Source: Patescibacteria group bacterium (GTDB lineage Bacteria > Patescibacteriota > Patescibacteriia > Patescibacteriales > UBA12465). From it: a stretch of DNA of 64,000 nt. The notes beneath the pieces were generated by a model. That model was not told the DNA's origin. It saw only the letters and a list, made by a program, of their open reading frames with translations, and searched no databases. Position 1 is the first letter of the stretch. The number at the start of each line of letters is the position of its first letter. This document shows positions 1-64,000 of this stretch, one piece after another. The DNA lies in contig JBAZJV010000003.1 in the NCBI GenBank assembly GCA_041651095.1, positions 16,293 to 80,292 of the forward strand. Direction: 5' to 3'. The translations under genes and the position numbers were made by a program.

Positions 1-1
1 C

Positions 2-148
2 TCCCAAGACGACCTGGGACATGAGCTCGCTGATGTCGTCATCACCACTTTCATGCTGGCCGATACCTTGCAGGTCGATATGGCGGCTGCTTTGCGGGCT
101 AAGATGAAAAAAATCGAACAGCGCTATCGGGATAAAAGGAAAAAATAA
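2..148 (+). CDS. MazG-like nucleotide pyrophosphohydrolase, C-terminal fragment (5' end outside window)
   Basis: Frame open from the window edge to TAA at 146-148, overlapping the next ATG as TAATG. The translation ...GHELADVVITTFMLADTLQVDMAAALRAKMKKIEQRY resembles the C-terminal helices of the MazG family. Confidence 0.45.
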   Translation, partial: SQDDLGHELADVVITTFMLADTLQVDMAAALRAKMKKIEQRYRDKRKK

Positions 149-1188
149 TGAGCAAGACCGTCAATTTCACTTCCGTGAATATTCTGGCCAAGATTGCGGA
201 CGCCGGCCTGGTCGGCCGGGGCGGCGCGTCTTATCCTACGGCGGCCAAATGGTCGGCGGTCAAGGCCGCGCTTAAAGGCAGGAAGCAAGGCTATATCATC
301 CTCAATGGCGCGGAAGGCGAACCGGGCGTCAAAAAAGACGGTTTTATCATCCGCCACTATCCGGCCGAAGTTATAGAAGGGCTTGATCTGGCCGACCGTT
401 TCCTGGGGCCGGATAAGATCAAACGGGTTTACCTATTTTTGAACCAGGCATATTTTAAGAATTATGCCTCCGGCTTGCGACAGGTTCTCGCGCGCCAGAA
501 ATATCGGACCTTGCGGCCAAAGACGGAATTTTTCATCAAGCCGGAGCGCCTGACTTATATCAGCGGCGAGGAGAGCGCTCTCTTGAATCTGATCGAAGGC
601 AAAAAAGTCGAGCCCCGGATCCGGCCGCCTTATCCGACTGAGTACGGCCTGTACGGACGCCCCACCTTGGTCAATAATACCGAGACTTTCTATAATGTCG
701 CTCTGGCAGTTAGCGGCCGTTATGAGGAAAAACGTTTTTATACGGTGAGCGGCGCGGTCAAGCATCCCGGCGTCTATCAATTATCGGTTCACGCGACTAT
801 CGCAGAAGTCTTGAAGCATACCAATAACTGGCCGATCTTTCCGTTCTTCGTCCAGGCGGGCGGGGAAGCGAGCGGCGAGATCTTAAACGAACAGCAATTA
901 GATCAGCCGGTTGAAGGTGCCGGTTCGATAATGGTTTATGATAAGAAACGGACTAACAAGCATAAATTAATTAAATATTGGCTAAAATTTTATCATGAGC
1001 AAAGCTGCGGCCAATGTACGGCTTGTCGCGAGGGCTCTTCCCGCCTTTTGGAGCTCATCGACGCGCATCCGTTCGACCATGAATTGTTCTGGGAAATCGT
1101 GGGCGCCCTGGAGGAATCCAGCTTTTGCGCTCTCGGGTCTTCCTTACCCGTCCCCCTGAAAAGTTATTTTAATAATATAAAAAATTAA
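148..1188 (+). CDS. NuoF/HydB-like flavoprotein subunit (NADH-binding, 4Fe-4S), probable hydrogenase electron-transfer partner
   Basis: 346 aa. Has a GAEGEPG nucleotide/FMN-type motif and a C-terminal CGQCTACREG cluster motif typical of NuoF (51-kDa) family proteins. Located two genes upstream of hydA. Shorter than canonical NuoF. Confidence 0.7.
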   Translation: MSKTVNFTSVNILAKIADAGLVGRGGASYPTAAKWSAVKAALKGRKQGYIILNGAEGEPGVKKDGFIIRHYPAEVIEGLDLADRFLGPDKIKRVYLFLNQAYFKNYASGLRQVLARQKYRTLRPKTEFFIKPERLTYISGEESALLNLIEGKKVEPRIRPPYPTEYGLYGRPTLVNNTETFYNVALAVSGRYEEKRFYTVSGAVKHPGVYQLSVHATIAEVLKHTNNWPIFPFFVQAGGEASGEILNEQQLDQPVEGAGSIMVYDKKRTNKHKLIKYWLKFYHEQSCGQCTACREGSSRLLELIDAHPFDHELFWEIVGALEESSFCALGSSLPVPLKSYFNNIKN

Positions 1189-1199
1189 CACAAAAAAGT

Positions 1200-1943
1200 A
1201 TGTCGGAAAACAACAAACCAAGATTGACGGCGTCTTTCGCCAATCTGGAAACGGCCATCAAAATCTGGTGGAAAAATTTAAAAAAATTCGTGCTGGTTTA
1301 TCTCTGGGCCCTGGCCTATGCCGCCGCGCCTTTGGTAATAGCGGCTGTGATGCTCGGGCTCTTAGTCTGGCTGGGCGATGGCGCCGGCGCCGCTGTCTAC
1401 ACCGCGATCTTCGCCGTTTTAGCGCTCTGCTTCCTGGCTTTCCTATATTTCGCTATCCGCGCTTATATCGCGATCTTTCTGGTCGTCAAGCATGATTTTA
1501 GCGGCAATGAACACGAGATATTCAAGGAGTCGGCCCAATATTTCTGGTCTTATTTGGGCGTCGCGATCCCGGTGGCGATATTTGTCTTGCTGTGGAGCTT
1601 GTTGCTCATCATCCCCGGTATCATTTTCGGCGTCTTTTACAGCTTCGCCGTTTATATTTTCTTCTTCGAGGGGAAGAAGGGCTTGGACGCTATTTCCGCC
1701 AGCAAGAGGCTGGTCAGCGGCTATTGGTGGCCGGTATTTGGGCGTTTCTTGTTCATCGGTATCATTGCCATCGTCTTTTCTTTGATCATCACCGCTCCGC
1801 TTTCGGCCAAAGGCGTCAGCCCGGAAAGCGGTTTTTACCATATCTGGAATATGTTGGTGCAGATCGTCAATTATCTGATCGGACCGATTTATCTGCTTTA
1901 TAATTATCAGATCTATCGGGATTTGGTAAAGATTAAAAAATAG
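1200..1943 (+). CDS. Polytopic integral membrane protein, function unknown
   Basis: 247 aa with about 6 hydrophobic helices. No recognisable catalytic motif. Confidence 0.5.
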   Translation: MSENNKPRLTASFANLETAIKIWWKNLKKFVLVYLWALAYAAAPLVIAAVMLGLLVWLGDGAGAAVYTAIFAVLALCFLAFLYFAIRAYIAIFLVVKHDFSGNEHEIFKESAQYFWSYLGVAIPVAIFVLLWSLLLIIPGIIFGVFYSFAVYIFFFEGKKGLDAISASKRLVSGYWWPVFGRFLFIGIIAIVFSLIITAPLSAKGVSPESGFYHIWNMLVQIVNYLIGPIYLLYNYQIYRDLVKIKK

Positions 1944-1973
1944 CCGGTATTTATCGGATCAGCCGCTAATCAC

Positions 1974-3773
1974 ATGCAGTTAAAAATAAACGGCAAAACA
2001 TTATCCGGCCGGCCGGGCCAGACCATTTTGGAGGTGGCGCTGGAAAATGGCATCAAGATTCCCGCTCTCTGCCACCATCCGGACCTGGAAATCAAGGCTA
2101 ATTGCCGGCTTTGCCTGGTTGAGATCAAAGGGCGGGATCGTCTGGCGACGGCTTGTTCTACGCCGGCACAAGCAGGCATGGAAGTCAGCTCGGACAGCCC
2201 GCGGGTCAAGCGCGCGCGGGCGACGAATCTGGAGCTGATTCTCGGCGCTCACACCAAGAAGTGCGCGATCTGCCTGTCCATCCATGACTGCGAACTCCTG
2301 CGCCTGGCCCGAACCTATAAGGTCAAGACCGACCGGCTGACAGAACGGAAAAAAGCCCGGAAGACTTATCGTTTTGCTAATGCTGTAGAGATCGACGGTT
2401 CGCAGTGCATCGATTGCCAGAATTGCGTGGAAGCCTGCGCCCGTCAGGGCATCAATTATCTGAAAGTCGCCGGCGCCGGCAGCGGTCAGGAAATCGTGCC
2501 GGATCGCGAATCCGGCAATGCTTGCGTCTATTGCGGCCAGTGCGCTTTGCATTGTCCGGCGGCCTCGGCTCAGGAAGTCCCGGCCTGGCCGGCGGTTTTA
2601 GCCTTGCTCAAGGACAAGACCAAGATCACTATCGCCCAGTTCGCCCCCTCCATCCGTGTCAGCTTGGGCGAAGAGTTCGGCTGGCCGCCTGGAGTTAATT
2701 ACGAAGGGCAGATTTATACGGTTTTGAAAAAACTGGGTTTCCAACACGTCATCGACGTGAATTTCGGCGCCGATATCACAACCATGACTGAGGCGGCGGA
2801 ATTATTGGAGAGACTTGGAGATAAACGGGCGGCCTGGCCGCTGATGACTTCCTGCTGTCCGGCCTGGGTCGCTTATGCTGAATATTACCACCCGGAATTA
2901 TTGCCGCATCTGACGACGGCCCGGTCGCCGCATATCCATTCCGCCGGCGCCTTGAAGAGTTATTGGGCAAAGCAGCACAAAATCGATCCGAAGCAGATCC
3001 GGGTCGTTTCCATCATGCCGTGCACGGCCAAGAAATATGAAGCGGCGCGGCCGGAACTTAAGCTGCACGGTCAACCGCTGGTCGACGCCGTCCTGACCAC
3101 CCGGGAATTAGCCTATCTGATCAAGCGGCAGGGAATCGATTTCAAGAAATTGGCGCCGTCTAGCGGCGATAAGCTGTTTAATCTTGGTTCCGGCGCGGCC
3201 GCGATTTATGGCGCGTCCGGCGGGGTCATGGAATCGGCGTTGCGGACAGCGGTAGCTTTGGCGTCCGGCGAATCGGTCAATAAAAAGCCTGACCGCTCAG
3301 CCAAGAGCCGCCAGGATCCGTCCAATCAGCGTCTGGAATTCAGGGAAGTAAGAGGTCTGGCCGGTTTCAAGGAGGCGACGGTGAAAGTCGGCCGGCGGCA
3401 GCTGAGAGTCGGCGTGGTCAACGGTTTGGGTAATTTCCATCGCCTTCTGCCGCAGCTCAAGCATTACCATTATATCGAAGTGATGTCCTGCCCCGGCGGC
3501 TGCATCGGGGGCGGCGGACAACCTTTGCCGACCACGGCCGCGATTCGGGCGAAGCGTTTGGCTGGTTTATACGAGATCGATGCCAGCCGGAGCGTCCGGC
3601 GGGCGCACGAAAACCAGGCCATGCTGACCTATTATGAGTGGGTGAAGGACCGCCATCTGGGCGCGCAGCTACTACATACGAAATTCAAACGCAGCCGCGG
3701 CTCCCTCCTGAGCACAGTAAAGCCGGGTAAAGAATCGCTCTTTAATCTATGGAAAACGCCGGCCAGGCCGTAA
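1974..3773 (+). CDS. hydA: [FeFe]-hydrogenase catalytic subunit with N-terminal 2Fe-2S and 4Fe-4S ferredoxin domains
   Basis: 599 aa. All three H-cluster signatures are present: TSCCPAW, MPCTAKKYE, EVMSCPGGCIGGGGQP. Two CxxCxxCxxxCP ferredoxin motifs (CIDCQNCVEACA, CVYCGQCALHCP) and an N-terminal 2Fe-2S-like Cys pattern are also present. Confidence 0.88.
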   Translation: MQLKINGKTLSGRPGQTILEVALENGIKIPALCHHPDLEIKANCRLCLVEIKGRDRLATACSTPAQAGMEVSSDSPRVKRARATNLELILGAHTKKCAICLSIHDCELLRLARTYKVKTDRLTERKKARKTYRFANAVEIDGSQCIDCQNCVEACARQGINYLKVAGAGSGQEIVPDRESGNACVYCGQCALHCPAASAQEVPAWPAVLALLKDKTKITIAQFAPSIRVSLGEEFGWPPGVNYEGQIYTVLKKLGFQHVIDVNFGADITTMTEAAELLERLGDKRAAWPLMTSCCPAWVAYAEYYHPELLPHLTTARSPHIHSAGALKSYWAKQHKIDPKQIRVVSIMPCTAKKYEAARPELKLHGQPLVDAVLTTRELAYLIKRQGIDFKKLAPSSGDKLFNLGSGAAAIYGASGGVMESALRTAVALASGESVNKKPDRSAKSRQDPSNQRLEFREVRGLAGFKEATVKVGRRQLRVGVVNGLGNFHRLLPQLKHYHYIEVMSCPGGCIGGGGQPLPTTAAIRAKRLAGLYEIDASRSVRRAHENQAMLTYYEWVKDRHLGAQLLHTKFKRSRGSLLSTVKPGKESLFNLWKTPARP

Positions 3774-3814
3774 ATCATACTCCTGACCGATCCTGTTTTT
3801 AATTAGCCTCAAAT

Positions 3815-4816
3815 ATGATCAAGCTAAAAAAAGCTTATACTCGGTATCGCAGCGCTTTTTATTCCTATTTCTGGTATAAAGAGGAAAGCGAATCGCTGCG
3901 CCGTTTTGGCTATAAATTGAGAAATTTTTTGGCAGTTTTTCATGATGGCAAATTTGATGTCTATTATCAGGAAACGGTTCCTCGCGAGATCGAAAGAGTG
4001 ATCGCCAAGAATTTTCAACGGCCTCGTTTATTAGAATATTTGAAGAGGCGGATAACCGAAGAATCGAAAATTCTCCAGCCGTATCTAGCGGGCCAGAAAA
4101 AGATCGGAAATCCGCGGACCTTTCGTTTCTTCTATGATCATGCTCTCAAGTTTTGGGTAGCGATGACGCCGTTCTTCTTCATCGACGCGCCCGGCGTCCG
4201 TCAGGAGATCAAAGACCAAGTTTTATCGATCAGGCTTAGCAATGAACACTATTCTCAAAATATTGATAAGATTTTTCAAAAATATCTAAAGGGTTATTTC
4301 CGCGATAAACATTATATCTTCGCCACCCCTAAGGATGTTTTTTCTAAAGCCGGCCGACAGAAAGTCCTGGCGACTTTGGCCGAACGTCAGCCGGGAATGT
4401 TCATCTATGATGGCGAAATCCATCGGCTCGAAGAATTAGATCGCTTCTTGTCCAAAAAGCGAATATCCCTAGGCCGGGAAAAGCTGGGCGGTGGCCAGGC
4501 GATAAAAGGTTTGGCTACTTTTGACTTCGGAACCGTCAGCGGTACGGTTAAGGTCATCAAGAACATCAGTGATTTTAAGAATTTTTCCGCCGGTCAGGTA
4601 TTGGTTACGGAAATGACTTCGCCTAATTTTTTGCCGCTAATGAAGAAGGCGCGGGCCATAATAACCGATGAAGGCGGCCTGACCTGCCATGCGGCGATAG
4701 TTTCCCGGGAATTGAAGATTCCTTGCATCATCGGCGTCAGGATAGCGACTCAAGCTCTGCAAGACGGCGAACGAGTTGAAATGAAATCCGGTAATGGTAT
4801 AATTAAAATCTTATGA
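3815..4816 (+). CDS. PEP-utilising enzyme mobile (phosphohistidine swivel) domain protein
   Basis: 333 aa. The C-terminal GGLTCHAAIVSRELKIPCIIG matches the PEP-utilising enzyme phosphohistidine signature. The N-terminal 230 aa are unassigned. The stop overlaps the cca start (ATGA). Confidence 0.6.
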   Translation: MIKLKKAYTRYRSAFYSYFWYKEESESLRRFGYKLRNFLAVFHDGKFDVYYQETVPREIERVIAKNFQRPRLLEYLKRRITEESKILQPYLAGQKKIGNPRTFRFFYDHALKFWVAMTPFFFIDAPGVRQEIKDQVLSIRLSNEHYSQNIDKIFQKYLKGYFRDKHYIFATPKDVFSKAGRQKVLATLAERQPGMFIYDGEIHRLEELDRFLSKKRISLGREKLGGGQAIKGLATFDFGTVSGTVKVIKNISDFKNFSAGQVLVTEMTSPNFLPLMKKARAIITDEGGLTCHAAIVSRELKIPCIIGVRIATQALQDGERVEMKSGNGIIKIL

Positions 4817-6273
4817 TGGATATCCCGGCTTACATCTTGAAAATCGTCAATGATCTCAAGGCCTCGGGCTACGAGGCTTATATTGTCGGCGGCTGCGTAC
4901 GCGATCTGCTGATGAAACGGGAGCCGCAGGATTGGGATATCACGACTAACGCCCGACCGGAGCAGATTCTGAAAGTATTCCCGGCGGCCAAATACGAGAA
5001 TGCTTTCGGGACGGTCATCCTGCCGGTGCGCGCCGCGGCCGAGTCCGGCCAGGCGAAAGGGCGCCTGGAAGACGTGGTGGAAATCACGACCTATCGCAGC
5101 GAGCAAGGCTATTCGGATCGCCGCCATCCCGATACGGTGAAGTTCGAAACCGAATTGGACAAGGATTTGGAGCGCCGCGATTTTACTTTCAATGCCTTAG
5201 CTCTCGATCCTAGCGACCATGAAAAGATCATCGATTATTTCGGCGGCCGGAAGGACATCAAGGCGAAGATCGTGCGGGCCGTGGGCGAGCCGGCCGATCG
5301 TTTCAAGGAAGACGCCTTGCGCATGCTGCGAGCCGTCCGGTTTACCGCCCAGCTCGGCTTCAGCCTGGAACCTAAAACCCAGCGGGCAATCGGCAAGCTG
5401 GCCGGCAGCCTGAAATTCGTTTCTCAGGAGCGGATCCGGGATGAATTGATCAAGATTCTGGCTTCCGAACGGCCGGCCGAAGGCATTCTCCTGCTGCACG
5501 AATGCAAACTGTTGCAATATATATTGCCGGAATTGAAGGAAGGCGTCGGCGTCAGGCCGGCGCGCCACCATATCCATCCGGTCTTCGAGCATAATGTCAT
5601 GACCCTGAAGCATTGTCCGAGCCGGGAATGGCCGGTACGCCTGGCCGCGCTCCTGCACGATGTCGGCAAGCCGCGGACCCGGCAGATAATCAAAGGCATC
5701 GCCACGTTCTATAATCATGAATATGTCGGCGCCAAGCTGACCGAACGAATAATGCGCCGTCTGAAATTTGCCAACGAGGACCGGGAACGGGTCGTCAATC
5801 TGGTCAAGAACCACATGTTTTATTATAATGTCGGTGAGGTGTCAGCGGCTTCGGTCCGGCGATTGATCGTCAAGGTCGGACGGGAAAACCTGCAAGACCT
5901 TATCCATCTGCGCGTCGGCGACCGCCTCGGTTCCGGCCCGCTCAAGGCCATGCCGTATAAGTTGCGGCACCTGCAGTACATGCTGGAGAAGGTGCAGAAC
6001 GATCCGGTTTCCGTCAAGATGCTAAAAATTAACGGCGACGATCTCATGCGCCTGCTCAAAATCGCGCCCAGCCCGAAGATCGGCGCTATCCTGGATGTAT
6101 TACTCAGTGAAGTTATCGATAATCCGGAGTTGAACACGGCTGATCAGCTGTCTGGACGGGCCAGGGAACTGGCTGACCTGGATTTAGCCGATTTGCGGAG
6201 CCGGGCCAAAGAGGTCATCGCTGAAAAGCGGGATGCCGATGACCGGCAGATCAAGCAACAATTCAAGGTTTAA
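4813..6273 (+). CDS. cca: CCA-adding tRNA nucleotidyltransferase with HD domain
   Basis: 486 aa. N-terminal GGCVRDLL...DWDI polymerase-beta-type motif, RRDFTFNALA, and an HD-domain region (LLHDVGKP). Confidence 0.82.
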   Translation: MMDIPAYILKIVNDLKASGYEAYIVGGCVRDLLMKREPQDWDITTNARPEQILKVFPAAKYENAFGTVILPVRAAAESGQAKGRLEDVVEITTYRSEQGYSDRRHPDTVKFETELDKDLERRDFTFNALALDPSDHEKIIDYFGGRKDIKAKIVRAVGEPADRFKEDALRMLRAVRFTAQLGFSLEPKTQRAIGKLAGSLKFVSQERIRDELIKILASERPAEGILLLHECKLLQYILPELKEGVGVRPARHHIHPVFEHNVMTLKHCPSREWPVRLAALLHDVGKPRTRQIIKGIATFYNHEYVGAKLTERIMRRLKFANEDRERVVNLVKNHMFYYNVGEVSAASVRRLIVKVGRENLQDLIHLRVGDRLGSGPLKAMPYKLRHLQYMLEKVQNDPVSVKMLKINGDDLMRLLKIAPSPKIGAILDVLLSEVIDNPELNTADQLSGRARELADLDLADLRSRAKEVIAEKRDADDRQIKQQFKV

Positions 6274-6285
6274 TAGCTATCAACT

Positions 6286-7068
6286 ATGAAAAAAATTTTT
6301 TTTATTTTAACGATTTTGCTTGTCGCCGGCGGCGTCAGCGCCTGCAATAATAATCAGCAGGTCATTGTCAAGATTGAACAATCATCCAGCCAAGAAACAG
6401 CGGTTTCCGCCGCGCCGACCAACGCGGCCATAAACGAAACTAATCAATCAGCGTCCGACCAGACGGCGGACGCGCCGGCCAGCCAGCCGGAGAAAGTCGC
6501 GGAAAACGCGATCGTTACTCCGGTTACGCCGGTTGTTAATAATAAAACTATGCTTTCTCCCCAGGAACAGCCTAATCTGTCAGCGCAGTATTCCCGAGCG
6601 GTCATCAAGACTAATTACGGCGATATCACCGTCAAATTCTATGGCGTGGATTCGCCGATGACAGTCAATAATTTCCTGTATTTGTCTCAGCAGGGATTTT
6701 ATAACGGCGTGAAATTCCATCGCGTCATCAAGGATTTCATGATTCAAGGCGGCGATCCTTTGAGCAAGGAGGCCGACGCCTCTATCTGGGGCACCGGTGG
6801 CCCGGGTTACAAATTTCCGGACGAATTCAACAAGCGTCCGCTGGTCGCTGGCAGCTTGGCCATGGCTAATGCCGGACCAGGTACCAATGGTTCCCAATTT
6901 TTCATCGTCACCGCTCCGGCGACACCTTGGCTCGACGGCCATCACACTAATTTCGGAGAGGTCGTTACCGGCCTGGACGTAGTCAAAAAGATCGAGGCGG
7001 CAGAAACCGGGGTCAATGACCGGCCGGTTAAGGATGTCGTGATTAGTAGCGTGGAGCTTTTGAAGTAA
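6286..7068 (+). CDS. Cyclophilin-type peptidyl-prolyl isomerase, lipoprotein/secreted with low-complexity linker
   Basis: 260 aa. Signal/lipobox-like LLVAGGVSAC, and a cyclophilin core FHRVIKDFMIQGGDP...GSQFFI. Confidence 0.85.
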   Translation: MKKIFFILTILLVAGGVSACNNNQQVIVKIEQSSSQETAVSAAPTNAAINETNQSASDQTADAPASQPEKVAENAIVTPVTPVVNNKTMLSPQEQPNLSAQYSRAVIKTNYGDITVKFYGVDSPMTVNNFLYLSQQGFYNGVKFHRVIKDFMIQGGDPLSKEADASIWGTGGPGYKFPDEFNKRPLVAGSLAMANAGPGTNGSQFFIVTAPATPWLDGHHTNFGEVVTGLDVVKKIEAAETGVNDRPVKDVVISSVELLK

Positions 7069-7110
7069 TGAATTTAATCCGCGGAGCTTTAAGGCGGAGT
7101 TTTTTAGTCA

Positions 7111-7139
7111 AAAAAACGCCCCCGGGTCGGGGGCGTTTT
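7111..7139. terminator. Bidirectional intrinsic terminator between convergent genes
   Basis: ACGCCCCC (7116-7123) pairs with GGGGGCGT (7129-7136). An A-run lies before it and a T-run after. Confidence 0.7.
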
Positions 7140-7167
7140 CGTGCTTGAGTTTGCAATCTAATGGTAA

Positions 7168-7425
7168 TTAGAATCTCTTTTCCAGCGGACGGGCTTCATT
7201 TACGACCACGGTCCGGCCATCCAATTCCTGATTGTTGTACATCTCGATCGCTTTCTGGGCTTCATCATCATTTTCCATCTCCACGAAACCAAAGCCTTTG
7301 GAGCGATGGGTCAGGCGATCCATGATGATAACGGCAGATAGCACTTTGCCGGCTTTCGCGAACGCGTCCGCTAAGACCTGTTCGGTCGTCTTAAAAGACA
7401 AGCCGCCAACGAATAACTTTTTCAT
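7168..7425 (-). CDS. RRM-type RNA-binding protein
   Basis: 85 aa. RNP2-like KLFVGGL and RNP1-like KGFGFVEM motifs. Confidence 0.85.
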   Translation of the reverse strand: MKKLFVGGLSFKTTEQVLADAFAKAGKVLSAVIIMDRLTHRSKGFGFVEMENDDEAQKAIEMYNNQELDGRTVVVNEARPLEKRF

Positions 7426-7488
7426 TTTTCTTGACGCTAAAATTTATTAAATTGTAAGACGACCTTTTTCTTAAAAAAAGAGCGGATC

Positions 7489-7508
7489 GGTCCGCTCTTT
7501 CTTTAAAA
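7489..7508. terminator. Intrinsic terminator downstream of rplA
   Basis: AGAGCGGA-tcgg-TCCGCTCT perfect 8-bp stem flanked by A-run and T-run. Confidence 0.65.
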
Positions 7509-7557
7509 ATTGCTTACCTGCTTATATAATATCCTATTTCTTAAACTAAGTCAAGGG

Positions 7558-8307
7558 CTAGCTGAGGCTGACTTTGACGCCGGCGCTCATGGAAGAAGAT
7601 AAGCTGATATTCTTGATGAATACGCCCTTAGAAGAAGAGGGTTTGGCTTTTTTAACGGTTTCTAAAAGCGTCCGGTAGTTTTCCAGCAGCTGTGGGTCGC
7701 TGAAGCTGATTTTGCCGATAACGGTATGGACATTGCCGGTATCATCATTCTTGAAACTGATCTTGCCCTTTTTCAATTCTTCCACGGTCTTGGCCGGATT
7801 GGCCGTAACCGTATCGTTCTTGGGGGATGGCATTAAGCCGCGGGTGCCCAGGATCTTGGCGATAACCGCCAGGTTCTTCATCAGGGCCGGTTCGGCGATG
7901 GCGACCTGGAAATCGGTTTTTTCCGTTTTCTTGATTTCGTTGATCAGCTCTTCGCCACCGACGAAATCCGCGCCCGCCGCTTTGACGGCCTTCTCGTTCT
8001 CCGCAGAGACGAAAGCCGCGACTTTGACGGTCTTGCCGGTACCGTGCGGCAGGCTGACCGCGCCGCGCACCTGCTGGTCGCCCTTCTTGGTATTGATACC
8101 CAGGCGGAAATGGGCTTCCACCGAAGCGTCGAATTTGGTCTTGGTCAGCTTTTTGACTATGGCCAAGGCCTCTTCCGGAGAATAAGCCTTCTGGCAATCA
8201 TAAATCGCCGAATAATCGGTTTTTTTCTTGGCTTTAGGCAGCGGCTTAGCCGTTGTCTTGGTTTTCGGCGCGGTTTTTCCCGCGACCGGAGTGGTTTCTT
8301 TGGACAT
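7558..8307 (-). CDS. rplA: 50S ribosomal protein L1 with Lys/Thr/Pro-rich N-terminal extension
   Basis: The core ...FDASVEAHFRLGINTKKGDQQVRGAVSLPHGTGK... aligns with bacterial L1. ATG at 8307 chosen. A GTG at 8358 (the ORF-track start) is an alternative. Confidence 0.9.
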   Translation of the reverse strand: MSKETTPVAGKTAPKTKTTAKPLPKAKKKTDYSAIYDCQKAYSPEEALAIVKKLTKTKFDASVEAHFRLGINTKKGDQQVRGAVSLPHGTGKTVKVAAFVSAENEKAVKAAGADFVGGEELINEIKKTEKTDFQVAIAEPALMKNLAVIAKILGTRGLMPSPKNDTVTANPAKTVEELKKGKISFKNDDTGNVHTVIGKISFSDPQLLENYRTLLETVKKAKPSSSKGVFIKNISLSSSMSAGVKVSLS

Positions 8308-8369
8308 AATTGTTATTCGTGGTATGACGTCGCCGGCCCGTAAGACGGCGACTCCCACAATTATTATAA

Positions 8370-8792
8370 TTATTTAATTTCGACGCCCATTTGCCGGGCC
8401 GTGCCGGCAATGATTTTTTTAGCCGCTTCCAGGTCGCGGGCATTGAGGTCGGGTAATTTGGTCTTGGCGATTTCAGCCAACTGAGCTTCGCTGATCTGGC
8501 CGATTTTTTCCGTCAGCGGTTTGCCGGAGCCCTTCTTGATGCCGGCGGCTTTCTTGATCAGTTCCGCGGCCGGCGGGGTCTTTAGGATGAAATCATAACT
8601 CCGGTCTTCGTAGACGGTGATTTCCACCGGGATGATATCGCCCGCCTTGTCCTTGGTCTTATCGTTGAATTCCTTGCAGAATTGGGCGATATTCAGGCCG
8701 TGCTGGCCCAAAGCCGGACCGATCGGCGGTGCCGGATTGGCGGCCGCGCCCGGCACTTGCAATTTGATCTTGGTTTTTATTTTTTTAGCCAT
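8370..8792 (-). CDS. rplK: 50S ribosomal protein L11
   Basis: 140 aa. [26 protein letters not shown] is the conserved L11 N-terminal domain. Confidence 0.95.
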
Positions 8793-8828
8793 ATTGTTTA
8801 TAGAGCGCAGAAGCGACGCCCGAATTAA

Positions 8829-9374
8829 TTAGATTTTCTTGATCTGCAGGAAATCCAGCTCGACCGGCGTTTCGCGGCCGAACATGGAGACCGAGACCTT
8901 GACTTTGCCCTTGGCCTCGTCGATGGCGGTTACTTTACCTTCCATATTCTTGAACGGCCCTTCGTTGATGTGAACCGGGCTGCCGATGACCACGTCGATC
9001 TGGAATTTCGGATCCTCCACGCCCATCCGTTTCTGGAGTGCCTTGATTTCCACCTCGCTGATCGGCGTCGGGATGGTGCCGGTGCCGATGAAGCCGGTGA
9101 CGTTCGGCGTATTGCGGACGATGTACCAGGATTCGTCGGTCACTTCCATTTCCACCAGGATGTAGCCGGGGAAGATTTTTTCTTCAACCACCTTGCGCTT
9201 GCCGTTCTTGATCTTGATTTTCTTTTCGGTCGGGATGAGGATATTGAAGATCTTGTCTTCCATGTCCAAGGACTCTACCCGCTGTTTCAGGTTCTGGGCG
9301 ACGTTTTCTTCATAGCCGGAGTAGGTATGGATGACATACCAGCGGCGGCCTTGGTTTAAAAGTTGTTTGGCCAT
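8829..9374 (-). CDS. nusG: Transcription termination/antitermination factor NusG
   Basis: 181 aa. WYVIHTYSGYE NGN start and a C-terminal KOW (GPFKNMEGKVTAID). Sits in the conserved secE-nusG-rplK position. Confidence 0.9.
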   Translation of the reverse strand: MAKQLLNQGRRWYVIHTYSGYEENVAQNLKQRVESLDMEDKIFNILIPTEKKIKIKNGKRKVVEEKIFPGYILVEMEVTDESWYIVRNTPNVTGFIGTGTIPTPISEVEIKALQKRMGVEDPKFQIDVVIGSPVHINEGPFKNMEGKVTAIDEAKGKVKVSVSMFGRETPVELDFLQIKKI

Positions 9375-9423
9375 ATAAGTTTAAGATATAAGAACTATTA
9401 AAGCTCCGCGATAAGATTAGCTG

Positions 9424-9609
9424 CTAGCGGTAGATCAGGAATTGGAAGCCCAGGGAGAAAAGAAAATCCAGCGCGCCCAGGAAAATGGCGACGCCGAGAC
9501 TGATGCCGATGACGAGCAGAGTGTAATTGTAGGTCTCTTTCTTGGTCGGCCAGGTCACTTTTTTCATTTCGGCCAGCGATTCCTGGAAATAGGTCGTGAT
9601 TTTATTCAT
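9424..9609 (-). CDS. secE: Preprotein translocase subunit SecE
   Basis: 61 aa with a single C-terminal TM. E..KVTWPTKKE motif. Located upstream of nusG. Confidence 0.78.
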   Translation of the reverse strand: MNKITTYFQESLAEMKKVTWPTKKETYNYTLLVIGISLGVAIFLGALDFLFSLGFQFLIYR

Positions 9610-9757
9610 ATATTAGTATTTAAAAATAGCCTTCCGGGCCATTTTTTATCTGTTAAAATAATACAAAATCCAAGATTAGCTGTCAAGGGGGAGGGCCCGG
9701 CCTTTATTGCTTTTTATCGGCAAAACGGATACAATAGGAATGAAAAATAATTAACTT

Positions 9758-11479
9758 ATGGTTAGCCCAAATTTGATTAGGCGGCAAGAGGAAATAGAGC
9801 CGGTCGCAGTTAATGAAGAGATCAAGAAGCTGTTCCAAGTTATCTACAGCGAACAGCATAAGGGCGGGGAAGCCGACGATAATATCCCCCGGATCAAGGT
9901 CTCTACGCTGATTTCCCGTCTGGCCGTCTTTTATGAAAAGATCAGGAATGCCGTGGATTACGACGAAGAGCACTTGCTGCGGAAGAATGCCATCGCCCGG
10001 ATCCTGCGCCGGCAGATCGTCATTGAAGGCGTGCTCACGGCCAGCGACAGCGACAAAATCGCCGAACACCTTTTGGTCGAACTGATCCGCGGCAGCTATT
10101 TGCCTAATAACCAGATACCGGAAGCCAAGATCGCCGAGGTGGCCGCCATGCTGAAAAAATATATCGCCCTGAAGAACCGGATGTCTGCCAACCTTAATAC
10201 CGAACTGGCCGCTCAAACGGACATCAAGCAAGCCAAAGACCTGATCAACGAGAAAAACCAGCTGACGACCTGGCTGCTCACGCTGGCCGCCTGCGAAATC
10301 GAGGAGAGCCTGTCGCCTAATCCGGTCAAGCAGGTTATCGTCAGCAACCTGTTTTCGGTCCTGTCCCGGAATATCCAATTGCCCAAGGATCTGCCCTATG
10401 AAAAGGATCTGGAAATTCAGATCTATCTGAGCATCAGCCGTAATTTCCTGAAGTTCGATAAGGAAATGCTGAATTTCGTGCTGTTCAAGTATTATAACAG
10501 CGGCTGGCCGACTCTGCGCCTGGAAGCGGCGGGAGAAAACGAGGCGATCCGGACGATCGCCGATAATCTGCGGGCGATGAAATCGGAGATGGACCAGCAG
10601 ATCAGCCACCCTCTGGCCAGGCAACTGGATAAGATCGTCCGCCTCTATTCCTTATATTTTTCTATTTTGGCCGAGACCGTCGAAGCCGACCCGGCCAAAA
10701 TTTATGGCGAGCTGGAACACGGCGAGCAGGCTTTTACTACGGCGATCCGCAAGGTTTGCGATAAGAAATACAAGAAAGCCAAGAGCCGCTTGTGGCGGGT
10801 CGCCCTGCGCAGCATCATCTACATTTTTCTGACCAAATCCATCTTTGTCTTCCTGATTGAAGTCCCGGCCACGCAGTGGTTCGGTGAAACGCTCAATCCC
10901 TTGGCTCTGGCAATCAACGTGGCTTTCCCGGCCATCCTGCTGTTTGTCATCGTTTTTTTCACCAAGCTGCCCGGTGAAGATAATACCCGGCAGATCATCG
11001 CCGGCATCAAAGAGATCAGTATCTTGGGGCAGGAGAGGAAACAACCGCTGGTCCTGCGCCGGCCGCCGCGCCGCAATTGGTTCATGCGTGCTCTGTTCAA
11101 CCTGATTTATATCGTCGCTTTCTATGTTTCCATTTATTATATCGTCTTAGCCCTGACCCGCATCCACTTCACCTGGGTGAGTGTCATTATCTTCCTGTTC
11201 TTCCTGGCTTTTGTCAGCTTTTTCAGCGTCCGGACGACCAGCGGCATCAAGGAACTCCTGGTGGTCGACCGGAAAGAGAACCTCTTTACCTTCCTGATCG
11301 ACCTGTTCTATATGCCGATCATCCTCGTCGGCCGCTGGCTCTCCCAGAATTTTTCCAAGATCAATGTTTTTATCTTCCTGTTCGATTTCGTTATCGAAGC
11401 GCCGTTCAAAGTCTTGGTCGAAGTGGCGGAGGACTGGACGCGCTATGTCCGCGAACGGCGGGATAATTTGGTCGATTAG
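9758..11479 (+). CDS. Large membrane protein, N-terminal soluble helical region plus C-terminal TM bundle, function unknown
   Basis: 573 aa. Hydrophobic helices lie between aa 340 and 540. No motif recognised. Confidence 0.5.
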   Translation: MVSPNLIRRQEEIEPVAVNEEIKKLFQVIYSEQHKGGEADDNIPRIKVSTLISRLAVFYEKIRNAVDYDEEHLLRKNAIARILRRQIVIEGVLTASDSDKIAEHLLVELIRGSYLPNNQIPEAKIAEVAAMLKKYIALKNRMSANLNTELAAQTDIKQAKDLINEKNQLTTWLLTLAACEIEESLSPNPVKQVIVSNLFSVLSRNIQLPKDLPYEKDLEIQIYLSISRNFLKFDKEMLNFVLFKYYNSGWPTLRLEAAGENEAIRTIADNLRAMKSEMDQQISHPLARQLDKIVRLYSLYFSILAETVEADPAKIYGELEHGEQAFTTAIRKVCDKKYKKAKSRLWRVALRSIIYIFLTKSIFVFLIEVPATQWFGETLNPLALAINVAFPAILLFVIVFFTKLPGEDNTRQIIAGIKEISILGQERKQPLVLRRPPRRNWFMRALFNLIYIVAFYVSIYYIVLALTRIHFTWVSVIIFLFFLAFVSFFSVRTTSGIKELLVVDRKENLFTFLIDLFYMPIILVGRWLSQNFSKINVFIFLFDFVIEAPFKVLVEVAEDWTRYVRERRDNLVD

Positions 11480-11482
11480 CTT

Positions 11483-12172
11483 ATGAACCCGCTCAGCATC
11501 GTCGCGACGCCGATAGGCAATCTGGAGGACATCACGCTCCGGGCGCTCCGCGTCCTGAAAGAGGCGGATTTCGTGCTCTGCGAAGATACGCGCGTGACCA
11601 AAAAACTCCTGGATCATTACCGGATCAAGACGCCGACCATTTCTTATCATCAGCATACCGGCGCCTTAAAGACCGACAAGATCATGGCCTTATTGCGATC
11701 CGGTAAAAATTTGGCGCTAGTAACCGACGCCGGTACGCCCGGCATTTCCGATCCGGGCGGCCAGCTCGTTTCTGCCGTGCGCCAAGAGCTCGGCGAGGCG
11801 GTGAAAATAGAAAGCATTCCCGGCGCCGCCGCTTTAGCGGCGGCCGTTTCCATCGCCGGCCGCGGTTTCGACCGCTTCCTGTTCCTCGGCTTCCTGCCGC
11901 ATAAGAAGGGCCGGCAGACGATGTTACGGGAAATCATGAATAGCGCTTATCCGGTCGTCATCTATGAGTCCAAGCATCGGATCGTCAAATTGCTGACCGA
12001 GCTGGAGAGCCTGAGCCGGGAGGCCGGGCGGGGAATTAACGTGCAAGTCGCCCGCGAACTGACCAAACAGCATGAAAGTTTCTATCAGGGGGAACCCGGA
12101 GAAATCAGAGCCAAATTAGAGGATGACCCGCAACAATTGAAAGGAGAATTCGTCGTTTTGATCCAAAACTAA
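11483..12172 (+). CDS. rsmI: 16S rRNA (cytidine1402-2'-O)-methyltransferase
   Basis: 229 aa. The tetrapyrrole-methylase-fold start LSIVATPIGNLEDITLRALRVLKEADFVLCEDTR is typical of RsmI. Confidence 0.85.
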   Translation: MNPLSIVATPIGNLEDITLRALRVLKEADFVLCEDTRVTKKLLDHYRIKTPTISYHQHTGALKTDKIMALLRSGKNLALVTDAGTPGISDPGGQLVSAVRQELGEAVKIESIPGAAALAAAVSIAGRGFDRFLFLGFLPHKKGRQTMLREIMNSAYPVVIYESKHRIVKLLTELESLSREAGRGINVQVARELTKQHESFYQGEPGEIRAKLEDDPQQLKGEFVVLIQN

Positions 12173-12184
12173 TCATTTATCAAC

Positions 12185-13636
12185 ATGCCTCAGGACCAAT
12201 ATTTCTACATCACCACGACCTTGCCTTACATCAATTCCGATCCGCATATCGGTTTCGCGGCGGAAATCATCAAGGCTGATGTCATCGCCCGCTATAAGAG
12301 GCAAGGCGGTGCCAATGTCTTTTTCAACACCGGCACGGACGAGCACGGCCTGAAGATCTATCAGAAGGCGGCCGAACTCGGCTTGGCGGTCCAGGATTTC
12401 TGCGATGAATATTCCGCCAAATTCCGTCCGCTCAAGGATAAGCTGGACCTATCCTACGACAAATTCATCCGGACGACCGACGAGGACCACCAGCGCGCGG
12501 CCCAGGCGTTCTGGCGACGCTGCGCGGCCAGCGGCGACATCTACAAGAAGATGTATAAGATCAAATATTGCGTCGGCTGCGAGATGGAGAAAACGGACTC
12601 CGACCTGGTGAACGGCCGCTGTCCGCTGCATCCTAATAAAGAATTGGAAGTAATCGATGAGGAAAATTATTTTTTCCGCTTTTCCAAATATCAGGAACCG
12701 CTCCTGAAGTTGTATGCTACGCAGCCGGATTTCGTCCTGCCGGCCGGCCGCCTGAAAGAAATAAAAGCGTTCGTCGAAGCCGGCTTGCAGGATTTCAGCA
12801 TCTCCCGCGTGAAGACGAAGATGCCGCACGGCGTGCCGGTGCCGGATGACGGGGAACAGGTGATGTATGTCTGGTTCGACGCTCTGGTCAATTATATCTC
12901 GACTCTGGGCTGGCCGGACGACTTCGACCGTTCCGGCAATTTCGCCGAATTCTGGCCGGGCTTACAAGTTTGCGGCAAAGACAACCTGCGGCCGCAGGCG
13001 GCCATGTGGCAGGCCATGCTGATGTCCGCCGGCCTGCCTAATTCTAGGCAGATCCTGGTGTTCGGCTTCCTGACGGCTAACGGGCAGAAGATCTCTAAGA
13101 GCCTGGGCAATACGGTCGATCCTTATGAGCTCGCGGATAAATACGGCAGCGACGCCGTCCGGTATTATCTGTTGGCAGAAATCCCGCCCTATGAGGACGG
13201 CGATTATTCGGGAGAAAAGTTCCGGGAACGCTATAACGCCGATCTAGCTAACGGTTTGGGGAATCTGGCGGCCCGGGTTTCCAATCTTCTGGAAAAGAAC
13301 GGTATCGCGACCAATTTGCGCGTGGATATGCAGGAACCGGGCGCCGCGGCGCTCAGCCGGCAGGTGGCGCAGAAGATGTCGGAATATCGCTTCAACGAAG
13401 CTTTGCAGGTTATTTGGGAGCAGATCAGGCTAAACGACGAGACCTTGAGCCGGACTACGCCCTGGAAAATATCCGAATCGTCGCAAGTGGCGGCGATCCT
13501 GACGCCGATTGCCCAAAACATCCTTAACCTGGCTTACTTATTGGAGCCGTTCCTCCCGCGGGCCGCCGGAGAGATCCGGGCGCAATTTGCCGCTCCGCAA
13601 GTAAGAAAAAGCGCGCCTTTGTTTCCTCGTTTATAA
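12185..13636 (+). CDS. metG: Methionyl-tRNA synthetase
   Basis: 483 aa. HIGH-type motif (PYINSDPHIGFA), a KMSKS-type motif KISKSLGN, and a Cys knuckle (CVGCE...CPLH). Confidence 0.92.
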   Translation: MPQDQYFYITTTLPYINSDPHIGFAAEIIKADVIARYKRQGGANVFFNTGTDEHGLKIYQKAAELGLAVQDFCDEYSAKFRPLKDKLDLSYDKFIRTTDEDHQRAAQAFWRRCAASGDIYKKMYKIKYCVGCEMEKTDSDLVNGRCPLHPNKELEVIDEENYFFRFSKYQEPLLKLYATQPDFVLPAGRLKEIKAFVEAGLQDFSISRVKTKMPHGVPVPDDGEQVMYVWFDALVNYISTLGWPDDFDRSGNFAEFWPGLQVCGKDNLRPQAAMWQAMLMSAGLPNSRQILVFGFLTANGQKISKSLGNTVDPYELADKYGSDAVRYYLLAEIPPYEDGDYSGEKFRERYNADLANGLGNLAARVSNLLEKNGIATNLRVDMQEPGAAALSRQVAQKMSEYRFNEALQVIWEQIRLNDETLSRTTPWKISESSQVAAILTPIAQNILNLAYLLEPFLPRAAGEIRAQFAAPQVRKSAPLFPRL

Positions 13637-13648
13637 TAATCAAAACAT

Positions 13649-14182
13649 ATGTCTATCTTTGACATCAGTTTGCTGGTCATCTTGTGCGGTTTCGTTATCA
13701 ACGGGCTGTTCAAGGGATTGATCAGGATTTTGGGCAGCCTGGCCGGCCTGCTCATCGGCGCCTATGCGGCCAGCCATTATTATCTGGTTTTCTTCGAGTG
13801 GTGGAAGAACTGGCAATGGTGTCAGGCCTGGGCGACCGCTCATGACGGGGCCGGCAAAGTGATTTCCTTCATCATCCTGTTCGTGCTTATAGCGCGCCTG
13901 GTCGATTTCCTGTTCGTGGTTATTGAGAAGGTCTTCAATTTCGTCGCCGTTATTCCCGGCAGCCGATTCATCAATAATATCTTGGGAGCCATCCTGGGCT
14001 TTCTGGAAGGTTCGCTGTTTCTCGGCCTGATCATCTATGTCATTTCCCGCTATAGCTTCATCGGCGACTATTTCGGCAATCAGCTAACCGATTCGGTCAT
14101 GGCGCCATTCCTGTTAAAGATAGTGAGCGTTATCCTGCCGCTTTTGCCGGAAGCGCTCAAAGCCCTGCAAGCCATTATTTAA
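13649..14182 (+). CDS. CvpA-family membrane protein
   Basis: 177 aa with 4 TM helices. Size and hydrophobicity layout match the colicin V production protein family. Confidence 0.55.
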   Translation: MSIFDISLLVILCGFVINGLFKGLIRILGSLAGLLIGAYAASHYYLVFFEWWKNWQWCQAWATAHDGAGKVISFIILFVLIARLVDFLFVVIEKVFNFVAVIPGSRFINNILGAILGFLEGSLFLGLIIYVISRYSFIGDYFGNQLTDSVMAPFLLKIVSVILPLLPEALKALQAII

Positions 14183-14204
14183 AAGCGTGAGGCATTTGTA
14201 AAAC

Positions 14205-14813
14205 ATGAGATATTTGCGTTTAAAACCACGGTTTATCGCGCCGGCCGCCATTAAAATAGTCGCCGGCGCTTTAGGATCCGGCCAGGTCCTGGTACTGCCG
14301 ACCGATACCATTTACGGTCTGAGCTGCCGGGCGGACGATGCTCGGGCGGTCAGGCGTATCCAGCGGCTTAAAGGACGCTCAGGGAAAAAACCGTTCATCA
14401 TTTTGGTCAGCAGCCTGGCCATGCTCAGGAAATATGCGGTAATTTCCGAGCAGCAGTCTAAGCAATTGGCGAAAATTTGGCGTTCCGGGAGCCGGCCGAC
14501 CACGGTCATTTTAGCCGCCCGCCAGCCGACCGCGCTGGCCTTGGATTTGGTAGACGGCAGTCTGGCGGCCCGTTTGCCTAAAAGTGAATTTTTGATTAAA
14601 ATAATAAAGACCATCAAGGCGCCGATCGTTTCCACCAGCCTTAATCGCAGCGGCCAGACTAACATCAGGGACCCGCGCCAATTGGCCGCTTATCTGCCGA
14701 TTTGGCAGCAGCGGCTGGATCTGGTAGTCGACGGCGGGATCTGCCGCCGCCGTCGGGCTTCCCGGATTATCGATCTGCGAGACAGCCGGGCGCCGCGCCT
14801 GTTAAGAAAATAA
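14205..14813 (+). CDS. tsaC: L-threonylcarbamoyladenylate synthase (YrdC/TsaC type)
   Basis: 202 aa. PTDTIYGLSC..A..RI..LKGR...KPF.ILV are YrdC-domain motifs. Confidence 0.8.
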   Translation: MRYLRLKPRFIAPAAIKIVAGALGSGQVLVLPTDTIYGLSCRADDARAVRRIQRLKGRSGKKPFIILVSSLAMLRKYAVISEQQSKQLAKIWRSGSRPTTVILAARQPTALALDLVDGSLAARLPKSEFLIKIIKTIKAPIVSTSLNRSGQTNIRDPRQLAAYLPIWQQRLDLVVDGGICRRRRASRIIDLRDSRAPRLLRK

Positions 14814-14825
14814 TCATCTAGCCAT

Positions 14826-16070
14826 ATGTTCAATAACCCTAAATTCAAGAAAACCGGTTTGGTCGTCGCAGCCGCCGTATTAGCGGCGGCGATTTTTAGC
14901 GGCGGCTACTACCTGGGGCATAACCCCGGCCGCCTGTCTTTTTTTAACCGGCCCCTGGCTTTTTCGCCGGAAGCCGTCAAGCTGACCGTCCGGAACACGA
15001 CCAATACGCCCGTGGATTTCAACCTGTATTGGCAGGTCTGGGACAGTCTGAAGAATAATTACGTCGATAAGAACAAAGTGAGCGATCAGGATCTGTTCTA
15101 CGGTTCCTTGAAGGGGCTGGCCGAATCTACCGGCGATCCCTATACGGTGTTCATGACCCCGCAGGAATCCAAGGAATTCTCCGATGAACTATCCGGCACC
15201 TTCGAGGGCATCGGCGCGGAGCTCGGCATGCGCAATGAGACCGCGACGGTCATCGCTCCCTTGGACGGGACACCGGCCCAGAAGGCCGGCATCCGGGCCG
15301 GCGACAAGATCTACGCGGTGAACAGCGAACCGACCATCGGCTTGACCATTGATGCCATCGTCAAGAAAATCCGCGGTCCGAAAGACACCAAAGTCACTCT
15401 GACCATTATCCGCGGCAACGATAAGCCGAAAGAGATAACGATCACTAGGGGCATCATCCAGGTCAAGAGCGTGACCACGACCTGGCGGCCGGACGGCCTG
15501 CTGTTGATCCGCATCAGCAATTTCAATAATGATACGGCCGGCTTGTTCAGCCAGGCGGTCAACCTGGCCCTCACCAAGAACCCCAAGGGCATCATCGTCG
15601 ATTTGCGCAATAATCCGGGTGGTTATCTGGACACGGCCGTCAATCTGGCCAGCGAATGGGTGCCGGAAGGGCCCATCGTGGCCGAACAGTTCAGCGGCAA
15701 CAAGCGCAACGAATATCCGGCCACCGGCAACGCCCGCCTGCAGCATTTCCCGACCGTGGTCCTGATCAATGCCGGCAGCGCCTCCGCTTCCGAGATCCTG
15801 GCCGGCGCCCTGCGCGATTATAAGAAGGCGACGATTGTCGGCGAAAAGAGCTACGGCAAAGGATCGGTCCAGACCTTGAACGACCTGACGGGCGGCGCCG
15901 CTCTTAAGATTACGGTCGCCAAGTGGCTGACGCCGGCCGGCGATTACATCAACGATAAAGGATTGGAGCCGAATATCGTCGTTCCGCTCTCGGCGGCCGA
16001 TGCCGATAAGGGTAAGGATCCGCAATTGGATAAAGCCGTCCAGCTGCTCTTATCGCCCAAGCAGAAATAA
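14826..16070 (+). CDS. Carboxy-terminal processing protease (S41) with PDZ domain
   Basis: 414 aa. N-terminal TM, PDZ (GTPAQKAGIRAGDKI), and an S41 core (DLRNNPGGYL, GSASASEILAGAL, GKGSVQ). Confidence 0.87.
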   Translation: MFNNPKFKKTGLVVAAAVLAAAIFSGGYYLGHNPGRLSFFNRPLAFSPEAVKLTVRNTTNTPVDFNLYWQVWDSLKNNYVDKNKVSDQDLFYGSLKGLAESTGDPYTVFMTPQESKEFSDELSGTFEGIGAELGMRNETATVIAPLDGTPAQKAGIRAGDKIYAVNSEPTIGLTIDAIVKKIRGPKDTKVTLTIIRGNDKPKEITITRGIIQVKSVTTTWRPDGLLLIRISNFNNDTAGLFSQAVNLALTKNPKGIIVDLRNNPGGYLDTAVNLASEWVPEGPIVAEQFSGNKRNEYPATGNARLQHFPTVVLINAGSASASEILAGALRDYKKATIVGEKSYGKGSVQTLNDLTGGAALKITVAKWLTPAGDYINDKGLEPNIVVPLSAADADKGKDPQLDKAVQLLLSPKQK

Positions 16071-16089
16071 TAAACTTAAGATATTTTTT

Positions 16090-17766
16090 ATGTCCCCGGT
16101 AAAAACGAATGAAAACCGCAAAAAAGCTGCGGCTGATGTTAAGTATATCTTCGTCGTCGGCGGCGTGATGTCCGGCGTCGGCAAAGGCGTGACCACGGCT
16201 TCGGTCGGTGAGATCCTGCAAGCCCGCGGCTATAAGGTGAGTTCTATCAAGATGGACCCCTATATCAACGTCGACGCCGGGACCATGAATCCGATAGAGC
16301 ACGGCGAGGTCTTCGTGACCGAGGACGGCGACGAGACGGATCAGGACATCGGCAATTACGAACGTTTCCTGAACAAGAACATCTATCGGGAGAATTATAT
16401 GACGACGGGGCGGATTTATCAGACCGTCATCAACCGGGAGCGCAATTTGGAATATAAAGGCAAGTGCGTCCAGGTCGTGCCGCATATCCCCCAGGAGATC
16501 AGGGAGCGCATCGACCGGGCGGTCGAGAAGACCGGCGCGGAAATCATGATCATCGAAATCGGCGGCACGGTCGGCGAATACGAGAACCTGCTATTCCTGG
16601 AAGCGGCCCGCGTCATGAAGCTCTATCATCCCAAGGACGTCCTCTTTGTCATGGTGTCATTTTTGCCCGTGCCGCACACGATCGGGGAGATGAAGACCAA
16701 GCCGACTCAGCACGCGGTGCGCAGTTTGCAGGGCGCCGGCATCCAGCCGGATTTCCTGATCGCCCGCAGCGAGAAGCCGCTCGACAGCCAGCGCAAGGAA
16801 AAGCTGTCCATCAATTGCAACCTGCCGGTGGAAAATGTCATTTCCGCACCGGACGTGGAGTCGATCTATGATATCCCCCTTAATTTCGAGAAAGACCACC
16901 TGAGCGAGCGAATCCTGGAGAAATTCGGCTTGCCGGCCCGGAAATACAATAACGAAGACTGGAAGAAGATGGTTGCCGCCTCCAAGATCCAGGCGCCGGC
17001 GGTCAATGTCGGCATCGTCGGCAAATATTTCGCCAGCGGCGATTTTTCCCTGGGTGATTCCTATATTTCAGTGATTGAAGCGATCAAGCACGCCGCCGCG
17101 GCTAATCGTTGCCGCGTCAATATCCATTGGCTCGGCGCCGAAGAAGTGGAAAAATCCGGCACCAAGATATTGCGCAATTTGGACGGAATTATCGTGCCGC
17201 AGGGCTGGGGCGGCCGCGGAGCGGAAGGAAAAATAAAGACGATCAAGTATTGCCGGGAGAAGGGCGTGCCTTATTTCGGCTTATGCTACGGCATGCAGAT
17301 GGCGGTCATTGAATTCGCCCGCGATGCGGCCGGCTTGCAAGACGCCAATTCGGCGGAAGTCGATCCGAAAACGACCAATCCGGTCATCCATATCATGCCC
17401 GGCCAGGAAAAGCTGATCAAGGAGAAAGGCTACGGCGGCACTATCCGTTTGGGCGGCTGGCCCTGCAAAATAGCGCCCGGCACGCATTTGGCCAAGGCCT
17501 ATGAGAAATTTACGGATAAGAAAGTCGTTTCCGAGCGCCACCGGCACCGTTACGAATTCAATAACGACTACCGGGATGAATTCCAGAAGCTGGGCTTGAC
17601 CATTGCCGGCACTTCGCCGGACGGCCAGATCGTCGAGGCCATAGAACTGACCAAGCATCCCTTCTTCATCGGCGTCCAGTTCCACCCCGAATATATCTCC
17701 CGCCCGCTCGCACCGCATCCTTTATTTGTTGAGTTTGTCCGGGTTTGCAAGGACGGGAAGAAATAA
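16090..17766 (+). CDS. pyrG: CTP synthase
   Basis: YIFVVGGVMSGVGKG start and a GATase domain (GLCYGMQ, HRHRYEFN). ATG at 16090 chosen because the ORF-track start at 16000 would overlap the preceding protease gene. Confidence 0.95.
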   Translation: MSPVKTNENRKKAAADVKYIFVVGGVMSGVGKGVTTASVGEILQARGYKVSSIKMDPYINVDAGTMNPIEHGEVFVTEDGDETDQDIGNYERFLNKNIYRENYMTTGRIYQTVINRERNLEYKGKCVQVVPHIPQEIRERIDRAVEKTGAEIMIIEIGGTVGEYENLLFLEAARVMKLYHPKDVLFVMVSFLPVPHTIGEMKTKPTQHAVRSLQGAGIQPDFLIARSEKPLDSQRKEKLSINCNLPVENVISAPDVESIYDIPLNFEKDHLSERILEKFGLPARKYNNEDWKKMVAASKIQAPAVNVGIVGKYFASGDFSLGDSYISVIEAIKHAAAANRCRVNIHWLGAEEVEKSGTKILRNLDGIIVPQGWGGRGAEGKIKTIKYCREKGVPYFGLCYGMQMAVIEFARDAAGLQDANSAEVDPKTTNPVIHIMPGQEKLIKEKGYGGTIRLGGWPCKIAPGTHLAKAYEKFTDKKVVSERHRHRYEFNNDYRDEFQKLGLTIAGTSPDGQIVEAIELTKHPFFIGVQFHPEYISRPLAPHPLFVEFVRVCKDGKK

Positions 17767-17855
17767 TTATAATAGAAAATATTGTAAAAAATTAGCTAAT
17801 TTTAAACTAAATTAGTTGATTTTTTTTATTTGACTTTTTATGTTTATTATGTCTA

Positions 17856-17884
17856 TTGACAAATATTAATAAATAGTTTATAGT
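17856..17884 (+). promoter_or_regulatory. Near-consensus sigma70-type promoter
   Basis: TTGACA (17856-17861), a 17-nt spacer, then TATAGT (17879-17884). Lies about 100 nt upstream of the 17987 ORF in an AT-rich spacer. Confidence 0.4.
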
Positions 17885-17986
17885 TAACCTATTGAAAATT
17901 AGTTTAAAAAACTAAAAAATACGGACTTTAACAAACAAAAATACAACTAAATTAACTAGAATATCATCAAAAGAGGAGTAATACCC

Positions 17987-19027
17987 ATGAAACGCTATTT
18001 ATCTTTCTTGTTTGTCGTCATTGTGTTTGCGACCGTAACTTTTTCGCAAAACCGGGGCTTTAAACAAAAAACCACGGAAATTAAGGTTACATATAATCTG
18101 TGGGAATTTAAAGGAATCGAAGTCGATTATACTAAATCGATTTCTGAACAACTAAAATCTAGTAAAATTAAGGCTGATTCATCATTTGATTTTTCAGGGC
18201 TTCCAAGCGAAGGAGTATTTGGATATCCCCTCGGTACTCAAAAGGGGAAACAGCGAGTAGAAGCAGCGGATTTCTTTTTTAAAGGGCCAATTAATTACAA
18301 ATTGGTTCAAAAAGTCATGGATGACGAGGGGTACGAACCAGCCGATTTCCAAACTCTTATTGCGGTTGCTAACGCGCACTACTCTGGATTTTTGGAACAA
18401 TCGCAGGCTAGCATGATTGCAATGGGTACGGAAATACAGGATACTACTCATTTCTGGACAGATGAAAAAGGCGTTCACCAGCGTTATCATTCGTCGCTTG
18501 AAGATGTTTATTATCCTGGTTTATCCCGTGGATTATTTCGAGCGGAAGAAAAAAAGTTTAACTTCTGGGACAATAGTATGCCTGGTTCGAAAGTTTCATT
18601 CTTGGCGGTAAAAAAATCATCTCTACCGTCAAAACTCGGCGTCAAAGAAATTGACAAAGTCTGGGAAAAGACCAAATTTATGGAAAACATCCTTCCTAAA
18701 GAGAAACAATCTGATACTTTCGGAGCGGGAGCACAAACTTATTTATTCTGCGGTAAATCGGATAACTTTAATGTCGAGATGCGCAGAGTACAAACGCCCG
18801 ATGTAATTGGAAACCAAACGTATATTATCCAGTTGACTGTAAACGGCGATAAAATATCTTCTGCGCCCCTAGATTTTTCTTATCAATGTTATAGCGATCC
18901 CAAAATAATTCAAGATAATATCGTTGTACGTGCTTATGTAGGTATGTATGATCCCGGAAAAACTCATTTCTATATTGTCGCGAGGCCAAATGGCACTCGC
19001 TATTATACGGGAACAACAAAAAATTAA
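17987..19027 (+). CDS. Secreted hypothetical protein (AT-rich orphan gene)
   Basis: 346 aa. Signal peptide MKRYLSFLFVVIVFATVTFSQ and a strong RBS (aagaggag). Composition is clearly lower in GC than the flanking genes. Confidence 0.5.
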   Translation: MKRYLSFLFVVIVFATVTFSQNRGFKQKTTEIKVTYNLWEFKGIEVDYTKSISEQLKSSKIKADSSFDFSGLPSEGVFGYPLGTQKGKQRVEAADFFFKGPINYKLVQKVMDDEGYEPADFQTLIAVANAHYSGFLEQSQASMIAMGTEIQDTTHFWTDEKGVHQRYHSSLEDVYYPGLSRGLFRAEEKKFNFWDNSMPGSKVSFLAVKKSSLPSKLGVKEIDKVWEKTKFMENILPKEKQSDTFGAGAQTYLFCGKSDNFNVEMRRVQTPDVIGNQTYIIQLTVNGDKISSAPLDFSYQCYSDPKIIQDNIVVRAYVGMYDPGKTHFYIVARPNGTRYYTGTTKN

Positions 19028-19059
19028 AGTATCAAAGATTAGAAAATAACACGTTTGTC

Positions 19060-19086
19060 CCCGCTTCATTTTGGAGCGGGTTTTTA
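19060..19086 (+). terminator. Intrinsic terminator
   Basis: CCCGCT-tcattttgg-AGCGGG followed by TTTTT. Confidence 0.65.
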
Positions 19087-19267
19087 TTTTTATTATTACC
19101 TGTTATCATGATGACGGGGAAAGTGATGATTTTTAAGTTTCAGTAAACTTCTGGTTTTATGCCTGGGGATCAAGAAGAATAATTCTTACCCCAGGTTTTT
19201 ATATTTAGCTGGATATAATAAAAAAATAACCTCTTAGCCGAGGTTATTTTTTGTATTCCAACAATGC

Positions 19268-19579
19268 TTATTTGGCAGTCTTTACCGCCGCCTTCTTGGC
19301 GACCGGGATAACAACGTTCACGACCTTGCAGGTCTTGAGGGAATTGTCGTATTTCCTCAGTTTCTTGGTGGAGAATTTAACGATGCCGCTCTTTAAAGCG
19401 AACAAGGTGTCGTCGCCGCCTTTTTTGACGTTTACGCCGGGATGATATTTGGTGCCGCGTTGCCGGATGATGATTGCGCCGGTTTTCGCCCATTCGCCAT
19501 CGGTCAGCTTGACGCCCAGACGCTTGCTTTCTGATTCGCGGCCCAAGGAAGTTGACCCGGCGGCTTTCTTATGTGCCAT
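19268..19579 (-). CDS. rpmA: 50S ribosomal protein L27
   Basis: 103 aa. [24 protein letters not shown]...[13 protein letters not shown] is the canonical L27 sequence. Confidence 0.95.
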
Positions 19580-19776
19580 AGAGGTAGGTTTAGCTAATTA
19601 AGTTATTTTTACTAGATAAATATAACAAAGGGAGGGGTAATTGTCAAATAGGCCTATTATTAGCTAGATTATTCAGTAAAAAATAATATTTTAGGCAGTT
19701 TTAATTTTTATAGGATATGTTATAATAAGATTATCAAAAATCAGGTAAAAAATAATAAAAAAATAAGTAAAAAATT

Positions 19777-19959
19777 ATGCCAAGATTAAAAGTGGATCAA
19801 GACACCTGTATTGGTTGTGGCTTATGCGCCGGCACTTGTCCGGAGAGTTTCCAGATGAACCTGAGCGGCAAGTCGGAAGTAGTTGACGATAAAGTGACTG
19901 ATTGCGCCAAAAAAATGATTGAGAATTGTCCGGTCGGCGCGATTAGCATCGAGGAATAA
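19777..19959 (+). CDS. Small single-cluster ferredoxin
   Basis: 60 aa. CIGCGLCAGTCP plus a distal CP. Confidence 0.8.
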   Translation: MPRLKVDQDTCIGCGLCAGTCPESFQMNLSGKSEVVDDKVTDCAKKMIENCPVGAISIEE

Positions 19960-19988
19960 TTCATGCCACATTCGGCAAATAGAAATTT

Positions 19989-20468
19989 ATGGCCGTGGAA
20001 AAAATCTTAGAACAGCCGCCAATTGAAAAAGCTCCGGAAAAACCGGCTCCGCAACCGGAACGTCCGGCCGACTCAGGGCATCGCGCGGAACGCCCGCACC
20101 AGAACCCTGATCGGCCGCGGTCAGTGGCGCCGACTATCGACCGGACGCCTATGGCCGGCGGCGGCGTTTCTTTAGCGCAGAATTTTCAGCAACAGCGGGC
20201 GGCGGCGATCGACAGCATCCTGTCCGAGGGCTTGAATGAAGTCTTTTTGAAAATGAGCGCCCAGGAGCAGCAGGCCTTCCAGCGGAAAGGCGAAGAAACA
20301 GTCGTTAAAATAAACCAGCTGCTCAATCAAACCAAGGTGAAGGTCAATAAGATTATCGCTCTGATCAAAGCCTGGCTGCAGATGATTCCCGGCGTCAATA
20401 AATTATTCTTGGAACAAGAGGCCAAGATCAAGGCGGATAGGATCCTGAGGATCAAGGATAAGGTTTAG
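19989..20468 (+). CDS. Hypothetical protein, Pro-rich N-terminus and helical C-terminus
   Basis: 159 aa. Its stop lies 3 nt before the following ATPase gene, so the two are probably co-translated. Confidence 0.4.
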   Translation: MAVEKILEQPPIEKAPEKPAPQPERPADSGHRAERPHQNPDRPRSVAPTIDRTPMAGGGVSLAQNFQQQRAAAIDSILSEGLNEVFLKMSAQEQQAFQRKGEETVVKINQLLNQTKVKVNKIIALIKAWLQMIPGVNKLFLEQEAKIKADRILRIKDKV

Positions 20469-20471
20469 CCT

Positions 20472-22952
20472 ATGACGGAAATAACTATAAATTTCGGCGA
20501 CTATTTCCCCTATCTGGCCGGCTCAATCGGGGCTGTATTTCTGATCCTGTTGATTTTGAACTTACTTCGCTTGTTCCTGTCCGGACGGCGCTATCTGCCG
20601 CATCAGGTTTTCTTGATCCGCCTGCCGAAGGATAAGCCGGAGGATCAAAAGAATCCGGATACGGTCCAGAAAATGAAAGAAGAGATCGCCAAGGGCGAAA
20701 CCTTGTTCGCGGCCATCGGCGGCTTGCCGGCCCAGAAGGGCTTTAAGGCCTGGCTGCTGGGCCGGAGCGACCAGTTTTCTCTGGAAATAGTCGCCAGCCA
20801 TAACCGCATCTCTTTCTATGCCGTAACGCCGCCGAGCGGCGCCCGCTATCTGGAGCAGCAGATCCACGCCCATTATCCGGAAGCGGTGATTGAGGAAGTC
20901 CAGGATTATAACGCTTTCAGCCTGAAAGGGCAGATCGCCGCCGCTTATCTGCGGACCAGCAAGAGCTTTATTTTTCCCATCAAGACCTATCAGAAGATCG
21001 AGGTCGATCCTTTGAATTCCTTGATCAATATCCTTTCCAAACTGGACAAGGAAGAGAGCCTGGCCATCCAGTATACGGTCAGGAGCGCCCGCAGTTTTTG
21101 GCATGCCCGGGCCAGGCGGGTGGTGACGAAAATTCATCAGAAAAACTCGGTTAAAGAAGGCTTGAAGGTTGCCAGCCCATTATGGGAAATGCTGAGCTGG
21201 GCCGGCGATTTCATGCAATTAAGCAAAAAGGAAAAAACGAATCCGAACAATCCGCTGCCGCCCAAGCGGCTGTCGGCGATAGAAGAGGAGATCGTGAAAG
21301 CGATCGAAGAGAAGAACCTGAAGGCTGGCCTAGACGTGAACATCCGCGTCATCGCCTGCGCGAAGACCAAGGAACAAGCTAATGTTTATTTGGAAAATGT
21401 CGGCAGCGCTTTCATGGAGTATAATAATTTCAGCTATGGCAATGTTTTTTCCCGGCCGCGCAAGAATAATTCGGAACAGGTAGTCAAAGATTTCATTTAT
21501 CGCTATTTTCGGGCCAGCACCGGTTTCCTGCTGAACAGCGAAGAACTGGCCAGCCTCTTCCATCTGCCTTTGAGCAGCACCGAGACTCCGAATATCAATT
21601 GGCTGACGGCCAAGATCGCGCCGGCCCCCGCTACGTTGCCGCAGGAAGGGATTTCCCTGGGCGAAAACGTCTATCGCGGCGTTAAAAAGGAAATTCGCAT
21701 GAAGCGCGATGACCGGCGGCGCCACACCTATATCATCGGTAAATCCGGTACCGGCAAATCCGTGCTCCTGGCCAATATGGCTATCCAGGATGTTTTAAAC
21801 GGCGAAGGTGTTTGCGTGCTTGATCCGCACGGCGACCTGATAACGGATATTCTGGACCGCGTGCCGCCGGAACGCGCCGAAGACGTAATCATCTTTTCTC
21901 CCGGCGACCTGGAACGGCCGTTAGCCCTGAATTTATTGGAGTACGATCCGCGCTATCCGGAGCAGAAGAGTTTCGTTATTAACGAGATGATCGGCATCTT
22001 CGATAAGCTATACGACCTTAAAGCTACCGGCGGTCCCATGTTCGAACAGTATATGCGCAATGCCATGCTGCTCATCATGGACGACCCGGAAAGCGGCTCG
22101 ACCTTGATGGAAATTCCGAAAGTCTTGGCGGACGAAGAGTTCCGCCGCTTGAAGCTGAGCCGTTGCAAGAACCAGACGGTCGTCGACTTCTGGAAGAAAG
22201 AGGCGGAAAAAGCGGGCGGGGAAGCGGCCCTGGCCAATATCGTTCCCTATATCACCTCCAAACTGACCTCCTTCATTTCCAATGACATGATGCGGCCGAT
22301 TATCGGACAGCAACATAGCGCTTTCAATTTGCGCGAAGTCATGGATCAGCAAAAAATCCTGCTGATCGATCTGCCTAAAGGCCTGGTCGGCGAAATGAAC
22401 GCTTATCTTTTAGGCATGATCCTGGTCGGTAAGATCCTGATGGCCGCTTTGTCCCGGACCGATCTGCCGGCCTCTGAACGCAAAGATTTCTATCTTTATA
22501 TCGATGAATTTCAGAATTTTACCACCAACTCTATCTGTCAGATATTGTCGGAGGCCAGAAAGTACGCGCTTAGTCTGATTATCGCCCATCAGTATATCGG
22601 CCAGCTGGCCAAAGGACAGAACACAGAGATCAAAGATGCCGTTTTCGGGAACGTCGGGACTATGGTCAGCTTCAAGATCGGCTCCGAAGACGCGGAATTC
22701 CTGGTTAAGGAATTCGCGCCCGTGTTCAACCAATATGATCTGGTGAATATTGACAAAGGTACGGCCTATATTAAACTGCTGGTAGATAACAGCGCTACCC
22801 GGCCATTCTCCCTGAAGACGATTTGGCCGATATTAGGCGTCAAACAGCCGGGCATGGCCGATAAGATCCGGGCGCTCAGCCGCTTGAAATACGGCCAGAA
22901 TGTCCGCCTGGTAGAAGCGGAAATCACTCGCCGCGTCAAGTCGGCCATTTAA
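20472..22952 (+). CDS. Membrane-anchored P-loop ATPase, VirD4/TraD (type IV coupling protein)-like
   Basis: 826 aa. N-terminal TM, Walker A IIGKSGTGKSVLL, Walker B LYIDEFQNF, and a downstream SLIIAHQ motif typical of TraD/VirD4/HerA-like DNA-translocase ATPases. Confidence 0.6.
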   Translation: MTEITINFGDYFPYLAGSIGAVFLILLILNLLRLFLSGRRYLPHQVFLIRLPKDKPEDQKNPDTVQKMKEEIAKGETLFAAIGGLPAQKGFKAWLLGRSDQFSLEIVASHNRISFYAVTPPSGARYLEQQIHAHYPEAVIEEVQDYNAFSLKGQIAAAYLRTSKSFIFPIKTYQKIEVDPLNSLINILSKLDKEESLAIQYTVRSARSFWHARARRVVTKIHQKNSVKEGLKVASPLWEMLSWAGDFMQLSKKEKTNPNNPLPPKRLSAIEEEIVKAIEEKNLKAGLDVNIRVIACAKTKEQANVYLENVGSAFMEYNNFSYGNVFSRPRKNNSEQVVKDFIYRYFRASTGFLLNSEELASLFHLPLSSTETPNINWLTAKIAPAPATLPQEGISLGENVYRGVKKEIRMKRDDRRRHTYIIGKSGTGKSVLLANMAIQDVLNGEGVCVLDPHGDLITDILDRVPPERAEDVIIFSPGDLERPLALNLLEYDPRYPEQKSFVINEMIGIFDKLYDLKATGGPMFEQYMRNAMLLIMDDPESGSTLMEIPKVLADEEFRRLKLSRCKNQTVVDFWKKEAEKAGGEAALANIVPYITSKLTSFISNDMMRPIIGQQHSAFNLREVMDQQKILLIDLPKGLVGEMNAYLLGMILVGKILMAALSRTDLPASERKDFYLYIDEFQNFTTNSICQILSEARKYALSLIIAHQYIGQLAKGQNTEIKDAVFGNVGTMVSFKIGSEDAEFLVKEFAPVFNQYDLVNIDKGTAYIKLLVDNSATRPFSLKTIWPILGVKQPGMADKIRALSRLKYGQNVRLVEAEITRRVKSAI

Positions 22953-22990
22953 ATTTTAATTCAGCCAAACTTAAATTCCCGTTATTATCT

Positions 22991-24634
22991 ATGTCCACTT
23001 TATATCGCGATTACCGCCCCCAAAACTTTTCCGAGGTGCTCGGCCAGAATCACGTCAAGATCGCCCTGCAGAACGAAGTAGCCGGCGGCCGGCCGGCCAG
23101 CGCCTATTTGTTTTGCGGTCCGCGCGCTATCGGCAAGACCACGGTCGCCCGGATTCTGGCTAAGGCAGTCAATTGCGAACGCCGCGGCGCGGGCGCATAC
23201 GAGCCTTGCAATGATTGTGCCAGTTGCCGCAGCATCACGGCCGGCCATAACCTGGAGGTCAGCGAAATCGACGCGGCGTCCAATACCGGCGTGGACAATG
23301 TCCGGGAAAACATTATCGCTTTTTCCCGCGTAGCGCCGACTAGCGCTAAATTCAAGGTCTTCATCATCGATGAGGTCCATATGCTGTCCATTTCCGCCTT
23401 CAACGCCTTATTGAAAATCATCGAAGAGCCGCCGGCTTACGTGATCTTCATCCTCTGCACGACGGAAGTCCAGAAAGTGCCGACGACTGTGGTTTCCCGC
23501 TGTGAACGCTATGATTTCAAGCGGATCAGCGTGAAAGAAATCGTCAAGAAGCTGGCTTATATCGCCAGCCGCGAGAAAGTGGAGGTGGACACCGCGGTTT
23601 TAGAAGCGGTCGCCCGGCGTTCCGGCGGCCATTTGCGCGACGCCGAAAGCCTCTTGGGCCAGATTTTTTCTCTCGGCGACCAGAAGATCACGAGCGAACA
23701 GGCCGAACTGGTCATTCCGCATTATAACAGCCACGAAGCCATCAGCCTGCTGGATTATCTTAGCAAAAAGGACGCGGCGAAAGCCGTCGAACTCATCAAT
23801 AATCTGGCGGAAAGCGGTGTCAACGTCAAGGTTTTTACCAATGAAATCATCGGTTTGCTGCGTCGGATAATGTTGGACAAGCTTAATCCGGAACTCGCCG
23901 ACAGCTTAGGCTTAGATTTGGGGGAAAGTCTGGAGAAACGTCTGCTCCAAGTGTCTGCCAATTTCAATTGGGAGCAGCTTTTCTCGTTTACCCGCCGTTT
24001 TTTGGAGGCCGCTAATGACCATAAAAGCCAGTTGATTCCGCAGCTGCCGCTGGAGCTGGCGGTCGGCGAGCTGTGTTTCGCGCCGGCGCCCGCCTTGGTT
24101 AATCCGGCTTCGGAATTTAATCCGCCGCCCAATATTCCGGCCAAAGCCGCCAATCCCGGCCGTCCGGCGGCTTCGGTTACTCCGTCCGGAACGACCCGAG
24201 CCAAGGCTAAGCCTCTGGCGGCGGACGAGCTGGCGGCTAAATGGCCGGAATTTCTGGTAAAAATCAAGAAATATAACCATTCCTTGTCTTTCGTGTTGCA
24301 GAACTGTGAACCGCGGGCGAACGCCGATGGCCGTTTGAACTTGATTTTCAAATATAAATTCCACCGCGACCGCATCAATGATCCTAATATCAACAGCATC
24401 GTCGAAAACACCTTGACGGAAGTTTTTGGCAGCGGTTTGGTCTGGGAATCGACTATCGACGAGAGCTTGGCTTTGCCGCGGTCGGAAGCAGCGGCCGATC
24501 AGGCGGGAGCGCCGGCGCCGGCGGATAATGCCGCCCCAGCCGCGCCCGGTACGGTCGCGCCGCCCGGCGGCGAGACGACTAAGGGTTTGATGGCCGACCT
24601 CCTCAAGACTTTTGGCGGAGAAATAATCAGTTAA
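22991..24634 (+). CDS. dnaX: DNA polymerase III subunit gamma/tau
   Basis: 547 aa. YRPQNFSEVLGQ, GPRAIGKTT Walker A, a CNDCASC zinc module, IIDEVHMLS, and SRC (VSRCERY). Confidence 0.92.
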   Translation: MSTLYRDYRPQNFSEVLGQNHVKIALQNEVAGGRPASAYLFCGPRAIGKTTVARILAKAVNCERRGAGAYEPCNDCASCRSITAGHNLEVSEIDAASNTGVDNVRENIIAFSRVAPTSAKFKVFIIDEVHMLSISAFNALLKIIEEPPAYVIFILCTTEVQKVPTTVVSRCERYDFKRISVKEIVKKLAYIASREKVEVDTAVLEAVARRSGGHLRDAESLLGQIFSLGDQKITSEQAELVIPHYNSHEAISLLDYLSKKDAAKAVELINNLAESGVNVKVFTNEIIGLLRRIMLDKLNPELADSLGLDLGESLEKRLLQVSANFNWEQLFSFTRRFLEAANDHKSQLIPQLPLELAVGELCFAPAPALVNPASEFNPPPNIPAKAANPGRPAASVTPSGTTRAKAKPLAADELAAKWPEFLVKIKKYNHSLSFVLQNCEPRANADGRLNLIFKYKFHRDRINDPNINSIVENTLTEVFGSGLVWESTIDESLALPRSEAAADQAGAPAPADNAAPAAPGTVAPPGGETTKGLMADLLKTFGGEIIS

Positions 24635-24638
24635 AAAT

Positions 24639-25895
24639 ATGCTGGACATCAAATTGATCCGTAATAATATCGCGGCCGTCCGGGGAGGATTATTGAAAAG
24701 GCTGCCGGCGGAAAAGCTGGACTTGGAAACCATCATCAAACTGGATGATCAGCGGCGGGCGATCAGCGCCTCTTTAGAGTCCCTGCAGGCCGAACGCAAC
24801 GCTCATTCGAAAACCAAGCCCTCGCCGGAAATAATCGCGAAGATGAAAAAGATCGGCGACGAAATCAAGGAGCGGGAAGCGGAGCTGAGTGAGGTAGAAC
24901 GCGATTTGAACGCGCGCTTGGCCGAACTGCCCAATCTGCCGGCGGCGGACGTGGTGGCCGGCGGCAAGGAGAATAACGAAGTGATCTATACTTATGGCAA
25001 GGCTCCGAAATTCAACTTTACGCCCAAAGACCACATGGAACTGGCCAAGTCGCTGGATATCATCGATTATGAACGCGCCGTCAAGATCGCCGGCAGCGGT
25101 TTCTGGTGCTATAAAGGGGCGGGCGCTTTGCTGGAATGGGCGCTCCTGTCATATTTCATCGATTTTCATACCCAGAACGACTATCAGTTTTTAATCCCGC
25201 CGTTTTTGCTGACGGAAAAATCAGCCTATACTTCCGGCCATCTGCCGAAATTCCGGGAGGATTTATTTTGGACGCAGGACGGGTTATGCCTGAACGCGAC
25301 CAGCGAGATGATGCTGGGCAATTACCATCGCGAGGAAATCCTGCCGTTCGAAGAATTGCCGCTCAAATATTTCGCTTATTCGGCTTGTTTCCGCCGGGAA
25401 GCGGGCAGCTACCGCCAGGAAGAGCGGGGCATGATCCGGGGGCATCAATTCAATAAGATCGAAATGTTCATTTTTTCCGAGCCGGAAAAATCCTGGGAGA
25501 TGTTCGCCGAGCTGGTTAAGCACGCCAAGAAACTGGTTGAAGGCCTGGAGTTGCATTTCCAGGTTTCCAAGCTGGCGGCCGGAGATTGCAGCGCGGCCAT
25601 GGCCAAGACTTACGACTTGGAAGTGTTCATCCCCTCCATGAATATTTATAAGGAAGTCAGCAGCATCTCCAATGCTCTGGATTACCAAGCTCGGCGGGGA
25701 CAGGTCCGCTATAAGCAGCCCCTGACCGGCAAGAACGAATTCGTCCACACTTTGAATGCTTCCGGCCTGGCGACCAGCCGCCTCGTGCCGGCTATTCTGG
25801 AGCAGAATCAGCAGGCCGACGGCTCGGTGGTTATTCCGAAGATCCTGCGCCGTTATTTGCCCCTCGGCCTGAAAGTGATTAAACCCAAGCCATAA
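24639..25895 (+). CDS. serS: Seryl-tRNA synthetase
   Basis: 418 aa. N-terminal coiled-coil arm and class II motifs (FRREAGS, RGHQFNKIEMF, LNASGLATSR). Confidence 0.95.
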   Translation: MLDIKLIRNNIAAVRGGLLKRLPAEKLDLETIIKLDDQRRAISASLESLQAERNAHSKTKPSPEIIAKMKKIGDEIKEREAELSEVERDLNARLAELPNLPAADVVAGGKENNEVIYTYGKAPKFNFTPKDHMELAKSLDIIDYERAVKIAGSGFWCYKGAGALLEWALLSYFIDFHTQNDYQFLIPPFLLTEKSAYTSGHLPKFREDLFWTQDGLCLNATSEMMLGNYHREEILPFEELPLKYFAYSACFRREAGSYRQEERGMIRGHQFNKIEMFIFSEPEKSWEMFAELVKHAKKLVEGLELHFQVSKLAAGDCSAAMAKTYDLEVFIPSMNIYKEVSSISNALDYQARRGQVRYKQPLTGKNEFVHTLNASGLATSRLVPAILEQNQQADGSVVIPKILRRYLPLGLKVIKPKP

Positions 25896-25898
25896 GCC

Positions 25899-27917
25899 AT
25901 GAAGAAGACTGTCTTAGCCATTTTTGCCGTCCTGCTGTTCTGGCCGCCCTTGGCGCGGGCGGCTGTTTTAAAGAATACTTATCCGCGTTTGGCCAATTAT
26001 TTCCTGAAATGGGAGATCAGCCCGGCCGAGGCCAAGGAGCTGGCGAAATGGGACTTGCTTATTCTGGATATGGAAACGCAGGAAAACAGCCCTGATCAGA
26101 TCCGGGAAATCCGCGCTTTGAATCCCCAGGTGATCATCTTGGCTTATCTGACTTCGCAGGAAATTTTGGACGATGTGGATAATTACAATCAGGCTTATCT
26201 GCGGCAAGAGCTGAACCGGGGCATTTATGACGGCTGGTGGCTAAGGGATGCCTCCGGCCATAAGGTTTCCAATTGGCCTTATACCTCGATGTTGAATCTG
26301 ACGGACGGCGCGCGGCCGGATGCCTCCGGCCAGCGTTTCTATGATTATCTGCCGCGTTTCGTAACGACGAAATTGCAGGCCAGCGGTCTTTGGGACGGCG
26401 TATTTTATGATAATACCTGGGGCGATGTCAGCTGGATAAATTCCGGATCCCTGGACCTTAATAATGACGGCGTCGCCGACAGCCGGGCGGCCGCAGATGA
26501 GCTCTGGGCCGGCGGCTTCAAGAAGATGCTGGCCAATACCCGGGCGCTCTCGGGCGGCGATTTCATCATCGTCGGCAACGGCCGCGTCTATGACGGCTAC
26601 CAGTCGCTCCTTAACGGCATGATGCTGGAAAGTTTTCCGTCCTTTTGGGAGAATGGCGGCACCTGGACCGGCTCTATGCAAACTTATCTGAAATTGCCGA
26701 AATTGAATTTAGTGCCGCCGATTTCGGTGATCAATATCTATGACAAGAATCAGGCCAATTACCGGCGCGTCCGCTACGGCCTAGCCAGCACGTTGTTGGG
26801 CGATGGTTTTTACAGCTATGATTATGACGTCACCAATCACGGCCAGACCTGGTGGTATGACGAATACGGAGTCAAACTCGGTCCGGCGCAGTCCGGTCCG
26901 TATAATCTCCTGGCCAATTCCAGCCCGGCCCTGCGACCCGGCCTGTGGCGCCGCGATTTCAAGAACGGCTTAGCCTTGGTCAATTCTACCGATCAGAAAC
27001 AGACCTATGTTTTTAATAAGGAAGAATTGGAAAAACTCAGAGGCAGCCAAGACCCCGGTACCAATAGCGGGCAGAAAATCAATTATATTTCTCTGGCGCC
27101 GCAGGACGGCATAATCTTACTGAAGCGGAGTACCTTGATCAAGAACGCGCCGTTTACCAACGGCTATTTCTTCCGGGTCTATGATGCGAGCGGCGCCTCG
27201 GTTCAGAACGGCTTTTTTTCCTATGCCAGCGCTTTCCCCGGCGAAGCGGAAGTCATTATCGCGTCCGGCAGCCAGGACGGGGAAGTGGATATCAATCTGA
27301 GCGCCGCCAGCGGCCAGGTCAGCTTATATAAGAACGGCCAGCGGATCGCCGCTTTTTATCCTTATGATAAACTGTATCGGAAGCAGCTCAGCCTGGCGGC
27401 CAAGCTGGACGACGGTTATTTCAATAAGGTTGTTACCGGCGCCGGCCCGGGCGGCGGACCACAGGTGCGCGTATTTTCGCCCGGCGGCAAATTAGAAGGC
27501 AGTTTCTTCGCTTATGATCAACGTTTGCGCGGCGGCGTCAACGTTGCTTTAGGGGACGTGGACGGCGACGGCGACTTGGAAATCGTGACCGGGCCCGGTG
27601 CCGGCACGGAAGCGCGGGTAAAGGTTTTTACTTTGGGCGGCCGCTTAAAAAACAGTTTTCTAGCCTATGACCCTAATTTCCGCGGCGGCGTCAACGTTGC
27701 CGTCGGCGACTTGATTGGCGACGGCCGCGAGGAAATAGTGACTGCGCCGATGGGCGGTGGCGGTCCGCAGATTCGCATTTTCGACAGCCAGGGCCGGGCG
27801 CTCAAGAGCTTTTTCGCCTACGACCAGAAATACCACGGCGGCATCAAAGTCAGCGTCAGCGACGTTAACGGCGACGACCGCAGTGAGATTTTGGCCGGAT
27901 TGAAAAATTTCTATTAA
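25899..27917 (+). CDS. Secreted protein: putative glycoside-hydrolase-like TIM-barrel domain plus C-terminal FG-GAP/VCBS repeats
   Basis: 672 aa with a signal peptide. The N-terminal about 330 aa are paralogous to the 55443-56465 product. The C-terminus has repeated GDVDGDGDLEIVTGPG / GDLIGDGREEIVTAP / DVNGDDRSEIL motifs. Confidence 0.55.
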   Translation: MKKTVLAIFAVLLFWPPLARAAVLKNTYPRLANYFLKWEISPAEAKELAKWDLLILDMETQENSPDQIREIRALNPQVIILAYLTSQEILDDVDNYNQAYLRQELNRGIYDGWWLRDASGHKVSNWPYTSMLNLTDGARPDASGQRFYDYLPRFVTTKLQASGLWDGVFYDNTWGDVSWINSGSLDLNNDGVADSRAAADELWAGGFKKMLANTRALSGGDFIIVGNGRVYDGYQSLLNGMMLESFPSFWENGGTWTGSMQTYLKLPKLNLVPPISVINIYDKNQANYRRVRYGLASTLLGDGFYSYDYDVTNHGQTWWYDEYGVKLGPAQSGPYNLLANSSPALRPGLWRRDFKNGLALVNSTDQKQTYVFNKEELEKLRGSQDPGTNSGQKINYISLAPQDGIILLKRSTLIKNAPFTNGYFFRVYDASGASVQNGFFSYASAFPGEAEVIIASGSQDGEVDINLSAASGQVSLYKNGQRIAAFYPYDKLYRKQLSLAAKLDDGYFNKVVTGAGPGGGPQVRVFSPGGKLEGSFFAYDQRLRGGVNVALGDVDGDGDLEIVTGPGAGTEARVKVFTLGGRLKNSFLAYDPNFRGGVNVAVGDLIGDGREEIVTAPMGGGGPQIRIFDSQGRALKSFFAYDQKYHGGIKVSVSDVNGDDRSEILAGLKNFY

Positions 27918-27928
27918 GCTTAAAACAT

Positions 27929-28978
27929 ATGTTTAAAATCATCAATCGTTATTTCCGGCGCCGCTGGGAGCGCTATTATTTGAAAAGCCATTGGCATCTG
28001 ATTTTAGACTTATCCTTGTTCCTGGTGATGATTATCCTGCTGGCCGCGGTGGCCGGCCTCTACTTTTACCGGCCGGATCTTCCCGGATTCGGTATCTACT
28101 CGCCGCCGACGGTCGATTTGAATAATCCGCCCTTGGAATTGGATTATGTGGTGGCCGCTCCGCTGATCAAAGCCAAGAACGGCGTCTTAGTCAGAGTGGC
28201 TTTCAAGAATAACGGCTCGACGGCGATTAATGACGTTAATCTGGATTTTTCGACGACGGATGCTAATTTTACGGTCAGCCAGCTCAAGAGCGCCGACGAT
28301 AGCGGCCGCCTGACCATCAGCGGCCGAAGCGCCATCCTGGATCGGATCCGGGCGGGCGAGAGCGGAGAAGTGCTGTTATTGGTTTACTTCAATCAGAAAA
28401 CCCAAGTCCGGGTTATCGGCTGGCAAGCCCAAAGCCAATATGTCTTGGCTGGCCAGGTGCTGAAAGAGACGAAGAACCTGTCTGCCCTGAAAGTCGCGGC
28501 CGAGCTGACGGCTAAGGCGGTGGCTTATTACACTAGTCCGCAGGGCGACCAGCTGGGCATCGGGCCGGTGCCGCCCTTAGTCGGCATCCCGACCAACTAT
28601 TGGATTTTTTGGGAAGCATCCAGCGCGGGCGATTTTAAGAATCTGGTCTTCAGCGCGCGTTTGCCCCAGGGAGTGGAATTGGCGACCGGCCGTTCGCTCG
28701 TAGCCGGTGATTTCAACTATAGCACCTCTTCGCGGCAGATTATCTGGCGGGTGCCGGAGATTAAAGGCGGCGACAGCATCGAGCACCTGGGTTTCGAAGT
28801 TCAGCTGATTCCGACCGCGGACCAGGCCGGCCGGATCTTACCGCTTTTATCCGACATTCGTTATTATGGGATAGACACCTTGACCGGCGAGGAATCCAGC
28901 GGCCGCTTGTCGGCCCTGGATACTGATTTGGCCGGCGATCGCTTTAATTCCGGCCAGGGAACAGTCGCCCAGCCTTGA
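27929..28978 (+). CDS. Membrane-anchored extracellular hypothetical protein
   Basis: 349 aa. One N-terminal TM (WHLILDLSLFLVMIILLAAVAGLYF) followed by a beta-rich region. Confidence 0.4.
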   Translation: MFKIINRYFRRRWERYYLKSHWHLILDLSLFLVMIILLAAVAGLYFYRPDLPGFGIYSPPTVDLNNPPLELDYVVAAPLIKAKNGVLVRVAFKNNGSTAINDVNLDFSTTDANFTVSQLKSADDSGRLTISGRSAILDRIRAGESGEVLLLVYFNQKTQVRVIGWQAQSQYVLAGQVLKETKNLSALKVAAELTAKAVAYYTSPQGDQLGIGPVPPLVGIPTNYWIFWEASSAGDFKNLVFSARLPQGVELATGRSLVAGDFNYSTSSRQIIWRVPEIKGGDSIEHLGFEVQLIPTADQAGRILPLLSDIRYYGIDTLTGEESSGRLSALDTDLAGDRFNSGQGTVAQP

Positions 28979-28979
28979 T

Positions 28980-30125
28980 ATGCTAGAAGCTCTGCGTAAT
29001 CGCTTAAAGCCGAAATATGAGACTTTAAATCGTCTGGAAATCAATCGTCAGCGGCTTTTGGACAATTATCTTTATCTGTCCGGCCGGCAGCCGCAGGCCG
29101 CTTTGTTTCCGGTCCTGAAATCGAACGCTTATGGACACGGCTTGAAAGAAGTTTGCCTAGTCCTCAATGCCGTCAAGCCGCCGCTTGTCGTCGTCGATTC
29201 CTATCCGGAGGCGCAAATCGTGTACCGTCATTTCCACGGTTCGGCGCTGATTTTAGGCGAGATGCCGCCGGCCGCTTATCGCTACGCTCGCTTGGAACAG
29301 ACGGAATTCGTCGTTTATAATCCTGAGACTTTGAAATCTCTGTCTCGCTACGGCCGGAAGGCGCGCATCCACTTATTCTTCAATAGCGGCATGAATCGGG
29401 AGGGAATAGCTGATTTAGCCAGGTTTATCCGGGAGAATAAGACTTATTTAGATCAGGTTCAAGTAAACGGTTTTTGTTCGCATCTGGCCGCCGCCGAACA
29501 AGATTCGGAACTGAATCAGCGTCAAGCGGCGAGTTTCCAGCAAGGCTTATCCATTTTACGGTCGGCCGGCTATGCTCCGTGCTGGATCCATCTGGGCAAC
29601 TCCGCGGCTATTTTTACCCAGCAGCATGATTGGCTCACGGCCTTCCGCCCCGGCCTGGCTTTTTACGGCTACAGCCCTTTTGCCGGCCAGGCGGGCCGGG
29701 AAGAGCTGGCGGCCGGATTGCGGCCCGCCCTGGAAGTCTATTCTCAGATCATTGCCCGGCAAGAGGTTAAAGCCGGTTCCAGCGTCTCTTATAATGAAAC
29801 TTTCCGAGCGGCCGCTGATTCCCGGATCGGCGTCATCCCCTTTGGTTATTTCGAAGGGTTGGATCGGCGTTTATCTAACCGGGCCAAATTCATGGTGCAG
29901 ACCAAGACCGGCCGTTTCCAGGCTCAGGTTGCCGGACCGGTTTGCATGAATTTGACTTGTCTGGATTGCGGCCGGCATGAAATAGCGGTCGGCGATCCGG
30001 TCCAAATCGTTTCCGCCAATCCGTCCGATGAAAACTCGCTCATTAATCTGGCCCGGATCGCCCAGATGATACCTTATGAATTTTTAGTTAAATTTCAGGC
30101 TAATATTAGAAAAAAAATAGTTTAA
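28980..30125 (+). CDS. alr: Alanine racemase
   Basis: 381 aa. PLP-lysine motif VLKSNAYGHG and matching overall length and layout. Confidence 0.85.
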   Translation: MLEALRNRLKPKYETLNRLEINRQRLLDNYLYLSGRQPQAALFPVLKSNAYGHGLKEVCLVLNAVKPPLVVVDSYPEAQIVYRHFHGSALILGEMPPAAYRYARLEQTEFVVYNPETLKSLSRYGRKARIHLFFNSGMNREGIADLARFIRENKTYLDQVQVNGFCSHLAAAEQDSELNQRQAASFQQGLSILRSAGYAPCWIHLGNSAAIFTQQHDWLTAFRPGLAFYGYSPFAGQAGREELAAGLRPALEVYSQIIARQEVKAGSSVSYNETFRAAADSRIGVIPFGYFEGLDRRLSNRAKFMVQTKTGRFQAQVAGPVCMNLTCLDCGRHEIAVGDPVQIVSANPSDENSLINLARIAQMIPYEFLVKFQANIRKKIV

Positions 30126-30139
30126 ATTATCAATTCGTC

Positions 30140-30997
30140 ATGTGGCAGAGGTCAAATTTTCGTAAAGTAAAAAAAGACTATCAGCGCAAGAACCTGCGCA
30201 ACCCCTTTTTTCATCATCGGCCGGAAGGGAAGGGCCGGCGGTTGTGGCGTTGGCTGGTCCCCGGCGGCGCGGTATTAGTCATCGGCTTGATCTGGTTCGT
30301 ATTGGCGGCGCCGTTTTGGCGATTGGCCGAGATCCGCATCAGCGGCTTGAGCCGGGTGCCAAGCTCGGAGCTGGAAAAGATTGTCTGGCGGCAGGCCGCT
30401 AATTCGCGTTGGTTGTTCTTCAAGCAGGATAATATTTTTTTATTCGACCGGGCCAGCGCGACGGCCGCGATCCTAGCCGACTATAATTTTTCCGGCGTAG
30501 AAATCAATCAGGCTTGGCCGCGCGCCTTGGAGATCAAAGTCAGCGAACGCCCCTATGCCTTTATTTTTCAGGAAGGGAATCTGCTGTCTTATGCCTCGGC
30601 TGATGCTTACCTGATCAGGGAACCGGCTGTCCAGGAGGCGGACCGGAAAAAATATTTCATCCTGGAGAACCAGAATCCCGGCACTCTGCTCGGCCCTAAG
30701 GATAAGATCAATATTAGCCGCGACTATCTGGATTTTATCATGGATTTGCACCAGAACCTGACGACCTATCCGGAATTACCGGTTGAGCGTTTTATCATCG
30801 ATCAGGAATTGAATACCGTCAAAGTTAAATTCGCAAATGGACCACAAGTTTATTTTAATGTCAAGGATACAGCAGCCAAGCAAATCCAGTTATTACTGCT
30901 TGTCAAAAAGGAAAAAATAAAGGATAATTTCAGTAGGACGAATTATATTGACCTGCGTTTCGGCGGCCGGATCTTTATCTATCCGGATTTTAAATAA
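30140..30997 (+). CDS. ftsQ: FtsQ-like cell-division protein (TM plus POTRA)
   Basis: 285 aa. Basic N-terminus, a single TM, then a POTRA-like LAEIRISGLSRVPSSELEKIV. Confidence 0.6.
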   Translation: MWQRSNFRKVKKDYQRKNLRNPFFHHRPEGKGRRLWRWLVPGGAVLVIGLIWFVLAAPFWRLAEIRISGLSRVPSSELEKIVWRQAANSRWLFFKQDNIFLFDRASATAAILADYNFSGVEINQAWPRALEIKVSERPYAFIFQEGNLLSYASADAYLIREPAVQEADRKKYFILENQNPGTLLGPKDKINISRDYLDFIMDLHQNLTTYPELPVERFIIDQELNTVKVKFANGPQVYFNVKDTAAKQIQLLLLVKKEKIKDNFSRTNYIDLRFGGRIFIYPDFK

Positions 30998-31005
30998 ATA
31001 TTCAT

Positions 31006-31146
31006 ATGGAAGGAGTCTTTAAATTTTTATTCGGTCTGGCGGTCGTCATCGCCGCTATGACTGTTATCGGGATCTTCTTGTTGATCTGCAAGGTCATATT
31101 GATGTTCCAGCCGCAGATTTACATCATGGGCCTGGTAATCAGCTGA
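31006..31146 (+). CDS. Possible 46-aa single-TM micro-protein
   Basis: Hand-translated as MEGVFKFLFGLAVVIAAMTVIGIFLLICKVILMFQPQIYIMGLVIS. Below the ORF-track cutoff, with no clear RBS. Followed by a hairpin. Confidence 0.25.
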   Translation: MEGVFKFLFGLAVVIAAMTVIGIFLLICKVILMFQPQIYIMGLVIS

Positions 31147-31165
31147 TCCGGCCGACCTGGCCTAT

Positions 31166-31188
31166 AGGGGGTTCTTAGGCACCCCCCT
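31166..31188 (+). terminator. Intrinsic terminator-like hairpin closing the alr/ftsQ-like unit
   Basis: AGGGGG-ttcttaggca-CCCCCC followed by TTT. Confidence 0.45.
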
Positions 31189-31212
31189 TTATTTAGTCTA
31201 TTAATAGGTGTA

Positions 31213-31222
31213 TTAATATACA
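31213..31222 (+). repeat. Left copy of the 10-bp direct repeat TTAATATACA (candidate att core)
   Basis: Exact match to 36262-36271. It is embedded in a dyad GTGTATTAA...TTAAACAC. Confidence 0.4.
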
Positions 31223-31321
31223 CTTTTAAACACTTTTCGACTTTCTGTTTCGTTCTCGTGGGGTAGGGAACTGAAAATTTTAAAAATTTGATTTGATTTT
31301 CTTATGATTTTTAAAGCGCTA

Positions 31322-31361
31322 AAAAATCCGCGTTTCCGGCGCGAGCCGGAAGCGGATTTTT
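31322..31361. other. Long imperfect hairpin in noncoding region
   Basis: AAAAATCCGCGTTTCCGGC-gcga-GCCGGAAGCGGATTTTT. Confidence 0.6.
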
Positions 31362-31484
31362 CTGTGGTTTGATCAGAACCTTGTTTTAAAACCATATAAC
31401 ACGATTTAAGATTTTTGTCAATAGTTGCTGATGTTTCATGGATACTTTTAGTCTAGCGTTTTAGCTCTCAAAAGTCAACCCCTG

Positions 31485-31517
31485 AAAATCGGCCGATTTT
31501 TGCTCGGGCCGATTTTT
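31485..31517. repeat. 16-bp perfect palindrome plus short direct repeat
   Basis: AAAATCGGCCGATTTT (31485-31500). GGCCGATTTTT is repeated at 31491-31501 and 31507-31517. Confidence 0.6.
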
Positions 31518-31526
31518 TTTAAATAC

Positions 31527-31562
31527 AAAAAACCTAGGCTCTTTCCCAAGGCCCGGTTTTTT
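31527..31562 (-). terminator. Probable terminator of the minus-strand phage-like operon
   Basis: AAAAAACC-ta-GGC ... GCC-c-GGTTTTTT. On the minus strand the hairpin is followed by a T-run. It lies about 100 nt after the Zot-like stop. Confidence 0.5.
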
Positions 31563-31660
31563 GCAGTTTATAATCACGTTAGTGATTTAGATTTTTCCAG
31601 TCCGCCGGGATATCGTCAGCCTTAGCCGCAGAGTCCCGGCGTCCATGTTTCTAACGGTGT

Positions 31661-32515
31661 CTATGTGTTCTTCGGTCTGTTTTTCAATTGGTTTTCGCTT
31701 ATCGCTCCCCGGTACGGTTTCAATACTTCCGTTTTTTTGTAGGGTATCCACTTGATTTCCTGTTCCTTGATTTCCAGATCGTAGTCCGAGTCGTACATCC
31801 CGCTAGGTATCGTTTTTAATATTTCTTCCTTATGCTTCGGGCAGTGTTTTTCCCCTTCCTGTCTTCCCGCGCATTTTTCACAGAATTTATGCTCTAATTC
31901 TATTTTTTTTTCGTTCAATTCCTTGTGTATTAACTTCTCTTTTTGGTACCACTTTATCCTTCTTTTTCCTCCTACCTGTTTGAAATCCCCTTCAATTCCT
32001 TCCCCTAATTCCCAGCCATATGACAGTTTTTTCAGTTCTTGGTACGTCATTTGCTGGTAGCTGATCCTTAGGAAGTCTTTTTTTATTATTTTTCCGATCC
32101 ACTCCATTATTCCGGCCTCGATTTTTTCACACAGTATCCATTCGTCGACCACTATCCAAGCTGATTTCGCCACCAGGCTGATATCCTGCGTCGTTCCGTA
32201 GATGTCGACGTGGTGGTGTCGGTGGAGCTGGAAGAACCGTCTGATATTGCCGCTTTCCTGTTCCCAGGCCCGGGGTTCCATTACTTGTCCGATTTCGTCC
32301 ATGACCAGCACGCAGTTCCGCAGCGTCGGCGCCAGCTCCTCAAACTCTTCGGCCGTGAAAAAATGGAGGTTCGGTCCCTTCCAGTTGATCCAGAAGTTGC
32401 ACCAGACTTCCTGTCCGTCGAGCAAATGCGGCAGCAGGTCTTCTTCTACCAGTCCGAGGCTTTTGCCCGATCCCGGTAGCCCCAGTCTTATTGAAAATGT
32501 TGATCCTTCTATCAT
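31661..32515 (-). CDS. Zot / inovirus pI-like assembly ATPase (no TM domain; C-terminal Cys/His cluster)
   Basis: 284 aa. Walker A GLPGSGKS at aa 12-19 and Walker B VLVMDEIG. FFQLHRHHHVDIYGTTQDISLVAKSA parallels M13 pI WFLHARKLGWDIIFLVQDLSIVDKQA. C-terminal CEKCAGRQEGEKHCPKH. Confidence 0.72.
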   Translation of the reverse strand: MIEGSTFSIRLGLPGSGKSLGLVEEDLLPHLLDGQEVWCNFWINWKGPNLHFFTAEEFEELAPTLRNCVLVMDEIGQVMEPRAWEQESGNIRRFFQLHRHHHVDIYGTTQDISLVAKSAWIVVDEWILCEKIEAGIMEWIGKIIKKDFLRISYQQMTYQELKKLSYGWELGEGIEGDFKQVGGKRRIKWYQKEKLIHKELNEKKIELEHKFCEKCAGRQEGEKHCPKHKEEILKTIPSGMYDSDYDLEIKEQEIKWIPYKKTEVLKPYRGAISENQLKNRPKNT

Positions 32516-32522
32516 ATTTTTT

Positions 32523-32632
32523 CGCTCCGCGCGACGGGATTTGGGTCGTTTCTGGCCGCCGTCCTTCGGAGCGATTTGCCAGCCCGCGCGACGGGATTTG
32601 GGTCGTTTCTGGCCGCCGTCCTTCGGGCTGGC
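32523..32632. repeat. Tandem twin hairpins with identical 43-nt core (32527-32569, 32584-32626)
   Basis: Copy A has basal stem CGCTCCG/CGGAGCG. Copy B has basal stem GCCAGCCCG/CGGGCTGGC. Both share an inner stem GACGG/CCGTC and a 21-nt loop. The copies are 4 nt apart. Confidence 0.9.
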
Positions 32633-32641
32633 AGCTCTTTG

Positions 32642-32905
32642 TTAAATTTTCGTCGCCGCCGGAACGCCTGTTCGGCCCTCACGGCCGCTCACAGGCGTTG
32701 CTGCCGGCGGTAGCTCTCTTTTTTTGATTTCCTCTAAGGCGTCCAAATGTCTCACCCAGCGTTCCATCCGGTCCCGTAGGTCCTTTTGCTCGGCCTTCCA
32801 TTCCACGTACCAATCCGCCCAGAATTTAGCCCCTAGGCCGCAAAATACGCCGAAGATGAAAGCGATTAAGTACCACATACTAATTTCTAAAAAAACTGGC
32901 GACAA
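32642..32905 (-). CDS. Small membrane protein (N-terminal TM, charged helical tail)
   Basis: 87 aa. Overlaps the upstream ORF by 26 nt. Part of the co-directional module. Confidence 0.4.
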   Translation of the reverse strand: MSPVFLEISMWYLIAFIFGVFCGLGAKFWADWYVEWKAEQKDLRDRMERWVRHLDALEEIKKRELPPAATPVSGREGRTGVPAATKI

Positions 32906-33155
32906 ACAGGTAGGCTTTGTAGGCGTACCAAGCCACCAGCAGTCCCAGGTCTATTCCGATCCAAAAATACAGCCCGAAGGCGCCGTTTATATCCCAAATA
33001 AAATTCGAGAGCATAAGCAGCCGCCGCGCCAAAGCCAAAGCCACCGTCATGATCGTCCAGATCGGCGTCAGCAGGTAGTTCACCGTGGTTCCCAAGATCG
33101 CCAGGCCCCCCAGTATTATTCCCGCCATTACGACTTGTTTTAAAGTGTTGAACAT
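32880..33155 (-). CDS. pVI-like small 3-TM protein
   Basis: 91 aa with three hydrophobic helices. It follows the pIII-like gene with a 1-nt gap, as gene VI follows gene III in Ff phages. Confidence 0.45.
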   Translation of the reverse strand: MFNTLKQVVMAGIILGGLAILGTTVNYLLTPIWTIMTVALALARRLLMLSNFIWDINGAFGLYFWIGIDLGLLVAWYAYKAYLFVASFFRN

Positions 33156-33156
33156 A

Positions 33157-34593
33157 TCAGTCTTTTTGGTGGGACACTTTCCAGCTAAAAATTATAATCC
33201 CTATCAGCGACAAGGTAGCCATGACGTACGGCGACAATCCTCTTATATTTTCAAAAACGTCCTCAACGTCTTCGTTGCCGGCCGCCAGCCCGGGTCCCCA
33301 AAGGGTGATCGTGGTCGTGGTGCTTGTCCAGGAGGCCGGCATGGTCAGTTTCACGTCGCCGCCTTCATCCCCGGCCAACCAAGAAAGAGTTGACGGTATT
33401 GTCGCCGTCGCCGAGTCGGTCCAGCATTGGTTTATCCTCGTAGCCAGCGAGAAAGGGAAGATGATTTTTGTCGAATTAATCAGTCCACCTATGCCCGATT
33501 TCACTTGGTCCCTTAATCCAAAATAGATTTTGTACCAGGTGAAAACGGAATTGCATTTTATTTCAGTCCACCAGTCCGTTTCCGCCCACTCAGCGTCTGT
33601 GCAGGCTATCCGGTGTGCCGTGCCGGCTGGATCGTCTTCTGACATATACCCGACGCTGAATTCCCAGTCCGTCGTGGTGGCTGGCGAGAAATTTTGGTCC
33701 ACGCTCGCGACGTTCGGTGAGCTGGTCGGGTGGTAGAAACTGTCGTCAATATATATCGTCGTTGTTCCGATTAACCCCGACCCGTTGTATATCGCCGTGA
33801 AGTTTGGGCTGCTTGAAGCGTGGCAGTCGACCAAGCCGCCGCGCCAGGGCCCCAAAGGATCGATCCCGGTCGAAGTCGCGGAGCTGATCGTCATTTGGTA
33901 GTAGCCGGAGCCGTATTGGGCGCAGGTTCCGCTTAGCGTCAAAATTTGGCTGATTGAGTCGAAGCTTTGGGAAGTTATCGCGAGCGTCGTTCCGCCGGCG
34001 GCCGGATCCGTGTAGACCTTAAAAGCGAAATCTCGATTGGTGAGCGTCCAGCCGTAGCCCTCATAATAGAGCCGGCCGTCGGCGTATTTGTCCCCGTCGT
34101 AGTTGCTGGCTCTAATGTTCATACCAGTTGCGTCCGCGTCCGTTTCTTTTACTTTTATCAGATAATAATGGCCGGCCGTGGTAGGGTAGGGGGTTGAGAA
34201 GTCAAAATCGTACCAGCCAGTGGTTGAGAAGTCCGTATAGTCCCGGCCCGCGCTTTCTTGCGGCGTGTCTGTGCAGCTTAATGAGGTTAAGCTGCTTATT
34301 TCGCAAAGTTCGACGCTAAAAGTATTCGGCCCGTGCACGCCTAGTATGTTTAGCGACACCATTGACACATTCGTTGAGCTGGCCGTAAAGGACTGGTATT
34401 TTAAAGTGTTTCCCGAAGCGTTAAAAAGCATTTCGTCCGCATCACTAAAAGTCTGTTCAATAGACACCTCGTCAGCCGCCAGAGCTGAACGAGGCGAGGA
34501 TAAGGCCAATAATAACCCAAAGAGCAAAGCCGCCGCCAAAACCCCACCAGAAGCTAGACCAGTCCATAAATTTTTTATCTTAGATATTGGCAC
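33157..34593 (-). CDS. pIII-like secreted, C-terminally anchored protein (candidate receptor-binding minor coat protein)
   Basis: 478 aa. Signal peptide ending ALA|ADE, a Ser/Thr/Gly-rich beta-type body with several Cys, and a C-terminal TM (YVMATLSLIGIIIFSW) with a short basic tail. Confidence 0.5.
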   Translation of the reverse strand: MPISKIKNLWTGLASGGVLAAALLFGLLLALSSPRSALAADEVSIEQTFSDADEMLFNASGNTLKYQSFTASSTNVSMVSLNILGVHGPNTFSVELCEISSLTSLSCTDTPQESAGRDYTDFSTTGWYDFDFSTPYPTTAGHYYLIKVKETDADATGMNIRASNYDGDKYADGRLYYEGYGWTLTNRDFAFKVYTDPAAGGTTLAITSQSFDSISQILTLSGTCAQYGSGYYQMTISSATSTGIDPLGPWRGGLVDCHASSSPNFTAIYNGSGLIGTTTIYIDDSFYHPTSSPNVASVDQNFSPATTTDWEFSVGYMSEDDPAGTAHRIACTDAEWAETDWWTEIKCNSVFTWYKIYFGLRDQVKSGIGGLINSTKIIFPFSLATRINQCWTDSATATIPSTLSWLAGDEGGDVKLTMPASWTSTTTTITLWGPGLAAGNEDVEDVFENIRGLSPYVMATLSLIGIIIFSWKVSHQKD

Positions 34594-34820
34594 AGATTTT
34601 GAGCAAAATTGATCATTATTTTTTCATTAAAAATCGTCCACCAAGCAAAAAAAACTCCTAGAAAAACCGCCCATTTAAAACCGATGAAAAAGCTATCGAA
34701 TAGGGTGTAGATAGCCGCTCTTTTCCAGGTCATTTTTTTGCCCTGGTAATCATAAGCTCTCGTCGGGTGCTGGCTTTCCATATAGTCCTCGGCGTATTTT
34801 TCGAATTCTTTTTTTTTCAT
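34575..34820 (-). CDS. Small membrane protein
   Basis: 81 aa with a C-terminal hydrophobic hairpin. Overlaps both neighbouring ORFs. Confidence 0.4.
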   Translation of the reverse strand: MKKKEFEKYAEDYMESQHPTRAYDYQGKKMTWKRAAIYTLFDSFFIGFKWAVFLGVFFAWWTIFNEKIMINFAQNLCQYLR

Positions 34821-35002
34821 AAAATTTTTTTGCCTTCAATTCTAAAAATTAAACAAAAAATTATAATATAGGCCCACCAATTTGGTGTGTAGCTCGAAAG
34901 AGTATTCAACAAAATAGTCATTATTACCCCTATTGCTGTTAGCGGCGTTAGTTCTATCCAAATTTTCATAATTTTTGCGCCGCAGGCGTGTGCCGCAGGC
35001 AT
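34817..35002 (-). CDS. Small 2-TM protein
   Basis: 61 aa. Its start abuts the stop of the Zn-ribbon ORF. An internal MKIW start is possible. Confidence 0.35.
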   Translation of the reverse strand: MPAAHACGAKIMKIWIELTPLTAIGVIMTILLNTLSSYTPNWWAYIIIFCLIFRIEGKKIL

Positions 35003-35170
35003 TTATTTTTGTTTGCTTTCGCCGTAAATTTTTAAAAGCCAGTCTATTGCCACCATTCCGCCGCCGCAATTAGAGCAAATGATTTCCAGTTTTCCCGGTG
35101 TCGGCGGCCAGAGTTTTATCTCTTTGTCTTCTATATTTCGGCAGTTTAAGCAAATTTGTTTTTGTTTCAT
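35003..35170 (-). CDS. 55-aa zinc-ribbon protein
   Basis: Hand-translated as MKQKQICLNCRNIEDKEIKLWPPTPGKLEIICSNCGGGMVAIDWLLKIYGESKQK, with a CxxC...CxxC pattern. Below the ORF-track cutoff. Confidence 0.4.
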   Translation of the reverse strand: MKQKQICLNCRNIEDKEIKLWPPTPGKLEIICSNCGGGMVAIDWLLKIYGESKQK

Positions 35171-35171
35171 A

Positions 35172-35192
35172 TTCGCTATATAGGGAAGCGAA
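35172..35192. repeat. Inverted repeat TTCGCT-N9-AGCGAA sharing the arm motif of the dif-like site
   Basis: TTCGCT (35172-35177) and AGCGAA(G) (35187-35193). Compare the dif-like arms CTTCGCT and TGCGAAG at 36256-36281. Confidence 0.45.
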
Positions 35193-35197
35193 GCGTT

Positions 35198-35334
35198 TTT
35201 TAAAAATTGAGCGAAGCTAGTGGAGCAGGCTCTCGTCTGCTGAAATGCCGTCCATGGGGCAGAGGAAAAGCACCTCCGTCTTTATCCCCCGGCAGGGCTT
35301 ATGTTCAGCAGACGAGAACCGTCAATTTTTAAAA
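35198..35334. other. 137-nt three-tier imperfect hairpin
   Basis: 13-bp outer stem (35198-35210 with 35322-35334). 13-bp inner stem (35232-35244 with 35304-35316). Apical TGCCG..GGGG / CCCC-CGGCA pairing (35246-35259 with 35286-35294). Confidence 0.75.
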
Positions 35335-35340
35335 TAGGGA

Positions 35341-35358
35341 AGTGGGGCGTCCCCCACT
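35341..35358 (-). terminator. Hairpin immediately after the coat-protein stop
   Basis: AGTGGGG-cgtc-CCCCACT, starting 5 nt after the stop codon. The T-rich tract on the minus strand follows after 4 nt. Confidence 0.45.
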
Positions 35359-35362
35359 GAAC

Positions 35363-35647
35363 CTATCTGCGCCGCCGGCCGCCGGTGATCGCGCCCCTTA
35401 TCTTGATGTAGGCCCAAGTCAGAGCGGCGATCGTTAAGCCGATAAGCAGCGCCTTGCCCCAGGTGGTTGCCAAAAACGACATCGTTGCTGGAGTGTTGTC
35501 GTTTATTGCCAAAGTTCCTGTTGCTAAGGCCGCTATGTAATCAGCGTCCGCGGCTGCGAGGGCCTTCTGGCCCAAAATGGCAAAACCTAAGCCGAAAAGT
35601 CCTAGGCTGAAAGCCACCTTTGCCGCGTACTTTTTCAATATTTTCAT
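35363..35647 (-). CDS. pVIII-like major coat protein precursor
   Basis: 94 aa. Signal peptide MKILKKYAAKVAFSLGLFGLGFAILGQKALA. Mature protein has an acidic start AADADY, one TM (WGKALLIGLTIAALTWAYI) and a basic tail KIRGAITGGRRRR. Strong SD (AAGGAGGTGA) 5 nt upstream. Confidence 0.65.
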   Translation of the reverse strand: MKILKKYAAKVAFSLGLFGLGFAILGQKALAAADADYIAALATGTLAINDNTPATMSFLATTWGKALLIGLTIAALTWAYIKIRGAITGGRRRR

Positions 35648-35693
35648 GCTTCACCTCCTTTCTAGAAAAATTTTATTAAAAAATTTTTTAACT

Positions 35694-35780
35694 TTAAGGT
35701 ATCCATCGGATTAGAAGCCCTAGTCCGACCATAAGGGTTTCAAAAGTCCACCAGTCTTGGAATAATAAGGTCATTTCCAT
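35694..35780 (-). CDS. Possible 28-aa hydrophobic micro-protein (pVII/pIX-sized)
   Basis: Hand-translated as MEMTLLFQDWWTFETLMVGLGLLIRWIP. Supported only by position and size. Confidence 0.2.
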   Translation of the reverse strand: MEMTLLFQDWWTFETLMVGLGLLIRWIP

Positions 35781-35841
35781 ATGGTTGCTGTTAGACGGTC
35801 GCCGGCCCAACGGAGGGCCTCGATCATCAGTATTATTAAAA

Positions 35842-36066
35842 TCAAACCTGACGGCTGCTCCATATTTTTCTTTTTCGGTAGTTCGCGATTGCGTATACCG
35901 TGATTATTCCAAGAATGATTTTTCCGATCAGATACACCGTTCCAAACCAGTCATAAGTAATAATGGTATTTATTTGCTTTTCGGCGCAAAAATTGCCATT
36001 TGAGCTTTCGGTCAGACACAGTTCGGTCGTCGTCGCTCTTTGTTGGTTGTATAGCATAGAGGGCAT
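35842..36066 (-). CDS. Small protein with C-terminal TM and basic tail
   Basis: 74 aa ending ...VYLIGKIILGIITVYAIANYRKRK.... First ORF of the co-directional module. Confidence 0.4.
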   Translation of the reverse strand: MPSMLYNQQRATTTELCLTESSNGNFCAEKQINTIITYDWFGTVYLIGKIILGIITVYAIANYRKRKIWSSRQV

Positions 36067-36198
36067 TTTAAGACGCCTGCGGCAGCACGCGGCTAGAAGC
36101 CGCGCGGCTTAAAATTAGGCACCAGAAATCACGCATGGCTTCGTTACATTTTACTATCTTTTTATTGGCGATTATGCCATAATTTAGATGAAGATTTT

Positions 36199-36213
36199 TA
36201 CTTCGCATAATGT
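36199..36213 (+). repeat. Inverted partial copy of the dif-like site (arm plus 3 nt of centre)
   Basis: TACTTCGCATAATGT is the exact reverse complement of 36269-36283. The downstream half (CGATGGTTTTTG) is degenerate. Confidence 0.7.
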
Positions 36214-36253
36214 CGATGGTTTTTGTTTATTGGCTTGTTTTTATCTAAAAAAA

Positions 36254-44608: not shown

Positions 44609-45694
44609 ATGCGCATAGCATTTATCGGACAAAAAGGCATACCCGCCCATAACGGCGGCGTCGAAAGATATGTCGAAAGTTTAGCTTTGAATCTGGCCTC
44701 TTTAGGCCAGAAAGTTTTGGTTTATAATCGCCGCGATTATCTGCCGGAGAGGCTGCGCGAATATAAAGGCGTGGAGATTATCAATAAAACTTATCTGCCG
44801 GGCAAGAACCTGGCCGCCATTACTCATACTTTCTTAGCCATTCTGGATGTCTTATGGCGCCGGGTTGATGTTATTCATTTCCAAGGCATCGGCCCTTCCC
44901 TCCTGATTTGGCTGCCTAAGCTCTTGCGGCCGCGCCTGAAAGTAGTCGCTACTTTACATAGCTTCGATTACTGTAATGACAAGTGGAGCGGTTTTGCCAA
45001 AGTGATGCTGCGCCTGGGCGAGCGCTTGATGTGCCGCTATGGCGATCAGGTCATCGTCCTGACCCAGACCATGCAGCAATATGTCCGGGAAAAGTACGGA
45101 CGTGAAACCATTTTGATCCCTAACGGCGCCAATCTATATGACGAGAGCGGTGAAGACCGGATCCGGGCCTGGGGCTTGAGCCGGGGCAATTATATCTTGA
45201 GCGTTTCCCGCATCATCAAGCTAAAAGGCCTGCAGTATCTGATCGCCGCTTTTAAGAATATCAAAACCGATAAGAAATTAGTCATTGTCGGCGCCGGCGA
45301 ATATTTATCCGAATTGGAGCAACTGGCCGCCGGCGACGACCGGATCATTTTTACCGGCAATCAGCACGGCCGGATCCTGGATCAGCTGTACGCTAACGCC
45401 CATCTGTTTGTCCAGGCTTCCGAGATGGAAGGTTTGTCGATTTCCCTGCTGGAGGCGATGGCGCATAAGACGGCCTGCCTGGCCAGCGATATTTCAGCTA
45501 ACACCGAGGCGTTAGCCGGCACGGGCTTTACTTTCAATAACCGCGACCGCATCGACCTGGAACACAAGTTGGAGGAACTTTTAACCGATAATCCAGAAAT
45601 CGCCGCCAAAGCGCAGGCGGCTTACGATCGGATCAAGGCCGATTTTACCTGGGCGTTGGTGGCTAAGCGGATTTTGGAAGTTTATCAAAAATAA
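44609..45694 (+). CDS. GT4-family glycosyltransferase
   Basis: 361 aa. MRIAFIGQKGIPAHNGGVERYVE start and a C-terminal E..G.S.LEAMA motif. Confidence 0.8.
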   Translation: MRIAFIGQKGIPAHNGGVERYVESLALNLASLGQKVLVYNRRDYLPERLREYKGVEIINKTYLPGKNLAAITHTFLAILDVLWRRVDVIHFQGIGPSLLIWLPKLLRPRLKVVATLHSFDYCNDKWSGFAKVMLRLGERLMCRYGDQVIVLTQTMQQYVREKYGRETILIPNGANLYDESGEDRIRAWGLSRGNYILSVSRIIKLKGLQYLIAAFKNIKTDKKLVIVGAGEYLSELEQLAAGDDRIIFTGNQHGRILDQLYANAHLFVQASEMEGLSISLLEAMAHKTACLASDISANTEALAGTGFTFNNRDRIDLEHKLEELLTDNPEIAAKAQAAYDRIKADFTWALVAKRILEVYQK

Positions 45695-45789
45695 CAGAAT
45701 AGTTTTTTAGTTCTTTAATGAAGCCCTGCGCCGCAGGGACAAGTTTTTTAACAAATAGATTATTAATCACTAATCTCAAAGGAGTACCA

Positions 45790-46950
45790 ATGAAAAGGTA
45801 TACACTAATTGTGCTAATCATGGCGTTAATGTTGGCCGCTTTCGGCTGCCAGGAAAAGATTCCGGTCGAACCGACTGATACGCCGATCGCTGACGGGCAA
45901 ATTGCCATAAAAGTCAGCAACCTGTACAAAACGGCCAGCGGTGCCGACACGGTAGAAACTGAAAAGTTTCTAAAGACTACTTATCAAGCCATAGCCAAGA
46001 ATGGGGTCAAAATCAATGCTTGGCAATGGACATTCGCCGAGAATAACTATAAATCAGCAAATGATTTGGTGGAGTTCTGGCACAGTCTTGACCCGGGCGC
46101 GGTAACCTCTGTTACGCTGGTCGGAATAGACGAGAGCGGGCAAGCCCACACTACGACTGTTTATATTAAAATAGTCTTTAGTTTGGACGGATTGCCTGGC
46201 TTTACCTGTATTTCTACCGCATCAGCAGCAAACGGTTTCTATAATCTTGTTTTTATCGCCCATAAAAAGGCGTTGCAAGGGGTCTCCGGCGCTTATGGTT
46301 ATTCCGGTAATGTCACTACCCCGTCTTGGACGGTCAAAGTGATTCCACCCGCCGACACCAATTTTAATTATGTAAACGGGTCATTGGTGCCAGCGGATCC
46401 TGGCAGTATTGGCAAATTTGTGGCTATCAGACTTTCTTTAACGCCCGGCAATAATTATCAACTGCCGGTCGGCCGCGTCTCGCCCAGCGGCACCCTTAAT
46501 TGGGGTAGTTTCTGGGGACCGTTTCCGGAAAATAAGTTTTCTTTATCGGATAGCGGTGTCGTTAGCACCATGCCAGCAGCTATTTTGCCGGGCACAGGCG
46601 GAGATACTGGACCGGACGCGGTTATAAGGCACGAAATAGACAGTGTTGGAGTGACTATTTATACTCGCCATTTAAGTCCCTTCAACCATGGGTTCATTCA
46701 GCTGCAGGATTCAGCCGGCGTCTGGCTGGCGCCCTTGGCCGAGTCTCCAGTCGATAATTTTCCAAACTGGGGAAAAATTAAAATCAAATTTGCGGATTTC
46801 CCCATGCTGCAGATATTGATATTCCGTTTTGGGCCAGATATCAATAATATCGCCGCCCTGGCTGAAAATATGCCAGCCAGCGGTTATTGGGATGGCATAT
46901 TTAATTATTTAAAATTAAAAATAGTGCCAGTCCTTGGTAAAAAGCATTAA
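45790..46950 (+). CDS. Lipoprotein, function unknown (AT-richer island)
   Basis: Start moved to MKRYTLIVLIMALMLAAFGC (lipobox) with RBS aaaggag. 386 aa. Confidence 0.5.
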   Translation: MKRYTLIVLIMALMLAAFGCQEKIPVEPTDTPIADGQIAIKVSNLYKTASGADTVETEKFLKTTYQAIAKNGVKINAWQWTFAENNYKSANDLVEFWHSLDPGAVTSVTLVGIDESGQAHTTTVYIKIVFSLDGLPGFTCISTASAANGFYNLVFIAHKKALQGVSGAYGYSGNVTTPSWTVKVIPPADTNFNYVNGSLVPADPGSIGKFVAIRLSLTPGNNYQLPVGRVSPSGTLNWGSFWGPFPENKFSLSDSGVVSTMPAAILPGTGGDTGPDAVIRHEIDSVGVTIYTRHLSPFNHGFIQLQDSAGVWLAPLAESPVDNFPNWGKIKIKFADFPMLQILIFRFGPDINNIAALAENMPASGYWDGIFNYLKLKIVPVLGKKH

Positions 46951-47048
46951 GCCCTCTTAGGTATTAAGCCGTTGAACCAATCAACGGCTTTTTAATAATA
47001 AAAAACCTCCATTCTTGCGTTTGGAGGTCTAAAAAAAGAACTTATAAT

Positions 47049-47801
47049 TTAATTACGATACCAGACAGAATATCCATCTTTTTCTTCCATGGGTTGGTCG
47101 TCCCATGATTTTAAATTATTTCTCATTTCTATATTGGAATATGGTTCCAGTCTTGAGGATTTGACATATATGATTTTTATTAATCCAGTTTCAGGATCTT
47201 TTATGGCTCCATAATCTCCAGTCATTGATGAAGAATAACTTGTGATACGAAGATTGTACCCGGTACCTTGTGGATTTTTGACGGCCTCAGGAATATCTAT
47301 ACCGTTTATCATGGCACTGTGTGGCCAGTAGACAGAATTATCAAGATGCAGGCAGAATTGTACGCTGCCATCATCATCGCAAAGTACATCTTGTACTTTT
47401 GGCGCAGTGTTAACTTTCATAACGGTGTTGACGTTTCCTGTTAGTTCTGATTTCGCTGTAGTTTTAGTTGGATTATTAACCTGGGGGTTGTCAACTTGCT
47501 GTTTAACAACCACCTGCACTACATGTTTGCTTAGCGCTTTAATGGTTTGTTTTTGATCATCTATTAAAGCTGAATCTTTTTTAGTATTGGCCTTCATAAT
47601 TGAATCCTGCAAAGCGAGTTGAGTTTGCAGTTTTTTTAGAGAGTCGGCAATCGGATTAATAGGCGCGGCTGGCTTCGCGATGTTGGTGCTATCAACCGTT
47701 GTTTCGCTAACAGTTGGGGCGTTGTCTTGTAGTTTCAAGTATAGTACGGCCACTAACACCACAAGAACGGCAATTACGATATACGGAATGTACTTTTTCA
47801 T
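47049..47801 (-). CDS. N-terminally anchored hypothetical protein
   Basis: 250 aa. Single TM near the N-terminus, then a coiled or low-complexity linker and a globular C-terminus. Confidence 0.4.
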   Translation of the reverse strand: MKKYIPYIVIAVLVVLVAVLYLKLQDNAPTVSETTVDSTNIAKPAAPINPIADSLKKLQTQLALQDSIMKANTKKDSALIDDQKQTIKALSKHVVQVVVKQQVDNPQVNNPTKTTAKSELTGNVNTVMKVNTAPKVQDVLCDDDGSVQFCLHLDNSVYWPHSAMINGIDIPEAVKNPQGTGYNLRITSYSSSMTGDYGAIKDPETGLIKIIYVKSSRLEPYSNIEMRNNLKSWDDQPMEEKDGYSVWYRN

Positions 47802-47835
47802 GATTACTCCTATGATTTTTTGTTGTATTTTGTGT

Positions 47836-48687
47836 TTAATGAATGAATGTAGCTATATTTAAATTTAGTCCGAATGAAAACTCTTGATTATCTGTTATAT
47901 TGCTCATTTTGTAGTAGCAATATAGCGATAGGAAATCATCTTTGTATGGGCGATGCAAGGCTAATTCTCCGCCGACGGCGTATTTACTTTCCTTGTTCCC
48001 CTTGCTGAAACTGTATAAAGCCGTCAGCTTGGGGCTTAAGAAAAGTTCTCCAATCTTGGCGTTGATTATGCTTTGCCTACCGATGATCTCAACATAGGTT
48101 TTGTCCCAAACATCGCTGGGGATCGTCGCATCGTTCCAAGAAGCCGTTTTTTCTGATTTGAACGGTTTTTGGAAGCTGACGACAACCTGGGTGCGAGGCA
48201 AGATAGCGGCATTGCTTAAAAGATTTAAGTTAATGGTTGTCGCCATTAACCAATCCTTTTGCCGGCCAACGTATTCCCCCCACCGACTACTGCTGGAACC
48301 TTGGTCATCGCTGTATTTTACACCAGCGCTGGCCCCTACGAATAATTGGTATTTGGCGGATAAATCCGCTTTATAATATCCAACGGTAATTCCTCCACCA
48401 TATTCCTTTATATTTCCATCATAACGAGAAATGTTATCTCGGAATGAGGAGATACTGGCTGAACCGTATAAACCGGCAGTCCAGACGCCATTGCTGGATT
48501 TGAACGGCAGGCCATCTACATAAACCCCCTCGTTATGACCGTTGGCGTTGGTATTTTGCTGTTTAGCATAATATCCGCCGAAAGCCACCACGTTGAGGCG
48601 ATCTTGGAATGATTGGCCCAAGATGGGTAGCGACAACATGAGCGTCATCACCACTGCTTCTATGATAATTAGCTTTTTTATTTTCAT
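47836..48687 (-). CDS. Secreted protein with outer-membrane beta-barrel-like sequence pattern
   Basis: 283 aa with a signal peptide. About 10 amphipathic alternating strands (VVAFGGYYA, GITVGYYKADL, YQLFVGASAGVKYS, FSFGLNLNIATF) and an aromatic-rich C-terminus. Confidence 0.4.
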   Translation of the reverse strand: MKIKKLIIIEAVVMTLMLSLPILGQSFQDRLNVVAFGGYYAKQQNTNANGHNEGVYVDGLPFKSSNGVWTAGLYGSASISSFRDNISRYDGNIKEYGGGITVGYYKADLSAKYQLFVGASAGVKYSDDQGSSSSRWGEYVGRQKDWLMATTINLNLLSNAAILPRTQVVVSFQKPFKSEKTASWNDATIPSDVWDKTYVEIIGRQSIINAKIGELFLSPKLTALYSFSKGNKESKYAVGGELALHRPYKDDFLSLYCYYKMSNITDNQEFSFGLNLNIATFIH

Positions 48688-48796
48688 TATGAGCCCCCTC
48701 CTTTAGGGCGGCTATTTATTAAGTTACTTAATTAACTATTTAATTAATTATTGATAAAACAATACGGCTATTTCAGCCGGATCAACCGCATGCTGT

Positions 48797-49573
48797 TTAA
48801 CCCCGGAAAACGTTATTGATATTTCCTTGCGGCCGGAACCCTGGTTCTCCGGCATTGGCCGGATTATCGTTAGCTTCATTCAACGGATAATAATCTAAGG
48901 TCACCGTGTGGCCGACATTCCTGGTCCGCTTCGCTTTGCGCTGCGGCCATAACTTCAAATTATAGCGCTCTTCCGGAAACAGATAAATATAAAACAAAGA
49001 AAGCAGCAAACTGCCGGCCAGCGCCAACAACAGGTTCTGCGGCAAATTCGGTTTTACCGGATAGGTGGAAACCAGCGGTTGATCAATGACGTTGACTTTG
49101 ATCGCCTGTCCGTTGCCTTGGTAATTGCCGTTATTGTTCACCAGTACATCAACTACGGCTAGAGCCAACTGCTGCGCCTGATAAGGGCTGCTGTGATAGA
49201 TATTAATTTCAATGATTCCGGTATCGCTCAGAGTCTTGGTGCTGACCGTCTTCCGCCAGGCTTTTAGCTGGTCATTATAGGTGCCGGAAAAATAATTTTT
49301 ATCAATGTCATAGGTCGAGCCCATCACCAGATTGTAGAAAGAGCCGGAATAGGCCACCTGGGCGAACAGGTTGCCCAGATATTCATTGGATTTGGAAATG
49401 GTATAAGGATCGTTGCCGGTCGTATTCTGAATAACCAGCAGGCGCGATTGGGCGCTATATTTCAAAGGAAACAATAAAGAAATACCCAGGGTCAGGATCA
49501 AAATAATAAAAATCAGGGTGAAGATAGTTCCCCGCTTTCTCTTTAATAGTTTACCAAACTCTGTCAATTCCAT
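48797..49573 (-). CDS. Wzz/chain-length-determinant-like polysaccharide co-polymerase
   Basis: 258 aa. Two TMs bracket a periplasmic-type domain, with an N-terminal LLKRKRGTIFTLIFIILILT pattern. Confidence 0.55.
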   Translation of the reverse strand: MELTEFGKLLKRKRGTIFTLIFIILILTLGISLLFPLKYSAQSRLLVIQNTTGNDPYTISKSNEYLGNLFAQVAYSGSFYNLVMGSTYDIDKNYFSGTYNDQLKAWRKTVSTKTLSDTGIIEINIYHSSPYQAQQLALAVVDVLVNNNGNYQGNGQAIKVNVIDQPLVSTYPVKPNLPQNLLLALAGSLLLSLFYIYLFPEERYNLKLWPQRKAKRTRNVGHTVTLDYYPLNEANDNPANAGEPGFRPQGNINNVFRG

Positions 49574-49727
49574 AAGATTGATAATAGTTAATGTTTAATT
49601 CTAAAACAAATAAATTTATTTGTCAATAGCTAGAAGCTTAAATATATTGACAAATCTTATTAATTCAATTAAAATTGAAAGATTAGGTTTATGTATTAAT
49701 AATTTGTTTAATATTAGATAAATTAGT

Positions 49728-51002
49728 ATGAAAAGGCTAATAATCTTATTATTATTTTTATTGGGAGGCGTGTTTCTTTTGGTGCACAACGGACAAAGCC
49801 AAACCAAATCTTATTACTCCGGCGATGCCGTCAGTTTCCAGGATAAACTCTATGTCGCGACTGCCAATACCGGCAGCCTGGAGCTGTTTAAACTGGAAAA
49901 TAAAGAATTGAAGCAGCTGGCTAAGATCCGTCCCTTCAACCAGACTTTCAATAAGCCCGGTAATTTTTATGACGTCAAGCTTTTTCCGCGGGGCAACCGT
50001 CTCTTCGTCTATGCCATTAGCGACTTCAGCCTGTACGAATACGAAGTGACCGGCGACCAGCTGGTTTTCGTCGCTAGCCAGAAAAATACTTATTGGGAAT
50101 GGTATAACCGGGTGGATCGTTTCGGCGACCGGCTGGTGACGATCAGCGACAAAGGCGTCAAGATTTGGAACGAGGCCCTGGAAGTCATCGGCGGCTCCAA
50201 TGATATCGTCAATAAAACCGCTCCCTATAACTTGCGGGCTTATAATAATAATCAGGTCTTGAACGTTTTGGATAATCAGCTGCTGGTTTACAGCTTAGAC
50301 AAGAATGAGACGGTCGCGAGCATCCCCGTCAATTATAAGAGCAACCCCGGCAATCGCCAAGCTTACCAAGATGCCAGCGGCAACCTATACCTCGTCGATG
50401 ATTATTACACCAAGAAATTCAATCTGGACGGCAAGCTCTTAGGGAGCTTCCGGCACCTGGATTATGCCGGCTATGACGTCGCCGCTTCCGGCCATAGTAA
50501 TGATATTTATTTTTCCAATGGCGTCGGCGTGGTCAAGCTTAGCCAGGACGACCTGAAGTTGCTCGATTACCGTTTTACCGGCGGTTTGGCCGGTCCGCGC
50601 GGCTGGGCCATGGGATTGAAAGCGGTCAGCGTCAGCGGCCGCGATCAGGTAGTCGTCTTCAATAATGCCAATATTCTGGTGCTGGACGATAAGCTGGATA
50701 AAGTAGCTGCTTTCCTGGCTACCGAACAGGAAGACAGCGTGAGCACGGAGAATTTATTTTTGAAACTGGATCGCGGCTTCGGCGGCGCCGGCGCCACGGT
50801 CAACCTGAGCGGTGGCGGCTACTTCTCCAACGAGGATCTGGTAATCGATTTCGCCGGCGTCAAAACCAGCGCCAAAGTCGATACCCGCGGGCGCTTCAGC
50901 CAGTCTCTGACCGTCCCCAGTCTGCCGGCTAAGGTCGTGGATATCAAGGTGGTCGGCGTTTCTTCCCAGCTGAGTTACAGCATTTCCTTTAATATCCAAT
51001 AA
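49728..51002 (+). CDS. Secreted repeat (beta-propeller-like) hypothetical protein
   Basis: 424 aa with a signal peptide and repeated hydrophobic-strand motifs (KLYVATANTGSLELF, RLFVYAISDFSLYEY, NLYLVDDYYTKKF). Confidence 0.4.
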   Translation: MKRLIILLLFLLGGVFLLVHNGQSQTKSYYSGDAVSFQDKLYVATANTGSLELFKLENKELKQLAKIRPFNQTFNKPGNFYDVKLFPRGNRLFVYAISDFSLYEYEVTGDQLVFVASQKNTYWEWYNRVDRFGDRLVTISDKGVKIWNEALEVIGGSNDIVNKTAPYNLRAYNNNQVLNVLDNQLLVYSLDKNETVASIPVNYKSNPGNRQAYQDASGNLYLVDDYYTKKFNLDGKLLGSFRHLDYAGYDVAASGHSNDIYFSNGVGVVKLSQDDLKLLDYRFTGGLAGPRGWAMGLKAVSVSGRDQVVVFNNANILVLDDKLDKVAAFLATEQEDSVSTENLFLKLDRGFGGAGATVNLSGGGYFSNEDLVIDFAGVKTSAKVDTRGRFSQSLTVPSLPAKVVDIKVVGVSSQLSYSISFNIQ

Positions 51003-51102
51003 TCTTCTATAGATTAAATATTTAAAAATCCCGCCTTAACGGCGGGATTTTATTATTGTTAATTGCCGGCTCCGTCGGCCGGAATTTCTGATTAATCGGC
51101 CA

Positions 51103-51732
51103 TCAGATAATGACTGCGACCAGATCGAGGACGAAACCGAGCAGCCGGTTCTTGATGATCCGGTAGTTCTTGATGCCGGCTGCTTGCAGGCAGCGCTCCA
51201 GTTCCCGCCGGCTGAGCAGATTCATGTAATCGCCGGCGGCCCAGCCTTTGCCGACCAATTTGAGATAAGCATCGAACAAGCGCTTGGGCAGGAAATGCAG
51301 CAGCGGCGTCCGGGTATGGATTTCTATCGGGAACATCCGGTTCGGCGTGGTGATGAAGGCCTGCCGGCCGACTCGCTTGATTTCTTGCAAGAAAAATATC
51401 TGGTCTTCCCGGCTGCCCACGTGTTCCAATACGGCGTTAGACCAGACGATATCGAAACTGCGGTCTGGAAATGGAAATCGCCGGCCATCATAAGCAACGG
51501 CTTTGACCTGCGGATAGCGCTTTGAGAATTCTTTCGCCTCATTCAAGCCGAGCGCCGTAATTTTATCCGGCCAAGGATAATTCTTTTCTAGGAAATTGTC
51601 ACTGGCGCTGTATTCTATTTCGGTAAAACCGACGTCCAGGATGGTCGTCCGGGCTTGCGGCCGGAGCAAATCCAGGAATTTCCGGTATTTCCGGCGGCGG
51701 TTAAAAGCGGAGATATTATATGCCAGACTCAT
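51103..51732 (-). CDS. Class I SAM-dependent methyltransferase
   Basis: 209 aa. ILDVGFT motif I-like, and FDIVWSNAVLEHV post-motif typical of Methyltransf_11. Confidence 0.72.
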   Translation of the reverse strand: MSLAYNISAFNRRRKYRKFLDLLRPQARTTILDVGFTEIEYSASDNFLEKNYPWPDKITALGLNEAKEFSKRYPQVKAVAYDGRRFPFPDRSFDIVWSNAVLEHVGSREDQIFFLQEIKRVGRQAFITTPNRMFPIEIHTRTPLLHFLPKRLFDAYLKLVGKGWAAGDYMNLLSRRELERCLQAAGIKNYRIIKNRLLGFVLDLVAVII

Positions 51733-51735
51733 ATT

Positions 51736-52983
51736 TTAGCGCTGATTAGCCGGGCCTTTTAGTAATGACCGGTATACGGCCAAGACTGCTGCCAGGTTTT
51801 GCTGCGGCGAAAAAGCAGCAGCGGTTATTTTAGCGGCTTGGCCCATGGCCGACAAATCCGTTTCCGCCAATTTTTCAATGCACCGCGCCAGATCATCAGC
51901 CTTCCCGGGCGCGAATAAAAATCCGTTTCGGCCGTCAGCGATCACTTCCGGCAGACCGCCGATATTAGAAGCGATAACCGGTTTTCCCAAGCTCAATGCT
52001 TCCAATAAGCTGAGCGGCATATTCTCCGGCCAAATCGAGGGGATGATCGCGGCCTTCGCTCCCGCGATCAAGGCCGATAGTTCAGCGCCGGTTTTTTGTC
52101 CCAAGAATTCCACCGGAGCCTTGAGGGCGCCGGCTAATTGTTTGAGCTTTTCTCCGACCGGACCGCGGCCGGCTATCTTTACGCTTTGTCCGCTCAAGGC
52201 CGCCGCCCGGATCAGCGTATCCAGGCCCTTTTCCTCGGACAAGCGGCCGAAATAAAGCAGATAGCCGCCGTCCTTGAGCTTACCGTCAATGATCGCCGTG
52301 CCGCCGGGCTTTAGCAATTCCGGATTATAACCGTTATAGATTACTTGGATTTTTTCTGCCGGCTGTCCGAAGCTGACTACGATTTCTTTCATGAAGCGGC
52401 TGGGCGCGATAAAGACAGCTATGTTTTTCTCATATATCTTGAGGATGGAATGGTGCAAGTACATTTCCGCCGCCGCCAAAGCGCTGGCTGCGTAAGAATC
52501 CTTAAGGCAGCGGCGGAGAAAGCATTGATAATATCTGTTCGGCCGGCAATGCTCGCAATAAGCGCCGTGCGCGAATAAAGCGTGGTTGGCGCAGATCAGC
52601 TTATAGTCATGCAAATGCATGACTACCGGAATTTTATGCTCTTTGGCCACTGACAATATGGAAGGCGAAAGATGATGGTAAATATTATGCAGGTGGATGA
52701 TTTCCGGTTGGAAATCCTTGACCAGGGCGCTAAATTTACGCTTGGCCTCCAGGCTGTACAATACCCGGCCCGGCGCTTTCAGCTGGTCCTTGAGCCGCCG
52801 GGAGTTGAAACTGATGCGGGAAACGAAATAACGGCTCTCGGGCGCCGGCAGGTTCTGCGGGTGCTGCATCGCGAAAACGGCGACTTCATGCCCGGCTGAG
52901 CGCAGGGCGGCGGCCAGATCCAGGAAGTATTTGTCCGCCCCGCCCCGCGGGTAATGGAATTTATTGACCTGCAATATTTTCAT
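51736..52983 (-). CDS. GT4-family glycosyltransferase
   Basis: 415 aa. N-terminal GGADKY and a C-terminal E...MPLSLLEALSLGKPVIAS GT-B motif. Confidence 0.8.
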   Translation of the reverse strand: MKILQVNKFHYPRGGADKYFLDLAAALRSAGHEVAVFAMQHPQNLPAPESRYFVSRISFNSRRLKDQLKAPGRVLYSLEAKRKFSALVKDFQPEIIHLHNIYHHLSPSILSVAKEHKIPVVMHLHDYKLICANHALFAHGAYCEHCRPNRYYQCFLRRCLKDSYAASALAAAEMYLHHSILKIYEKNIAVFIAPSRFMKEIVVSFGQPAEKIQVIYNGYNPELLKPGGTAIIDGKLKDGGYLLYFGRLSEEKGLDTLIRAAALSGQSVKIAGRGPVGEKLKQLAGALKAPVEFLGQKTGAELSALIAGAKAAIIPSIWPENMPLSLLEALSLGKPVIASNIGGLPEVIADGRNGFLFAPGKADDLARCIEKLAETDLSAMGQAAKITAAAFSPQQNLAAVLAVYRSLLKGPANQR

Positions 52984-54092
52984 ATTAGCCCCTTTGCTGT
53001 TAGCAATTCTTGATATAAATCCTGATAGAGCGCGGCTATCTTCTGGATGTCATAGTCGGCGCTGATTAGCTCGCGCAGGCGTCGCGTTCTATCCCATTGG
53101 GTCGGCCCGTTTAAATCAGCCAGCAAGTCGTCAATCCGGGCGGCTAAAGCCGCCGGGTCGCCGGCCGGCACCGGGTGGCCGGTCTCTTCGGTGACGAGTT
53201 CCTTAATGCCGTCCACCTCGGAAGCGATTACCGGGCAGCCGGTCAAGCCGGCTTCTAGTAGCACCAGGCCCTGCCCTTCCCAAAGCGAAGGCAGGATAAA
53301 GATATCTAAGCGCGACAGGAAGGCGGCCGGATCGGTCACCGCTCCGACTAAGCTCACTCGCTCAGCCAGTCCCGCCGCTTCGATTTGCCGCTGCAGCTCG
53401 TCTCTTAAGGGCCCTTCGCCGGCGATTTGGCACTGCCAGTTCGTATGTTTTATTCTTGCCAGGGCTTGGATCAGAACGGAGTGGCCCTTTTGCGGCACCA
53501 GCCGCCCCAGCGTGCCCAGCGTGGCGGACGATCCGGACTTGACCGCCGCCGGGCGGGGCGGAAAAGCGGCTGGGTCCAGACCGTTTGGAATGATCACGAT
53601 CTTTGATTCCGGCACCCGGTATCTTTGCCGCAGGTCGGTTTTAACAGCCCGGGAAATCGCGATGATGCGATCCGCCCAAGCGCCCGTCCAGCGCTTCAGG
53701 ATATTAGTAAGCCATTTTTCATCCGGATTGACGTTCTGTTCCGTTGATAAAATAACCGGTACCCCCAAAAGCTTGGCGGCCAGGCGGCCGTAAAGGTCGC
53801 CGCCCAACTGGGTATGGACTATCGTCGGCTTTATTCGGCGCAAGATCGTTATGAGGCGCCAGAAATTTCCCGGATCGACCCGATATTTTTTCTCCAGCAC
53901 GATTACCGGCACCCCGGCCGTCGTCGATTCAGTCAGCCAAGGACCGCCGCTCTTGAATAAGATCAGGGTCGGGTCATAAGTTCGCCGGTCCAAATGCAAA
54001 AGCAGGTCGGTCAGGAATTTTTCCGCTCCGCCCCGGGCCAGCGTCGGCATGATGTAGACAATCTTAATTTTGGGTCGTTTCTTTTCGTCCAT
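52980..54092 (-). CDS. GT4-family glycosyltransferase
   Basis: Start moved to MDEKKRPKIKIVYIMPTLARGGAEKF (ATG at 54092). The longer ORF-track start would lie inside the upstream membrane-protein gene. EGQGLVLLEAGLTGCPVIAS motif. Confidence 0.8.
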   Translation of the reverse strand: MDEKKRPKIKIVYIMPTLARGGAEKFLTDLLLHLDRRTYDPTLILFKSGGPWLTESTTAGVPVIVLEKKYRVDPGNFWRLITILRRIKPTIVHTQLGGDLYGRLAAKLLGVPVILSTEQNVNPDEKWLTNILKRWTGAWADRIIAISRAVKTDLRQRYRVPESKIVIIPNGLDPAAFPPRPAAVKSGSSATLGTLGRLVPQKGHSVLIQALARIKHTNWQCQIAGEGPLRDELQRQIEAAGLAERVSLVGAVTDPAAFLSRLDIFILPSLWEGQGLVLLEAGLTGCPVIASEVDGIKELVTEETGHPVPAGDPAALAARIDDLLADLNGPTQWDRTRRLRELISADYDIQKIAALYQDLYQELLTAKGLI

Positions 54093-55359
54093 ATTTAACG
54101 TCCAGTAGCCGGATAGCGGCCAGGCCGATAGCGATTGGCAACCAGACCTTGCCTTTATAATACGAGGTATTGAACAGTTGGAAGAACAGTCCGCCCGCTC
54201 CGGCCAAGAGCAAGGGCAGCAGCCAGGGGTGGTGCTCATAATATTTCTTGATCGCCCGGTAGCTGGTCTGCCATAAGGCGGACATGATAAAGAGCCAGGC
54301 CGCGAGTCCGAAGATGCCGTTTTCCGCCAGTACTTTCTGCAGGACGCCATGTGAGTCTATCGCCAGGCCGTATTTAGCCCGGAAGCGGATATTTTCATCC
54401 ACCAAATTGACGAATTCCCCGCTGCCATAGCCGAGATAGGGCTTTCGGTCATAAGCCTGCCAAGCGATTTCCGTCAGCAGCCAACGGTTTTCCGTGGAAC
54501 TGGCATTATCTCGTTGCAACTTTTCCATTTTCCAAAGCAAGGGCGAAAGCATGATCAGTAAAGCGATGCCGGCTAGAGCCAAGTTAACGGTACTGTAGTT
54601 TTTGGCTCGGAAGTAGAACCAGCCATAAACCGCTATCTGTAAGGCCAAGGTAATCCAGCCGGCGCGAGAGAAGGTCAGGACAATCGCCAGAGCGGTCAGG
54701 ATGAAGGCGATATCCAGGGAGCGCCGGAGCCGCGAACTCTTGACCAAAAAGCGCCAAGTCATGATCAAGAAGGCGCCGACATTCAGGAATTCCGCGATCA
54801 GATTATGGTTATCCCCGAATAAATATATGCCGAACCAGGCCATCGGCCTGATTCTGAAGAAGCTGTCGTGCCAGTCCTGTCCGTATAGCGAAAGATAGCC
54901 GTTAGCCGTTACCAGAAAACAGCCGAGCGCCAGGGCGATGATAGTCCGTTTAAGTATCGGTCCGTTGCGGATCAGGTTGTAAGGCAAAAAGATATAAGCC
55001 AAGTAGAGGAGCAGCGGCCAGCGGACGACATACCAAAGCGACGACCAGATGTTATCGGAAAGCAAACTGGACAACAGGCTGATTCCCAAGAATATGAAGA
55101 ACGGGAATAATAGAGGCCATTTTAGGGCCAGCCGGCGGCGCGGTTCAAATAGCAGCGTATAGATCGAACGGACGGCGAAGGCAATAAGCGCCAACAGGGC
55201 GGCCAAGTCTGTCAGCGGGATGACCAGGGGGCCGACATAAAAATACCAGCCGATCGCCGGTATCAAAAAAGCCAGCGCGTACAGGCTGAAATTAGGCCGG
55301 GCGATGAAGACGGCGATTATGAGGATTGCGGCCAAGGCCGCTAAGACGCTGATTAGCAT
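54064..55359 (-). CDS. O-antigen ligase/polymerase-like (Wzy_C) polytopic membrane protein
   Basis: 431 aa with about 11 TMs and a large loop. The layout is typical of O-antigen ligase-like proteins and the gene lies within a GT cluster. Confidence 0.65.
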   Translation of the reverse strand: MLISVLAALAAILIIAVFIARPNFSLYALAFLIPAIGWYFYVGPLVIPLTDLAALLALIAFAVRSIYTLLFEPRRRLALKWPLLFPFFIFLGISLLSSLLSDNIWSSLWYVVRWPLLLYLAYIFLPYNLIRNGPILKRTIIALALGCFLVTANGYLSLYGQDWHDSFFRIRPMAWFGIYLFGDNHNLIAEFLNVGAFLIMTWRFLVKSSRLRRSLDIAFILTALAIVLTFSRAGWITLALQIAVYGWFYFRAKNYSTVNLALAGIALLIMLSPLLWKMEKLQRDNASSTENRWLLTEIAWQAYDRKPYLGYGSGEFVNLVDENIRFRAKYGLAIDSHGVLQKVLAENGIFGLAAWLFIMSALWQTSYRAIKKYYEHHPWLLPLLLAGAGGLFFQLFNTSYYKGKVWLPIAIGLAAIRLLDVKYGRKETTQN

Positions 55360-55442
55360 ATATGATTATCATATCTTAAAATTATTTAAAAAAGAAGGGC
55401 CGATTTGATCAGCCCTTGCGCGTTAATCCGAATTCAGTTTTT

Positions 55443-56465
55443 TTATTTTTGCATAACTTGACCGGTTTTTTGGGATGGAATAATTTCTATTCTCTGCCCA
55501 TCCTGTTCCCGGACGACCTTGATTTTACCTCCGACCTGGAATTTTTTATCAAATTGCTGATACCAAGTCGGATTATTCTGCCCCACGGCCACAAAGACAT
55601 CGTGATCAAGCATCAGGGCGCTGGCCAGCACGAAATCCAAATCACGTTCTCTTTCGGCTTGGAGAATCGTATATGGTCCGGTCTGATGGGCGTTAGCCAT
55701 GCTTTGCCACCAGCCGTGATCCGTGGAATCTCCTAAATATTCATTAGAAAAACCCTCGAACTTCCGGCCGTTTAAGACATCCATGAATTCCACGGAGCCC
55801 TTATTGGCGATGATGATGAAATTTTTGCCTTTGGCGGCGCGAATCGTCAGCAAATGTCGATAGACGCCCCTTGACCAATAGTGGTCCAGGATGAAACTTT
55901 CATCCGGTTGGCCATCATAGTCGGCATCAATACCGTCAGAGACCCAAGAGACATTGCCGCCCCCATTATCCAGGAAATAACCGTTCCAGATGGGATCCGA
56001 TAAAACGGTTTTTAGCAGGAAGGCAGTGATCCATTCCCGGTAATTATAGGATTTTCCGGCGATATGATAGACCGGGCACTGGTCGGACATATTCATCATT
56101 AGCATCCGGGGGTAAAAGACCGCTGACCGTCCGTTAGCAGTTTTCAGATACCAGCTCGGATATTTTGCTTGCAAGCTGTCTATCAGGGCATTTTGGATGG
56201 GGCGGTTTGGCGTCCGGTCGGATTCCCAGACTTCCTGAGCGTTCCAATAGGCTAATAGAATTATCTGATGATTTGATCTTTTCAGAGAATCCAGCACCTG
56301 GTAATTATTAACCATATTTTCGGCATCGACGATCACCAGGTCAAATTTAGCCAATTTAGGTACAACGGTCATGGCCATGACCGGCGAGGTCCAGTAAACC
56401 GCCGTTTTAATCGCGGCGGAAGAAACACTGGTTAGCAGAATGAGGTATATCATTATTTTTTTCAC
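55443..56465 (-). CDS. Secreted putative glycoside-hydrolase-like TIM-barrel protein (paralog of the 25899 N-domain)
   Basis: 340 aa. Shares blocks with the 25899 product (FDLVIVDAEN vs WDLLILDMET; IILLAYWNAQEV vs IILAYLTSQEI; GYFLDNGGGNVSW vs GVFYDNTWGDVSW). Confidence 0.5.
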   Translation of the reverse strand: MKKIMIYLILLTSVSSAAIKTAVYWTSPVMAMTVVPKLAKFDLVIVDAENMVNNYQVLDSLKRSNHQIILLAYWNAQEVWESDRTPNRPIQNALIDSLQAKYPSWYLKTANGRSAVFYPRMLMMNMSDQCPVYHIAGKSYNYREWITAFLLKTVLSDPIWNGYFLDNGGGNVSWVSDGIDADYDGQPDESFILDHYWSRGVYRHLLTIRAAKGKNFIIIANKGSVEFMDVLNGRKFEGFSNEYLGDSTDHGWWQSMANAHQTGPYTILQAERERDLDFVLASALMLDHDVFVAVGQNNPTWYQQFDKKFQVGGKIKVVREQDGQRIEIIPSQKTGQVMQK

Positions 56466-56594
56466 GTTTTCACCTTTATATTGTTTTTGATATTCTGTTG
56501 TTAAAGAAAATTACGTTATTTTTCGTTAAAAAACAATCAGCTTAACTGATTGTTTATTTTACAATATATTTAGATTTTAGTCAATGTTATCAAC

Positions 56595-58481
56595 TTAGAA
56601 TTGGAAATTTTTATCATTAATAAAATCAGTATGCCAGGATCTGGCCTTACCTTTGGCCGGCTTGATTGAAATATTGAGACCTTCCATCCTTTGCCCGGCT
56701 TGTTTCTGGACTAATAATCCGTATCGCCCGGTCTCTAGAGATTCTTTAAGGTTCACGGGCAAGGTATAATTCAATGTGATTTCCCGGCTGTCACCAGGTT
56801 CGATCGTGAAAAAGAAGCTGAAGACCGTCTTTTCCAGAGCCGTGTCGTCAGAGACGCTGAAATCAGCCTTGGACTGCTCTATCCCGGCGAACGACAAGAA
56901 GCGGCTGCCTAGCGGCGTATAGATCCGGGTATAGCTCCGGTAGCGGGTAGTCCGCCAATCAAAGCCGCCTTCGTGGCGGTAGTTCAGGCGGACGGTCGCC
57001 GTCAGGTTATCGTTATTTTCCGTTACCGCATAAGACAGGCTCTTTTTGACCACGGCGTCGCTCTTAAAAGCGCCTAAGTTAGAATCCACGACCAACAGGT
57101 AATCTCCGGCGGTCTTGGCCACTTCCCCGCCGGCGCCTAATGATTGAGCCAGCCTTTCCCAGTTTTGATTTGAAAAGTAGAGCTGGATATTCTTATCGGT
57201 GATATTCTGATCCAACACCTTGAAGAATCCGGCCCAACCGGACGCCGATAACTTGAATAAGCGGTTCCTTAATTCGGCGATCAATTCATTAATGATTTCT
57301 TTCCGGTCCCAAGCGGAAATCGCTTGGTCTTTATAGGCGATCTCCACGTTATATTGCAGGAGCGGCTGGAAATTATCGGCATTGTAAGTCGCTCCTTTGA
57401 CCGTGATCGGACCGACCAAGCGGATCAGATCGGCGACGAAATCCGGCGTAATGGCCACGATGCCGGTAAACGGTTCGGCCGTTTGCTTGATGGCCCGGCT
57501 TTCACCCTGGAAAATTTCGTTGATCTGCTTAGCCGCCGTCGGCCAGTCCGGCGACCAATTGGCGTCGCGCAGATACCATTTTTCTACTTTCAGATATTTT
57601 TTGATCGGCGCCGGCGGCTCTAAGCGCCAATCAGCCGACAAAGAAGCCGGCATATCCAGGTGGTAGCTGTCATTACTATCCAAAGAAACTATCTGGCCCT
57701 TTCGGCTGGTCAACAGGCCGTAGACGCCGATGAAGCCGCCGCTGGCCCGCAATTCGTCATTGTTTTGAAAAATCAGCAGGAAGCGGCTGTCTTCCGGGTA
57801 ACCGGACAAGGCCGGCAGCAGTTTGACCAGCGGCGAAAGCCGGTTCATTAAGCCGGTCACTTGATCTAGTTCAGCCTTGATATCGCTGATTTGGCTGTAA
57901 ATCGGCCAGAGTACGCCCAGGCGGTGGATTCGGCCCAGATTGAGCGAAGCTAGTTCCAGATTGGCCCGCAACCCGTTGAGCTCTGGCTCGGACTCATAGA
58001 TCAGGCGCAGGAAGCGGATCCGTTCGTCTTCTCTTAGATCAACGAAATTACGGCTGCCGGCCGTGGCGCTGATCTGATCCAGGCTGGCGGCTAAAGGCAG
58101 GACTCGCGACAAGGCCCGGCTTAGGATTTCGGCCGTTTTCAACAAATATTCCAGATCAGCGACCTGGTTGCGGACCAGCTTTAGGTGTTTTACGGCAATA
58201 TTGTCGTGAGTTTGCTCGAGACTGGCCAAGGCGCCGGAAAAATTCGTTTCCGCTTGGGCGGACCGTTCCGTCGCCGTCGGCCAATCCAGCGCCTGCGCCG
58301 CTTGGACGGCGGCGGTCAGGGCGGCCTTCCCGGCCAGGCCGGAATCCGCCGCCGCCCGCAGATTTCGATAGGCGCCGCTGAGGAGGATCAAAAGAAAAAT
58401 TAACAGCGCGGCGCCGAGGAAGATGAGGTATTTGAAGATTTTCCAGATGAGAGCGGCGATAATGGCCGGCGAGTTTTTCAT
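56595..58481 (-). CDS. Membrane-anchored extracellular protein, DUF4012-like
   Basis: 628 aa. N-terminal TM and an ASGGFIGVYGLL motif recalled as typical of DUF4012 proteins found next to cell-envelope polysaccharide genes. The assignment is from memory only. Confidence 0.45.
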   Translation of the reverse strand: MKNSPAIIAALIWKIFKYLIFLGAALLIFLLILLSGAYRNLRAAADSGLAGKAALTAAVQAAQALDWPTATERSAQAETNFSGALASLEQTHDNIAVKHLKLVRNQVADLEYLLKTAEILSRALSRVLPLAASLDQISATAGSRNFVDLREDERIRFLRLIYESEPELNGLRANLELASLNLGRIHRLGVLWPIYSQISDIKAELDQVTGLMNRLSPLVKLLPALSGYPEDSRFLLIFQNNDELRASGGFIGVYGLLTSRKGQIVSLDSNDSYHLDMPASLSADWRLEPPAPIKKYLKVEKWYLRDANWSPDWPTAAKQINEIFQGESRAIKQTAEPFTGIVAITPDFVADLIRLVGPITVKGATYNADNFQPLLQYNVEIAYKDQAISAWDRKEIINELIAELRNRLFKLSASGWAGFFKVLDQNITDKNIQLYFSNQNWERLAQSLGAGGEVAKTAGDYLLVVDSNLGAFKSDAVVKKSLSYAVTENNDNLTATVRLNYRHEGGFDWRTTRYRSYTRIYTPLGSRFLSFAGIEQSKADFSVSDDTALEKTVFSFFFTIEPGDSREITLNYTLPVNLKESLETGRYGLLVQKQAGQRMEGLNISIKPAKGKARSWHTDFINDKNFQF

Positions 58482-59050
58482 AATGATTCAGTCTGATGGA
58501 TACGATCGATCAGCACCAGGGTCTTGCCGGTCAGGATGTTATAGAGGAAGATATCCATTATTTCTTCCCGATAACGGAATTCTCTTTCAGTCATGATCGT
58601 AAAATTTATTTCCCGTCCCAAGTCGTGTTCCAATTCCTTCATTAATTTCAAAAAGGCCGGCCGCCGGACATTGCCGACAACCAGCAGATCGGTCTGAGCT
58701 TCTGGATAATTGGTGAACAGGCCGGTTAAAGCCAGAAATTTCGGTTGACAAATTTGCCGCAAGCCGAGAATGAATTTCTGGCTGGACAGGATTTGCGCTT
58801 TGGCAAATAAGGCCTTGATTTCCGGATAGAGGATGAAGCCCGGATTAACGTTGAAATATCTTTTTTTAAGGGCAGTCTCTTCGTTCAGCAGGCCGAAGCG
58901 GACCAGGTTATCCAGTTCGTGCCGGACGGAATTGGCCGGCAGATCCAGATCGCGAGCCAGTTCGGTTAACTGGAACTTACGCGCCGTTCCCAGCAGGAGG
59001 AGATTCAGTATTTTGACCCGGGTCGCCGAACTGAAAATAGCTTCTAGCAT
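58478..59050 (-). CDS. Winged-helix transcriptional regulator-like protein
   Basis: 190 aa. N-terminal ArsR/MarR-like wHTH (TRVKILNLLLL...LTELARDLDLPANSVRHELDNLVRFGLL). Translationally coupled (ATGA) to the downstream gene. Confidence 0.55.
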   Translation of the reverse strand: MLEAIFSSATRVKILNLLLLGTARKFQLTELARDLDLPANSVRHELDNLVRFGLLNEETALKKRYFNVNPGFILYPEIKALFAKAQILSSQKFILGLRQICQPKFLALTGLFTNYPEAQTDLLVVGNVRRPAFLKLMKELEHDLGREINFTIMTEREFRYREEIMDIFLYNILTGKTLVLIDRIHQTESL

Positions 59051-59118
59051 ATTTCTTTATTTATGGATTTATAGTATAATATTCGTGAGAAACAGTCAAA
59101 CCAAAAAACGGCCTGAAA

Positions 59119-61377
59119 ATGGCTATTTTGCTTATGTATAACAAGATCGCCTCTATCATCCTGAATTCCGCCAAAGCGGCCGGGTTGAGCGACGTTTACG
59201 TTGCCCAGCCCGATTCCCTGAAAGAAAATTTGGCGGGCAAGATTTTTGTTTTGGCGGAAATCGGCGGCAAGAAAAATGACGGACGCAAAGTTTTTGATTT
59301 TCTGGTATCCGCTTTGGAAGATAATTATTATAACGATGAAAAAATATTGTTCCGAGGCAAGATCGAGGGCTTGAAGATCGAAAATATTTTCGAAGCCGCG
59401 GTGACCAAGACCAACAAGAATCTGGCTGATTTCCTGACGGCGGAAAAAATTCAAATCAATCCGCACGCCGCCAATATCACGATCGGCGTCATCTATGAGA
59501 ATAAATTGCATTTTGCCAATTTTGGCGGCAACCGGGCTTTGCTGGTTTATCGCCACGGGGAGAACTATGAGCTGATCAATGTGGAAGCGAATGCGGCGGA
59601 AGCGCCGGATAATGTCGAGGCCGGCGAACCGGTTGCCGCCAAGTCGACTAAGTTGTTTTCTTCAGTGATCAGCGGCGAAATCCCCTTAAGCTCCTATTTT
59701 GTTTTTACCAGCGAAGCGTTGCCGGAATACTTGTCCGGCAAGGAGCTGATCAATATCCTGACTAAATTGCCGCCGATCACGGCCGCCGAGCAGATCAAAA
59801 GCATCCTGGCGAAAATGAATACTTACGTGCCGTTTCTGGGTATCATCATCAAGAATACGACCGGTTTGCCCGGACAGGAAACCAGAGAAGAACTGGAAGA
59901 AAAATTGGCGGCCCGGTCCAGCGTTTCCTCCTTGAATTATACCGAGGAGAAGACGGAGCAGATGCTTGCTCCGGCCGGCCTCATCAATTTCGCCAAATTA
60001 TTCCGTCAATTCAAAGAATTGGCCGGGCGATGGCCGAAAGCCGGCTTGTCGGCGCGCAAGAAAAAGTATCTGCGACCCGAAGAAAGCGCCCGGGTCGTCC
60101 CGTCAGCGCCTGAATTGGGACAGATCAAGAGCTTAAGCTCAGTGCGGGCTGACTCTTTCCTGATCAAAGAAAAGATATTTTTCAAGAAGAAACCCGGTTG
60201 GCCCGGCATCCTGCTAAAAAAATCCGGTCAATATGTCGTGAGTCTTTTTTCTCCGGAAACTTGGTCCGGACTGAGCGCCAAGCTCAAGAATTGGGTCAAA
60301 GCCTTAAGCCCGAAGAACCGTTGGCTATTTGGCGCGCTGGGACTCCTGGTCGTCATTTTTATCGGCAGCTTACTCTTTACTAATTGGCGTCACGAGCGCC
60401 AGTTGGCCCAAGCGGAATTCACCAGGCTCGCCGCCGCGATAGAAGAAAAAGAAAACGCCATTGACGCCCATCTTCTCTATAACGATGAGGCCGGCGCCGG
60501 CCAGCTCCTATTGGAGGCGCAGGCGCTGATCGCTTCCCTGCCGCAGCGGACCAAAGATGAACAGGCCGGCTACCAACGGCTGGCGGAACGCCTGGCGGCC
60601 ATGAGCGAAAAGATCCAAAAGATCGTTAAAGTCGGGGCCGCCGATAAGGTTAATGATCTGAGCGGCTTGGGAGCTGAAAGCCTGGTTTATGCCGCCGGTA
60701 AGCTTTATGCCGCTGGCGGCAATACGATTTATGAATTAACCCCCGGCCGAGCGGACTCGGTTAAATCCAGCCTGGACGGCGTCAGCCGGTTAAGTCGGCC
60801 GGATTTCGAGGGCGGCGACTATATCTATTACCAGGCTGCCGGGCAGCTCGCCCGTTTCAATATCAAATCCAAGGCGAGCAACTTGATCAAGATAACCGGC
60901 TCTGATTTCAGCCAATCCGCCGCCTTCCGGATTTTTAACGGCAATTTATATGCTTTAATTCCGGGCCAAGGACAGATTTATAAGTATACTAAATTCGCGA
61001 CCAAGAGCGATTGGCTGAAGGCGGAAGCCGACTTAAGTCGGGCCGTGGACTTAGGCATCGACGGATCGATTTATGTCTTGAACAGCGACGGCCGCGTACA
61101 GAAATTCTACTTGAATAAGCCGGCCGATTATTCCGCCGCCCCGCTCATGCCGACCATGACCGGCGCCTCGAAACTCATCGTCGGCGATAAGCTTTTATAT
61201 GTATTTGAGGGCGGTTCCAAGCGTTTGGCGGTCTTAGCCAAGTCGGACGGCCACCTGATTAATCAATATGTCGTCGACTCGCTGGACCAGCCGCGGGATG
61301 TCGCCGTGGATGAAGCCGGCCGGATTGCTTATTTCCTGGCCGGCGAAACGGTGTATAAGATCAGTTTGAATCAATAA
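59119..61377 (+). CDS. Bitopic protein: degenerate PP2C-like N-domain, TM, extracellular beta-propeller-like C-domain
   Basis: 752 aa. ITIGVIYENKLHFANFGGNRALLV resembles the PP2C motif (..LYVANVGDSRA..) but with the metal-binding Asp replaced. TM WLFGALGLLVVIFIGSLLF at about aa 395. Confidence 0.4.
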   Translation: MAILLMYNKIASIILNSAKAAGLSDVYVAQPDSLKENLAGKIFVLAEIGGKKNDGRKVFDFLVSALEDNYYNDEKILFRGKIEGLKIENIFEAAVTKTNKNLADFLTAEKIQINPHAANITIGVIYENKLHFANFGGNRALLVYRHGENYELINVEANAAEAPDNVEAGEPVAAKSTKLFSSVISGEIPLSSYFVFTSEALPEYLSGKELINILTKLPPITAAEQIKSILAKMNTYVPFLGIIIKNTTGLPGQETREELEEKLAARSSVSSLNYTEEKTEQMLAPAGLINFAKLFRQFKELAGRWPKAGLSARKKKYLRPEESARVVPSAPELGQIKSLSSVRADSFLIKEKIFFKKKPGWPGILLKKSGQYVVSLFSPETWSGLSAKLKNWVKALSPKNRWLFGALGLLVVIFIGSLLFTNWRHERQLAQAEFTRLAAAIEEKENAIDAHLLYNDEAGAGQLLLEAQALIASLPQRTKDEQAGYQRLAERLAAMSEKIQKIVKVGAADKVNDLSGLGAESLVYAAGKLYAAGGNTIYELTPGRADSVKSSLDGVSRLSRPDFEGGDYIYYQAAGQLARFNIKSKASNLIKITGSDFSQSAAFRIFNGNLYALIPGQGQIYKYTKFATKSDWLKAEADLSRAVDLGIDGSIYVLNSDGRVQKFYLNKPADYSAAPLMPTMTGASKLIVGDKLLYVFEGGSKRLAVLAKSDGHLINQYVVDSLDQPRDVAVDEAGRIAYFLAGETVYKISLNQ

Positions 61378-61437
61378 GATATGAAAAAACCGTTTAACTT
61401 TTAGAGTTAAACGGTTTTTTGTTAGGAAAGATCTTGT

Positions 61438-61977
61438 TTAAAACTCAACGGGAAGAAGATTTGTAACCACAGTCATAACGCTGTCCCGTCCGTCTTCACT
61501 AGTCCAGGTTCCGTTCCATCCTTTAGTTCCTCCATAGGTCAGGCAATATGTTACAGTCCCTGCATCTCTAGCCTTGGCGATAGCTTTCCCGGTATTATCG
61601 TAGGCCACTATTCCCCAGGTAACCACGGATTTCTTTCCTTCCATGGTAATAGTATCCTTGATTGGTGAATATTCTTTTATAAAGATCAATTTCTGGTTCG
61701 GGGTATAATCTAAGATCTTTATTCTGGATTCTCCAAGCTGATCTATGATCAAACCTTCTTTTTTGGAGACATCCATAATTCCTCCGAAGAATATTTTTTT
61801 ATCACCAAACACTTTATGGTGGGTATAGAAGCCGTTGATTGAAGTCAGCGTTGACGCTGTGGTCGAGTTTGGCACAATTTTGTTTATCGTCTCCGGTACT
61901 GCATAGATTCTATAAATGACAGCGGCGATTATTAAGAAAACGATAAATGCAACAAATATGTAAATTCTTTTTTGCAT
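61438..61977 (-). CDS. N-terminally anchored hypothetical protein (AT-rich orphan)
   Basis: Start moved to MQKRIYIFVAF (ATG at 61977, GGAG 9 nt upstream). 179 aa. Confidence 0.4.
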   Translation of the reverse strand: MQKRIYIFVAFIVFLIIAAVIYRIYAVPETINKIVPNSTTASTLTSINGFYTHHKVFGDKKIFFGGIMDVSKKEGLIIDQLGESRIKILDYTPNQKLIFIKEYSPIKDTITMEGKKSVVTWGIVAYDNTGKAIAKARDAGTVTYCLTYGGTKGWNGTWTSEDGRDSVMTVVTNLLPVEF

Positions 61978-62199
61978 GAGATTTTCTCCGATTGGTTTTT
62001 GAAATATTGGATTAATTACTAACCGCACCTGCGTTTAGATGGACTTAGTAATTAATCCAATTTGATTTTATTGTTAAATAACTGGTTTTTATATTATCAT
62101 ATTATTTAAAAATTGTCAATAATAATGTTATTTCAAACAAAAAAACAACTAATATTAGTTGTTTTTTCGCTCACCATTAAAGTAGAATTTATTTTCTGA

Positions 62200-62598
62200 T
62201 TATTTCAAGGTGACTTTGGCGCCCGCTTCTTCCAATTTTTTCTTCATGGTTTCGGCTTCGGCTTTCTTGACGCCCTCCTTCATGACTTTCGGAGCAGCAT
62301 CGACCAAATCCTTGGCTTCCTTGAGGCCCATCTCGGTCAATTCGCGGACCGCCTTGATGACATTGATCTTGTTGGCGCCGGCATCGGTAATTTCGATGTC
62401 GAACTGATCCTTTTCCTCAACCGCGGCACCGGCGGCACCGGCGGCCGGAGCCATCATCATGGCCGGAGCAGCCGCGCTGACGCCGAATTTTTCTTCCAGG
62501 ATCTTAACGAGTTCCGCCAAGTCCAGGACGCTCATCTTTTCGATTTCGCCCACCAGCTTTTCAAATTTAGCCGGGACGACGACGTTTTTCTCTTCCAT
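62200..62598 (-). CDS. rplL: 50S ribosomal protein L7/L12
   Basis: 132 aa. An Ala-rich hinge and the C-terminus [24 protein letters not shown]...AGAKVTLK. Confidence 0.95.
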
Positions 62599-62634
62599 AG
62601 TTTTAAAATTATTATTAATTAATCTTAATTTGAA

Positions 62635-63162
62635 TTATTTTTTCTCTTCAATCGCCTTCAGGACGTTGACCAGATTGCGCAGATTGCCGGCTAAGGCGTT
62701 AACGAAGCCGGAGATCGGCGCGTTCAGGGAACCGACCAGCTTGGCATACAGCTCGGATTTGCCCGGCAGCTTGGCCAGCGATTCCACTTCGGCTTTAGAT
62801 AGCAGCTTCCCTTCCAGGATACCGCCCAAGAAAAAGATCTTATTCTCTTTTTCTTTGTCTTTGCGGAAATTGCCGATGATCTTGGCCGGCGAGACCTCAT
62901 CTTCATAAGAAAAGATGGCCGCCACCTTGCCGTCGAAATCCCTGACGTTTATTTCCAATTTATTGTCTTTGAGGGCTTTGTTCAGCAGGGTCTTCTTGGC
63001 AACGTAATATTCATTATTCTCATCTCTGAGCTTGGCGCGCAAAGCTTCGTTATCCTTGACGCCCAAGGCATTGAACCCGGCAAAGACCATTGATTTGGAT
63101 TTCTGGATCTTAGCGCTTAGATTATCCAGGATGTCTTTCTTTTGATTTTTGTTTTTAGGCAT
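62635..63162 (-). CDS. rplJ: 50S ribosomal protein L10
   Basis: 175 aa. Located upstream of rplL, with L10-like N-terminal K/R-rich and LR..LR motifs. Confidence 0.9.
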   Translation of the reverse strand: MPKNKNQKKDILDNLSAKIQKSKSMVFAGFNALGVKDNEALRAKLRDENNEYYVAKKTLLNKALKDNKLEINVRDFDGKVAAIFSYEDEVSPAKIIGNFRKDKEKENKIFFLGGILEGKLLSKAEVESLAKLPGKSELYAKLVGSLNAPISGFVNALAGNLRNLVNVLKAIEEKK

Positions 63163-63180
63163 ATTGGCAGATATTAAAAA

Positions 63181-63292
63181 ATCTGTGTTACCACAGATGA
63201 TAAATATGCTAAAAATAGCATAATTTATACCTCGGCAAGTCTTACGGGCGCTTAACTGCGCCCTGCTGGCTGTCTGTGGTAATATTGATTGT
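63181..63292 (-). promoter_or_regulatory. Structured rplJ 5' leader with mutually exclusive terminator/antiterminator pairings
   Basis: The terminator-like hairpin ATCTGTG/CACAGAT (63181-63198) is followed on the minus strand by TTTTT, 18 nt before the ATG. The same segment 63188-63197 can instead pair with 63273-63282 (10 bp). Internal hairpins lie at 63206-63221 and 63246-63263. Confidence 0.45.
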
Positions 63293-63301
63293 TATGTGGG
63301 T

Positions 63302-63329
63302 ATATTAGCAGATTATATGGCTTTGTCAA
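63302..63329 (-). promoter_or_regulatory. Candidate rplJ promoter
   Basis: The minus strand reads TTGACA-N16-TAATAT. Confidence 0.35.
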
Positions 63330-63439
63330 GACTATTTTTGTAAATTTCGGCTGATTGACAGATATATTTATTTATGCTTGAATATTAGTATAAGTTCTTT
63401 ACCAAGCTAACTAATTTACCACATACATACGAGGCAAAA

Positions 63440-64000
63440 ATGCAAAGGCTCACTTTATCTTTTCATCTCAACATGTTCATCAATTTCGCGGAACTATACG
63501 TCAAACAGATTTTCAAATATCTCGACGCCTTAGGCATGATAACGGATGCCGGCGATGACATATTAGAAAACAAATTAGAGAATTTCATTACCTTGAATTA
63601 CGAGAAAGGCAAGAAGTTCCTATCGTATCATGTATGTAAAATGGTCGACCGACCTGATCAGGCAATAATGCTGGAACAAAAAATGATTAATATTGATTAT
63701 CAGCTGGCCGAAGAATACCGCTTGAATCTCGCGCTCTTTAAAAAAGTCGCCCAGTTGAAGAATGCTGACTATACGATTGTTTTATATACCAATCGCACCA
63801 GGGAGTATTTACAATACATCTCCAGATTAGTCGGTCTGCGGCTAGAAATATTTGATTCAATTCTGTCGGCTGATCAGTCAAACAGCGTCCGCCAAAGTCC
63901 GTTAGCTGATTTATCAACCAAGACCGGCATAGTCCATTTCAGCCGGACTAAAGAAGATTCGATTTCTCATGGGAACAATGTCCATCTGGTCATTTTTCCG
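63440..64000 (+). CDS. Hypothetical protein, possibly HAD-like fold, 3' end outside window
   Basis: Frame open from ATG 63440 to the window end (187 codons, hand-checked). IVLYTNRTREYLQYISRLVGL...FDSILSAD resembles HAD motif II/III spacing, but no N-terminal DxD motif is seen. Confidence 0.35.
   Translation, partial: MQRLTLSFHLNMFINFAELYVKQIFKYLDALGMITDAGDDILENKLENFITLNYEKGKKFLSYHVCKMVDRPDQAIMLEQKMINIDYQLAEEYRLNLALFKKVAQLKNADYTIVLYTNRTREYLQYISRLVGLRLEIFDSILSADQSNSVRQSPLADLSTKTGIVHFSRTKEDSISHGNNVHLVIFP

Follow-up and report, generated by a model that had tools for sequence, protein, structure and literature searches.

In bacterial operons, differential expression of neighboring cistrons can be set by intercistronic stem-loops, as it is in E. 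coli by the REP hairpins that separate malE from malF, and by the hairpins of the puf operon. Hairpins also serve the replication of ssDNA phages: in Ff, two paired hairpins of the intergenic region, B and C, make up the minus-strand origin, and the complementary-strand origins of G4 and phiX174 are found in the F-G intergenic space. To our knowledge, the filamentous phages of Patescibacteria are known from metagenomes alone, and we know of no description of how their assembly genes are controlled or how their DNA is marked for packaging and replication. In the Xanthomonas phiLf group, the packaging signal (PS) is a GC hairpin of 20-26 nt with conserved and essential loop bases, which can lie inside genes (bioRxiv 10.1101/2023.12.30.573655). 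[quoted passage not shown] Genetic evidence links the PS of Xanthomonas inoviruses to gI, and a small membrane-associated protein binds this PS (10.1101/2024.03.19.585677). Over-expression of the Ff protein gp1, a homolog of Zot, is toxic to the host cell (PMC5408679).

We analyzed a 64,000-nucleotide stretch of a Patescibacteria metagenome-assembled genome, called the window below, in which an inovirus-like prophage of ~5.2 kb occupies roughly positions 31,000-36,250. All prophage genes lie on the minus strand, in the following order.

First in the module, minus strand: a 74-aa ORF.
Second in order, minus strand: a coat-like protein of 94 aa with a signal peptide, a TM segment and a GGRRRR tail.
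Between the coat-like and pIII-like genes, minus strand: three small ORFs.
After the three small ORFs, minus strand: a pIII-like protein of 478 aa.
After the pIII-like gene and before the small membrane-protein gene, minus strand: a pVI-like protein of 91 aa.
32642 to 32878, minus strand: the small membrane-protein gene, 78 aa from the ATG at 32878 (87 aa from the TTG at 32905 in the ORF list).
31661 to 32515, minus strand: the Zot/pI-like assembly ATPase of 284 aa (Pfam Zot, 4.5e-13; PHROG 'Zot-like toxin', 1.6e-15).

Zot is the last gene of the pIII-pVI-small-Zot block. On the coding strand, the hairpins described here separate the small membrane-protein gene from Zot, two genes with the same orientation, and they lie ~0.9 kb from the large non-coding region downstream of Zot. 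An earlier sequence-only reading had given the upstream ORF 87 aa; the ORF is present, but its start is most likely the ATG at 32878. Only the first ~52 residues of the small protein are conserved, and a family of ~52 aa adjoins the hairpin in relatives. A strong Shine-Dalgarno sequence is seen at the coat gene only, most host and phage genes being without one. Neither the hairpin region nor the Zot protein had a match in the GenBank phage collection. The junction itself contains the following elements.

32527 to 32569, no strand assigned: copy 1 of a 43-nt core, an exact repeat found by sequence comparison.
32584 to 32626, no strand assigned: copy 2 of the 43-nt core, likewise exact by sequence comparison.
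32522 to 32574, minus strand: hairpin A, basal stem TCGCTCCG/CGGAGCGA, -23.4 kcal/mol, z -3.1.
32577 to 32633, minus strand: hairpin B, basal stem TGCCAGCCCG/CGGGCTGGCA, -30.6 kcal/mol, z -3.4.
32656 to 32710, minus strand: hairpin C, three-tier, CCGCCGG / AACGCCTGT / CGGCC-GTGAG-GGCCG, -39.8 kcal/mol, z -4.9.
32525 to 32528, minus strand: SD-like GGAG, which forms part of the paired 3' arm of hairpin A and precedes the Zot ATG by 9 nt.
32537 to 32560, minus strand: the 24-nt motif GGCGGCCAGAAACGACCCAAATCC in hairpin A, comprising the loop and part of the inner stem.
32594 to 32617, minus strand: the same 24-nt motif GGCGGCCAGAAACGACCCAAATCC in hairpin B, by sequence identity to the copy in A.

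Hairpins A and B are built on the 43-nt core, a direct repeat on the plus strand with a spacing of 57 nt. The repeat is exact, as had been noticed from the sequence, and 100 shuffles of the window gave no comparable match. In both hairpins the inner stem GACGG/CCGTC closes an identical 21-nt loop, again as first described, and below it lies a 3x3 internal loop. The basal stems do differ as claimed, being TCGCT/AGCGA in A and TGCCAGC/GCTGGCA in B, each perfectly self-complementary; no similarity is left between them beyond the CCG/CGG of the core. That the two hairpins are separate also holds, but each has one T-A pair more than originally drawn, so that they stand 2 nt apart and not 4. The foot of A is 6-7 nt from the Zot ATG, and B is followed by CAAAT, as are the family hairpins of relatives. 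The first reading had put the structured extent at ~110 nt; it overlooked hairpin C, which is the stronger of the three and brings the structured block to ~190 nt. It had also seen no Shine-Dalgarno sequence before Zot, where GGAG is in fact present within the 3' arm of A. Hairpin C, the most stable 70-nt segment of the whole prophage, sits inside the 3' extension of the small ORF and encodes part of its non-conserved tail.

Hairpins A and B constitute both the minimum-energy and the centroid structure of a 151-nt region, whether folded as RNA or as DNA and on either strand, and they were recovered in every case with z between -2.7 and -3.3 (RNA minus strand, -3.3; DNA plus strand, -3.25; DNA minus strand, -2.7). 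When the region was widened to 246 nt, A, B and C each folded independently, with a z of -4.8 as RNA (-97.3 kcal/mol) and -5.1 as DNA. The hairpin region has a GC content of 0.68 versus 0.47 for the prophage, which bears out the impression of a GC-rich block.

Homologs of this Zot at 58-68% identity are nearly all found on contigs of 4.6-5.6 kb, with the gene order of the window and no recognizable Rep gene; these contigs are presumably complete small inovirus genomes. A clear GC-rich hairpin is present at the small-gene/Zot junction in 10 of 13 related genomes (Zot 60-68% identical), with z from -2.8 to -5.6, each measured against its own shuffles. In L047 the fold is weak (z -1.5), and L040 has a small hairpin inside the end of the small ORF, the junction as a whole reaching z -1.7. 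Thus, the earlier concern that homologs might lack structure at this position was not borne out. The usual relative carries one hairpin, mostly two-tier, between the conserved gene for the ~52-aa membrane protein and Zot. Its layout runs from the stop codon through TTTA into an outer stem of 7-8 bp that begins with CC, then a purine bulge of 2-3 nt, an inner stem of 4-6 bp, a loop of 3-4 nt, the end of the outer stem in GG, then CA, an A-rich spacer and the ATG. The 5' arms of the outer stems are as follows.

L001: CCAAGCAG.
L005: GCGGCCGA.
L038 and L039: CCGCAAGA.
L041: CCCGTCC.
L042: CCGGCCC.
L044: CCTATCC.
L051: CCCGACGG.
L043: GCGGGC.
L046: ATCGCCCGT, part of a 12-bp stem.
L050: GCCTGG.

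The outer stems thus listed differ completely between lineages. For a set of 14 hairpins (those of the 10 relatives, the small one of L040, and A, B and C of the window), the six basal pairs were paired in 84 of 84 cells, versus 47 +/- 3.6 when 3' partners were shuffled among hairpins, a result that is partly given by construction since the stems were defined by folding each sequence. Pairs were counted in Python on a stem table registered by hand, because MAFFT failed to bring stems of 7 and 8 bp, or the bulges, into register. The informative part is that the arms are lineage-specific and that every fold beats its own shuffles. The sequence-only reading had taken the two different basal stems of A and B for covariation, and thus for a sign of selection. 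This is a weak argument from two copies: there are no intermediates, and intrastrand template switching could create such stems, so that A and B alone are no proof of selection. Most likely, their basal stems reflect separate origins, or palindrome extension by template switching, rather than pair-by-pair compensation. It is among the phage lineages that the claim finds its footing, since homologous elements do keep pairing with different stem sequences, every outer stem being paired in spite of its lineage-specific sequence. Watson-Crick pairs make up nearly all of the stems (3 G.U among 194 pairs), and folding is at least as good on the antisense strand as on the sense strand. Loops are of 3-5 nt in the relatives and in C and of 17-21 nt in L043, A and B; six of the 14 hairpins have 3-nt loops (TTT four times, GAA, GCC).

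The position of the element is also conserved. The foot lies 10 nt from the ATG in seven of the 13 hairpins at the junction (range 6-18), and the spacer sequences differ. In L051 the hairpin lies within coding sequence, the small ORF running through it to a stop codon 1 nt before the Zot ATG, which indicates that the small ORF and Zot are normally a translationally coupled pair. In L050, the TAG stop codon of the small ORF is located in the hairpin loop. The tip of this hairpin (GGCC-GTTA-GGCC) is matched by the tip of C in the window (GGCC-GTGAG-GGCC), with GAG where L050 has its TAG stop, and on this resemblance C is probably the ancestral family hairpin. Other genomes have no hairpin. L045 possesses the small ORF, whose stop overlaps the Zot start (ATGA); L007 and L048 have neither the small-ORF homolog nor the hairpin, and instead show a different small ORF and a 4-nt gap. 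In the clade at 40% identity (L002-L004, L008-L037), the stop of the pVI-like gene is followed by 4 nt and the ATG, with no hairpin there. A descriptor scan of the hairpin-less genomes found no relocated two-tier hairpin elsewhere. The absence from L045, L007 and L048 shows that the hairpin is dispensable. Gain is seen as well: L038 and L039 encode the same Zot protein, and only in L038 is the first hairpin followed, ahead of the ATG, by another one that is AT-rich, which together with the expansion in the window means that hairpins were gained in tandem at this junction at least twice. The copy number is therefore one as a rule, two in L038 and three in the window. The structural proteins of the clade are 27-49% identical, and the identities of the flanking proteins, examined for a recombination breakpoint at the hairpin, were low and noisy. 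Taken together, a hairpin that is conserved in structure and variable in sequence occupies a fixed junction upstream of Zot in this phage clade, and the window has three.

One part of the element is conserved in sequence. In all fetched DNA, the 24-nt motif GGCGGCCAGAAACGACCCAAATCC occurs elsewhere only in L040, at the same junction and with 22 of 24 nt identical (92%), where it is not enclosed by a good stem (z -1.7). The small proteins of the window and L040 are 45% identical in amino acids, and their flanking coding DNA is ~65% identical as judged by eye from a pairwise alignment. Given that the loop identity is far above that of its neighbors, the 24-nt loop common to A, B and L040 reflects either purifying selection on its sequence or recent transfer. 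The loop is not palindromic and may be the binding site of a trans-acting factor. Pairing of the loop with a phage RNA target was rejected, the best duplexes of ~-21 kcal/mol being at background and none being shared by the window and L040.

The hairpins were also compared with established classes of elements. At up to 3 mismatches, the 64-kb window contains no third copy of the core or its inner 31 nt, and blastn-short of the window with the core returned nothing beyond chance 8- to 14-mers. A 24-mer of the core had no exact match in genome_contigs or metagenome_contigs, collections that do not include the host genome itself, nor did a 31-mer of the core or a degenerate 23-mer in viral_contigs. 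With two local copies only in the window and none in the three collections, a dispersed palindromic repeat (REP/BIME/MITE-like), which the sequence-only reading had named as the case that would overturn its proposal, was discarded. A mobile hairpin with target-site duplications was likewise discarded. In 10 relatives, the longest substring common to both flanks was tested against shuffles; P was 0.017 in L001 and 0.06-0.95 in the others, so that the flank repeats are not significant. In the sense direction there is no U-tract 3' of the hairpin in the window or in any relative, the sequence there being A-rich, and scanning 32500-32720 for terminators gave none on the minus strand; canonical hairpin-plus-T-run terminators do stand downstream of the coat and Zot genes in the same genomes. 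A Rho-independent terminator is excluded by the missing U-tract and by the 21-nt loops of A and B (3-8 nt in the class), although C and the hairpins of relatives do have short loops. Searches with Rfam 15 gave generic hairpin noise (9-16 bits versus thresholds of 39-100) and ARAGORN found no tRNA or tmRNA. The resemblance by eye of the core (...CAAATCCCGTCGCGCGG) to a T-arm plus acceptor 3' end, and of CGACGGGATTTG to the 5' part of E. coli tmRNA, thus went unsupported by either program. A CRISPR array, which has at least three repeats and spacers of ~26-72 nt, does not fit two 43-nt cores 14 nt apart. Finally, a period of 57 nt makes 19 codons, and an ORF of 56 aa (32682-32512) ends with ATGA on the Zot start, but a coding repeat was rejected, the frame being closed in L040 and hence not conserved. 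What the junction does share with the class of expression-partitioning elements is a stable stem-loop between co-oriented cistrons without a terminator tail.

We therefore considered what such an element could do. Our preferred reading, held tentatively at a probability of about 0.4 and drawn from sequence comparison, is that the element would be an intercistronic RNA stem-loop that holds down the expression of Zot and has been amplified in the window. A, B and C are best explained as a lineage-specific amplification of the stem-loop conserved in the clade at the small-gene/Zot junction. On a polycistronic sense RNA, the stem-loop would separate Zot from the upstream cistrons and stand in the way of 3'->5' decay, as well as of any RNA polymerase or ribosome arriving from upstream, and Zot would then be made at a lower level than the upstream proteins. 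Relatives, where one hairpin stops ~10 nt short of the ATG, would keep the A-rich leader free. In the window, three hairpins would act in series (-40, -31 and -23 kcal/mol). The last of them, A, ends 6-7 nt from the ATG and has the sole SD-like GGAG in its stem, so that A should have to melt before translation of Zot can start; such a requirement would amount to a tighter lock, plausible in an integrated prophage. The position before the last gene of the block and the toxicity of the Ff homolog speak for this reading, as does the arrangement in lineages without the hairpin, where L045 has an overlapping stop and start and L007 and L048 have a 4-nt gap. Among the three roles that the sequence-only reading had offered, it is the throttle that appears to fit best here, with GGAG held in A. 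However, several observations run against a brake. The start codon and the A-rich leader are not sequestered in relatives; the 10-nt spacing could equally be the nearest position that does not disturb initiation, for any element; a passive barrier needs no conserved 24-nt loop sequence; and L040 carries the loop motif without a good hairpin around it.

A further objection, that stems almost wholly of Watson-Crick pairs, strand symmetry and frequent 3-nt loops (TTT, GAA) are more typical of DNA hairpins than of RNA structures under selection, leads to the main alternative, which we regard as possible but somewhat less likely, namely that the element would be a signal on the packaged (+) ssDNA, either a packaging signal or a complementary-strand (minus-strand) origin. 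By analogy with the Xanthomonas phages, the 24-nt loop could then be a recognition site for a phage or host protein, and the small membrane protein a possible PS-binding partner resembling PSB15. The hairpins fold well under DNA parameters on the coding-sense strand, a generic feature that does not discriminate for an Ff-type PS. Further points for a DNA signal are the persistence of the hairpin inside coding sequence (L051, L050 and window C), as in Xanthomonas packaging signals, its co-occurrence with the small membrane-protein gene next to the gI homolog, and the fact that, leaving aside the main non-coding region, no other strong hairpin lacks a T-run. On the other hand, a signal of this kind would hardly be missing from L045, L007 and L048 with no relocated copy detected, or from this site in the 40%-identity clade, and each genome has a non-coding region of 0.6-1.2 kb with other hairpins, the usual home of origin and packaging functions. 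Its copy number varies, its outer-stem sequence is not conserved, and the Xanthomonas stem consensus was not found in a comparison made by eye on the A and B stems only. Less probable still is this alternative in its full form, in which an undescribed clade of very small Patescibacteria inoviruses, of 4.7-5.5 kb and with no recognizable Rep gene, would use the hairpin as packaging signal or complementary-strand origin, the ~52-aa protein would be the binding partner of the hairpin, and the 24-nt loop seen in the window and L040 would be a specific recognition site.

It is improbable, in our view, that the hairpins have no function, although a case can be made. The junction could be a palindrome hot spot, where slippage during replication of an ssDNA replicon, or template switching within a strand, creates hairpins that are tolerated, and the twin could be a recent duplication of the core whose flanks turned palindromic. 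The perfect complementarity of the stems with almost no G.U would be expected from such copying, and the basal stems of A and B, sharing no similarity, look as if each had been copied from its own flank. The junction also varies between close relatives, as the extra AT-rich hairpin of L038 shows against L039 with the same Zot protein, and a GC palindrome TTCGGGCCCGAA has been inserted just inside the 5' end of Zot in L040. However, mere tolerance does not account for a hairpin at the same site in 10 of 13 relatives under a strong constraint on genome size, with structural proteins as diverged as they are, nor for the conserved distance from foot to ATG or a 24-nt loop far better conserved between the window and L040 than the coding DNA around it. 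The absence of significant direct repeats at the flanks also counts against this explanation.

A plus-strand antisense transcript is very improbable. It would start at a promoter-like site at 32491-32520, with the RNA beginning in hairpin A and ending at T-rich tracts after B or C, and would yield an antisense sRNA or an antisense terminator block opposite the Zot start. A TTGAAA-N16-CATATT on the plus strand scores 9/12, and T-rich tracts do follow B (CTCTTTGTTAAATTTT) and C (TCTCTTTTTTTGATTT) on that strand. The promoter match is weak, however, with 16 such sites in the region versus 7.5 expected by chance; it is built from conserved N-terminal codons of Zot and was not found in L001, L041 and L005. 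On the opposite strand, the T-runs correspond to Lys-rich codons of the small ORF, and the hairpins of relatives have no usable antisense T-tract. Least credible is the tandem dsDNA operator for a dimeric regulator that had been among the first suggestions, which two identical 43-nt dyad-symmetric units beside a gene start would suit but which is left unsupported because no regulator gene was recognized in these genomes of 6-8 genes and the symmetric arms differ completely between lineages, the conserved 24-nt loop being non-palindromic.

A position- and structure-conserved element beside the assembly ATPase gene in at least 10 lineages provides a concrete cis-element for Patescibacteria phages, together with a natural allelic series of zero, one, two and three hairpins, some in coding sequence and some outside. 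If the hairpin merely tunes expression, as our preferred reading has it, this would be ordinary biology. If it were instead a packaging or priming signal, it would aid the building of vectors and the spotting of active phages in an uncultured radiation. Judged against the phage systems described so far, it could then be the first such cis-acting ssDNA element to be defined in any phage of the candidate phyla radiation.

The hairpin of this clade is not covered by any described family and is in this sense a new element, whereas an intergenic hairpin in a filamentous phage belongs to a familiar class. As in the Ff minus-strand origin, adjacent hairpins lie in the DNA of an ssDNA phage, and the complementary-strand origins of Microviridae are likewise found in a short gap between structural genes. 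Unlike in Ff, the stems are GC-rich and carry no mimic of promoter -35 and -10 elements, no promoter-like hexamers having been found within the A and B stems on the minus strand; moreover, the GC-rich paired hairpins are those of the window, whereas relatives mostly have one (L038 with an extra AT-rich hairpin). Rho-independent terminators and attenuators share with the element a GC-rich hairpin at the end of a cistron, but in no lineage is there a sense U-tract. The likeness to the packaging signals of Ff and Xanthomonas phages is that of a small GC-rich inovirus hairpin on the packaged strand, conserved in structure above sequence. As with the Xanthomonas PS, it can sit within coding sequence, and where that PS is functionally linked to gI, the present hairpin adjoins the gI homolog. 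It differs from the PS of Ff in lying between two genes and away from the origin and main intergenic region, from filamentous-phage packaging signals in being missing in some close relatives, and from the Xanthomonas PS in loop lengths (3-5 and 17-21 nt) outside 6-10 nt. Compared with REP elements, the phage hairpin forms no dispersed family and is usually present once per genome at a single fixed junction. Yet with the stem-loops of malE-malF and puf it shares a GC-rich stem without a U-tract between cistrons of the same strand, the capacity to occur in tandem, and a place upstream of the gene whose product would be expected in the smallest amount.

The prophage looks like an element inserted at dif through Xer recombination, a reading suggested by the arrangement at its edge:

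36255-36282, minus strand: dif-like site ACTTCGCATAATGTATATTAAGCGAAGT, at the edge of the prophage
36199-36216: inverted half-site TACTTCGCATAATGT, 40 nt from the dif-like site
36395-37351, plus strand: gene for a tyrosine recombinase of the XerC/D type (Pfam Phage_integrase, 4.6e-42)

The recombinase gene directly adjoins both the dif-like site, which resembles E. coli dif (GCGCATAATGTATATTATG), and the inverted half-site. A second dif-like site was sought at the opposite end of the prophage and was not found. In the free phage genome of L001, a related small inovirus, the non-coding region contains a hairpin, AACTTCGC...GCGAAGTT (4111-4180; also in L006, 4421-4452), whose arms are identical to those of the dif-like site in the window, with TTAAGCGAGT lying nearby. 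The L001 hairpin is a candidate for a folded attP.

The small relatives (L001, L005 and L038-L051) have genomes of 4.6-5.6 kb with only about 6-8 genes, and no Rep/HUH gene could be recognised across their whole contigs. A hairpin-rich non-coding region of 0.6-1.2 kb separates Zot from a conserved 60-74-aa ORF. Just upstream of this ORF, inside a hairpin, lies a non-coding motif, TGC(T/C)GCCGCAGGCG(T), that is conserved in several lineages and may be an origin or a nick region:

window, 36071-36100
L001, about 4296-4320
L005, about 316-340
L038, 1157-1194

Relatives also differ in palindromes at the Zot junction. L038 and L039 have identical Zot and small proteins, and yet L038 has an AT-rich second hairpin, GATATTTTTA...TAAAAATATC, inserted after the family hairpin and ahead of the Zot ATG (L038 4230-4286 versus L039 483-494). 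In L040 (946-1020), Zot begins with the canonical MIE, but about 22 codons are inserted in frame before the conserved IEGS; the perfect palindrome TTCGGGCCCGAA inside this insertion is a further palindrome acquired at the junction. In the 40%-identity clade of more distant Zot homologs, there is a near-invariant common hairpin, TTTTCTTTTTTGGC-GGCA-TCCCC-TTG-GGGGA-GCCAAAAAAGAAAA, showing a change from GGC/GCC to CGGC/GCCG (L002 2321-2365; L003 1702-1748; L008-L037, about 600 nt past the end of Zot). It resembles a terminator acting in both directions, or some other cis element.

Three further loci in and near the prophage concern its proteins and a possible host receptor:

31661-32515: Zot with, by eye, an ATPase domain and a C-terminal CxxC...CPxH zinc-ribbon-like motif
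32642-32878: small protein with, by eye, an N-terminal TM helix followed by a charged helix
38920-39426, minus strand: 168-aa protein with a type IV pilin-like N-terminus, NGFTLIELLVVIAIIGLL

Encoded 2.6 kb away from the prophage, the pilin-like protein possibly represents a receptor class for an inovirus. Inspection by eye revealed no hydrophobic segment in the window's Zot, in which it differs from Ff pI; Zot and the adjacent small protein may jointly substitute for a membrane-anchored pI. Only the coat gene has a strong Shine-Dalgarno (aaaggaggtg), and this gene is directly followed by a strong inverted repeat of 17 bp and by a terminator made of a hairpin and a T-run (35228-35320 and 35338-35358), an arrangement that fits the Ff-like scheme, in which the coat is highly expressed and termination follows. 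The apparent dif/Xer mode of integration would resemble that of CTXphi.

Follow-up and report, generated by a model that had tools for sequence, protein, structure and literature searches.

The window, that is, the whole stretch of 64,000 nucleotides analysed here, carries a filamentous-phage-like prophage of 5.06 kb (31213..36271, minus strand) with dif-like 28-mers at 36255-36282 and 31206-31233, which lie 5,049 bp apart and have the core TGTATATTAA in common. We take the dif-like site to be identical to E. coli dif at 20 of 28 positions, with the same TGTATA centre. The site is adjoined by a Xer-like recombinase gene (36395-37351) whose product scored best as XerC/XerD and not as an integron integrase; with flanking dif-like sites and a xer gene at hand, the prophage has the features of a Xer-exploiting integrative element. 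The filamentous-phage-like setting proposed in the initial annotation was borne out by a Zot domain (E = 4.5e-13 in Pfam and 1.6e-15 in PHROGs) and by a coat-like protein, encoded together with large secreted proteins. Independent assemblies of the element were 100% identical.

All genes in this region are on the minus strand. The major-coat-like gene (35363..35647, minus strand) encodes a protein of 94 aa with a signal peptide, an acidic N-terminus, a hydrophobic core and a C-terminal GGRRRR, and is preceded by a strong Shine-Dalgarno sequence; coat genes of these elements have AAGGAGGTGA-type sites. Directly after its stop codon lies a small GC-rich terminator-like hairpin (35341..35358, minus strand), noticed before and now confirmed as the sole site flagged near the large hairpin by a terminator scan; a GC-rich hairpin follows the coat gene in every relative examined. 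The next gene is a Zn-ribbon ORF of 55 aa (35003..35170, minus strand) with its ATG at 35168-35170 and without a Shine-Dalgarno sequence, and the gap of 192 nt reported between the two genes was found as described. The large hairpin was correctly placed downstream of the pVIII-like gene, with the precision that, the genes being on the minus strand, downstream runs toward lower coordinates. In the related circle L018 the slot of the Zn-ribbon ORF holds an unrelated ORF of 71 aa, and both ORFs are bounded by the hairpin on one side and, on the other, by a second motif conserved near start codons (motif B, 34976-35001 in the window), which is present in the same three genomes as the full-length hairpin.

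Searches with the proteins flanking the hairpin retrieved no relatives: the Zn-ribbon ORF had no homologue but itself among 5.8 billion proteins, and the coat-like protein as query retrieved only itself. Since both matched only themselves, relatives were found through the Zot-like protein, for which 62 homologues were obtained. The prophage is collinear with the free circle L018, the opening point corresponding to L018:2260-2391. Free circular relatives measure about 5 kb (4.6-5.6 kb) and most are without a recombinase gene; L016, which ends in an integrase-like partial ORF, was counted apart from the established circles. An attP-like dif site was not recognisable by sequence in the free relatives, presumably because their hosts differ. 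No Rep gene was found in any complete circle, also when read-through of single stop-codon types was allowed, and reassigning stop codons revealed no hidden genes in the long non-coding region of one relative.

The hairpin itself (35198..35334, minus strand) consists of an outer stem (P1), a one-sided loop, an inner stem (P2) and a branched tip. On the gene strand, P1 is formed by the 5' arm TTTTAAAAATTGA (35322..35334) and the 3' arm TCAATTTTTAAAA (35198..35210), with 13 of 13 pairs Watson-Crick, in agreement with the exact complementarity described earlier for the outer stem (TTTTAAAAATTGA at 35198-35210 with TCAATTTTTAAAA at 35322-35334). The inner stem, originally given as 13 bp of exact complements (CTCGTCTGCTGAA at 35232-35244 with TTCAGCAGACGAG at 35304-35316), really reaches 17 bp (35228-35244 with 35304-35320; 94% complementary, with a single T.G on the gene strand). 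Its 5' arm GGTTCTCGTCTGCTGAA (35304..35320, minus strand) comprises the conserved base GGTTC and 12 nt of variable stem, and its 3' arm is TTCAGCAGACGAGAGCC (35228..35244, minus strand). The asymmetric internal loop is also present; it is no filler but a strongly conserved, one-sided junction of 17 nt (TGCTCCACTAGCTTCGC, 35211..35227, minus strand), within which a 3-bp mini-hairpin (P3, GCT/AGC) may form. Apical pairings exist as claimed, and the variable tip (35245..35303, minus strand) is nonetheless the least defined part, as its prediction varies between strands and between RNA and DNA energy parameters.

Folding of both strands demonstrated that the 137-base hairpin is real and far beyond chance. 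As RNA, the minus (gene) strand gave -60.5 kcal/mol (z = -6.4) and the plus strand -56.8 kcal/mol (z = -3.6); as DNA, the values were -34.2 (z = -6.4) for the minus strand and -33.6 (z = -5.2) for the plus strand. None of the 200 dinucleotide-preserving shuffles made for each fold reached the observed stability, for either strand and with either RNA or DNA parameters.

Conservation of the hairpin in related elements

The same hairpin was found at the same place in two relatives (L018:3226-3367 and L028:1025-1176), one copy per genome and always at this site. Across the three sequences the outer stem, the GGTTC/GAGCC base of the inner stem and the one-sided loop of 17 nt (TGYTCCRCTAGCTNNGC) are near-identical: the 5' arm of P1 is the same in L018 and L028, the base of P2 is invariant, T.G pair included, and the junction loop differs at only 1-3 of its 17 positions in L018 and L028. 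The rest of the inner stem, on the contrary, is wholly different in sequence among the three, yet perfectly paired, 7 of the 12 pairs beyond the base being changed on both sides. The tip of P2 has no sequence similarity to the tips of L018 or L028 and differs from them in length. Two further variants show the same base in shorter form, L026 (and L027) with a stem of 9 bp, and L016 without the long stem and upstream of Zot; the loop core GTTCCACTAGCT is kept in both the L026 and L016 variants, and in L026 a G-C pair of P1 is swapped for A-T on both sides. The conserved base also occurs as a mini-hairpin of 42 nt. P3 showed one C-G to U.G change.

In an alignment of the three full-length copies (window, L018 and L028), which together with the two variants are the few sequences on which the pairing statistics rest, 99% of cells were paired and 7 pairs had changes on both sides, an outcome reached by 0 of 500 shuffles, and slid-alignment controls dropped to 38-60% paired. 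The same P1, P2 and P3 helices were predicted independently by RNAalifold, and the window hairpin scored 153.7 bits with covariance model R1. The conserved base is also the best-conserved DNA between these genomes (97% over 36 nt in window vs L018, against 80% in the best-conserved stretch of the Zot gene). Pairing in the homologues is therefore maintained through compensatory changes, so that the refuting outcome named in the initial annotation, a lack of conserved pairing, did not occur, and this retention argues that the element is a functional or self-maintaining signal, as judged from the sequences apparently of a type previously undescribed.

The element has a patchy distribution. Among the relatives examined it is absent from L001, L019, L020, L022, L024, L029 and L163, the relatives without it having Zot proteins 60-68% identical and homologous small membrane proteins. 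Neither the 64 kb of the host window nor 333 kb of related loci contained a further copy. Such presence/absence polymorphism would be expected of a selfish palindromic insertion, either a MITE-like or hairpin-borne mini-element or a palindrome generated by template switching, with no function for the phage. In keeping with this, the hairpin of the window is exactly bracketed by an imperfect direct repeat of 17 nt (right copy ACGCTTCGCTTCCCTAT at 35180..35196, minus strand; left copy ACGCCCCACTTCCCTAT at 35334-35350) with 14 of 17 positions identical and a 9-nt core found only at these two places in the 64 kb. A related base module is present at a second genomic position in L016, and perfect but unrelated inner stems are what palindromes regenerated at the DNA level would be expected to leave. 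The window copy has the outer stem as an inverted repeat and an imperfect flanking repeat, as a MITE would have; in L018 and L028 there is no consistent duplication, and multiple copies with a similar interior at unrelated sites were not found. The direct repeat was not seen around the L018 or L028 copies, and homology continues past the outer stem on both sides, which points to one ancestral acquisition and not to recent transposition. Furthermore, interiors that differ between near-identical ends are the reverse of what young MITE families show, and the conserved, non-palindromic junction of 17 nt suggests selection on sequence. The scans of public collections had limited power, and those of IMG/VR gave chance matches only. 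Altogether, we consider a selfish insertion improbable.

Family and sequence searches did not link the hairpin to any known element. None of the 4227 Rfam models matched in the window at the gathering threshold, no relevant match appeared at E <= 10 in 35000-35700, and none was obtained at E <= 1 in L018, L028 or L026; an assignment to a known family unrelated to phage biology, which had been raised as a possible objection, was thus not found. No match was retrieved by blastn in GenBank phages or in 72,556 PLSDB plasmids, and no tRNA or tmRNA was detected. Pattern scans of IMG/VR, both exact and degenerate, with the inner stem, the 3' block and motif B returned nothing real, and the 114 matches to the 5' block were all due to chance and mostly in coding sequence. 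A scan of JGI metagenomes with the 3' block returned nothing, a weak result as this collection misses even known positive loci. Several other candidates were discarded: a GCGAAGC mini-hairpin motif on the plus strand (35188, 35211) is not enriched in the window and not conserved in L028; nothing was seen in favour of a tRNA-like, retron, hammerhead or other ribozyme reading; and the RYYYAAC/GTTRRRY cores of an integron attC site are lacking at the foot of the hairpin, the recombinase being best assigned to XerC/XerD.

Position at start codons and candidate roles

Analysis of the sequences around the five copies (window, L018, L028, L026 and L016) revealed that all of them lie on the gene strand, 14-30 nt upstream of an ATG, and that the start codon downstream of each is without a Shine-Dalgarno sequence. 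In the window, the stretch from the hairpin to the next ATG contains a CCCTATATAG box (35176..35185, minus strand), and L016, L018 and L028 have a CCCT(A/T)TA(G/A/T) box after the element. Two different genes, Zot in L016 and the post-coat ORF in L028, have the 12-mer CCCTTTAGTATG in identical form. Of 12 Zot genes examined, most have a GC-rich hairpin 8-13 nt upstream, and in this clade it is the rule that structured elements stand just ahead of starts lacking a Shine-Dalgarno sequence. This proximity to start codons is at least equally suggestive of a function in gene expression, a possibility that the initial annotation had not considered.

We tentatively favour, at somewhat less than even probability, the interpretation that the hairpin works on the gene (sense) strand as a cassette for mRNA boundary, processing and translation control. 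The cassette would mark the border between the highly expressed coat-gene unit and the downstream genes for minor and assembly proteins, and would consist of two modules: a conserved base, made of the AT-rich closing stem, the single-stranded GTTCCACTAGCT/TGCTCCACTAGCTTCGC and the CCCTWTAG box, and a long upper stem whose sequence may change freely while it stays paired. On a polycistronic mRNA, the stable upper hairpin together with the small hairpin could block 3'-exonucleases and so stabilise the coat mRNA, and the conserved unpaired junction on the 3' side might be the recognition or cleavage site of a host factor or endoribonuclease. When closed, the outer stem would sequester the next gene's AU-rich leader, which cleavage or opening would free for weak, Shine-Dalgarno-independent translation. 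The outcome would be abundant coat protein and scarce downstream proteins.

Several observations agree with this interpretation. The fixed distance of the five copies to an ATG lacking a Shine-Dalgarno sequence, and the sharing of CCCTTTAGTATG by two different genes, would be expected of an expression cassette, and coat genes have by contrast proper ribosome-binding sites; hairpins ahead of such starts are a habit of the clade. On the gene strand, the invariant T.G at the base of P2 is a wobble pair; its counterpart on the other strand would be a C.A mismatch. Patchy presence is also more in line with an accessory element of expression than with a site essential for replication or packaging. 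On the other hand, among about 39 variable pairs in the lower 30 bp all are Watson-Crick but one C.A, with no G.U at variable positions, and the folding energy favours the gene strand in the window and L018 but not in L028 and L026. Both features resemble a DNA palindrome rather than a structure selected only as RNA. A scan for sigma-70-type promoters was negative in and after the hairpin, so that expression of the downstream genes would depend on read-through of the small terminator-like hairpin.

The place of the hairpin recalls two features of Ff phages, which have a strong terminator after gene VIII and the gene III promoter just upstream of the gene start, after that terminator. Its position matches that of the gene VIII terminator, and the hairpin might be an oversized Rho-independent terminator of the coat gene and nothing more. 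We regard this as very unlikely. A separate terminator-like hairpin is already present at 35341-35358 and precedes the large one, which supports the earlier remark that the structure is much larger than needed for termination; no U-tract follows the large hairpin, whose only U-run is inside the outer stem; the conserved unpaired motif of 17 nt and the downstream box are foreign to terminators; and relatives manage with a simple hairpin at this place. The location before gene starts and after a terminator-like hairpin likewise matches the gene III promoter, and the motif might be an operator or unconventional promoter in double-stranded DNA, with the palindromic arms incidental. The motif is indeed conserved, motif B (34976-35001) recurs near starts in the same three genomes, and TTGACG in the 5' arm of P1 and TAAAAT in the 3' arm of L018 and L028 resemble promoter hexamers. 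However, a -35/-10 pair with conserved spacing is absent across the five copies, both by manual check and by a scan of either strand, and the perfect pairing of 12-14 variable base pairs would be left unexplained. Moreover, canonical TTGACA-17-TATATG promoters exist elsewhere in the element (31393-31421), which suggests that the host uses standard promoters. A purely double-stranded regulatory site thus appears quite improbable, if less so than the terminator. ECF-type and sigma-54-type promoter motifs were rejected by eye.

A close rival to the expression cassette, which we consider possible but less likely, is a signal in the viral single-stranded DNA, namely a complementary-strand origin and/or a morphogenetic packaging signal. 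In known inoviruses the packaged strand is the gene strand, and it is on the gene strand that the hairpin forms. The packaged plus-strand DNA would then have the sequence of the mRNA, single-strand-binding protein would not cover the duplex arms, and the unpaired junction could be the point where a primer made by host RNA polymerase or primase starts or stops. The element is filamentous-phage-like, as indicated by the Zot domain and the coat-like protein, and such phages need hairpins. In each of the window prophage, L018 and L028, the one described here surpasses every other inverted repeat in length and stability, its stems are perfectly Watson-Crick paired, and both strands are equally good as DNA folds. 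The lack of a Rep protein adds to this, since it makes the clade dependent on cis-acting sites that host or helper enzymes recognise. It has been reported that packaging signals of integrative phages can lie outside the main intergenic region (bioRxiv 10.1101/2023.12.30.573655). In addition, the hairpin resembles ssoA-type origins in architecture, with a conserved base and unpaired motif, a variable stem and a length of about 140-150 nt, and in its flexible position and patchy, cassette-like distribution, and would share their orientation dependence (PMC5703833), and the TAGCTT of its junction agrees at 5 of 6 positions with the CS-6 motif TAGCGT (PMC4598088).

Against a signal of this kind stands the absence of the element from most close relatives with homologous assembly proteins, among which a packaging signal should be conserved. 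The conserved base of L016 reaches only about -2 to -3 kcal/mol, and the mini-hairpin of 42 nt is too weak for a DNA signal. The fixed distance of 14-30 nt to a start codon and the common CCCTTTAGTATG would be left without a reason, and neither an RSB-like sequence nor any similarity to plasmids or phages was detected. Of the candidate roles listed in the initial annotation (packaging signal, origin element or structured noncoding RNA), those of packaging signal and origin are possible ones, against which the patchy distribution and the weak mini-hairpin count. More specifically, for these Rep-less, Xer-integrating Patescibacteria elements of about 5 kb, the hairpin could be a cis determinant of replication and/or packaging acting as a single-strand origin read by the host, a proposal that we hold with rather more doubt. 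The base and junction would then form the recognition site, and the perfect, freely evolving stem would serve only as a spacer of structural value; a conservation above that of any gene would be accounted for if genomes exchange the element as a cassette.

Integration itself offers a last explanation. The attP(+) of CTX-phi is a forked hairpin of about 150 nt through which the host Xer recombinase integrates the single-stranded genome, and the hairpin might likewise be formed by two inverted dif-like sites. The similar size and the location of the prophage at a dif-like site beside a Xer-type gene would fit. The hairpin, however, is intact and lies well inside the prophage, flanked by the coat and adsorption genes, with the junctions 0.9 and 4 kb off and the attachment region mapping to L018:2260-2391, and sequence comparison showed its stems to be unlike the dif-like 28-mers. 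This reading, with next to no probability left, is effectively refuted by position.

Significance and comparison with known systems

Hairpins acting in cis govern replication, packaging and gene dosage in filamentous phages, and have been characterised in few model phages of Proteobacteria. The element described here adds a delimited structure, with pairing supported by compensatory changes, from a phage clade of the Patescibacteria, uncultured bacteria whose genomes are very small. The two-part design of the element is unusual, a near-invariant base with an unpaired motif being combined with a replaceable but always perfect upper stem. As the clade is without a replication gene and integrates at the dimer-resolution site of the chromosome, non-coding signals must carry most of its biology. 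Searches of metagenomes for this phage clade could also use the hairpin as a sequence tag, and it is small enough for direct testing.

The comparison with the Ff gene VIII terminator holds for location, at the border of strong and weak expression between major coat and adsorption-protein genes; unlike that terminator, whose role is better filled by 35341-35358, the large hairpin carries conserved unpaired sequence. With the attP(+) of CTX-phi it has in common the integration at a dif site beside a xer-type gene and a similar hairpin size, and it differs in being internal, intact and unrelated to dif-like sequence. Packaging signals of filamentous phages are hairpins as well, formed on the viral strand, of 54-78 nt in f1 and Ike and of 20-26 nt in integrative Xanthomonas phages of the phi-Lf type, in which conserved stem and loop nucleotides matter (bioRxiv 10.1101/2023.12.30.573655); the present hairpin is two to six times longer and has no GGX(A/-)CCG(C/T)G consensus.

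The single-strand origins of the ssoA type offer a structural parallel. They contain a conserved RSB at the stem base, e.g. TTATGCCGAGAAAATTT, and the CS-6 motif TAGCGT in the terminal loop (PMC4598088), and are orientation-specific, flexible in position, cassette-like and patchily distributed among related replicons (PMC5703833). Like ssoA (pT181/pLS1 palA), the element is a large hairpin of about 140-160 nt formed on one strand only, with a conserved base sequence, a short conserved unpaired motif and variable stems. The motif is TAGCTT in the window and L018 (5/6 to CS-6) and TAGCTC in L028 and L026 (4/6). Unlike in ssoA, it lies in an internal one-sided loop and not in the terminal loop, and comparison with the published RSB (PMC4598088) identified no RSB-like sequence in or near the hairpin; a Rep gene is lacking, the element always abuts a start codon, and no plasmid similarity is detectable.

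With regard to gene expression, T4-type phages possess promoter-stem-loop cassettes. Start-associated sequences with extended inverted repeats have been described in Cluster K mycobacteriophages (PMC3203893). Like these mobile regulatory cassettes, the present element joins a short conserved sequence near starts to an inverted repeat, recurs at different genes and flanks slots with unrelated small ORFs. It differs from them in its sequences, in having one or two copies per genome and not many, and in that its inverted repeat encloses a long variable hairpin.

The RNase III hairpins of T7 early mRNAs, such as R1.1, are intergenic like our element and have, as it does, two stems, a lower and an upper one, separated by an asymmetric internal loop. 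RNase III cuts on the 3' side of the T7 loop, so that the upstream mRNA keeps a protective hairpin and the downstream mRNA is set free. No sequence relation is known, and in our element the loop is far more asymmetric (1 vs 17 nt) and the stems are longer.

Structure and conservation of the hairpin

The large hairpin (35198-35334) is located in a neighbourhood in which all genes lie on the minus strand, in the order 94-aa coat-like gene (35647 to 35363), small GC-rich terminator-like hairpin (35358 to 35341), large hairpin, and 55-aa Zn-ribbon ORF (35170 to 35003). Both helices described in the initial annotation were confirmed, since the arms of the 13-bp outer stem (TTTTAAAAATTGA and TCAATTTTTAAAA) and those of the inner stem (CTCGTCTGCTGAA and TTCAGCAGACGAG) are exact complements; the inner helix proved longer than first noted, with 17 bp including one T.G pair. 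Folding of both strands, which had been suggested along with the structure, gave −60.5 kcal/mol (z = −6.4) and −56.8 kcal/mol (z = −3.6) as RNA, and −34.2 kcal/mol (z = −6.4) and −33.6 kcal/mol (z = −5.2) as DNA, for the minus (gene) and plus strands, respectively, and the stability of the hairpin was equalled by 0 of 200 shuffled sequences in each case.

The flanking coat-like and Zn-ribbon proteins had no retrievable homologues, the Zn-ribbon ORF having been searched against 5.8 billion proteins, and identical sequences came from independent assemblies of the element. For these reasons, relatives were reached through the Zot protein, and the region following the coat gene was folded in each of them to find homologous hairpins. 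Clear homologues at the same site were found in L018 (3226-3367), a free circle related to the window prophage, and in the phage-like contig L028 (1025-1176). Among these three full-length copies, the 13-bp outer stem showed no difference, the inner-stem base GGTTC/GAGCC was unchanged, T.G pair included, and the 17-nt one-sided loop (35211-35227 in the window) differed at 1-3 positions (TGCTCCACTAGCTTCGC, TGTTCCACTAGCTTCGC, and TGCTCCGCTAGCTCTGC). Beyond its base, the 12-14 bp of the inner stem consisted of unrelated sequences (TCGTCTGCTGAA, TTTTTTCTAGAAAA, and CAATCTGTAAAAAT), the complement being present for each, and the hairpin tips were alike in neither sequence nor length. In the three-sequence alignment, 99% of cells were paired and both-side changes occurred at 7 pairs, values reached by 0 of 500 shuffles, so that the covariance analysis proposed initially found the pairing to be conserved in homologous elements. 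Sliding the partners by 1-3 columns lowered the pairing to 38-60%, and RNAalifold independently recovered the same three helices. Between the window and L018, no DNA of the element was better conserved than the hairpin base (97% over 36 nt, vs 80% for the best-conserved stretch of the Zot gene). The element is modular: its base (outer stem, GGTTC/GAGCC, and unpaired motif) is constrained in sequence, its upper stem in structure.

Two shorter variants were also recovered. A 72-nt version in L026/L027 shows a G-C to A-T double change in the outer stem, keeps the motif GTTCCACTAGCT, and has a 9-bp hairpin on the other side of this motif. In L016, a 42-nt mini-version upstream of the Zot gene consists of the stem GATATTTTTA/TAAAAATATC around ATGTTCCACTAGCTAAAGCTC. 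A covariance model built on the three full copies detected only these loci in 333 kb of window and relatives. The element was missing from L001, L019, L020, L022, L024, L029, and L163, where other hairpins follow the coat gene; its absence elsewhere is weakly supported, since even the known positive loci were missing from the metagenome collection scanned.

A different conserved structured motif was observed after the coat gene in other clade members (L016:2033-2121, L019:4220-4343, L022:2902-2974, L026:751-810, and L029/L162:1163-1277). Its outer stem covaries (ATTGC/GCAAT, TTAAC/GTTAA, and ATCGC/GTGAT with a G.T pair), its conserved strands are TTAG and CTAGGACTGAAAG, its inner stem is variable, and the one locus scanned (L026) had no Rfam match. 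In one phage, represented by L024 (5307-5422) and L025 (4033-4181), the coat gene is directly followed by two vs three copies of a 33-nt tandem repeat. L018 has a second large hairpin (3112-3214), directly upstream of its element copy; the arms of its perfect 15-bp outer stem (AATTGAGGGGCCAAA/TTTGGCCCCTCAATT) are separated by 73 nt and have AATTGA/TCAATT in common with the element's outer stem. In L001, the closest IMG/VR relative, an inverted repeat of DnaA-box-like 9-mers (TGTGGATAA twice, then TTATCCACA) lies just past the Zot gene (3933-4003).

A filamentous-phage-like prophage at a dif-like site

The approximately 5 kb around the hairpin encode, on a single strand, an NTPase with a Zot domain (Pfam E = 4.5e-13; PHROGs 'Zot-like toxin' E = 1.6e-15), the 94-aa coat-like protein, a secreted protein of 478 aa, and several small membrane proteins; the genes flanking the prophage are ordinary bacterial genes. 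Two dif-like 28-mers (36255-36282 and 31206-31233) sharing the core TGTATATTAA bound the segment 31213-36271. The first reads ACTTCGCATAA-TGTATA-TTAAGCGAAGT on the gene strand, and is identical to Escherichia coli dif at 20 of 28 positions, with the same centre. About 110 bp from this site lies a recombinase gene (36395-37351) whose best matches are XerC/XerD (E about 1e-65). The contigs carrying Zot homologues with 58-68% identity measure 4.6-6.2 kb. L020 and L021 represent the same 5,398-bp sequence in circularly permuted form, and the free circular relatives, of about 5 kb, mostly lack any recombinase gene. The prophage is collinear with circle L018 when the latter is opened at L018:2260-2391, and it has the appearance of a Patescibacteria element that exploits Xer for its integration. 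Given the bounding 28-mers and this opening point, the hairpin lies within a small filamentous-phage-like element that has integrated at a dif-like site, and is not the attachment site. A CTX-type attP, the least probable of the readings considered, was ruled out by the position of the hairpin relative to the L018 opening point.

No Rep protein was found in the complete circles, even with single stop-codon types read through, and neither a replication initiator nor a single-strand-binding protein in the clade members (L016-L028, L160-L163, and window 31213-36271). The roughly 1-kb stretch separating Zot from the first structural gene contains tiny ORFs only, also with one stop-codon type read through. 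In an alignment of Zot-like proteins (A2), the window protein (31661-32515, minus strand) has no hydrophobic membrane segment and the C-terminal half carries an invariant C-x2-C ... C-x2-H cluster; a separate 51-87-aa membrane protein is encoded just upstream of the gene. A perfect 43-nt direct repeat (32527-32569 and 32584-32626, spaced 57 nt) is situated between genes, just ahead of the Zot start codon. At 31321-31421 (minus strand), about 30 nt separate a perfect TTGACA-17-TATATG promoter from the strong terminator (AAAAATCCGC...GCGGATTTTTT) that comes after it. This unit, 79% conserved in L018 (2118-2260), runs into the integration site and resembles a small-RNA gene, about 65 nt in length; the 60-aa 'ORF' at 31213-31395 is probably not a gene.

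Association with start codons and possible roles

In five of five occurrences, the gene strand carries the element, which ends 14-30 nt short of an ATG devoid of a Shine-Dalgarno sequence. A CCCT(A/T)TA(G/A/T) box lies between the element and the ATG. The 12-mer CCCTTTAGTATG is identical in L028 and L016, and in the latter the ATG is the actual start of Zot. Coat genes, unlike the ORFs after the element, have strong Shine-Dalgarno sites, whereas most Zot genes of the clade lack such a sequence and start 8-13 nt past a GC-rich hairpin. Each coat gene of the clade is followed by one or more stable hairpins, mostly lacking a U-tract. The ORF following the hairpin is a Zn-ribbon orphan (CxxC...CxxC, no Shine-Dalgarno) in the window and an unrelated 71-aa ORF in L018, indicating a slot of variable content that behaves like a 'moron' position. 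A second conserved motif, TGCCTGCGGCRCACGCCTRCGGCGCA, closes the slot in the window and L018, again directly upstream of an ATG. It consists of two 13-nt direct repeats (TGCCTGCGGCACAC GCCTGCGGCGCA) and occurs in exactly the three genomes with the full hairpin, at different genes (window 34976-35001, minus strand; L018:3612-3637; L028:3393-3418), and an inverted half-copy lies at 36073-36083 of the window. This motif may serve as an operator, an iteron, or a further start-associated cassette.

We tentatively favour a role of the hairpin in gene expression, acting on the polycistronic mRNA. From its observed structure, conservation, and placement, we infer that the stable hairpin would shield the 3′ end of the coat mRNA, that the conserved unpaired junction may be a site of recognition or cleavage, and that the outer stem would mask the AU-rich leader of the next gene until opened, the outcome being high coat output and low minor-protein output.

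The main rival, possible but doubtful, is that the hairpin acts as a signal in viral single-stranded DNA, serving as an ssoA-like complementary-strand origin or for packaging. Such a signal would fit stems that are perfectly Watson-Crick paired, equally stable in the two DNA strands, and part of the largest hairpin of these genomes, in a clade without Rep, but it leaves the link to start codons unexplained. Plasmid single-strand origins are cassette-like, with patchy distribution and high conservation (PMC5703833), and the element is distributed likewise; nevertheless, most relatives lack it, the L016 mini-version is very weak, and no sequence resembling RSB, the conserved stem-base sequence of ssoA-type origins, is present. 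A selfish palindromic insertion, which we consider unlikely, would fit the 17-nt direct repeat that lies on both sides of the hairpin in the window alone. Still less probable is a double-stranded operator or promoter, for which no consistent pair of hexamers was found. That the large hairpin is a plain terminator is very improbable.

Comparison with known systems

The hairpin matches no Rfam family, as determined by the scan advised in the initial annotation, and no GenBank phage or plasmid; it has been filed as a phage cis-acting intergenic hairpin. Although the element conforms in defining sequence features to none of ssoA origins, Ff and phi-Lf packaging signals, T7 RNase III sites, and phage start-associated cassettes, it resembles ssoA origins in architecture and distribution, and the Ff and phi-Lf packaging signals in being a hairpin of the putative viral strand. 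With T7 RNase III sites it has in common a stem, an asymmetric loop, and a second stem, and its placement is like that of the start-associated cassettes of phages.
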